From a virus (Duplodnaviria > Caudoviricetes): a stretch of DNA of 26,643 nt. The position numbers and the translations under genes are program-made. The notes under the pieces were generated by a model. The model had not been told where the DNA came from and made no database searches. It saw only the letters and a list, made by a program, of their open reading frames with translations. How positions within the stretch are numbered: the first letter of the stretch is position 1; every line of letters starts with the position of its first letter. Below are positions 1-26,643 of this stretch, one piece after another. The stretch lies in the IMG/VR virus record IMGVR_UViG_3300002092_000163, positions 1 to 26,643 of that record. One strand, 5' to 3'.

Positions 1-183
1 AGCGTTACTGCAAGGTCAGAACGATGCGCTGATATAATTGAAACTTTGGTCAATGCTTTGGCACAGCATGAGGGCCATGACGAGTTGTTAAAAGACACGC
101 GGCTTTATTTGAATCTATTGGTAAATGAGCAGGAAACGGTAACACGGTTTGAAGATTGGAGAGACCGCCAAGGAGGTGAGTGA
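1..183 (+). CDS. Hypothetical protein, 5'-truncated
   Basis: Frame 1 is open from base 1 (SVTARSERCADIIETLVNALAQ...WRDRQGGE) to TGA at 181-183, which overlaps the next start codon. Confidence 0.6.
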   Translation, partial: SVTARSERCADIIETLVNALAQHEGHDELLKDTRLYLNLLVNEQETVTRFEDWRDRQGGE

Positions 184-458
184 TGGATCATTTTGCAAGT
201 TCAGGCGGCAGTTGGGCTGGTTACAATTCCCACAGTTGGGAGATGGAAAGGCGCGTCAAAGAAATTGAAGACCGTCTTGGCATCACGGCAGAGCGTGAGA
301 AGGCAGAACGCGCCAAGCGGTATCAGGCCATGCGCCAATTGGTTTTAGACCGCAAAAAAGCTCGTGCAGAAGGCACAAAGTTTTATAAAACGCGCTACGG
401 TTATACCACTGGTTTACCTAAAGAAGTGTGGGACAAATACAACAAAATGGGTGAGTGA
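180..458 (+). CDS. Hypothetical phage protein (about 91 aa)
   Basis: GGAGG RBS just upstream; the start overlaps the previous stop and the stop overlaps the next ATG. Confidence 0.7.
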   Translation: MMDHFASSGGSWAGYNSHSWEMERRVKEIEDRLGITAEREKAERAKRYQAMRQLVLDRKKARAEGTKFYKTRYGYTTGLPKEVWDKYNKMGE

Positions 459-610
459 TGCAAGTTGTAAACATTACAGATTTGCCTGACGGCAGTGTAA
501 TCATTGAAGTTGAAATGGATAAGGAAGAGCGGGACACGATCCTATCGTGGGCCATCCGCAAATTGCTGATCTCGGCAGCACAAGAGTTGGCAGGGATTGA
601 ACCTGACTGA
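458..610 (+). CDS. Small hypothetical protein (50 aa, MQVVNITDLPDGSVIIEVEMDKEERDTILSWAIRKLLISAAQELAGIEPD)
   Basis: Not in the ORF track. ATG at 458 is coupled to the TGA of the previous gene (TGATG), and the translation has a plausible beta-beta-alpha pattern. Confidence 0.6.
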   Translation: MQVVNITDLPDGSVIIEVEMDKEERDTILSWAIRKLLISAAQELAGIEPD

Positions 611-1105
611 TTCGCACTATACTGTAGGCAATAGAAAGCCCGGTGAGTTGAACTCTAACCGGGCTTACTGAACCAAACTTGTTTTCTTGGCAGACGACAA
701 GGTTCAGCACAAAATGTTTACCGCGATCACATGCGGACTTCAAGTGCGAATTTCCACTGCCAACAACAAGTCGCGCAACGGACGGTAGCCCGGCTTCGGC
801 TGATTGAGTTACCACAAGCGTGATCCACAATGGTTCAGTGATGAGGTTTTGCCATGAACCTAGACCACATGGCTAAGACGCTGCCGTTTTTAACCCTCCG
901 GCGGTCCCGATGGCTGAACAGCTTAGGGAGCAACACAGGTCTACATACCCCCTAGATGACGGTAACCCGTCAGGGAGGCGTTCTGGCCAAGCGATAGGCG
1001 GCATAACCGTCAAGGCACCTGTGCTATACAGCGTCAAGAGTTTCCCTCAATACCGTTATCCTGCTCATCGTCCACTGATGGGAGGGAGGGTAGACGGAGG
1101 GCGGA
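610..1105. ncRNA. Candidate structured non-coding RNA or cis-element
   Basis: Dense inverted repeats: 610-618/743-751, 636-644/658-666, 668-674/701-707, 721-724/733-736, 832-837/855-860, 957-962/967-972 and about 1044-1101. No convincing ORF. Confidence 0.4.
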
Positions 1106-1195
1106 GCTGTGCAAATCGTCCAGCTAAACAGACAAAACAGCCCAAATGGTATAGAATGATTGATATGTTAGACGTTTATCGATCATGAATTGTGT

Positions 1196-1227
1196 ATTAT
1201 ACGCAAAATCCGTAAAATGCGTATAAT
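1196..1227. promoter_or_regulatory. Inverted repeat containing a TATAAT -10 box upstream of the packaging operon
   Basis: ATTATACGCA (1196-1205) and TGCGTATAAT (1218-1227) are perfect 10-bp arms, with TATAAT at 1222-1227. A GGAG RBS and the ATG at 1251 follow. Confidence 0.45.
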
Positions 1228-1250
1228 GCGAAACATACGGAGAACATCAA

Positions 1251-1757
1251 ATGCTTACCAAACGGCAACTCCTGCTAGGCGTAGGGTCAATACTGGCAAC
1301 ATCTGTAATGCCAGCCGCAAGCCACGAGAATGCGATTAATCATATATATGAGAAGCGCAAACCATTCTTCGAAGTGCTGTATGTAAAAAGCTGCCCGGTA
1401 GCTTGGGGCAATTTCCCAGAGGCTGTTTACATTGAAGTTAAGTTCGTAGATGGAGTAAAGGGCAAAGCATTTTTAGGGCGGTTCAACTACGTACATTCTG
1501 ACGGCGTCCCAATGATCGGCTGGAATATTGTAGTTAATGAAAAAGTATCGTTTGCGGTCAGACAAATATCGGATGCCACCCCAGATCAGATAGCGTTTCT
1601 TAAACAACATTACCGCGAACATGGTATGTCAGTCACAGAGATGCCGCCATTGATGCTTAACAAGCATTTAGAGCTGTTGAGGAAGTATGGCCCAATGAAC
1701 CAAGCAGAACTTGATCATTTGGCCTTAGATAACCGAATGGAAGCAAGATATGGCTAA
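1251..1757 (+). CDS. Hypothetical protein with an N-terminal signal-peptide-like (Tat-like) segment
   Basis: GGAG RBS; N-terminus MLTKRQLLLGVGSILATSVMPAASH; overlaps the terS start. Confidence 0.7.
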   Translation: MLTKRQLLLGVGSILATSVMPAASHENAINHIYEKRKPFFEVLYVKSCPVAWGNFPEAVYIEVKFVDGVKGKAFLGRFNYVHSDGVPMIGWNIVVNEKVSFAVRQISDATPDQIAFLKQHYREHGMSVTEMPPLMLNKHLELLRKYGPMNQAELDHLALDNRMEARYG

Positions 1758-2277
1758 AACAGCCAAAGATAGGCCAAAAGATCGGCCAGCTGAAAAGAGA
1801 ATTGGTAGACCTAGTTCGTTCACGCAAGAGATTGGTGACGAGATCTGTGTGCGTATCTCTGGAGGCGAATCACTGCGCTCAATCGTTCTTGGTTCGCACA
1901 TGCCTGATCGCGCTACGGTGTTTAGATGGCTTGTCGCCAATCAAATCTTCCGCGACCAATACGCCCGTGCGCGTGAGGCCCACGCTGATTCGCTGGTTGA
2001 TGACATGCTTGCGATCGCCGATGCCGAATACGAAAGCAATGAGGCCATTACGGCTGCGCGGTTAAAGATTGACACCCGCAAATGGCTTGCAGGCCGCATG
2101 TCGCCCAAGAAATACTCTGAGCAGAAGATGGCATTGACTGGCCCGTCTGGTGATGGCCCGGTGCAGATTGAGATGCAGGTGATTGATCCATCAACGCTTG
2201 CACCAGAGGCTATGGTGCAAATTCAGGAGGCATTGTCTTTGGCCATTGAGGCGCAAGAAGCCCCCGATGAAGAGTAA
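1750..2277 (+). CDS. terS: Terminase small subunit (Sf6 gp1-like)
   Basis: GRPSSF..EI..RISGGESLRSI...MPDRATVFRWL (HTH), FRDQYARARE and DTRKWLAGRMSPKKY. Lies directly before terL. Confidence 0.9.
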   Translation: MAKTAKDRPKDRPAEKRIGRPSSFTQEIGDEICVRISGGESLRSIVLGSHMPDRATVFRWLVANQIFRDQYARAREAHADSLVDDMLAIADAEYESNEAITAARLKIDTRKWLAGRMSPKKYSEQKMALTGPSGDGPVQIEMQVIDPSTLAPEAMVQIQEALSLAIEAQEAPDEE

Positions 2278-3973
2278 ACAAAATGTTTCACGTGAAACAT
2301 CTCAGGGTGTTTTGCTGCCGGGCATAGAACGAATCACTGGCAACTCGGCTCCTATCAATGTTAAGGAAACACTAAGGCAGTTCAAAGCCTTTCAGCTGCA
2401 AGATGACCTTTACAGCTTCATGCGGTACTTCTGGCCTGTCGTTGATTCGGCTGAGTTCGTTGAAGGCGGCTTTGCTATTCAGGCTGTATGCGATCACCTG
2501 ACCTCAATGGTTGACGGCACTGGGATCCGCAACCTGATCATCAACATCCCACCGCGCTTTTCAAAGTCACTGATCTGCATGACGTTTTTCCCCGCATGGG
2601 TATGGGCGCAACGTGAGATCACGCCGACATCGGGTCCGGGCGTTCAGTTCTTGTGTGCCTCATATGGCCTTAGCCTGTCATTGCAGGACAGCGTGAAGTG
2701 CCGCCGCTTGGTATCCTCGAAAAGGTATATTGATCTGTATCCGCACGTGCAGCTGACGGGCGATGTCAATGCCAAACAGCGATTCGAAAACTCACTAGGC
2801 GGATCACGCATCGCCACATCGGTGGGCGCATCTACAACGGGATTCGGCGGCGACTTCCTGCTGCTCGATGACCCAAACAATGCGCTGGAATCGAACTCTG
2901 ATGCCATTCTGGACACCACCACCGACTGGTTCGACAATGCGTGGTCTACCCGCTTGAACAACCCAAAGAGCGGCTGCCGTGTTGTGATCCAGCAGCGGCT
3001 GAGTGAACGGGACATCACCGGGCACATCCTATCCCGCGAGGTCGGCGACTGGTGCCACCTCGTCCTGCCAATGCGGTTCGAGCTAGAGCGCAAGTACACC
3101 ACTGTGATTGGCTGGGAAGATCCACGTACGGTCGAGGGTGAGCTGCTATGGGAAGAACGGTTCGGTGACAACGAAGTCAAGCTGCTCGAAGCCCAGCTGC
3201 TGACGGGTGCTGCGGGTCAGCTACAACAACGGCCTACACCAGCAGGCGGTGGCATCATCAAGCGTGAGTGGTTTCAGCCGTGGGTCGAAGACAAGTACCC
3301 GCCGTTCTCGATCGTCATCATGTCGGTGGATACGGCTTACACAACCAAGCAGGAAAATGATTTCTCGGCCATCACGGTCTGGGGCATCTTTGAAGAGCCA
3401 GACGGCATCAGTGCGATCCAAGGGCCGGGCGGCAGGGTCAGCACCAGCTTCGCACGTGTGGAGACCGAGGATGTGCCGCGCATCATGATGGTGCATGCAT
3501 GGCGGGGCAAGGTAGAGTTTCACGAGCTGACCGAGATGGTGGTCAAGATGGCCAAGGACCACAAGGTCGATATCATCTTGAATGAGAACAAGGCGGCAGG
3601 CTATTCGCTCGAACAAGAGCTGCGGCGTCTGTATGCCCATGAGGACTGGCAGGTGAGGCTGGAGAACCCCGGCGCCTTGGACAAGGTAGCCCGAGCCTAT
3701 GCCATCCAGCATCTGCTGGCCGATGGGCTGATCTATGCACCATGCCTAGACCAAACAGGCAACCAGTTCAGGATCTGGGCGGACATGGTCATCACCGAAT
3801 GTGAAAGTTTTCCTAAAGGCAAAAATGATGACCTTGTTGACACGCTGGTGCAGGCACTGACCTTTATGCGTAAAACGGGCATGATCACTCGGGTTGTGGA
3901 GAAGAACGCGGAGATGAGTGCGGCCAAGATGTTCCGTGGTAACAACGATCACAAACCGCTATACCCAATCTAG
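2267..3973 (+). CDS. terL: Terminase large subunit
   Basis: Walker A-like NIPPRFSKS, Walker B LLLDDP, coupling-motif region VIQQR, and RNase H-like nuclease residues SVDTA, DFSA and DDLVD. Start placed at ATG 2267, overlapping the end of terS. Confidence 0.95.
   Translation: MKSKQNVSRETSQGVLLPGIERITGNSAPINVKETLRQFKAFQLQDDLYSFMRYFWPVVDSAEFVEGGFAIQAVCDHLTSMVDGTGIRNLIINIPPRFSKSLICMTFFPAWVWAQREITPTSGPGVQFLCASYGLSLSLQDSVKCRRLVSSKRYIDLYPHVQLTGDVNAKQRFENSLGGSRIATSVGASTTGFGGDFLLLDDPNNALESNSDAILDTTTDWFDNAWSTRLNNPKSGCRVVIQQRLSERDITGHILSREVGDWCHLVLPMRFELERKYTTVIGWEDPRTVEGELLWEERFGDNEVKLLEAQLLTGAAGQLQQRPTPAGGGIIKREWFQPWVEDKYPPFSIVIMSVDTAYTTKQENDFSAITVWGIFEEPDGISAIQGPGGRVSTSFARVETEDVPRIMMVHAWRGKVEFHELTEMVVKMAKDHKVDIILNENKAAGYSLEQELRRLYAHEDWQVRLENPGALDKVARAYAIQHLLADGLIYAPCLDQTGNQFRIWADMVITECESFPKGKNDDLVDTLVQALTFMRKTGMITRVVEKNAEMSAAKMFRGNNDHKPLYPI
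2284..2299. promoter_or_regulatory. parS: parS-consensus palindrome TGTTTCACGTGAAACA
   Basis: Exact match to the widely conserved bacterial chromosomal ParB/Spo0J binding site. The palindrome extends to 18 bp (2283-2300). Function is untested. Confidence 0.7.
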
Positions 3974-4019
3974 GTAAAGTAGTGTAATAGTATTCGGAAG
4001 TATATTTGAAGGATAAGCC

Positions 4020-6290
4020 ATGCCCATTACGCCCGGACTTAGCGGCAACTTGCGCCTGAACGGCGACGAGCCCAAGCCAATGAACATTGACGGCGTTGAT
4101 GTCACCATTGAGCAGGAAGGCCCGAAAGGCGATACGCCCGAGCTGGACAAGCAGGGCAACGTGCTGCGTATTGATCATGGCGATGGTTCGATCAGCGTAT
4201 CACTGGACGGCAAGCCCATTGAGGAGGCGGCCAAGAACAAGAAGAAGGGCGGCTGGTTCGAGAACCTTGCAGACGAGATTGATGACCTTGAGCTGGGCCG
4301 CATTGCCTCTGATCTGGTTCGCGGTGTTAAGCAGGACATGGAAAGCCGCAAGGAATGGATTGAGGAACGGGCACAGGGTCTGCGCCTGCTCGGGCTGAAG
4401 GTAGAGATACCGGGCCTACAGGGCAGTGCTGACGGTGCGCCGATTGAGGGCATGAGCAAGGTCCGTGACCCGCTGCTGTTGGAGGCCGTGCTGCGGTTCC
4501 AAGCCAATGCCCGGTCAGAGCTCCTGCCGACTGATGGCCCAATGAAGGTCCGCATTGACGGCAACAGTGCCAACCCAGACACGGATGATCTGGCTGAAGC
4601 ACTTGAGAAGGATATGAACCACTACCTGACGGTGACGGCCACCGAGTACTATCCCGACACCGATCGCATGCTGTTCCTGTATGGTTTCGGCGGGACTGGC
4701 GTAAAAAAGGTTTACTATTGTCCGTTGCGAAATCGTCCTGTCAGCGAATCAATTGATGCCGAGGACTTCATCGTCAACAACACCGCAACCGATCTGGCAA
4801 ACGCGAAACGAATCACCCAGCGCGTGATGATGCGGCCTAGTGTCGTTAAGCGCATGCAGATCATTGGGGCATACCGCGATGTTCAACTATCTCAGCCAAT
4901 GCAAACCACGCCCGATTCGGCGCAGCTCGAAAAAGCCAACATCCAAGGGGTTCAAACCGATACCTTTCAAGCCGAGGACCGCGACAGAGAGCTTTACGAA
5001 ATTTGTTGCGAACTCGACATCAAAGGTTTTGAACACAAGATCGATGGAGAGATTACGGGCCTTGAAATCCCGTATGTGGTCACGATCGATGTATCCTCGA
5101 AACAAATCCTCGCGATCCGCCGCAACTTCAACGAAGACGATCAAGACCTACCCGAAGCGCGTAGAATGTACGTCAAGTTTCCGTTTGTTCCGGGACTAGG
5201 GTTCTACGACATCGGTCTGCTGCACATGCTTGGCAACACAACCAATGCCATCACAGCGGGTCTGCGTGAGCTGCTCGATGCTGGTATGTATGCCAACTTC
5301 CCCGGCTTCCTGTATTCCGATGTGGGGTCACGCCAGAACAGCAACATCTTCCGCATTCCTCCCGGCGGCGGAGCCCAGATCAAGACAGGCGGCCAACCTA
5401 TTACCGATGTGGTAATGCCGCTACCGTATAAGGAACCATCGGCAACCCTGATGACACTGATTGAGGCCATGCGGCAGACAGGGCAGCGTGTCGGTGGTAC
5501 AGCAGAGTTGCCAGTGGGTGAAGGCAAGCAGGACGCTCCCGTTGGAACGACCATTGCGCTGATTGAGCAAGCCACCAAGGTGATGAACTCGGTGCACAAG
5601 CGCATGCATGCAGCACAGGCCGAAGAGTTCCAGCTGTTGGTTGACTGCTTCAAAGAACACCCCGAATCATTTTGGCAGCGCAACAAAAAACCTGCCAAGC
5701 CGTGGGATGAGCAGCTATTCCTAAAATGCCTTGAAGATTACCATCTGGTTCCGCAGGCAGACCCCAACACAGCCAGCCATATGCAGCGCATGATGAAGAT
5801 CAATGCCCTGTCGCAGTTGGCACAGCAGGCACCGCAGTTCATCAACATGGTTGAGGTTGTGAAGGCAGAGCTGCATGCAATGGGCTGGGATAACTATCAG
5901 CGGTTTATGACACCGCCCGGACCACCGCCACCAGATCCAAAGGAAGAGCTGATGAAAGCTCAGGCGCAGGCTGCGTTGATGTCAGCCAAGGCCAAGGCTG
6001 CGGCGGTTGCACACAAGATGTCCGGGCCGCCTGACACACACATGTCGGCTGCCGAGATGATGGACGCTCAATCCCGCCGCATGGATTCTGAGACAAAGCA
6101 CAAGGAGGTGCAGATCCGTGCCGCATCTGAGCAGTTGGAGGCGCAGAACCGCGCTAAGGACCGCGAAAGCCGCGAGATGCTGGCAGCGGCACAGCTTGCC
6201 AAAGAAATTGCCCAGCACCCAGAAACAATGGATCTGGTAAAACGATTTGTATCACCCGAGATGCTCCAGAAACTTCAACAGCCGAGTTAA
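4020..6290 (+). CDS. Portal protein
   Basis: 756 aa, directly after terL. Segments such as FVPGLGFYDIGL, LRELLDAG...NFPG and PVGTTIALIE..KVMNSVHKR, plus a long C-terminal helical barrel-like extension as in P22-type podoviral portals. Confidence 0.88.
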   Translation: MPITPGLSGNLRLNGDEPKPMNIDGVDVTIEQEGPKGDTPELDKQGNVLRIDHGDGSISVSLDGKPIEEAAKNKKKGGWFENLADEIDDLELGRIASDLVRGVKQDMESRKEWIEERAQGLRLLGLKVEIPGLQGSADGAPIEGMSKVRDPLLLEAVLRFQANARSELLPTDGPMKVRIDGNSANPDTDDLAEALEKDMNHYLTVTATEYYPDTDRMLFLYGFGGTGVKKVYYCPLRNRPVSESIDAEDFIVNNTATDLANAKRITQRVMMRPSVVKRMQIIGAYRDVQLSQPMQTTPDSAQLEKANIQGVQTDTFQAEDRDRELYEICCELDIKGFEHKIDGEITGLEIPYVVTIDVSSKQILAIRRNFNEDDQDLPEARRMYVKFPFVPGLGFYDIGLLHMLGNTTNAITAGLRELLDAGMYANFPGFLYSDVGSRQNSNIFRIPPGGGAQIKTGGQPITDVVMPLPYKEPSATLMTLIEAMRQTGQRVGGTAELPVGEGKQDAPVGTTIALIEQATKVMNSVHKRMHAAQAEEFQLLVDCFKEHPESFWQRNKKPAKPWDEQLFLKCLEDYHLVPQADPNTASHMQRMMKINALSQLAQQAPQFINMVEVVKAELHAMGWDNYQRFMTPPGPPPPDPKEELMKAQAQAALMSAKAKAAAVAHKMSGPPDTHMSAAEMMDAQSRRMDSETKHKEVQIRAASEQLEAQNRAKDRESREMLAAAQLAKEIAQHPETMDLVKRFVSPEMLQKLQQPS

Positions 6291-6293
6291 GAC

Positions 6294-8942
6294 ATGGCCG
6301 ACGATACAGTGAACTTAGCCAAGCAGGTGCTGTCAAACCCACAGACATTGCCTACACCCTTGCCTATGTCCGGCCAGCAACGGTTGATGCAAGCGTTTCA
6401 TGATGAAAACCGTGAAGGGCTTACTGTATCTCCTCGGCCCGGCAAAGGTGGCGGACCACCTGCCAACCCGAATCAGCCAAACCCATATGAGGACGGGCTT
6501 GAACCGTGGTCACCAGCTAGATCAGGCAAAGAGGGCGTGAATACTCCGCCTCCATTTCAGGCACCTACTCAGCAAATACCGCGCAACGAAAAGCTTGTGC
6601 AACATACGCACAAGATCTTTAAATCAAAAGCATTTAAAGACTTTGTTGAACAGCACACGGGCATCACTAACTTGCAGGCAGCCCCAACCACTGGCTCGTG
6701 GATGGGTGAAATTGAGCCGTCATATGTTATTCATGGCGACAACATGACCCCAGAAAACACCCGCAAATTGCGCGGCATGTTGGGGTTTGGATTCGGTCAA
6801 GATGCTGTGGTGCATAATCACCATAACCCCGATTTGACCGAGGGCTTTCCAACCGCCTACATTGGCAATGGGCGGAAGCTGACAGCTAAAGACATTGATG
6901 GCATCCACGCAGCCGCTAAAGAACATGGGTTAGATTTTACCATTGGCAAAAATCAAGACGCCGCATACTTTAAGCACTTTGGTGATGAAAGCGAAGTGCC
7001 GGGTTTCTTCCAAAAAGTTAAAAACATTGCCGATAAGACAAACATGCCGGATCGGTTGCACGTTAGATCACAAGGAGACTTGATAAATGCGAAAGACTAT
7101 CTCCATGACGCATTCGGAGGCGGTGGCGGCGAAGTACGGCTTCCGGCCAGCTCCAAGCGATCACCCGAGCTATTCCGAGGGATTGTTAATAACATCCTTG
7201 CCCCATACGCCAAAGCCGTCTCACAAGAAGGCTACAGGCTTTCACCAGAGCGTATCGGCGAACACTATGGGCTTTCCCCCCAAGAAGTAAGCATGGTTCG
7301 GGATGGTATGTATCCCAGACAGCAAGACGATCGGTCTACTGTGGGACTGATGACAGGCAAAGATAAGCTTGACGTTAGGCCTTCAGGCGCACGTGGCGAT
7401 GCTAGCGTTAACGACATTCTGTACGGCTTGCAGAATAGAGCTACCGCCAAGGGCCAGATAGATCCAGAAGATCGCAGTGACCGCGCTAAAGAATTGATTG
7501 CCAATACAATGGCAGACGAGGTTAACCACCATGTTAAAACGTCTGATAAGTCGGCTATTGGCTGGTACGATGAAGCTTTGAAAAAAGCCAAAGACAAATA
7601 TGCCGAGATCTTTCCAGAGATCAAAACAGACAAAGACAAGGCTATGCTGTTTGATGCCGTATTGGGCATTACATCGCAAGGCAATGACGTCCACTCAAAC
7701 TCGATTATGGCATCTCGTATCTACAATTTGGTGCGCGATGGCAAAATGTCGTTGGCTGATGCTACAAACAAGCTGAAGGGCTCTTTTGGCAACCAAACCA
7801 ATGCGATTGAGGGCAATTTGCTCAAGTTTCATAACCTGATTGAGAAGAACGGTTATGATAAAATGCGAGATGTTTTTAATACAAAAATGAGCGTTTCCGA
7901 TTGGAAGAAACGGCTTAGAACAGACCAGTCATTAACAGGTCTATCGGACGAAGCTTTGAACGTAAAAGGCTCATCCAATCAAAAGGTCACGGGCTGGTCG
8001 GTGTTTGGTCCAAAAATTGGCTCATTTATTAACAATTTGCATGGTGATTACTCCACATTGACCGCTGATCTGTGGTTTTCCCGCACGTGGAACCGAATGC
8101 TGGGGCATAACTTTATCCATACACCGCTAGCCGAAGCTAAACAGTATCAAGATTATCGGGATGCGTTTAAGGCCGAGTGGGATCATCACAATGACCCAAC
8201 ATCAAATCAAATGCCTAAAATGTCTGGTGGCAAACCTGTCCTTAAAAATGGCGAAGAACAACCTTGGCTACATGGTCAAGACCTTAAAGGCATGCCGCGT
8301 GAAGAGTTTGAGCGGATCTATAATGATCCAGAAGAACTGTTGAAGCATGCAGGTGAGATGCATAATGTCTTCAGCACCCCCAATCCTATTACAAAAGCCC
8401 CTGCATATCATGAAAAGTCAGATTTGCGCCGCCGGGCAAAGAACTGGATTGAAAACAGGGAAAATTCAGTCGCTGCCCCGCGCAACGATACCGAGCGCAA
8501 TTTCCAGCAGGCAACGGCTGAACGGGCTCAAGAGGTTCTCAAGAAAAAATATGGCGTAGACATTAGTGTTGCCGACATTCAGGCTGCTTTGTGGTTCCAT
8601 GAAAAAGAACTGCTAGGCAAATTTGGCGGCACAAACGAAAAAGCCAAGCCAGCTGATTATGCGGATGCCGCTACTAAAGCCGTTGATCTGCATAAATCTG
8701 GCAAACTTTACATGTCAATGGATGCCATCAAAAAAATAGACGCCGACAAGAAACGTGTAGAAAAAGAAGCCGCAAAGGCAGCAGCCAAGGCCGAGAAAGA
8801 ACGGTTGAAAGCAGAAGCCAAGGCTAAACCACCGGAACAAGGTTTTGCTGACGGTGGCATGCCGCATAGCCAGCATCCAGCTGCCAGCATCCCCGGCATA
8901 CACATTGTCGGCCACAACCCGATTTTTCATGGGGATGAGTGA
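6294..8942 (+). CDS. Large multidomain (polyvalent-type) protein: possible SAM-lyase-like domain and HhH/glycosylase-like domain, ending near FADGG
   Basis: 882-aa ORF. Motifs GSWMGEIEPS...FGQDAVV and GWY...TSQG..V.SN...GPKIGSFINNL...TADLWFSR...QAALW. The ORF is secure; the domain calls are inference. Confidence 0.6.
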   Translation: MADDTVNLAKQVLSNPQTLPTPLPMSGQQRLMQAFHDENREGLTVSPRPGKGGGPPANPNQPNPYEDGLEPWSPARSGKEGVNTPPPFQAPTQQIPRNEKLVQHTHKIFKSKAFKDFVEQHTGITNLQAAPTTGSWMGEIEPSYVIHGDNMTPENTRKLRGMLGFGFGQDAVVHNHHNPDLTEGFPTAYIGNGRKLTAKDIDGIHAAAKEHGLDFTIGKNQDAAYFKHFGDESEVPGFFQKVKNIADKTNMPDRLHVRSQGDLINAKDYLHDAFGGGGGEVRLPASSKRSPELFRGIVNNILAPYAKAVSQEGYRLSPERIGEHYGLSPQEVSMVRDGMYPRQQDDRSTVGLMTGKDKLDVRPSGARGDASVNDILYGLQNRATAKGQIDPEDRSDRAKELIANTMADEVNHHVKTSDKSAIGWYDEALKKAKDKYAEIFPEIKTDKDKAMLFDAVLGITSQGNDVHSNSIMASRIYNLVRDGKMSLADATNKLKGSFGNQTNAIEGNLLKFHNLIEKNGYDKMRDVFNTKMSVSDWKKRLRTDQSLTGLSDEALNVKGSSNQKVTGWSVFGPKIGSFINNLHGDYSTLTADLWFSRTWNRMLGHNFIHTPLAEAKQYQDYRDAFKAEWDHHNDPTSNQMPKMSGGKPVLKNGEEQPWLHGQDLKGMPREEFERIYNDPEELLKHAGEMHNVFSTPNPITKAPAYHEKSDLRRRAKNWIENRENSVAAPRNDTERNFQQATAERAQEVLKKKYGVDISVADIQAALWFHEKELLGKFGGTNEKAKPADYADAATKAVDLHKSGKLYMSMDAIKKIDADKKRVEKEAAKAAAKAEKERLKAEAKAKPPEQGFADGGMPHSQHPAASIPGIHIVGHNPIFHGDE

Positions 8943-11900
8943 TGGCAACCATGTCAACACACAGAATAGCCTCGGCGATAGCAAACCATTTGAAAAAAAA
9001 TGGGTTAAATGCAGAGATTGAACATTCCCGCCGTTCAAATTCAAAATATGTTTATGCATCAATTCCAGAGGACCATTATTGGGACCATTGGGACGAAATG
9101 GAAAAACAAAGTTTGAAACCCGATAAAATGAAAACAATCAGAATATCTGATCATCTTAACCCTGCCATGCGGTTTGGGCGGCAAAGCGACTCAAATGATC
9201 GGGCAATTGAAACAGATTATGAAATAAGGACTGATCAAGATAACCAAAAAAATTGGAAGGACATTGCACACGCAACTGTTTCCGATTTTTCACCTGAGAT
9301 GTCTTTTCTTCAAGGAAAAGGACAAATACCCCACAAATCAGACGGCGGGGACGTTGACGGCATCACGGCGTATCACGGGTCGCCGCATGACTTTGAGCAG
9401 TTTGACACCAGCAAGATCGGCACGGGTGAAGGCGCACAGTCTTACGGGCACGGGCTGTACTTTGCTGGGCACGAGCCTGTGGCCAAAGGATACAGGGATG
9501 CACTGAGCGGCGATCCTATCAGTCAAGAAGGCGTAAAACCTGACTGGCGTGATAGGGGGAGCAAATCTTTTGCTCAATTAGCATTGGCCCAATCAATGGA
9601 TAAAAAATTGTCCGGCGATGACGCGATACATGATGCAATGCAGGATTTGCATAAAAATGCGGGGTTGACTGAAAGAAAAGACATAAAACAACGGTATTAT
9701 GATGCCGTAAATAGTCTTGGCCAAATGCTTGGAAAAGAATGGGACATCCACAAAGGCCACATGTACGAGGTGCATATAAACGCACACCCAGACCACATGC
9801 TGGATTGGGATAAGCCGCTCAGTGAACAGTCTTCTCATATTACAAAGAGCCTGTTTGATGTTCGCAAAGAATTACCAACCTTATGGAAAAAAACACAGCA
9901 CCACATTAACAACAACAGCACCGCAAGCGATTTCTATCAATCTATCGCTGCTGGGCATCCTCATGGGTACGCGGGAGCAACTGAGCAATTGAGCCGCGCA
10001 GGCATCAAAGGCATCAAGTATCTGGATGCAGGGTCTCGCGGCGATAAGGCAGAACCCACCCACAACTATGTCGTGTTCGACCACAACGATGTTCATATCA
10101 AACGAAAGTATGAGCAAGGCGGTCAAGTTGAAGGTTATGCCGAAGGTGGCGATGTCTGGGATGATTCGCGTGTTCGCCGTTCTGGTGAGGGCGGGACAGA
10201 GACTACGCTTGATTTTGTCCAAAACGCACAGCTATACAAACAGCGCATGGAAGCACAGGCACCACAGCCTGCACCTCAAACAGAAAGCAAACCAATGCCA
10301 GTTATAGCCGCACCACCACCAGCTATTATCCGCGCCGCTGAACCAGCACCACCCGCACCAGTACAACAGCAGCCACAAGCGCAAAGTCAAACAGGTTTGT
10401 TTCACATCGGCACAAATGACACTGATCCCAACATGACGGTGCAATCAGCACAGCGAATCATTGAGTCCTCCCGTGCCATGGGCATTGACCCTGTGTTCCT
10501 GCTTCCAAATCAATCGGTAAAAAAACCTTACGCAGAAACCAGCAAGGCATTGCAAAAATATTTGGATGACAATGGTATTCAATACCACATGCCGGAATAT
10601 GAATCTGGCGATCCAGCTCATATGTCACATGAATGGGTTAACAATTTTGCAAAGACCTACAATAATCCGTTTATTGCAGGTGACAGCAACAGCGTTCGGT
10701 TGGGCAATTGGGGTTATGGTGCAAAGGGCACTGCGCTTGTCCACCCTGATAGTAAAGCAATTTTAGGCCGTGTTGGTGCAGGGTCTAAAGATATTGCTGA
10801 TGAGCTAGACAAGCACCTTAAATGGTATCAGCAAAACGCTCCACAGCATCGAAGCGATGGTGGAGAAGTTGACCGCCGTCAAATGCACCACAAAGATGTT
10901 ACAGAACGTGTCCCGCAGTTAACTGAAGGTGCAAACAAATTGGCTCAGGGCGAAATAGACAAGCATGAATACCAGCGGCTTGTTAATCAGCACAAGCCTG
11001 TGCACCCTTATGAAAGCGTCCCTGCGCCTGCCACGCATGAGGAAATGTACGCTGCTTTGCAAGAAAACAAGCGCGACAAACTTGGGCAGGCGGAAAACAT
11101 TCCAGAAGGGCACCCTGTTGGTTTGCGGCTTGATATCCCGGCCTACAAAGATCATGGCGTTTGGGTGCCTACAATCCACAATCAAAGTGACCACAAAACC
11201 ATAGCCCACGGCAGCCATGCTATGGTGTCAGATGCTACGTTTAAAATTCCGCAAAACAAAGCATTGAAAGTAGCCACGGGCACTGCAAAGTCGCCATTTG
11301 CCACTATTGACGGCAATTTTAACCATATTTCACATGAAGATGCCATCCAGCTTGCGGCACATGCTTTGAACCACCCCGAATGGACGCAGGTCGGTATGGA
11401 TCCTGAGCGGCATGGTTTTTTTTACGACCGCCGCACACAGCGTCCGGTAAAGAATGCAGCTAAAGTATTGCAGGTAGGGCCGCTTGTATTGGCTCATCAT
11501 GCCGAACTTGGCGACCTATCTGACCCAGAATACCACTATGCCCTTGGGGGCAATATTGGTCATAGGGAACATTTTGACGAAGGTGGTGACGCCAGCGGTG
11601 GTGACGCCAGCGGTGGTGACGCCAGCGGTGGTGACGCCAGCGGTGGTGACGCCAGCGGTGGTGACGATCAAGGAAGTGGTGGTGACGCAACTAGCGATAG
11701 CGAAGGACCCAGCAGCGGCGATATGGGTGGCAGTGAAGGGGAAGGCGGCAATGATAATGCTGGTGCGCCAAGTAACGCCCCTGTTACAGAAGAAAAGCCC
11801 GAAGAAAAGCCCGAAGAAAAGCCCGAAGAAGTTAAACCACCACGACCAATGCCGCTTACACCGCAGAACATGGGCACAAATTTGGGGTATGACTCAATTC

Positions 11901-12079
11901 CAAATGCAACATTTACCCCTGCGGCACCAACAGCATTACCTCCATCAACATCATTTCAACAATTTGCTGGTGGTGGTTTAGTAGATGCGGCGTTAAAGAA
12001 AGTATCCAACAAGTATACCGACACTGGTTTGCCATTGAATGCTATGGAAATATTGAGTAAGATAGCTAGAACTGGTTAA
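8939..12079 (+). CDS. Large polyvalent-type protein: RISDH domain, ADP-ribosyltransferase-like domain, permuted SGNH-like domain, unknown domain and acidic tail
   Basis: 1046-aa ORF coupled to the upstream stop. Motifs YHGSPHDFEQF...G.GLYF...GIKGIKY...YVVF, GTND / DPAH / GDS, and GLRLDIPAY...QVGMDPERH. Domains are separated by xxxGG motifs. Confidence 0.7.
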   Translation: MMATMSTHRIASAIANHLKKNGLNAEIEHSRRSNSKYVYASIPEDHYWDHWDEMEKQSLKPDKMKTIRISDHLNPAMRFGRQSDSNDRAIETDYEIRTDQDNQKNWKDIAHATVSDFSPEMSFLQGKGQIPHKSDGGDVDGITAYHGSPHDFEQFDTSKIGTGEGAQSYGHGLYFAGHEPVAKGYRDALSGDPISQEGVKPDWRDRGSKSFAQLALAQSMDKKLSGDDAIHDAMQDLHKNAGLTERKDIKQRYYDAVNSLGQMLGKEWDIHKGHMYEVHINAHPDHMLDWDKPLSEQSSHITKSLFDVRKELPTLWKKTQHHINNNSTASDFYQSIAAGHPHGYAGATEQLSRAGIKGIKYLDAGSRGDKAEPTHNYVVFDHNDVHIKRKYEQGGQVEGYAEGGDVWDDSRVRRSGEGGTETTLDFVQNAQLYKQRMEAQAPQPAPQTESKPMPVIAAPPPAIIRAAEPAPPAPVQQQPQAQSQTGLFHIGTNDTDPNMTVQSAQRIIESSRAMGIDPVFLLPNQSVKKPYAETSKALQKYLDDNGIQYHMPEYESGDPAHMSHEWVNNFAKTYNNPFIAGDSNSVRLGNWGYGAKGTALVHPDSKAILGRVGAGSKDIADELDKHLKWYQQNAPQHRSDGGEVDRRQMHHKDVTERVPQLTEGANKLAQGEIDKHEYQRLVNQHKPVHPYESVPAPATHEEMYAALQENKRDKLGQAENIPEGHPVGLRLDIPAYKDHGVWVPTIHNQSDHKTIAHGSHAMVSDATFKIPQNKALKVATGTAKSPFATIDGNFNHISHEDAIQLAAHALNHPEWTQVGMDPERHGFFYDRRTQRPVKNAAKVLQVGPLVLAHHAELGDLSDPEYHYALGGNIGHREHFDEGGDASGGDASGGDASGGDASGGDASGGDDQGSGGDATSDSEGPSSGDMGGSEGEGGNDNAGAPSNAPVTEEKPEEKPEEKPEEVKPPRPMPLTPQNMGTNLGYDSIPNATFTPAAPTALPPSTSFQQFAGGGLVDAALKKVSNKYTDTGLPLNAMEILSKIARTG
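11582..11666 (+). repeat. Perfect 15-bp coding tandem repeat (GGTGGTGACGCCAGC x5 plus a partial copy), encoding GGDAS
   Basis: Units start at 11582, 11597, 11612, 11627 and 11642, with a partial unit at 11657. Confidence 0.95.
11789..11830 (+). repeat. Perfect 12-bp coding tandem repeat (GAAGAAAAGCCC x3.5), encoding EEKP
   Basis: Units start at 11789, 11801 and 11813, with a partial unit at 11825. Confidence 0.92.
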
Positions 12080-12103
12080 TCCATCACGCACCAAGGGCAC
12101 ATT

Positions 12104-13411
12104 ATGGCTTACGATTACCACAAGGAAGCTAAGGCTTCCCGCGCCAAGAAATTGAAATCATACAAATCAGCTAACCCACATCAGAAAGTTGATTCGTCTG
12201 ATTGGACCCCTGCCGAGCCTCTGAATACTGAGGCAAAGACAGGTATGCGCCCTGTGTCTCGTCGCCAGTTTAAGCGTGGCGGCAAGGTTCTGCATAAAAT
12301 TGAAGGTGCACATACCAAAACCCGCCACGATCGCAAAGCTCGTAAGAGCGGTGGCAAAGCGGATGGCATGCCTACGGTTGATCGGTTTATCAATAAGGAT
12401 ATGAAGAAAGCCAATGAGTACCGTGATGGGGAAAAGCACGTTGGCGGCATGAAAAACGGTGGCCGCGCCCACAAAGATATGGGTGGCGGGTTGAATGCTA
12501 TGGACCCCATCATGATGGCTGGGAACCGTCTTAATTCAATGAATGCATCGGGTAACACTGGCGTATCTGGTATTACCCCCGGCATGCCCATTGGCGCGGC
12601 TGGCAAAAGCATTATGCGTATGAAAGGCCTTGGCATGAAAAAGGGCGGTCATGTAGATCACCCGGATGAAAAAGCCGATAAGCAGCTAATTAAAAAAATG
12701 ATTAAGCCATCTGCAATGAAGCGTGAAGAGCACTGCGGTGGCGGGATGGCGATGCCAAAAAAACGTGCTGGCGGTAGCGTATTCTCTGGCAACAGCAAAG
12801 AGAAAATCCCCGGCGCAACTGGTGGCCGCAAAGCTCGTGCCGATGGCGGCAATAATGGTGGCATGCGTTCTGAACGTACAGATTACGAAAAAGCTCGTCG
12901 CAATTCTGTTGACGAAGGCATGGATTTGGATACGGACAGCCAGCACACGCAGGATACGCTGCGTAAAGCGGTTCGTAATTTTGAAAACACCGCCAAGGAA
13001 ACTGGTTACTCAAACCTTAAACGCGGTGGCCGCACCAAACATGCATCTGGCGGCAAGGTTGGCAAGGGCAAAACCAACATCAATATTGTAATTGCACCGC
13101 ATGGTGGGCATCCGCAGGACCAGCAAGCCCCAGCAGGCGGCATGATGCCTCCGCAGCCCGTTCCAATGCCAAATAAACCGCCTATGGGCGGCATGCCAAT
13201 GGGTGGAATGCCAATGGGTATGGACCCAAACTTGGCACTCCTTGCCGCTAAAGGTGGTGGTGCCGGGCCTCAACCGCAGCCTCCTATGCCTATGCCAATG
13301 GGTCGCAAGGCGGGTGGCCGCGTTCCTGCCACGCATGTGATTGATAATGCCGCTGGTGGTGGCTTCGGTCGGCTTGAGAAAATTAAAGCTTACGGGCATA
13401 AAGCTTACTAA
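12104..13411 (+). CDS. Basic, low-complexity K/G/M-rich protein with about 10 xxxGG motifs (putative internal head protein)
   Basis: 435 aa containing FKRGG, RKSGG, MKNGG, KDMGG, MKKGG, HCGGG, KRAGG, RADGG, LKRGG, HASGG and RKAGG. Located in the head module. Confidence 0.7.
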   Translation: MAYDYHKEAKASRAKKLKSYKSANPHQKVDSSDWTPAEPLNTEAKTGMRPVSRRQFKRGGKVLHKIEGAHTKTRHDRKARKSGGKADGMPTVDRFINKDMKKANEYRDGEKHVGGMKNGGRAHKDMGGGLNAMDPIMMAGNRLNSMNASGNTGVSGITPGMPIGAAGKSIMRMKGLGMKKGGHVDHPDEKADKQLIKKMIKPSAMKREEHCGGGMAMPKKRAGGSVFSGNSKEKIPGATGGRKARADGGNNGGMRSERTDYEKARRNSVDEGMDLDTDSQHTQDTLRKAVRNFENTAKETGYSNLKRGGRTKHASGGKVGKGKTNINIVIAPHGGHPQDQQAPAGGMMPPQPVPMPNKPPMGGMPMGGMPMGMDPNLALLAAKGGGAGPQPQPPMPMPMGRKAGGRVPATHVIDNAAGGGFGRLEKIKAYGHKAY

Positions 13412-13440
13412 TACTACTAACTTAGTGTAAAACTATTTGT

Positions 13441-13476
13441 GGGGGTGTGACTTTAACAGGTCATGCCCCCATTTTA
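13441..13476 (+). terminator. Probable intrinsic terminator
   Basis: Stem GGGGGTGTGAC / GTCATGCCCCC (with G-U pairs) followed by ATTTT, 30 nt after the stop of the 435-aa gene. Confidence 0.55.
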
Positions 13477-13501
13477 CTTGCGCCATACTTGGAGAAGCGC
13501 A

Positions 13502-13756
13502 ATGAAACAATATGATTCGGTAGTAGCACGTGAAACCGCAAAGCAAATACATGAACTCATCAACAACATTACTGATGCAGTTGTTTGCGGACATTATAGT
13601 GAACGGGAATATGCCCGTGACTGCGGGTTAATAACTGGCCTCAAGCGTTCCCTCGAAGTTTTGGATGATGCCGAAGTGTACATCCGCACTGGCAAACACA
13701 TATGGGAAATTGAAGAGGAACAGAACAAAAATGCCATATCGTCCTATGAAACATAA
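13502..13756 (+). CDS. Small helical hypothetical protein (84 aa)
   Basis: GGAGA RBS before ATG 13502, in frame with track ORF 13463; Y...CG.I.GL pattern; precedes the GroES-like gene. Confidence 0.7.
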   Translation: MKQYDSVVARETAKQIHELINNITDAVVCGHYSEREYARDCGLITGLKRSLEVLDDAEVYIRTGKHIWEIEEEQNKNAISSYET

Positions 13757-14123
13757 TATCGACCCCAAGAAGATACTTCTTGATGAAATGGGCGATATTT
13801 CAAATGTAGATATCTATAACAACCAAGTTTTGGTGGCTGTTTACTTGCGCCCAGAACAAACAGGCTCGGGTATCTTTTTGCCAGAAAAGAACCGTGATGA
13901 AGATCGCTATCAAGGCAAGGTAGGGCTTGTACTCAAACTTGGCCCCAATGCTTTTGGCGAAACAAACGACAATTTTTTCAATGGTGTAGACGTAAAACTC
14001 AGTGATTGGGTCTACTTCAAACCGTCTGATGGATGGTCCATCACGGTTCATGGTGTCCTCTGCCGCATTCTCGATGACAGTTCTGTCCGAGGCAAAATTG
14101 ATGCGCCGGATGTTGTTTGGTAA
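13731..14123 (+). CDS. groES: GroES/Cpn10-like co-chaperonin
   Basis: QVLV...EQTGSGIFLP (mobile loop)...G.VLKLGP...VK..DWV.F....G...RILDD..V.G matches the Cpn10 pattern. GAGG RBS before ATG 13731. Confidence 0.8.
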   Translation: MPYRPMKHNIDPKKILLDEMGDISNVDIYNNQVLVAVYLRPEQTGSGIFLPEKNRDEDRYQGKVGLVLKLGPNAFGETNDNFFNGVDVKLSDWVYFKPSDGWSITVHGVLCRILDDSSVRGKIDAPDVVW

Positions 14124-14130
14124 GGAATAG

Positions 14131-14991
14131 ATGATGTCAGATGAAGATAAAAAAGACGGCATTGAAGTTGTTATTGAAGCCCCTGAAAAGGAAAACGAAT
14201 CAACTGCCAATGAAGTTCCGTTTGAAAAAGGCATTGAAGCTCTCAAAGCCCAGCTTGAAGAAGAAAAGCAAAAGCGTTTTGCCGCAGAATCAGCAGCGCA
14301 TGAAGCTGCTATTGTCGCTCAACAAGCTAAGGTTGAGGTTGCAGATAATGAAATGCACCTTATCAACAATGCAATTGAAGCGGTTAGGCGCAATGCGGAT
14401 CTTTTAAAGCGTGAATATGCGGAGGCGTTGTCTACTGGCGCATACGACCGCGCTGCTGAAATGCAAGAATTGATTGCCAGCAACTCATATAAGCTTTCAA
14501 AGCTTGTTGACGGCAAAGACGCATTGCAAAATCGGCCTACTCCGGTTGCACCAACCATTAATGACCCGGTTGAACAGGTTGCATCGCAGCTATCTCCACG
14601 TTCTGCGGCGTGGGTTCGGACGCACCCTGAGTATGTCAAAGACCCAGTAAAGTATGAATCAATGCTTCGGGCACACAATGTGGCCGTTGCGGAAGGCTAT
14701 TCGCCTGATTCGGATGCTTATTTTCAGTTTGTAGAGAACCGCTTGGGGTTTCGCAACGAACAGAAAGCAGAAACAGAAGCGGATCATACATCAACTGCGG
14801 CAAAACCTACGCAGAAACGGCAAGCTGCACCTGCTGCACCGTCTTCCTCGGTGGCTGGTAGCGGATCAGGGCGAACATTAGTTGCTCGTTTGTCTGCCGA
14901 AGAACGTGAAGTGGCAGAAATGTTGAAGATGACACCTGAAGAATACGCAAAAAACCGCGAAGATTTGCGTAAAGAAGGCAAATTGAACTGA
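14131..14991 (+). CDS. Putative capsid scaffolding protein
   Basis: Acidic, coiled-coil-rich 286 aa with a flexible linker and a C-terminal helix-turn-helix (LSAEEREVAEMLKMTPEEYAKN) ending basic. Lies upstream of the capsid genes. Confidence 0.7.
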   Translation: MMSDEDKKDGIEVVIEAPEKENESTANEVPFEKGIEALKAQLEEEKQKRFAAESAAHEAAIVAQQAKVEVADNEMHLINNAIEAVRRNADLLKREYAEALSTGAYDRAAEMQELIASNSYKLSKLVDGKDALQNRPTPVAPTINDPVEQVASQLSPRSAAWVRTHPEYVKDPVKYESMLRAHNVAVAEGYSPDSDAYFQFVENRLGFRNEQKAETEADHTSTAAKPTQKRQAAPAAPSSSVAGSGSGRTLVARLSAEEREVAEMLKMTPEEYAKNREDLRKEGKLN

Positions 14992-15004
14992 TTGGAGAGT
15001 AGAA

Positions 15005-15553
15005 ATGGTACAGAGAAAGAATAATTTGCCTTCAGAGGCAACAAATGAGGTTGAAGCAACTGCTGAAACCCCAAAAGTAGGCCGCACGGTGCGTAAAAGT
15101 GCAAAAGACCGTGCAGCAGAAATCCGTGCAAACCGTGGTGACGCTGATATTGAAAGCGTAGACCGCTATCGGGTTGATCACCTCAACCTTGACCCCGAAT
15201 GGACCTATGAATGGAAGCGTAAAACCCTTCTTGGCAAAGAAGATCCATCTTATGAGGTCAGTTTGTCTCGTGGCGGGTGGGAACCAGTGCCTCTGGACCG
15301 CCATCCAGAGATGATGCCGCTTGCTCACAAGGGAAAAACCATTGAAGTTGATGGCATGATCCTTATGGAGCGTCCAAAAGAACTGACAGATGAAGCCCGG
15401 CGCGTTGAAGAACGCCGCGCAAAGGCTCAGGTTCGCACCAAAGAAGAACAGTTGCGCGAGACGCCTGCTGGAACCTTGTCCCGCGATGCTGACGCCCGTA
15501 TCAAACCAAAGATTAGCAAAAGTTTTGAACGGATGCCTATCCCAACCGAATAA
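15005..15553 (+). CDS. Hypothetical head-module protein
   Basis: GGAG RBS; 182 aa with YEWKR, GWEPV..HPE and GMILMERP; sits between the scaffold and capsid genes. Confidence 0.75.
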   Translation: MVQRKNNLPSEATNEVEATAETPKVGRTVRKSAKDRAAEIRANRGDADIESVDRYRVDHLNLDPEWTYEWKRKTLLGKEDPSYEVSLSRGGWEPVPLDRHPEMMPLAHKGKTIEVDGMILMERPKELTDEARRVEERRAKAQVRTKEEQLRETPAGTLSRDADARIKPKISKSFERMPIPTE

Positions 15554-15577
15554 TACTTGACGAATACTAAGTGGGTG

Positions 15578-15606
15578 TTGACAGTTGTTTGATACCCACT
15601 TATAAC
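15578..15606 (+). promoter_or_regulatory. Sigma70-like promoter for the capsid genes
   Basis: TTGACA (15578-15583), a 17-nt spacer and TATAAC (15601-15606), about 100 nt upstream of ATG 15707. Confidence 0.65.
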
Positions 15607-15706
15607 TACCTGACTAATCACGGCCCCGGGGAGCCGTAATCACAAAATTACTTAGTTAAGCTGTGCTCGGCGCAACAGTGATGCTAGCTCCCCCGGAGAT
15701 TCCGAC

Positions 15707-16681
15707 ATGGCGAACGTATTCGCGCCGAACGGTTTTCAGCAGTACCAAGGTACTGGTTCCGCTCCAACGTATGAGCAGACACAGCTGATTATCGCGTCCG
15801 GCAACACTACACCGATTTTTTTTGGTGACCCTGTAGTCCAGTCAACTGGTGCTACTGGTCTTGCCACTGGTTATATCAACCAAGCTTATGGCCCTATTGC
15901 CCTGACAGTGGGCTCCACGGGTATTGCTACTAGCTCGGCTGGTACCATGACCGTTACCTTTACCGCTCCTACCACCTCGACCAGCGGTAACATCTACTCA
16001 TCCCCTAATACTTGGGCTCCTCCCGTTGGTTCGTACATTACGATTACGGGTTCCACGACCTCTTCGGGCGTTAACCTAAACGGTACTTTCCAAGTTACCT
16101 CTTCGACCACCACCACAGCAGTTGTTGCTGCTTACGGTTTGCAGACCCCTAGCGTCACTTCGAACGCTTCCGGTACTGTAACCTGCTACGTCCCAGTGGC
16201 TGGTGTGTTTGTCGGCTGCAAGTATCTCTCGACTTCGCAAAAGCGTACCATCTGGTCAAACTATTGGCCCGGTTCTGATGCAAACGGCGATGTGACCGCT
16301 TATGTAATCACTGATCCTAATGCTCAGTTTATTGTTCAGACTGCAAACTCTAACACCACTGCCACTGCGGTTGGTGTGTCTGCGATCGGTCAGAACATTA
16401 GCTTCAACTACAATGACTACACAGGAAGTGGTGAAACCAACGGTAACACCGCTAACGGCCTGTCAACTTTCTTCGCAGACCAGTACTCGCTGATTGCTAA
16501 CTCCTCGGCTGGTGCAGCTTCGAACAACTTCCTCCCATTCCGCATCATCAGCCTTGCGAACTACGTACCGGGGGCCACAAGCCCTCTGGCTGGTATCAAC
16601 GGCAATGACAGCACAACCGCATACAACAAGATCGTGGTCGGGTTTAACAACTCGATGCAACGTGGTCTTGCTGGTATTTAA
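15707..16681 (+). CDS. Virion structural protein, probably head decoration/cement type, with an inserted beta-rich module
   Basis: Immediately upstream of the MCP; T/S/G/A-rich; motifs IFFGDPV, GVFVGCKY and AYVITDPNAQF. Function is inferred from position. Confidence 0.55.
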   Translation: MANVFAPNGFQQYQGTGSAPTYEQTQLIIASGNTTPIFFGDPVVQSTGATGLATGYINQAYGPIALTVGSTGIATSSAGTMTVTFTAPTTSTSGNIYSSPNTWAPPVGSYITITGSTTSSGVNLNGTFQVTSSTTTTAVVAAYGLQTPSVTSNASGTVTCYVPVAGVFVGCKYLSTSQKRTIWSNYWPGSDANGDVTAYVITDPNAQFIVQTANSNTTATAVGVSAIGQNISFNYNDYTGSGETNGNTANGLSTFFADQYSLIANSSAGAASNNFLPFRIISLANYVPGATSPLAGINGNDSTTAYNKIVVGFNNSMQRGLAGI

Positions 16682-16694
16682 GGAGTAAACACCA

Positions 16695-17609
16695 ATGGCT
16701 GTTAATCTTTCAGCAATCAAGGATCTGCTCCTTCCCGGTCTTCGCGGCGTAGAGGGCAAGTACGAGATGATCCCATCTCAGTACGACAAGATCTTTACGA
16801 AGCATGACTCGAAAATGGCTCTCGAACGTACCGCAGAAATGCGTTACCTCGGGTATGCCCAGCTTAAAAACGAAGGTGGCCAGACCACTTTTGATAACGG
16901 AGCTGGTGAGCGTTATGTCTACAATCAGGAGCACGTTGAAATTGCTCTTGGCTATGCGATTACCCGTAAGGCAATTGATGACAACCTCTACAAAACCCAG
17001 TTTGCACCTTCTAACCTTGGCCTGATTGAATCTTTCCAGCAGACCAAAGAAATCTACGGCGCAAACGTCCTGAACACTGCAACGACTTACCAGAACCAAG
17101 TCGGCGGTGACGGTGTGGCACTCTGCTCCACTGCCCATCCGATCGACGGCGGTACTGTTGCAAACCGTCCTACCACTGACGTTGACTTGAACGAATCGAC
17201 CCTGCTTAACGGCATGATCGGCATTCGTACTCAGTTCCGCGATCAGGCAGGTTTGAAAGTGTTTGCTCGTGGTCGTAAGTTGGTTGTTCCTGCCCAGTTG
17301 GAGCCAGTTGCAATTCGTCTGACAAAGACTGAACTGCGCCCGGGTACAGCAGATAATGACGTGAATGCGATTCTCACGACCGCAGGTGGTTTGTCAGAAG
17401 GCTACATGACCAACGACTTCTTGACCTCCCAGTATGCTTGGTTCTTGCTGACCAACATTGATGGTCTGTCGTACATGGAGCGCATTCCCTTCGAAACTGA
17501 TATGCAAGTCGACTTTGTGACAGATAACTTGCTGGTCAAAGGGTATGAGCGTTATAGCTTCTCTTACTATAACTGGCGTTCGATCTACGGTTCATTCCCA
17601 ACCTTCTAA
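16695..17609 (+). CDS. Major capsid protein (HK97 fold, Mu gpT-like size)
   Basis: 304 aa; AAGGAG RBS; K.EG..T.FD, ALGYAITRKAIDDNLY, DGVALCSTAHP, KLVVPAQL, DFLTS..AWF and ERYSF...WR.IYGS pattern; position after the scaffold. Confidence 0.85.
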   Translation: MAVNLSAIKDLLLPGLRGVEGKYEMIPSQYDKIFTKHDSKMALERTAEMRYLGYAQLKNEGGQTTFDNGAGERYVYNQEHVEIALGYAITRKAIDDNLYKTQFAPSNLGLIESFQQTKEIYGANVLNTATTYQNQVGGDGVALCSTAHPIDGGTVANRPTTDVDLNESTLLNGMIGIRTQFRDQAGLKVFARGRKLVVPAQLEPVAIRLTKTELRPGTADNDVNAILTTAGGLSEGYMTNDFLTSQYAWFLLTNIDGLSYMERIPFETDMQVDFVTDNLLVKGYERYSFSYYNWRSIYGSFPTF

Positions 17610-17623
17610 GATTGGAGACAGCA

Positions 17624-18889
17624 ATGTCTATTTCAGCTATCTCTGGTCCTCAAGTTGTATTTGGGCAGAGCCCTTACACTCCTCTGGAATACAATCCAGA
17701 ACTTGGCCCATCGGCCTTCTACGCTGGCGCGGGGATTTTAGATCCCCGTGTCCCATACACCTACATTGCCGGGCAAAACTTCGGTGCATTTACGGGCGTT
17801 TGGTCAGGTTTCGATAACATCACAACCCTGAACATTGTCCCTTACACCCTGTCTTCCGCTGCAATTGTTGCTTCGGCAAACCCAACGTCAGCCACTTTGA
17901 CGCTTGTGTCTTCTGCTTCAACATCAACTGGTGTTTCTATTGTTAGCCAGATTGCTCGTGCTGATACTGGTGCAATTGATACAAATAGTGGCGCGGGTTT
18001 TGTGGCACTTGACTCCTATGCTTCGGTCTCTGGCTACATCTCCAATGGCACTTCTGGTACCGCTGGCAACACTCTGATTGTAACCACGGCTGGTAACGGC
18101 CCTCTGGCAATTGGTATGGTGATTAGTGGCACTGGTATTGCTACTGGTACTACCATTACGGGCTTTGGCCCAACAGTAAATGCTTCTAACGGTAACTCTG
18201 GTGTTGGTTTCACTGGTTCTTACACTGTTAGTGGCCAGCCTGTTGCTGCTGGAACAAGCGGTTCGCCAATCACTATCACTGCGTCTCTAAACAACGCTTT
18301 GAGTGCTCCACTTTCTAACGGTATCCCGCAGGGGCAGGCCGGAACGATCAACTTGTGGAACCCACAGGCTTTGCTCGGTCGGTGCCTGACTTATACGGCG
18401 GCTGCCAGTGCTACTTACACCACCATCACATCCACTGGTTACGACATCTATGGATGGCCTATGACTGAAACTGCCACCCTCACGGCTGGTAGCACGGTTA
18501 CTGGTAAAAAAGCGTTCAAGTATATTAAGTCTATCACCCTTTCGGGCGGTACGGCTGATACAACCCACGCTTACTCTGTTGGTACGAGTGCTCTTGTGGG
18601 CTTACCTATTCGCGCTGATTCGTCAGGCGAACTAACGGCTGCTGCTGCGGCTTCGTTGACAGTATTGAACCCCGTGACCAATTTCACTGGTTTTGTTGCT
18701 GCCGACAATACATATCCGACTGCCACGACTGGTGATGTGCGCGGTACAATTAACCTTGCCAATGCGACAGGTGTTAATTTGACCCCCGCTACGGGCACCA
18801 ATCGCTATGTGGTTCGTCAATCGCCCCAGCCTTACAACATCAGCTCTTCTGCTGGTCTGTTTGGTCAAACTCAATATGCCAACTTCTAA
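17624..18889 (+). CDS. T/S/G/A-rich virion protein (capsid fibre/decoration-like)
   Basis: GGAG RBS before ATG 17624; directly follows the MCP; beta-rich modules shared with downstream genes. Confidence 0.65.
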   Translation: MSISAISGPQVVFGQSPYTPLEYNPELGPSAFYAGAGILDPRVPYTYIAGQNFGAFTGVWSGFDNITTLNIVPYTLSSAAIVASANPTSATLTLVSSASTSTGVSIVSQIARADTGAIDTNSGAGFVALDSYASVSGYISNGTSGTAGNTLIVTTAGNGPLAIGMVISGTGIATGTTITGFGPTVNASNGNSGVGFTGSYTVSGQPVAAGTSGSPITITASLNNALSAPLSNGIPQGQAGTINLWNPQALLGRCLTYTAAASATYTTITSTGYDIYGWPMTETATLTAGSTVTGKKAFKYIKSITLSGGTADTTHAYSVGTSALVGLPIRADSSGELTAAAAASLTVLNPVTNFTGFVAADNTYPTATTGDVRGTINLANATGVNLTPATGTNRYVVRQSPQPYNISSSAGLFGQTQYANF

Positions 18890-18900
18890 GGAGTAGACCG

Positions 18901-19359
18901 ATGAAAGGTCATAAGGCACACCACGGGCACGGCCACCACGAGCACCATGCCCATCATGCTCACCACGCTCATCATGCACACCACGCCCATAAACACCACG
19001 GCGCAGAACATCCAGAACATGAATACGAGGAAGGCATGAAAAAGCATCACCGCAAGGCCCGTAAACACGGCGGCGCAATGGACCTTCCACATGAAGGTAA
19101 GTTTGCATCGGATAAAGCACCTAAAGAAGTTTATGAAGGTGCTGGTTCACACGTTGTGAAGGAAGCAGAAGCTAAGAAACGTGGCGGTCGTGCTAAAAAG
19201 CACCTCGGTCATGTTCACGGCGAACATGCTCATATGCGTCACGATCGCCCTGCCCGTAAAAGTGGCGGTCGCACAGGTTCCAACTTTAGCCCTTTGTCAT
19301 CCGCACACAAAGGCACGGAGCCTAAAAAGCACAAGTCCTATGAGTCTGAAGTCCATTAA
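18901..19359 (+). CDS. His/Lys-rich protein with three xxxGG motifs
   Basis: AAGGAG RBS; N-terminal HHA/HHG repeats encoded with mixed CAC/CAT codons; RKHGG, KKRGG and RKSGG; followed by a terminator. Confidence 0.8.
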   Translation: MKGHKAHHGHGHHEHHAHHAHHAHHAHHAHKHHGAEHPEHEYEEGMKKHHRKARKHGGAMDLPHEGKFASDKAPKEVYEGAGSHVVKEAEAKKRGGRAKKHLGHVHGEHAHMRHDRPARKSGGRTGSNFSPLSSAHKGTEPKKHKSYESEVH

Positions 19360-19385
19360 TAGGATTTCACTGGACTAGTTAAGCG

Positions 19386-19417
19386 CGGGGGGTCTGCAAC
19401 GACTCCCCGTTTCTTTT
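19386..19417 (+). terminator. Intrinsic terminator
   Basis: Stem CGGGGGGTC / GACTCCCCG followed by TTTCTTTT. Confidence 0.75.
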
Positions 19418-19428
19418 AGAGGTGTATC

Positions 19429-19677
19429 ATGGCTAAATCCCCGGCTTGGCAAAGATCAGAAGGCAAGTCACCGTCTGGTGGTTTAAACGCTAAAGGACGC
19501 GCTTCAGCAAAGGCCGAAGGGCATAACCTGAAGGCACCTAGCAAAGACCATGAAAACTCACGCCACAAATCGTTTTGTGAGCGTATGACGGGCATGAAGC
19601 GCAAACTTACTGGTGCCGCTGCTGCCGCAGATCCTGACAGTCGCATCAACAAATCACTTCGCAAGTGGGATTGCTAA
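19429..19677 (+). CDS. Small basic protein (82 aa) with SFCxRM and a C-terminal WxC
   Basis: GAGG RBS; GGLNAKGRAS...RHKSFCERM...SRINKSLRKWDC, a pattern I recall from phage structural regions (function unknown). Confidence 0.75.
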   Translation: MAKSPAWQRSEGKSPSGGLNAKGRASAKAEGHNLKAPSKDHENSRHKSFCERMTGMKRKLTGAAAAADPDSRINKSLRKWDC

Positions 19678-19838
19678 TGACGAACAAGCCATTTTGGGAT
19701 ACAAAAGCACCTGAAGATCATGTGACCAAGCATTTGTCACGCAAGAAGGTACAGTTGGCCAAAGCCCACGCACGTGCAGCAGGTCGCCCTTACCCAAATC
19801 TTGTTGATAATGCTGCTGTAGCGAAGAAGGGTAAATGA
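19677..19838 (+). CDS. Small basic protein (53 aa, MTNKPFWDTK...ARAAGRPYPNLVDNAAVAKKGK)
   Basis: Not in the ORF track. The ATG overlaps the previous TAA and the stop is 1 nt before the next ATG, so it fills the gap exactly. Confidence 0.7.
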   Translation: MTNKPFWDTKAPEDHVTKHLSRKKVQLAKAHARAAGRPYPNLVDNAAVAKKGK

Positions 19839-19839
19839 G

Positions 19840-20532
19840 ATGCGTCCTGTAACTGTTACTGTTGGGCCTTTGGCAACAGCAAGCTTGACGGCAATTTGCC
19901 TTTCTCAGACCCCAGCAGCCGGGAATTTGACACTGAATGGTGCTTTGTCCGTTACTACCACAACTGGCCTTACAGTGACTGGTACGGCTATTACATCAAC
20001 CGTGGCCGTCATGGACACGCCTCGTCGCGTTGTGATCACCACTGCCGCCAACGAAAGTGCTAAGACATTTACAATCACTGGCACCGACTATAACGGCAAT
20101 GCTGTCTTTGAGGTGATCACTGGGCCGAACATTAGCACTGCCGTCAGCAATATTGATTTTAAAACCGTTACCAGCATTGCAATTAGTGCAGCTGCTGCTG
20201 GTGCTGTTACTGTTGGCACAAATAACACCGCATCATCTGGGTGGGTTCGGTTTGATGAATATGCGCCATCTATGACTGCAATTCAGTGCACTGTATCTGG
20301 CACGGTAACGTATACTGTCCAGCAGACATTGCAGGATCCTAACAGCCCAACCAACCCGGTTAACCCATATCAGGTTGCGTGGCTCAATTCCTCAGATGCA
20401 CAGGCTATCTCTGCTACTGGCAATATCCAAACTAGCTATCAGTATTCACCAACTTATGCCAAAGTAACAATCACCAATGGCACTGGGTCTGTTACGGCTA
20501 CATTTACACAATTTGGCGTTGCGCCATACTAA
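19840..20532 (+). CDS. Thr-rich beta-structured virion protein
   Basis: 230 aa, T/V/A/S-rich; shares a module with 17624..18889. Confidence 0.7.
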   Translation: MRPVTVTVGPLATASLTAICLSQTPAAGNLTLNGALSVTTTTGLTVTGTAITSTVAVMDTPRRVVITTAANESAKTFTITGTDYNGNAVFEVITGPNISTAVSNIDFKTVTSIAISAAAAGAVTVGTNNTASSGWVRFDEYAPSMTAIQCTVSGTVTYTVQQTLQDPNSPTNPVNPYQVAWLNSSDAQAISATGNIQTSYQYSPTYAKVTITNGTGSVTATFTQFGVAPY

Positions 20533-20544
20533 TAGGGGTTTTCT

Positions 20545-22551
20545 ATGTCTGGATTGAGCCTAAGTTCAAGCACAGCCGATCAAGCAATGCTGATGGAATA
20601 TCCGCAGCGTTTGCGCGATAACCTTGGCAAGCAAAAGGTATCTGAAAGCCAGAACCTATTTGAAGCAGACTTTGAATATTCTCAGCAGCCAATGCGTTGG
20701 GAAGCTTACATTTCCGGTAGTGCCACAATTCAGCAGGTATCGTCGCAGGGCGGCATTCAAATGAGTGTTACCTCGGCTTCCGGTGATGTTGCCATCCGCC
20801 AAACCCGCCCTTACATCCGTTACCAGCCCGGCAAAACTATCTATATGTCAACTGGTCTTGTGTTCGGGGCGGCTGCAACCAATCAGCGGCAGCGTGTTGG
20901 GTTCTTTGATGACGCCAATGGTATATTTTTTGAGCAGGGTGATCCTACAGCGGCTAACCCTACTGGCATGGCTGTTGTTTACCGTTCGGATGTTGGCGGT
21001 ACAATCACCAATACGACCATTACTTACCCTAATTGGACTGATCCCTATAACATCAAGAGCACATTGAACTTCAATCTGATTCAAATGTACTACGTTGAAT
21101 ACGCTTGGTACGGCGCAGGCTTGTTGCGCTGGGGTGTAGTTATCAATGGTGAACCGTATATTCTTCATCAGATTGGTATTGCCAACCTGCCAAGCCAAAC
21201 TAACCCTTGGTCGCGCACGGGTAACTTGCCTGTTCGCTACGAGCTTAGAAATGTAGGGACATCAACCGCAAGTTCCATGTTCCACTACGGCGTTTCGGTG
21301 ATTGCCGAGGGTAAAATTGATACTCAGCGCGGCTTCACCTATGGTTATGGCATGGCCGCTGGCACTCCCGCCCGTCAACCCGGCGCATCTGCTGTCCGCT
21401 ACCCAATTTTGTCTTTCCGTTACCGTGCAATGGGTACATTGGAATATGGCGTTGATACCAACTATTCTGGGGCAAATGGTACGTTGCCTGCGGGTGGTGC
21501 TGCAATTACCAGTGTTGCCAATTTGGCTGCTCAGGTCGGTACATCAAGCATTTCTGGCAACACATTGACCATTGGAACCGTGACATCTGGGACGGTTGCT
21601 ATCGGCCAGCTTGTAACTGGTGCTAACGTAGCGGCTGGTACCGTTATTACGGGCGGTAGCGGCTCTTCTTGGACCGTTAACGTAACCCAAACTGCTGCAT
21701 CTTCTACAATGTATATGACCGGGGGGACCGTAATCACGGCATCTTCCGCCACATGGACTGCTAACCAATGGGTTGGAAAGTACGTTTGGTCTCGCGGTTC
21801 AAGTGCATCAATTAGTGGTATTGTTGTTAGCGGTGCATCTGCCCCTTACACTGCTACAGCAACGACAGCCAACCCGCACTTCTTGACAACAGGCAGGTAC
21901 ATAACTGTTTCAGGTGGTACGACCAACACATCCGTAAACGGCACCTTCCAGATTACGGTTACTGGTCCTACGACTTTTACGTATTCGGTTACAACTTCTG
22001 GCAACCCCAGCGGGACAATCCTTTATACCCAAGGCACTGGTGCTATTGGCCGCGTCCTGTCAAATACAACGACAGCTCTCACGGTTGTTGACAACGTGAT
22101 TGGCAGTGCCGCCCTTCCCTATCCAATGACGGTTTCACCAGCAGCAAGCGGTAACTACATCATTGGTGAAATTGACCGTGGTCAAGTACTCCCCGAAACG
22201 CTAAACATCTACTCTTCTGCAAACTGCACCCTTGAGTTGATTGCATCGACTTATTATTCGCCAATTGCTTTGACGGGAGCTACGTTTAATACCATGTATT
22301 CGCTTGGTTCGTTAAATAGCTTTGTAGAGCGCGATGTTTCAGCAACAGCAGTGTCTGGCGGAGAAGTAGTGTACAATACTCCGCTTCCTGCTGGTGGTTT
22401 GCAAAACTTTGACTTGAGCACTTTTTTTCCGCTTTACACCACAATTCAAGGCAACACCCCTGACCTTTTGACAATTGCGGTTACAACACCATCAGGATTT
22501 GGCACCAACACGGTAGGCGCGTCTGTCATTTCTCAGGAAGCAATGTCCTAA
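20545..22551 (+). CDS. Large virion protein with a beta-sandwich-like N-terminal domain and inserted T/S/G-rich modules
   Basis: 668 aa; RQT..Y.RYQPGK, RVGFFD..NGIFFE, YAWYGAG.LRWG and NLPVRYE, followed by fibre-like modules. Confidence 0.65.
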   Translation: MSGLSLSSSTADQAMLMEYPQRLRDNLGKQKVSESQNLFEADFEYSQQPMRWEAYISGSATIQQVSSQGGIQMSVTSASGDVAIRQTRPYIRYQPGKTIYMSTGLVFGAAATNQRQRVGFFDDANGIFFEQGDPTAANPTGMAVVYRSDVGGTITNTTITYPNWTDPYNIKSTLNFNLIQMYYVEYAWYGAGLLRWGVVINGEPYILHQIGIANLPSQTNPWSRTGNLPVRYELRNVGTSTASSMFHYGVSVIAEGKIDTQRGFTYGYGMAAGTPARQPGASAVRYPILSFRYRAMGTLEYGVDTNYSGANGTLPAGGAAITSVANLAAQVGTSSISGNTLTIGTVTSGTVAIGQLVTGANVAAGTVITGGSGSSWTVNVTQTAASSTMYMTGGTVITASSATWTANQWVGKYVWSRGSSASISGIVVSGASAPYTATATTANPHFLTTGRYITVSGGTTNTSVNGTFQITVTGPTTFTYSVTTSGNPSGTILYTQGTGAIGRVLSNTTTALTVVDNVIGSAALPYPMTVSPAASGNYIIGEIDRGQVLPETLNIYSSANCTLELIASTYYSPIALTGATFNTMYSLGSLNSFVERDVSATAVSGGEVVYNTPLPAGGLQNFDLSTFFPLYTTIQGNTPDLLTIAVTTPSGFGTNTVGASVISQEAMS

Positions 22552-22563
22552 TGGGAGGCGTTT

Positions 22564-23250
22564 ATGACTTCAAGCGGGACAACAGTTTATAATCCATCAC
22601 TTGGTGAGGTTATACTTTACGCTTTTAACATTTGCGATGTGCGCCCTACGTCAATCACGCAAGAGCATATGCAAAGTGCCAGAACTGCTGCCAACCTTTT
22701 GCTAGCAGGGTGGGCAAACCTTGGCGTAAATCTGTGGGAAGTGCAGCTGGTCACACAGACGCTGACGGCTGGCACGGGCACCTACAGCGTGGATCCAAGC
22801 ACAATCATGATCCTTGATGCTTATGTTGAAGACAGCAGCACCGGGCAACCAATCGACCGTTTGATTTTCCCGGTAAGCCGCAGTGAATACGCATCATATG
22901 CCAACAAAACGCAGCAGGGTGCCGCCACCGTTTATTGGTTTGACCGTTTGATTAACCCAACCATCACATTGTGGCCTATTCCAGACGATAGCACGGTGAC
23001 CCTGAAATATTATGTTGTGAAGCAGATACAGGATGCGAACTTTACAGGTGGCCAAACGCTTGATCTTCCGTATCGTTGGCTCGATGCTTTTGCTAACGGC
23101 ATGGCTTATCGCCTTGCACGTATCTGGAACAAACCCATAAGCCCTCAATTGAAGATTGAAGCCGACGAATCATATAAAATTGCGGCTGATCAAGACACAG
23201 AATACGTTTCCTACTATATCTCCCCGATGATTTCTGGCTATTACAGGTAG
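22564..23250 (+). CDS. Putative head-tail adaptor / tail tubular protein A-like
   Basis: GGAGG RBS; LL..WAN.G.NLW, Y....NK...G, ITLWPIPD and P.RWLDA...GMAYRLA pattern; size and position typical of podoviral adaptors. Confidence 0.6.
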   Translation: MTSSGTTVYNPSLGEVILYAFNICDVRPTSITQEHMQSARTAANLLLAGWANLGVNLWEVQLVTQTLTAGTGTYSVDPSTIMILDAYVEDSSTGQPIDRLIFPVSRSEYASYANKTQQGAATVYWFDRLINPTITLWPIPDDSTVTLKYYVVKQIQDANFTGGQTLDLPYRWLDAFANGMAYRLARIWNKPISPQLKIEADESYKIAADQDTEYVSYYISPMISGYYR

Positions 23251-23258
23251 GTTATGGC

Positions 23259-23996
23259 ATGGCCTACGCATCTAAGGCTGGTAGGGCAAGGGTAAGCAGC
23301 AGAAGCCCACAGGCGTTTGGTGTCTGTGATAGATGCTCCATATGGTACAACCACGTTGATTTGCGTTGGCAATATCAGTGGGCGGGTGCAAAGCTCAATA
23401 ACATCCGCATTTTAGTCTGCCAAAATTGCTATGACGAGCCGCAGCAGCAAAAACGCGCTATTGTGTTAACGGCAGATCCGTTGCCAGTGATCAATGCGCG
23501 TGTTGAACCCGTTGTCCGTGATGAAGTTGACTATCGCAGTGTAATTACATCATCAGTGGTTAACTCGAAAACTGGCCTTACGGTCAACACATACTCAACA
23601 CGTGCAACCGAAGATGGGCAAACACGGTCAACTCAACCAATTGGACCACCCGTTGGTCTAGATTCATACGCAATATCGCCTTTAAACAACAAGGTAACGT
23701 ATGGAACAACGCTGTCACTGACATCTATTGTATCCAACGGCACTACGGTTGTAACTGTTACATGTAACACTTTGCCAAGCGGGTTTGCAGTTAACAGTCA
23801 AGTGTCTATTGCTGGTACAAGCAACGGTAAAGCAGATGGGTTTTACAGCGTAACATCGGTTACTGGCTATCAATTTACTTACACAACCAATCAGATTATA
23901 CCTTCAGCAAATCTTTTGCAGTCCACAACGCGCATTAGAACTGTTATAGTGGGCTTGCCTTACGAGATGACCCAGATACCGCAAACGGGAATATGA
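23259..23996 (+). CDS. Protein with an N-terminal CxxC...CxxC (putative Zn) domain fused to a beta-rich module
   Basis: CDRC and CQNCYDEPQ motifs; T/S-rich C-terminal half. Confidence 0.7.
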   Translation: MAYASKAGRARVSSRSPQAFGVCDRCSIWYNHVDLRWQYQWAGAKLNNIRILVCQNCYDEPQQQKRAIVLTADPLPVINARVEPVVRDEVDYRSVITSSVVNSKTGLTVNTYSTRATEDGQTRSTQPIGPPVGLDSYAISPLNNKVTYGTTLSLTSIVSNGTTVVTVTCNTLPSGFAVNSQVSIAGTSNGKADGFYSVTSVTGYQFTYTTNQIIPSANLLQSTTRIRTVIVGLPYEMTQIPQTGI

Positions 23997-23997
23997 T

Positions 23998-25809
23998 ATG
24001 ACCACTGTTACGATCCCGAACCTTACAGCGGCTATTTCATTGAACGGCACTGAGCAGTTAGAGGCTGTTCAAGCGGGGTCTACCGTTCGCGTTACGACTG
24101 CCCAGATTGCAACGTACACGCTGTCTGTTTCTAATAACGTGGTCAACTCAATCAGTTTTGGGACTACCGGGCTTACACCTGCTACAGGCACGGTCGGCAA
24201 CGTAGTTGTTGCTGGCACATTGAACGTAGCCAATGGTGGTACAGGTGTTACAACCAAAACAGGCACCGGATCTGTTGTTCTCAATACGTCTCCCACGCTT
24301 ATTACGCCTGCTTTGGGAACGCCATCATCGGGGGTAATGACCAATGTCACTGGGTTACCTTTAACAACAGGCGTATCGGGTGTATTAGGGTCTGTAAATG
24401 GCGGCACAGGATTTTCAACATACGCCACTGGCGACTTTGTATATGCAAGCGCAACAAACACGCTCTCGAAGCTTGCAATTGGCTCTAGCGGCACTGTTTT
24501 GTCATCTGACGGCACTACTTTATCGTGGCAAGCAGCGGGTACGGGCACTGTTACAAGCGTTGGCCTAGGATTTTCAACGGGTGCGTCCAATATTTTGTCT
24601 AATAGCGGGACAACATCCCCTATTACATCGTCTGGCACCTACACTCTAGCTGTGACAGGAACATCAGGTGGCATCCCTTACTTTAGCTCTAGCAGTGCTT
24701 GGACTTCTTCTGCTGTTCTGGCTGCTAACGCGATAGTCGTGGGCGGCGGTGCAGGTGTCGCACCATCGACAGTTACGACTAATTCAACCGTCCTGACGGC
24801 CATAGGAAGCGCACCAACAGGCACTGGTAGCATTGTATTGTCTACCGCGCCTACGTTTGCAACATCCATTACAAGTCCAGCGGTGTATGGCGGCACAGGC
24901 ACCGCATCAACATTGACGCTTCAATCGACAACTGGTGTTGGCGCAACTGATTCGGTCGTGATTAAAGTTGGCAATAACGGTGGCACAATAGCTCTGACGG
25001 CTGCATCAAGCGGCACCGTGACGATCGGCACTTTAAACCTTACAAACGCCCTTGGTGCGGCTTACGGCGGCACCGGGCTTACATCTTTTGCTGCGGCCAA
25101 CAATGCTATCTACAGTACATCCTCGTCGGCTTTAACGGCTGGTACGCTGCCTGTGGCTGCTGGCGGCACTAACCTTACATCATATGCCATTGGCGACATT
25201 CTCTATGCGTCAGCCAGCACAACCATTTCCAAGCTTGCAGCGGTAGCCAATGGACAGGTTTTAGCTTCTGCTGGTACAGGAACCGCCCCGGCATATACTT
25301 CGACGCCCTCGGTCACCTCTGTAACATCTGCATCGCTTTACGGAGGAACCGCAGCATCATCAACGCTGACGCTGCAATCAACAACTGCTTCTAGCGGCAC
25401 GTTCACTGATAGCATTGTGCTTAAAGTCAACAATGCAGGGTCCGTGACCGCTATGACCGCTGTCGCGTCCGGCATTGTGTACTTTGGAACGACAACTACC
25501 CCCACAACAGGTGCTATTGCCCTGCCAACGGGGACAACTGGTCAACAGCCCGGTACTGCATTGACAGGCATGTTGCGGTTCAATACCACAAAAACGTCAT
25601 TTGAAGGCTATAACGGTACTTCATGGACTTCTGTCGGCGGTGGCGCAACAGGCGGTGGAACAGATCAAATTTTCTACCTAAATGGGCAGACAGTCACCAC
25701 AAATTATGATATACCGTCAGGCCAGAACGCTGGGACATTTGGTCCTGTTACAATCAATAGCGGGGCGGTTGTCACCGTTCCATCTGGTTCAACTTGGAGC
25801 ATTGTCTGA
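23998..25809 (+). CDS. Tail fibre-like protein
   Basis: 603 aa, extremely T/G/S/A-rich; repeated (N/Y/A)GGT(G) units, internal duplications, and a PTGTT.Q.P...GMLRFNT...FEGYNG..W segment. Confidence 0.75.
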   Translation: MTTVTIPNLTAAISLNGTEQLEAVQAGSTVRVTTAQIATYTLSVSNNVVNSISFGTTGLTPATGTVGNVVVAGTLNVANGGTGVTTKTGTGSVVLNTSPTLITPALGTPSSGVMTNVTGLPLTTGVSGVLGSVNGGTGFSTYATGDFVYASATNTLSKLAIGSSGTVLSSDGTTLSWQAAGTGTVTSVGLGFSTGASNILSNSGTTSPITSSGTYTLAVTGTSGGIPYFSSSSAWTSSAVLAANAIVVGGGAGVAPSTVTTNSTVLTAIGSAPTGTGSIVLSTAPTFATSITSPAVYGGTGTASTLTLQSTTGVGATDSVVIKVGNNGGTIALTAASSGTVTIGTLNLTNALGAAYGGTGLTSFAAANNAIYSTSSSALTAGTLPVAAGGTNLTSYAIGDILYASASTTISKLAAVANGQVLASAGTGTAPAYTSTPSVTSVTSASLYGGTAASSTLTLQSTTASSGTFTDSIVLKVNNAGSVTAMTAVASGIVYFGTTTTPTTGAIALPTGTTGQQPGTALTGMLRFNTTKTSFEGYNGTSWTSVGGGATGGGTDQIFYLNGQTVTTNYDIPSGQNAGTFGPVTINSGAVVTVPSGSTWSIV

Positions 25810-26534
25810 TGCCTGTAAAATTAAACGGTTCCACTTCAGGGTATGCCCAGATCAGTGCGGCAGCGGTAGCGGCAAGCAATACGCTTACCCTTCCTGACGG
25901 CAACTCCACGCTTGTTGATCTGATTACAACGCAGACCCTTACCAACAAGACGCTGACAAGCCCAACCATCACTGGCGCAACATTAACGACAACAACCTTG
26001 ACCAGTCCGACAATCAACGGGACGCCCATTATGGGCGCAAGTGTGATTACGCAGGGGTCAGTAGCAAACTTAACAAGCGGCGTAGCGGCTGGTTTTACTA
26101 ACATTCCAAGTTGGGTAAAACGCATCACCATTTCTATCAGCAATTTGACCAGCGCGGCAACGCAAACATCCGTTAACATTATTCAGTTGGGAACTGGCGC
26201 AACACCGACATACACAACAACTGGGTATCTTGGGACAGCAGGACAGTTTGCGTCTGGAACTCCAAACGTTACAGCGTATACAACAGGATTTGGTCTTTCT
26301 TCTTCAAACGTTTCTAATATTGTTAAATCGGGCATTGCCACCTTAACATTGCTTGATGCCGCAACAAACACTTGGGCGTTTGCGTTTACAGGTGCTATGT
26401 CAACTGGGTCTACATTAGTATTAGCCGCTGGCGGTTACATTGCCCTTGCTGGCGCATTGACGGCTGTCCAGTTAACTACCGTCAACGGCACAGACACATT
26501 TGCCACTGGCAAAATCAACATTCAATACGAGTAA
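25809..26534 (+). CDS. Tail fibre / distal fibre-like protein
   Basis: ATG 25809 is coupled to the previous TGA; TLTLPD...QTLTNKTLTSPTI repeat and a beta-rich C-terminal domain. Confidence 0.7.
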   Translation: MPVKLNGSTSGYAQISAAAVAASNTLTLPDGNSTLVDLITTQTLTNKTLTSPTITGATLTTTTLTSPTINGTPIMGASVITQGSVANLTSGVAAGFTNIPSWVKRITISISNLTSAATQTSVNIIQLGTGATPTYTTTGYLGTAGQFASGTPNVTAYTTGFGLSSSNVSNIVKSGIATLTLLDAATNTWAFAFTGAMSTGSTLVLAAGGYIALAGALTAVQLTTVNGTDTFATGKINIQYE

Positions 26535-26545
26535 GGGGTTCAATC

Positions 26546-26643
26546 ATGGAACGCATTGAAGTTAACTGCGAAACAGGTGAAGTTAAGATCATTCAGTTGA
26601 CCCCTGAAGAAGTTGCTGCGGCTCAAGCGCAATATGCGGCATG
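26546..26643 (+). CDS. Small protein, 3'-truncated (possible tail fibre assembly chaperone)
   Basis: AAGGGG RBS; MERIEVNCETGEVKIIQLTPEEVAAAQAQYAA runs to the end of the window; follows the fibre genes. Confidence 0.55.
   Translation, partial: MERIEVNCETGEVKIIQLTPEEVAAAQAQYAA

Follow-up and report, generated by a model that had tools for sequence, protein, structure and literature searches.

The internal proteins of phage T4 carry a capsid-targeting sequence that is removed by gp21, and the ASFV polyproteins pp220 and pp62, like adenovirus proteins, are processed at GG↓X (the arrow marks the cut). Phage polyvalent proteins have been proposed to be packaged, injected and proteolytically released (Iyer 2017, PMC5512222); the available sections of that paper ascribe the release to an embedded zincin metallopeptidase, found in about 36% of members. 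For the T5 tape measure protein pb2 a cut after R1127 was mapped by mass spectrometry (PMC10038345, in part), and lambda gpH is cut into pieces of about 78 and 14 kDa, with site and catalyst given as unknown in the available part of the source (PMC12617516). In crAss001, gp45 was identified as head-internal cargo by cryo-EM and mass spectrometry (PMC10172136, available sections).

The window, a stretch of 26,643 nucleotides, comes from an uncultured HTVC023P-like podovirus, and its phage group is related to the pelagiphage HTVC023P. The major capsid protein is 41% identical to that of HTVC023P and 89% to that of MW202675.1; no solved relative of it was found by sequence, and the window holds no tRNA genes. 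By estimate, the capsid peptide patterns have matches in about 1700 stored IMG/VR stretches, which would make these phages abundant. The features relevant here are as follows.

4020..6290, + strand: portal protein, 5' boundary of the cargo block (PF23899, E 1e-11; phrog_1216, E 2e-21)
6294..8942, + strand: cargo protein A, 882 aa, with a core (aa 70-806) that is a mobile module
6306..6335, + strand: N-terminal helix-like segment of protein A, resembling the cargo terminal tag but missing the strict pattern
8844..8858, + strand: motif FADGG, near the C-terminus of protein A (from sequence)
8939..12079, + strand: cargo protein B, 1046 aa, motif-separated modules (from sequence)
9335..9349, + strand: motif KSDGG, opening the ART-like module (from sequence)
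9338..10111, + strand: ADP-ribosyltransferase (ART)-like module, protein B aa 134-391, mobile (PF18760, E 3e-5)
10109..10150, + strand: tandem motifs YEQGG (10109) and YAEGG (10136) (from sequence)
10850..10864, + strand: motif RSDGG (from sequence)
10853..11539, + strand: L5 gp82-like module, protein B aa 639-867, mobile (PF25735, E 7e-5)
11537..11587, + strand: tandem motifs YALGG (11537) and FDEGG (11573, atypical in its second residue), running into six low-complexity DASGG repeats (from sequence)
11963..12010, + strand: last motif, FAGGG, then a tag-like helix at the C-terminus (from sequence)
12104..13411, + strand: basic low-complexity 435-aa protein, conserved, 8-9 motifs (orthologue comparison)
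13665..14123, + strand: GroES-like co-chaperonin, without motif (PF00166, E 7e-8)
14131..14991, + strand: probable scaffold, without motif (position; phrog_28737, function unknown)
15005..15553, + strand: 182-aa head-module protein, conserved; tested as a protease candidate, unsupported
16695..17609, + strand: major capsid protein, HTVC023P-like (phrog_371)
18901..19359, + strand: small basic His-rich protein, 3 motifs at 19060, 19174 and 19255 (from sequence)

Like polyvalent proteins, the cargo proteins are large, multi-domain and encoded next to head genes, with ART-PolyVal, LPD23, InPase and GNAT modules. A preliminary description of this DNA had proposed a candidate new system; for the cargo itself this resemblance makes the proposal too strong, and what looks undescribed is the motif code, of which no published account was found in the literature searched. 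The available part of PMC5512222 describes neither a shared linker motif nor a terminal helix, and a zincin is not obligatory for polyvalent proteins; Pfam detected none in the window and gave one weak DUF6782 match in 63 relatives. The T4 system would share a two-part logic with this locus, in that a cut mark is paired with a short tag for loading at the protein end; here a terminal helix of putative loading function recurs among cargo proteins. In contrast to T4, no gp21- or HK97-type protease was matched in the head module, capsid and scaffold are unmarked, and the sequence is another. ASFV and adenovirus also have a di-glycine in virion core polyproteins, but no matching protease was found here and the T5 and crAss001 evidence favors another register.

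The eight motif copies named in the preliminary description were all recovered at the same positions and in frame, and the roughly ten further copies that it reported in the 435-aa gene came to nine by a broad pattern and eight by M1, defined as [FYMHRK][AKSEQRN]xGG (M2 is M1 followed by x[VIT]). Across the three window proteins M1 occurred 15 times against about 3.0 expected and M2 11 times against 0.38 (p=0.0005, 2000 whole-protein and 2000 40-residue-window shuffles), whereas the remaining 19 window proteins had 2 copies of M1 against 2.7. The gene at 18901-19359, outside the range first examined and missed there, encodes 3 copies against 0.45 expected (p=0.008). Plain GG was only about 1.5-2.3 times as frequent as Gly content predicts, so the signal is carried by the flanking residues; the flanked motif itself is far commoner than in the shuffles, contrary to the concern that Gly content might explain it. 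Among short spacings between copies, 8-9 aa was the most common.

Among relatives, the pattern [FYMHRK][AK]xGGx[VIT] was about 16-fold enriched in portal-adjacent proteins (210 versus 13 expected). Proteins of the capsid, scaffold, terminase and tail showed no enrichment; the predicted portal-to-capsid enrichment held for portal-adjacent proteins and failed for capsid and scaffold. The complete lack of M2 in 2 capsid and 56 scaffold sequences counts against cleavage at the motif. An apparent excess in the portal (M1, 20 versus 8.2) was rejected as cargo motif, 15 of the 20 matches being one conserved internal site, MR[IVL]GG. For the protein that carries the annotation 'internal virion protein D', its relatives had 64 copies of M2 against 8.8 expected, and the protein that follows it 26 against 2.6; counts for the relatives' nozzle (3 versus 5.0) and acetyltransferase (0 versus 0.8) were not raised. 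The motif was confined to proteins that are portal-adjacent, small and basic, or part of the ejection module, which supports its restriction to probable head-internal proteins.

The suggestion that unrelated domains are strung together at the motif was borne out, as alignment breaks and module ends cluster there. BLAST alignments broke within 10 aa of a motif at 19.8% of 504 starts and 22.8% of 447 ends, versus 7.5% and 7.9% for shifted motifs (maxima of 11.1% and 11.6% in 500 shifted-motif nulls). About 80% of the breaks are not at motifs, which counts against cleavage. Only 5 of 118 motifs fell within Pfam stretches, where 19.6 were expected, so the motif avoids Pfam domains. Placement at nearly every domain boundary, as had been proposed, applies to the 1046-aa protein and its relatives and not to the 882-aa protein, whose single copy lies 31 residues before the C-terminal end. 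The codon usage given below supports selection on the motif at the protein level.

Protein A had no Pfam, PHROG or PDB sequence match; a relative of 1643 aa contains its core as residues 859-1595, followed after 14 aa by a motif. The two candidate conflict-type domains of protein B are weak, sub-threshold Pfam matches. That of the ART-like module to PF18760 is partial and under the curated cut-off, and its 34 matched stretches all lie within portal-adjacent proteins of relatives; full ART-PolyVal matches had a motif 9-19 aa behind in 12 of 12 cases. The PF25735 match is likewise under its cut-off, and all eight homologues of this module end within 4 aa of a motif. No homologue of protein B aa 1-133 or 485-638 was found in the relatives' loci compared, nor any solved relative by sequence of the ART-like module or the protein A core. 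Cargo architecture in the relatives is lineage-variable and linked to head genes: their modules are ART-, GNAT-, M15-, lysozyme- and pyrophosphatase-like, with GNAT, M15 and ART in a single chain among several other combinations.

A second signal accompanies the motif, an amphipathic helix at protein termini. It was found at 36 of 118 cargo N-termini (1.7 expected) and 44 of 103 cargo C-termini (2.4 expected), and the second ejection-module protein had it at 23 of 24 C-termini.

We favor, with a probability of about 0.48, the reading that the motif is a putative cut mark used inside the head, in the register X↓[AK]-x-G-G, with the terminal helix as loading tag. The helix would bring the precursor into the prohead, and a cut at each motif would strip the tag and free enzyme modules of 15-30 kDa and small basic peptides, and the freed modules may be small enough to pass the portal and be ejected. 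The register comes from T5 pb2 (1219 aa), in which R1127-A-E-G-G is the sole motif match. Among motif matches it alone has a cut mapped by experiment, in the register X↓AxGG, and the cut site shows the same five-residue pattern, [RKFY]-A-x-G-G. However, pb2 is a siphophage tail-lumen protein with one site, and T5-type sites have a GE element directly behind the motif, a domain missing from all six frames of the window.

In crAss001 gp45 (C1, PF25725) the portal-bound piece was modelled from residue 425 (PMC10172136, in part), which is the A of N424-A-F-G-G. This piece ends at 552, ahead of F559-A-Y-G-G, and motifs at 206 and 260 bracket the tail piece (214-245); each of the two resolved pieces has AxGG copies on either side. 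The phage belongs to an unrelated order, however, and in the available sections the authors report no cleavage and take gp45 for one continuous chain, which counts against cutting. In T5 and crAss001 the motif is a domain start, where linker cuts and the edges of ordered density fall anyway, and because of this both coincidences have a plain alternative.

In lambda gpH, motifs at F733 and Y778 precede a GE[FY]V element that is akin to a podovirus domain (hhalign 53%, E 1.3e-4), and gpH, cut to gpHC, is cleaved in this neighborhood. The motif code predicts a cut after F733, which would give 79.8 and 12.5 kDa; a cut near residue 710 agrees better with the reported masses. Additional mapped cuts of tape measures do not appear in the available parts of PMC1796659, PMC12724387, PMC10713586 and preprint 10.64898/2026.02.24.707460, nor are any mentioned in PMC9599517, and the site concerned in preprint 10.64898/2026.04.10.717836 (available part) is unrelated. 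Chemically diverse residues (F, Y, K, R, H and M; N at crAss001 424) precede the proposed cut, which counts against cleavage. Some proteins, among them the first cargo protein of MW202675.1 and HTVC023P gp83, end 3-7 residues behind a motif, so a cut there would free almost nothing.

The GE[FY]V element belongs to a small D/E-bearing tape-measure-like domain that co-occurs with the motif and, in relatives, is a separate gene beside the ejection genes. In tandem copies the first half keeps Asp without Glu (98 of 99) and the second keeps Glu (99 of 99), a split that a composite active site would explain. That this domain is the cutting agent is nevertheless unlikely: its model had a pLDDT of 60, and Foldseek and PDB sequence searches were empty. 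As protease or crAss C1 homologue it was rejected, VIA giving a best Z of 3.9 with no crAss or protease row; profile links to the crAss C1 domain and to the T5 domain behind the motif were not significant, and the nearest Pfam cluster in the Atlas, crAss_CARG1 at 0.81, is a lead only. A predicted complex of the domain with a motif peptide of the same contig scored 0.03 against a mark of 0.32, which was read as no answer. A longer shot is that X↓[AK]xGG is one processing code of podovirus cargo, crassvirus C1 and siphophage tape measures, read by GE[FY]V as a putative, previously undescribed acid (Asp/Glu) protease that would act in cis in tape measures and in trans in podoviruses. If true, this would name the long-missing cutter of lambda gpH, and crAss001 gp45 would be cut into pieces that are stored separately.

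The main rival, possible though we consider it doubtful, is that the motif is an uncut docking tag for a groove on the inner capsid, the portal or the core, its copies forming a multivalent tether and the 435-aa protein an internal cargo net. Such a tag would account for the failure of Pfam and PHROG profile searches to find a protease among the 24 proteins of the 26.6-kb window, where no gp21- or HK97-type prohead protease was matched from terminase to adaptor. The gene at 15005-15553 was rejected as a protease, having no Pfam or PHROG match, no invariant Cys, Ser, Asp or His, a model pLDDT of 77 and no Foldseek match under E 0.7. Docking would also suit the copies at extreme C-termini, the high density in small basic proteins (20-30 copies per 1000 aa), the separate copy on each module and the AFGG of crAss001, which belongs to the ordered portal-bound piece in the available sections. 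Against it, loading is already fitted by the terminal helix, and tail tape measures, which do not bind the capsid, have the motif too, there at the mapped cut (sources in part).

It is improbable that the motif serves as a hinge or handling signal, originally strand one of the GE[FY]V element of tape measures, for unfolding and threading modules one by one through the portal channel, uncut and undocked. Of 139 representatives, 123 do have a motif at most 60 aa upstream of the element, and the motif is found both in tape measures and in podovirus ejection proteins, which alike pass a narrow channel. Yet the side-chain preferences at the motif (Y 7.8-, K 4.6-, F 4.2- and A 4.6-fold) are stronger than a flexible hinge requires, and in the small basic proteins there are no folded modules that would need threading.

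The original proposal of an adenain- or ASFV-type cysteine protease cutting after GG now seems most improbable. GG is the most conserved part of the motif, but no adenain-type cysteine protease was found in the 24 window proteins or in the annotation and six Pfam scans of a complete relative, which has only an annotated SprT-like zincin and a cell-wall M15, Pfam adding an S74 self-cleaving domain. Moreover, the T5 cut follows the first residue of the motif, and the T5 and crAss001 data points (sources in part) both lie four residues earlier than a cut after GG.

Largely refuted is a protein shadow of a DNA recombination word for shuffling, or a by-product of Gly-rich linkers: alignment breaks do cluster at the motif and its first Gly codon is GGC or GGT at 94% of 919 sites versus 75% for other Gly, but at least eight dicodons are in use (the commonest at 270 of 919), a protein that is not shuffled keeps invariant GG pairs across its orthologues, and the enrichment persists in 40-residue local shuffles while Gly-rich tail proteins show none.

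Should the favored cut-mark reading hold, the free swapping of injected effectors would be explained by a loading tag and cut mark that are portable, module boundaries could be read from sequence, and the code might serve for loading proteins into phage heads. For the 435-aa protein, cutting at the motifs predicts pieces of 8-88 aa with a pI of 8.4-11.7, and in its 54 orthologues the GG was invariant at four of the seven sites checked.

The window covers 26.6 kb of a phage genome. Its capsid protein shares 89% identity with that of the complete genome MW202675.1 and 37-41% with the capsid proteins of Pelagibacter phage HTVC023P, Roseobacter CRP-901 and MinM2, and we treated the phage as an HTVC023P-like podovirus on the basis of these identities. 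From the 5' end, the gene order is small terminase, large terminase, portal and three large unannotated genes. Then come genes for a GroES-like protein, a protein that is probably the scaffold, a conserved product of 182 aa, a probable decoration protein (judged by its position), the major capsid protein, an adaptor of the SU10 type and the tail. Phage crAss001 likewise encodes GroES (gp15). Host groE has a role in the cleavage of T5 pb2.

Features of the locus (window positions)
6294-8942: protein A, 882 aa
8939-12079: protein B, 1046 aa
12104-13411: 435-aa protein
13665-14123: GroES-like gene, adjoining the block of variable portal-adjacent (cargo) proteins
15005-15553: highly conserved protein of 182 aa, encoded between the scaffold and decoration genes; has 1171 homologues
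18901-19359: small, basic protein rich in His, encoded downstream of the capsid genes; three motif copies; position conserved in relatives
19429-19677: 82-aa DUF6321 protein; same domain at the end of several longer PHROG families

The eight copies of a five-residue motif ending in GG that the preliminary description had named were all found in place. Using the patterns [FYMHRK][AKSEQRN]xGG (M1) and M1 followed by x[VIT] (M2), we counted 15 M1 matches in proteins A, B and the 435-aa protein versus 3.07 expected, and 11 M2 matches versus 0.38, with p = 0.0005 in global as well as local shuffles. When gene 18901 is set aside, the remaining 19 window proteins gave 2 M1 matches versus 2.7 expected and 1 M2 match versus 0.6; the three copies in gene 18901-19359 had been overlooked. 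The claim that the motif falls at nearly every domain boundary is too strong for protein A, since this protein has a single copy. An acidic low-complexity stretch of protein B (window 11585-11662) holds six DASGG repeats and then EEKP repeats. The portal's N-terminal extension contains a KKKGG sequence (4239-4253) immediately before the conserved core, and 3 of 30 portals have a similar site.

Portal, scaffold and capsid queries retrieved 194 IMG/VR loci. These differ greatly from one another between the portal and the 435-aa gene, which is itself conserved. After redundancy removal, the enrichment proposed for portal-adjacent proteins was borne out: M2 occurred 210 times versus 12.9 expected in the 137 cargo proteins that remained of 181, 280 versus 9.1 in orthologues of the 435-aa gene (n = 65) and 35 versus 0.9 in those of gene 18901 (n = 18), counts that come from kin phages, not from independent events. 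M2 was absent from capsid (2 sequences), scaffold (56), GroES (42), adaptor (29) and large terminase (19) proteins, and was found 8 times in tail proteins (8.2 expected) and once upstream of the portal (3.6 expected). The pattern was tuned after the first 80 loci had been seen; on later loci the enrichment was kept (92 versus 5.8 in 73 cargo proteins; 204 versus 7.0 in 50). At four of the seven sites checked in the 435-aa protein, all 54 orthologues keep the GG. Codons at the motif vary and selection thus acts on the protein, with a mild GGC/GGT bias remaining at the first Gly. The motif is real and specific, and the mechanism that we favour is likely but unproven.

The association with domain boundaries also held. 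A Pfam scan covered 63 of the 126 cargo proteins of at least 250 aa; in the 35 with matches, 5 of 118 motifs fell inside a matched stretch versus 19.6 expected, and all 12 full ART-PolyVal matches have a motif 9-19 residues behind them. Among motif-bearing proteins, all-against-all BLAST breaks lay within 10 residues of a motif at about 2.7 times the rate for shifted motifs, which is more than in any of the 500 nulls; about 80% of the breaks fall away from motifs. Two modules of protein B (aa 134-391, ART-like, and aa 639-867) occur at other positions in relatives, mostly ending at a motif. Cargo modules of relatives include ART-PolyVal, GNAT, M15/VanY, phage lysozyme, LPD23, InPase, DUF7178 and GP88, a set that matches the phage polyvalent proteins as portrayed in PMC5512222. 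The suggestion of a new system stands in part: the cargo class is already known, and no description of the motif code was found in a search of the open-licence literature. PMC10713586 reports seeing no conserved motif among tape-measure C-terminal fragments.

The proteins of MW202675.1 with several copies are those of the portal-adjacent block, the product of a 193-aa gene that precedes an acetyltransferase, and the one annotated 'internal virion protein D'; the gene after the latter has one motif close to the end, and each of four further genes has one loose match. Over 80 ejection-module loci, M2 counts were 64 versus 8.8 in 'internal virion protein D' relatives, 26 versus 2.6 in the following gene, 29 versus 1.8 in the 193-aa gene, 3 versus 5.0 in the nozzle and 0 versus 0.8 in the acetyltransferase. 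Equivalent genes of HTVC023P, MinM2 and F116 carry the motif, which is essentially absent from CRP-901. A second signal is an amphipathic helix: 36 of the 118 cargo N-termini and 44 of the 103 cargo C-termini have it, as does the C-terminus of the second ejection-module protein (23/24), and it was about absent in six control groups; the window's own cargo termini are helix-like and fail the strict pattern. Of 101 cargo proteins, 54 have their final motif 14-36 residues short of the end. Because motif and helix are common to cargo and ejection-module proteins, we infer that motif-bearing cargo sits inside the head. The large ejection-module protein of relatives (fetched loci L220:11077-14823 and L081:9188-12745) has S74 intramolecular-chaperone domains and an SLT domain between motifs.

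The processing systems of ASFV, adenovirus and T4 offer comparisons for the motif. We put the probability that it is a site of cutting at roughly 0.48. T5 pb2 has a single match in 1219 residues, R1127-A-E-G-G, and its maturation cut was mapped after R1127 (PMC10038345). The resolved portal-bound piece of the crAss001 cargo protein gp45 starts at residue 425 (PMC10172136), the A of N-A-F-G-G; this is one of the 8 AxGG sites of the 842-residue protein. Both cryo-EM-resolved pieces of gp45 (L199:41987-44515) are bracketed by AxGG motifs, which suggests that the protein may be cleaved instead of being stretched over 420 Å. Both proteins point to a cut after the first motif residue (X|AxGG), which lies four residues ahead of the GG|X register proposed earlier; these data do not support that register. 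Cutting is weakened in that domains also start at the T5 and crAss001 sites, the authors of the crAss001 work take gp45 as a continuous chain (PMC10172136), the residue before the proposed cut is mixed, some motif proteins end just behind the motif, and no protease was seen among 24 window proteins with Pfam and PHROG. Lambda gpH, cleaved into ~78 and ~14 kDa (PMC12617516), weakens it too, since a cut at F733 would give a computed 79.8 and 12.5 kDa. That the motif is instead a docking tag, left uncut, we consider less likely.

Of the candidate readers, the 182-aa protein gave a confident predicted core model without a PDB match, and was rejected as a protease after sequence, model and fold search gave no protease signal. 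The 193-aa gene, absent from the window contig and on the same contig as cargo in four cases, encodes two related halves of a small GE[FY]V element (hhalign 81%). MinM2, Caulobacter phage RW and F116 have this element too (iE 8e-12 to 1e-4), and none was found in the 49 of 53 kb of CRP-901 searched. Its link to tape measures is weak (for lambda, hhalign gives 53% with E 1.3e-4; tblastn matches are weak). The element's family comprises 3249 clusters at E 0.001. The predicted domain model was weak and fold searches gave no match. In 99 tandem copies, Asp and Ser lie in the first half and an invariant Glu in the second; this Asp and Glu would suit a composite acid dyad, and that the domain is a protease reading the motif seems to us quite improbable. 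One 90.6-kb IMG/VR contig (loci L074 and L076, also L220 and L221) contains two oppositely oriented copies of the head and ejection modules; this is probably an artefact of assembly.
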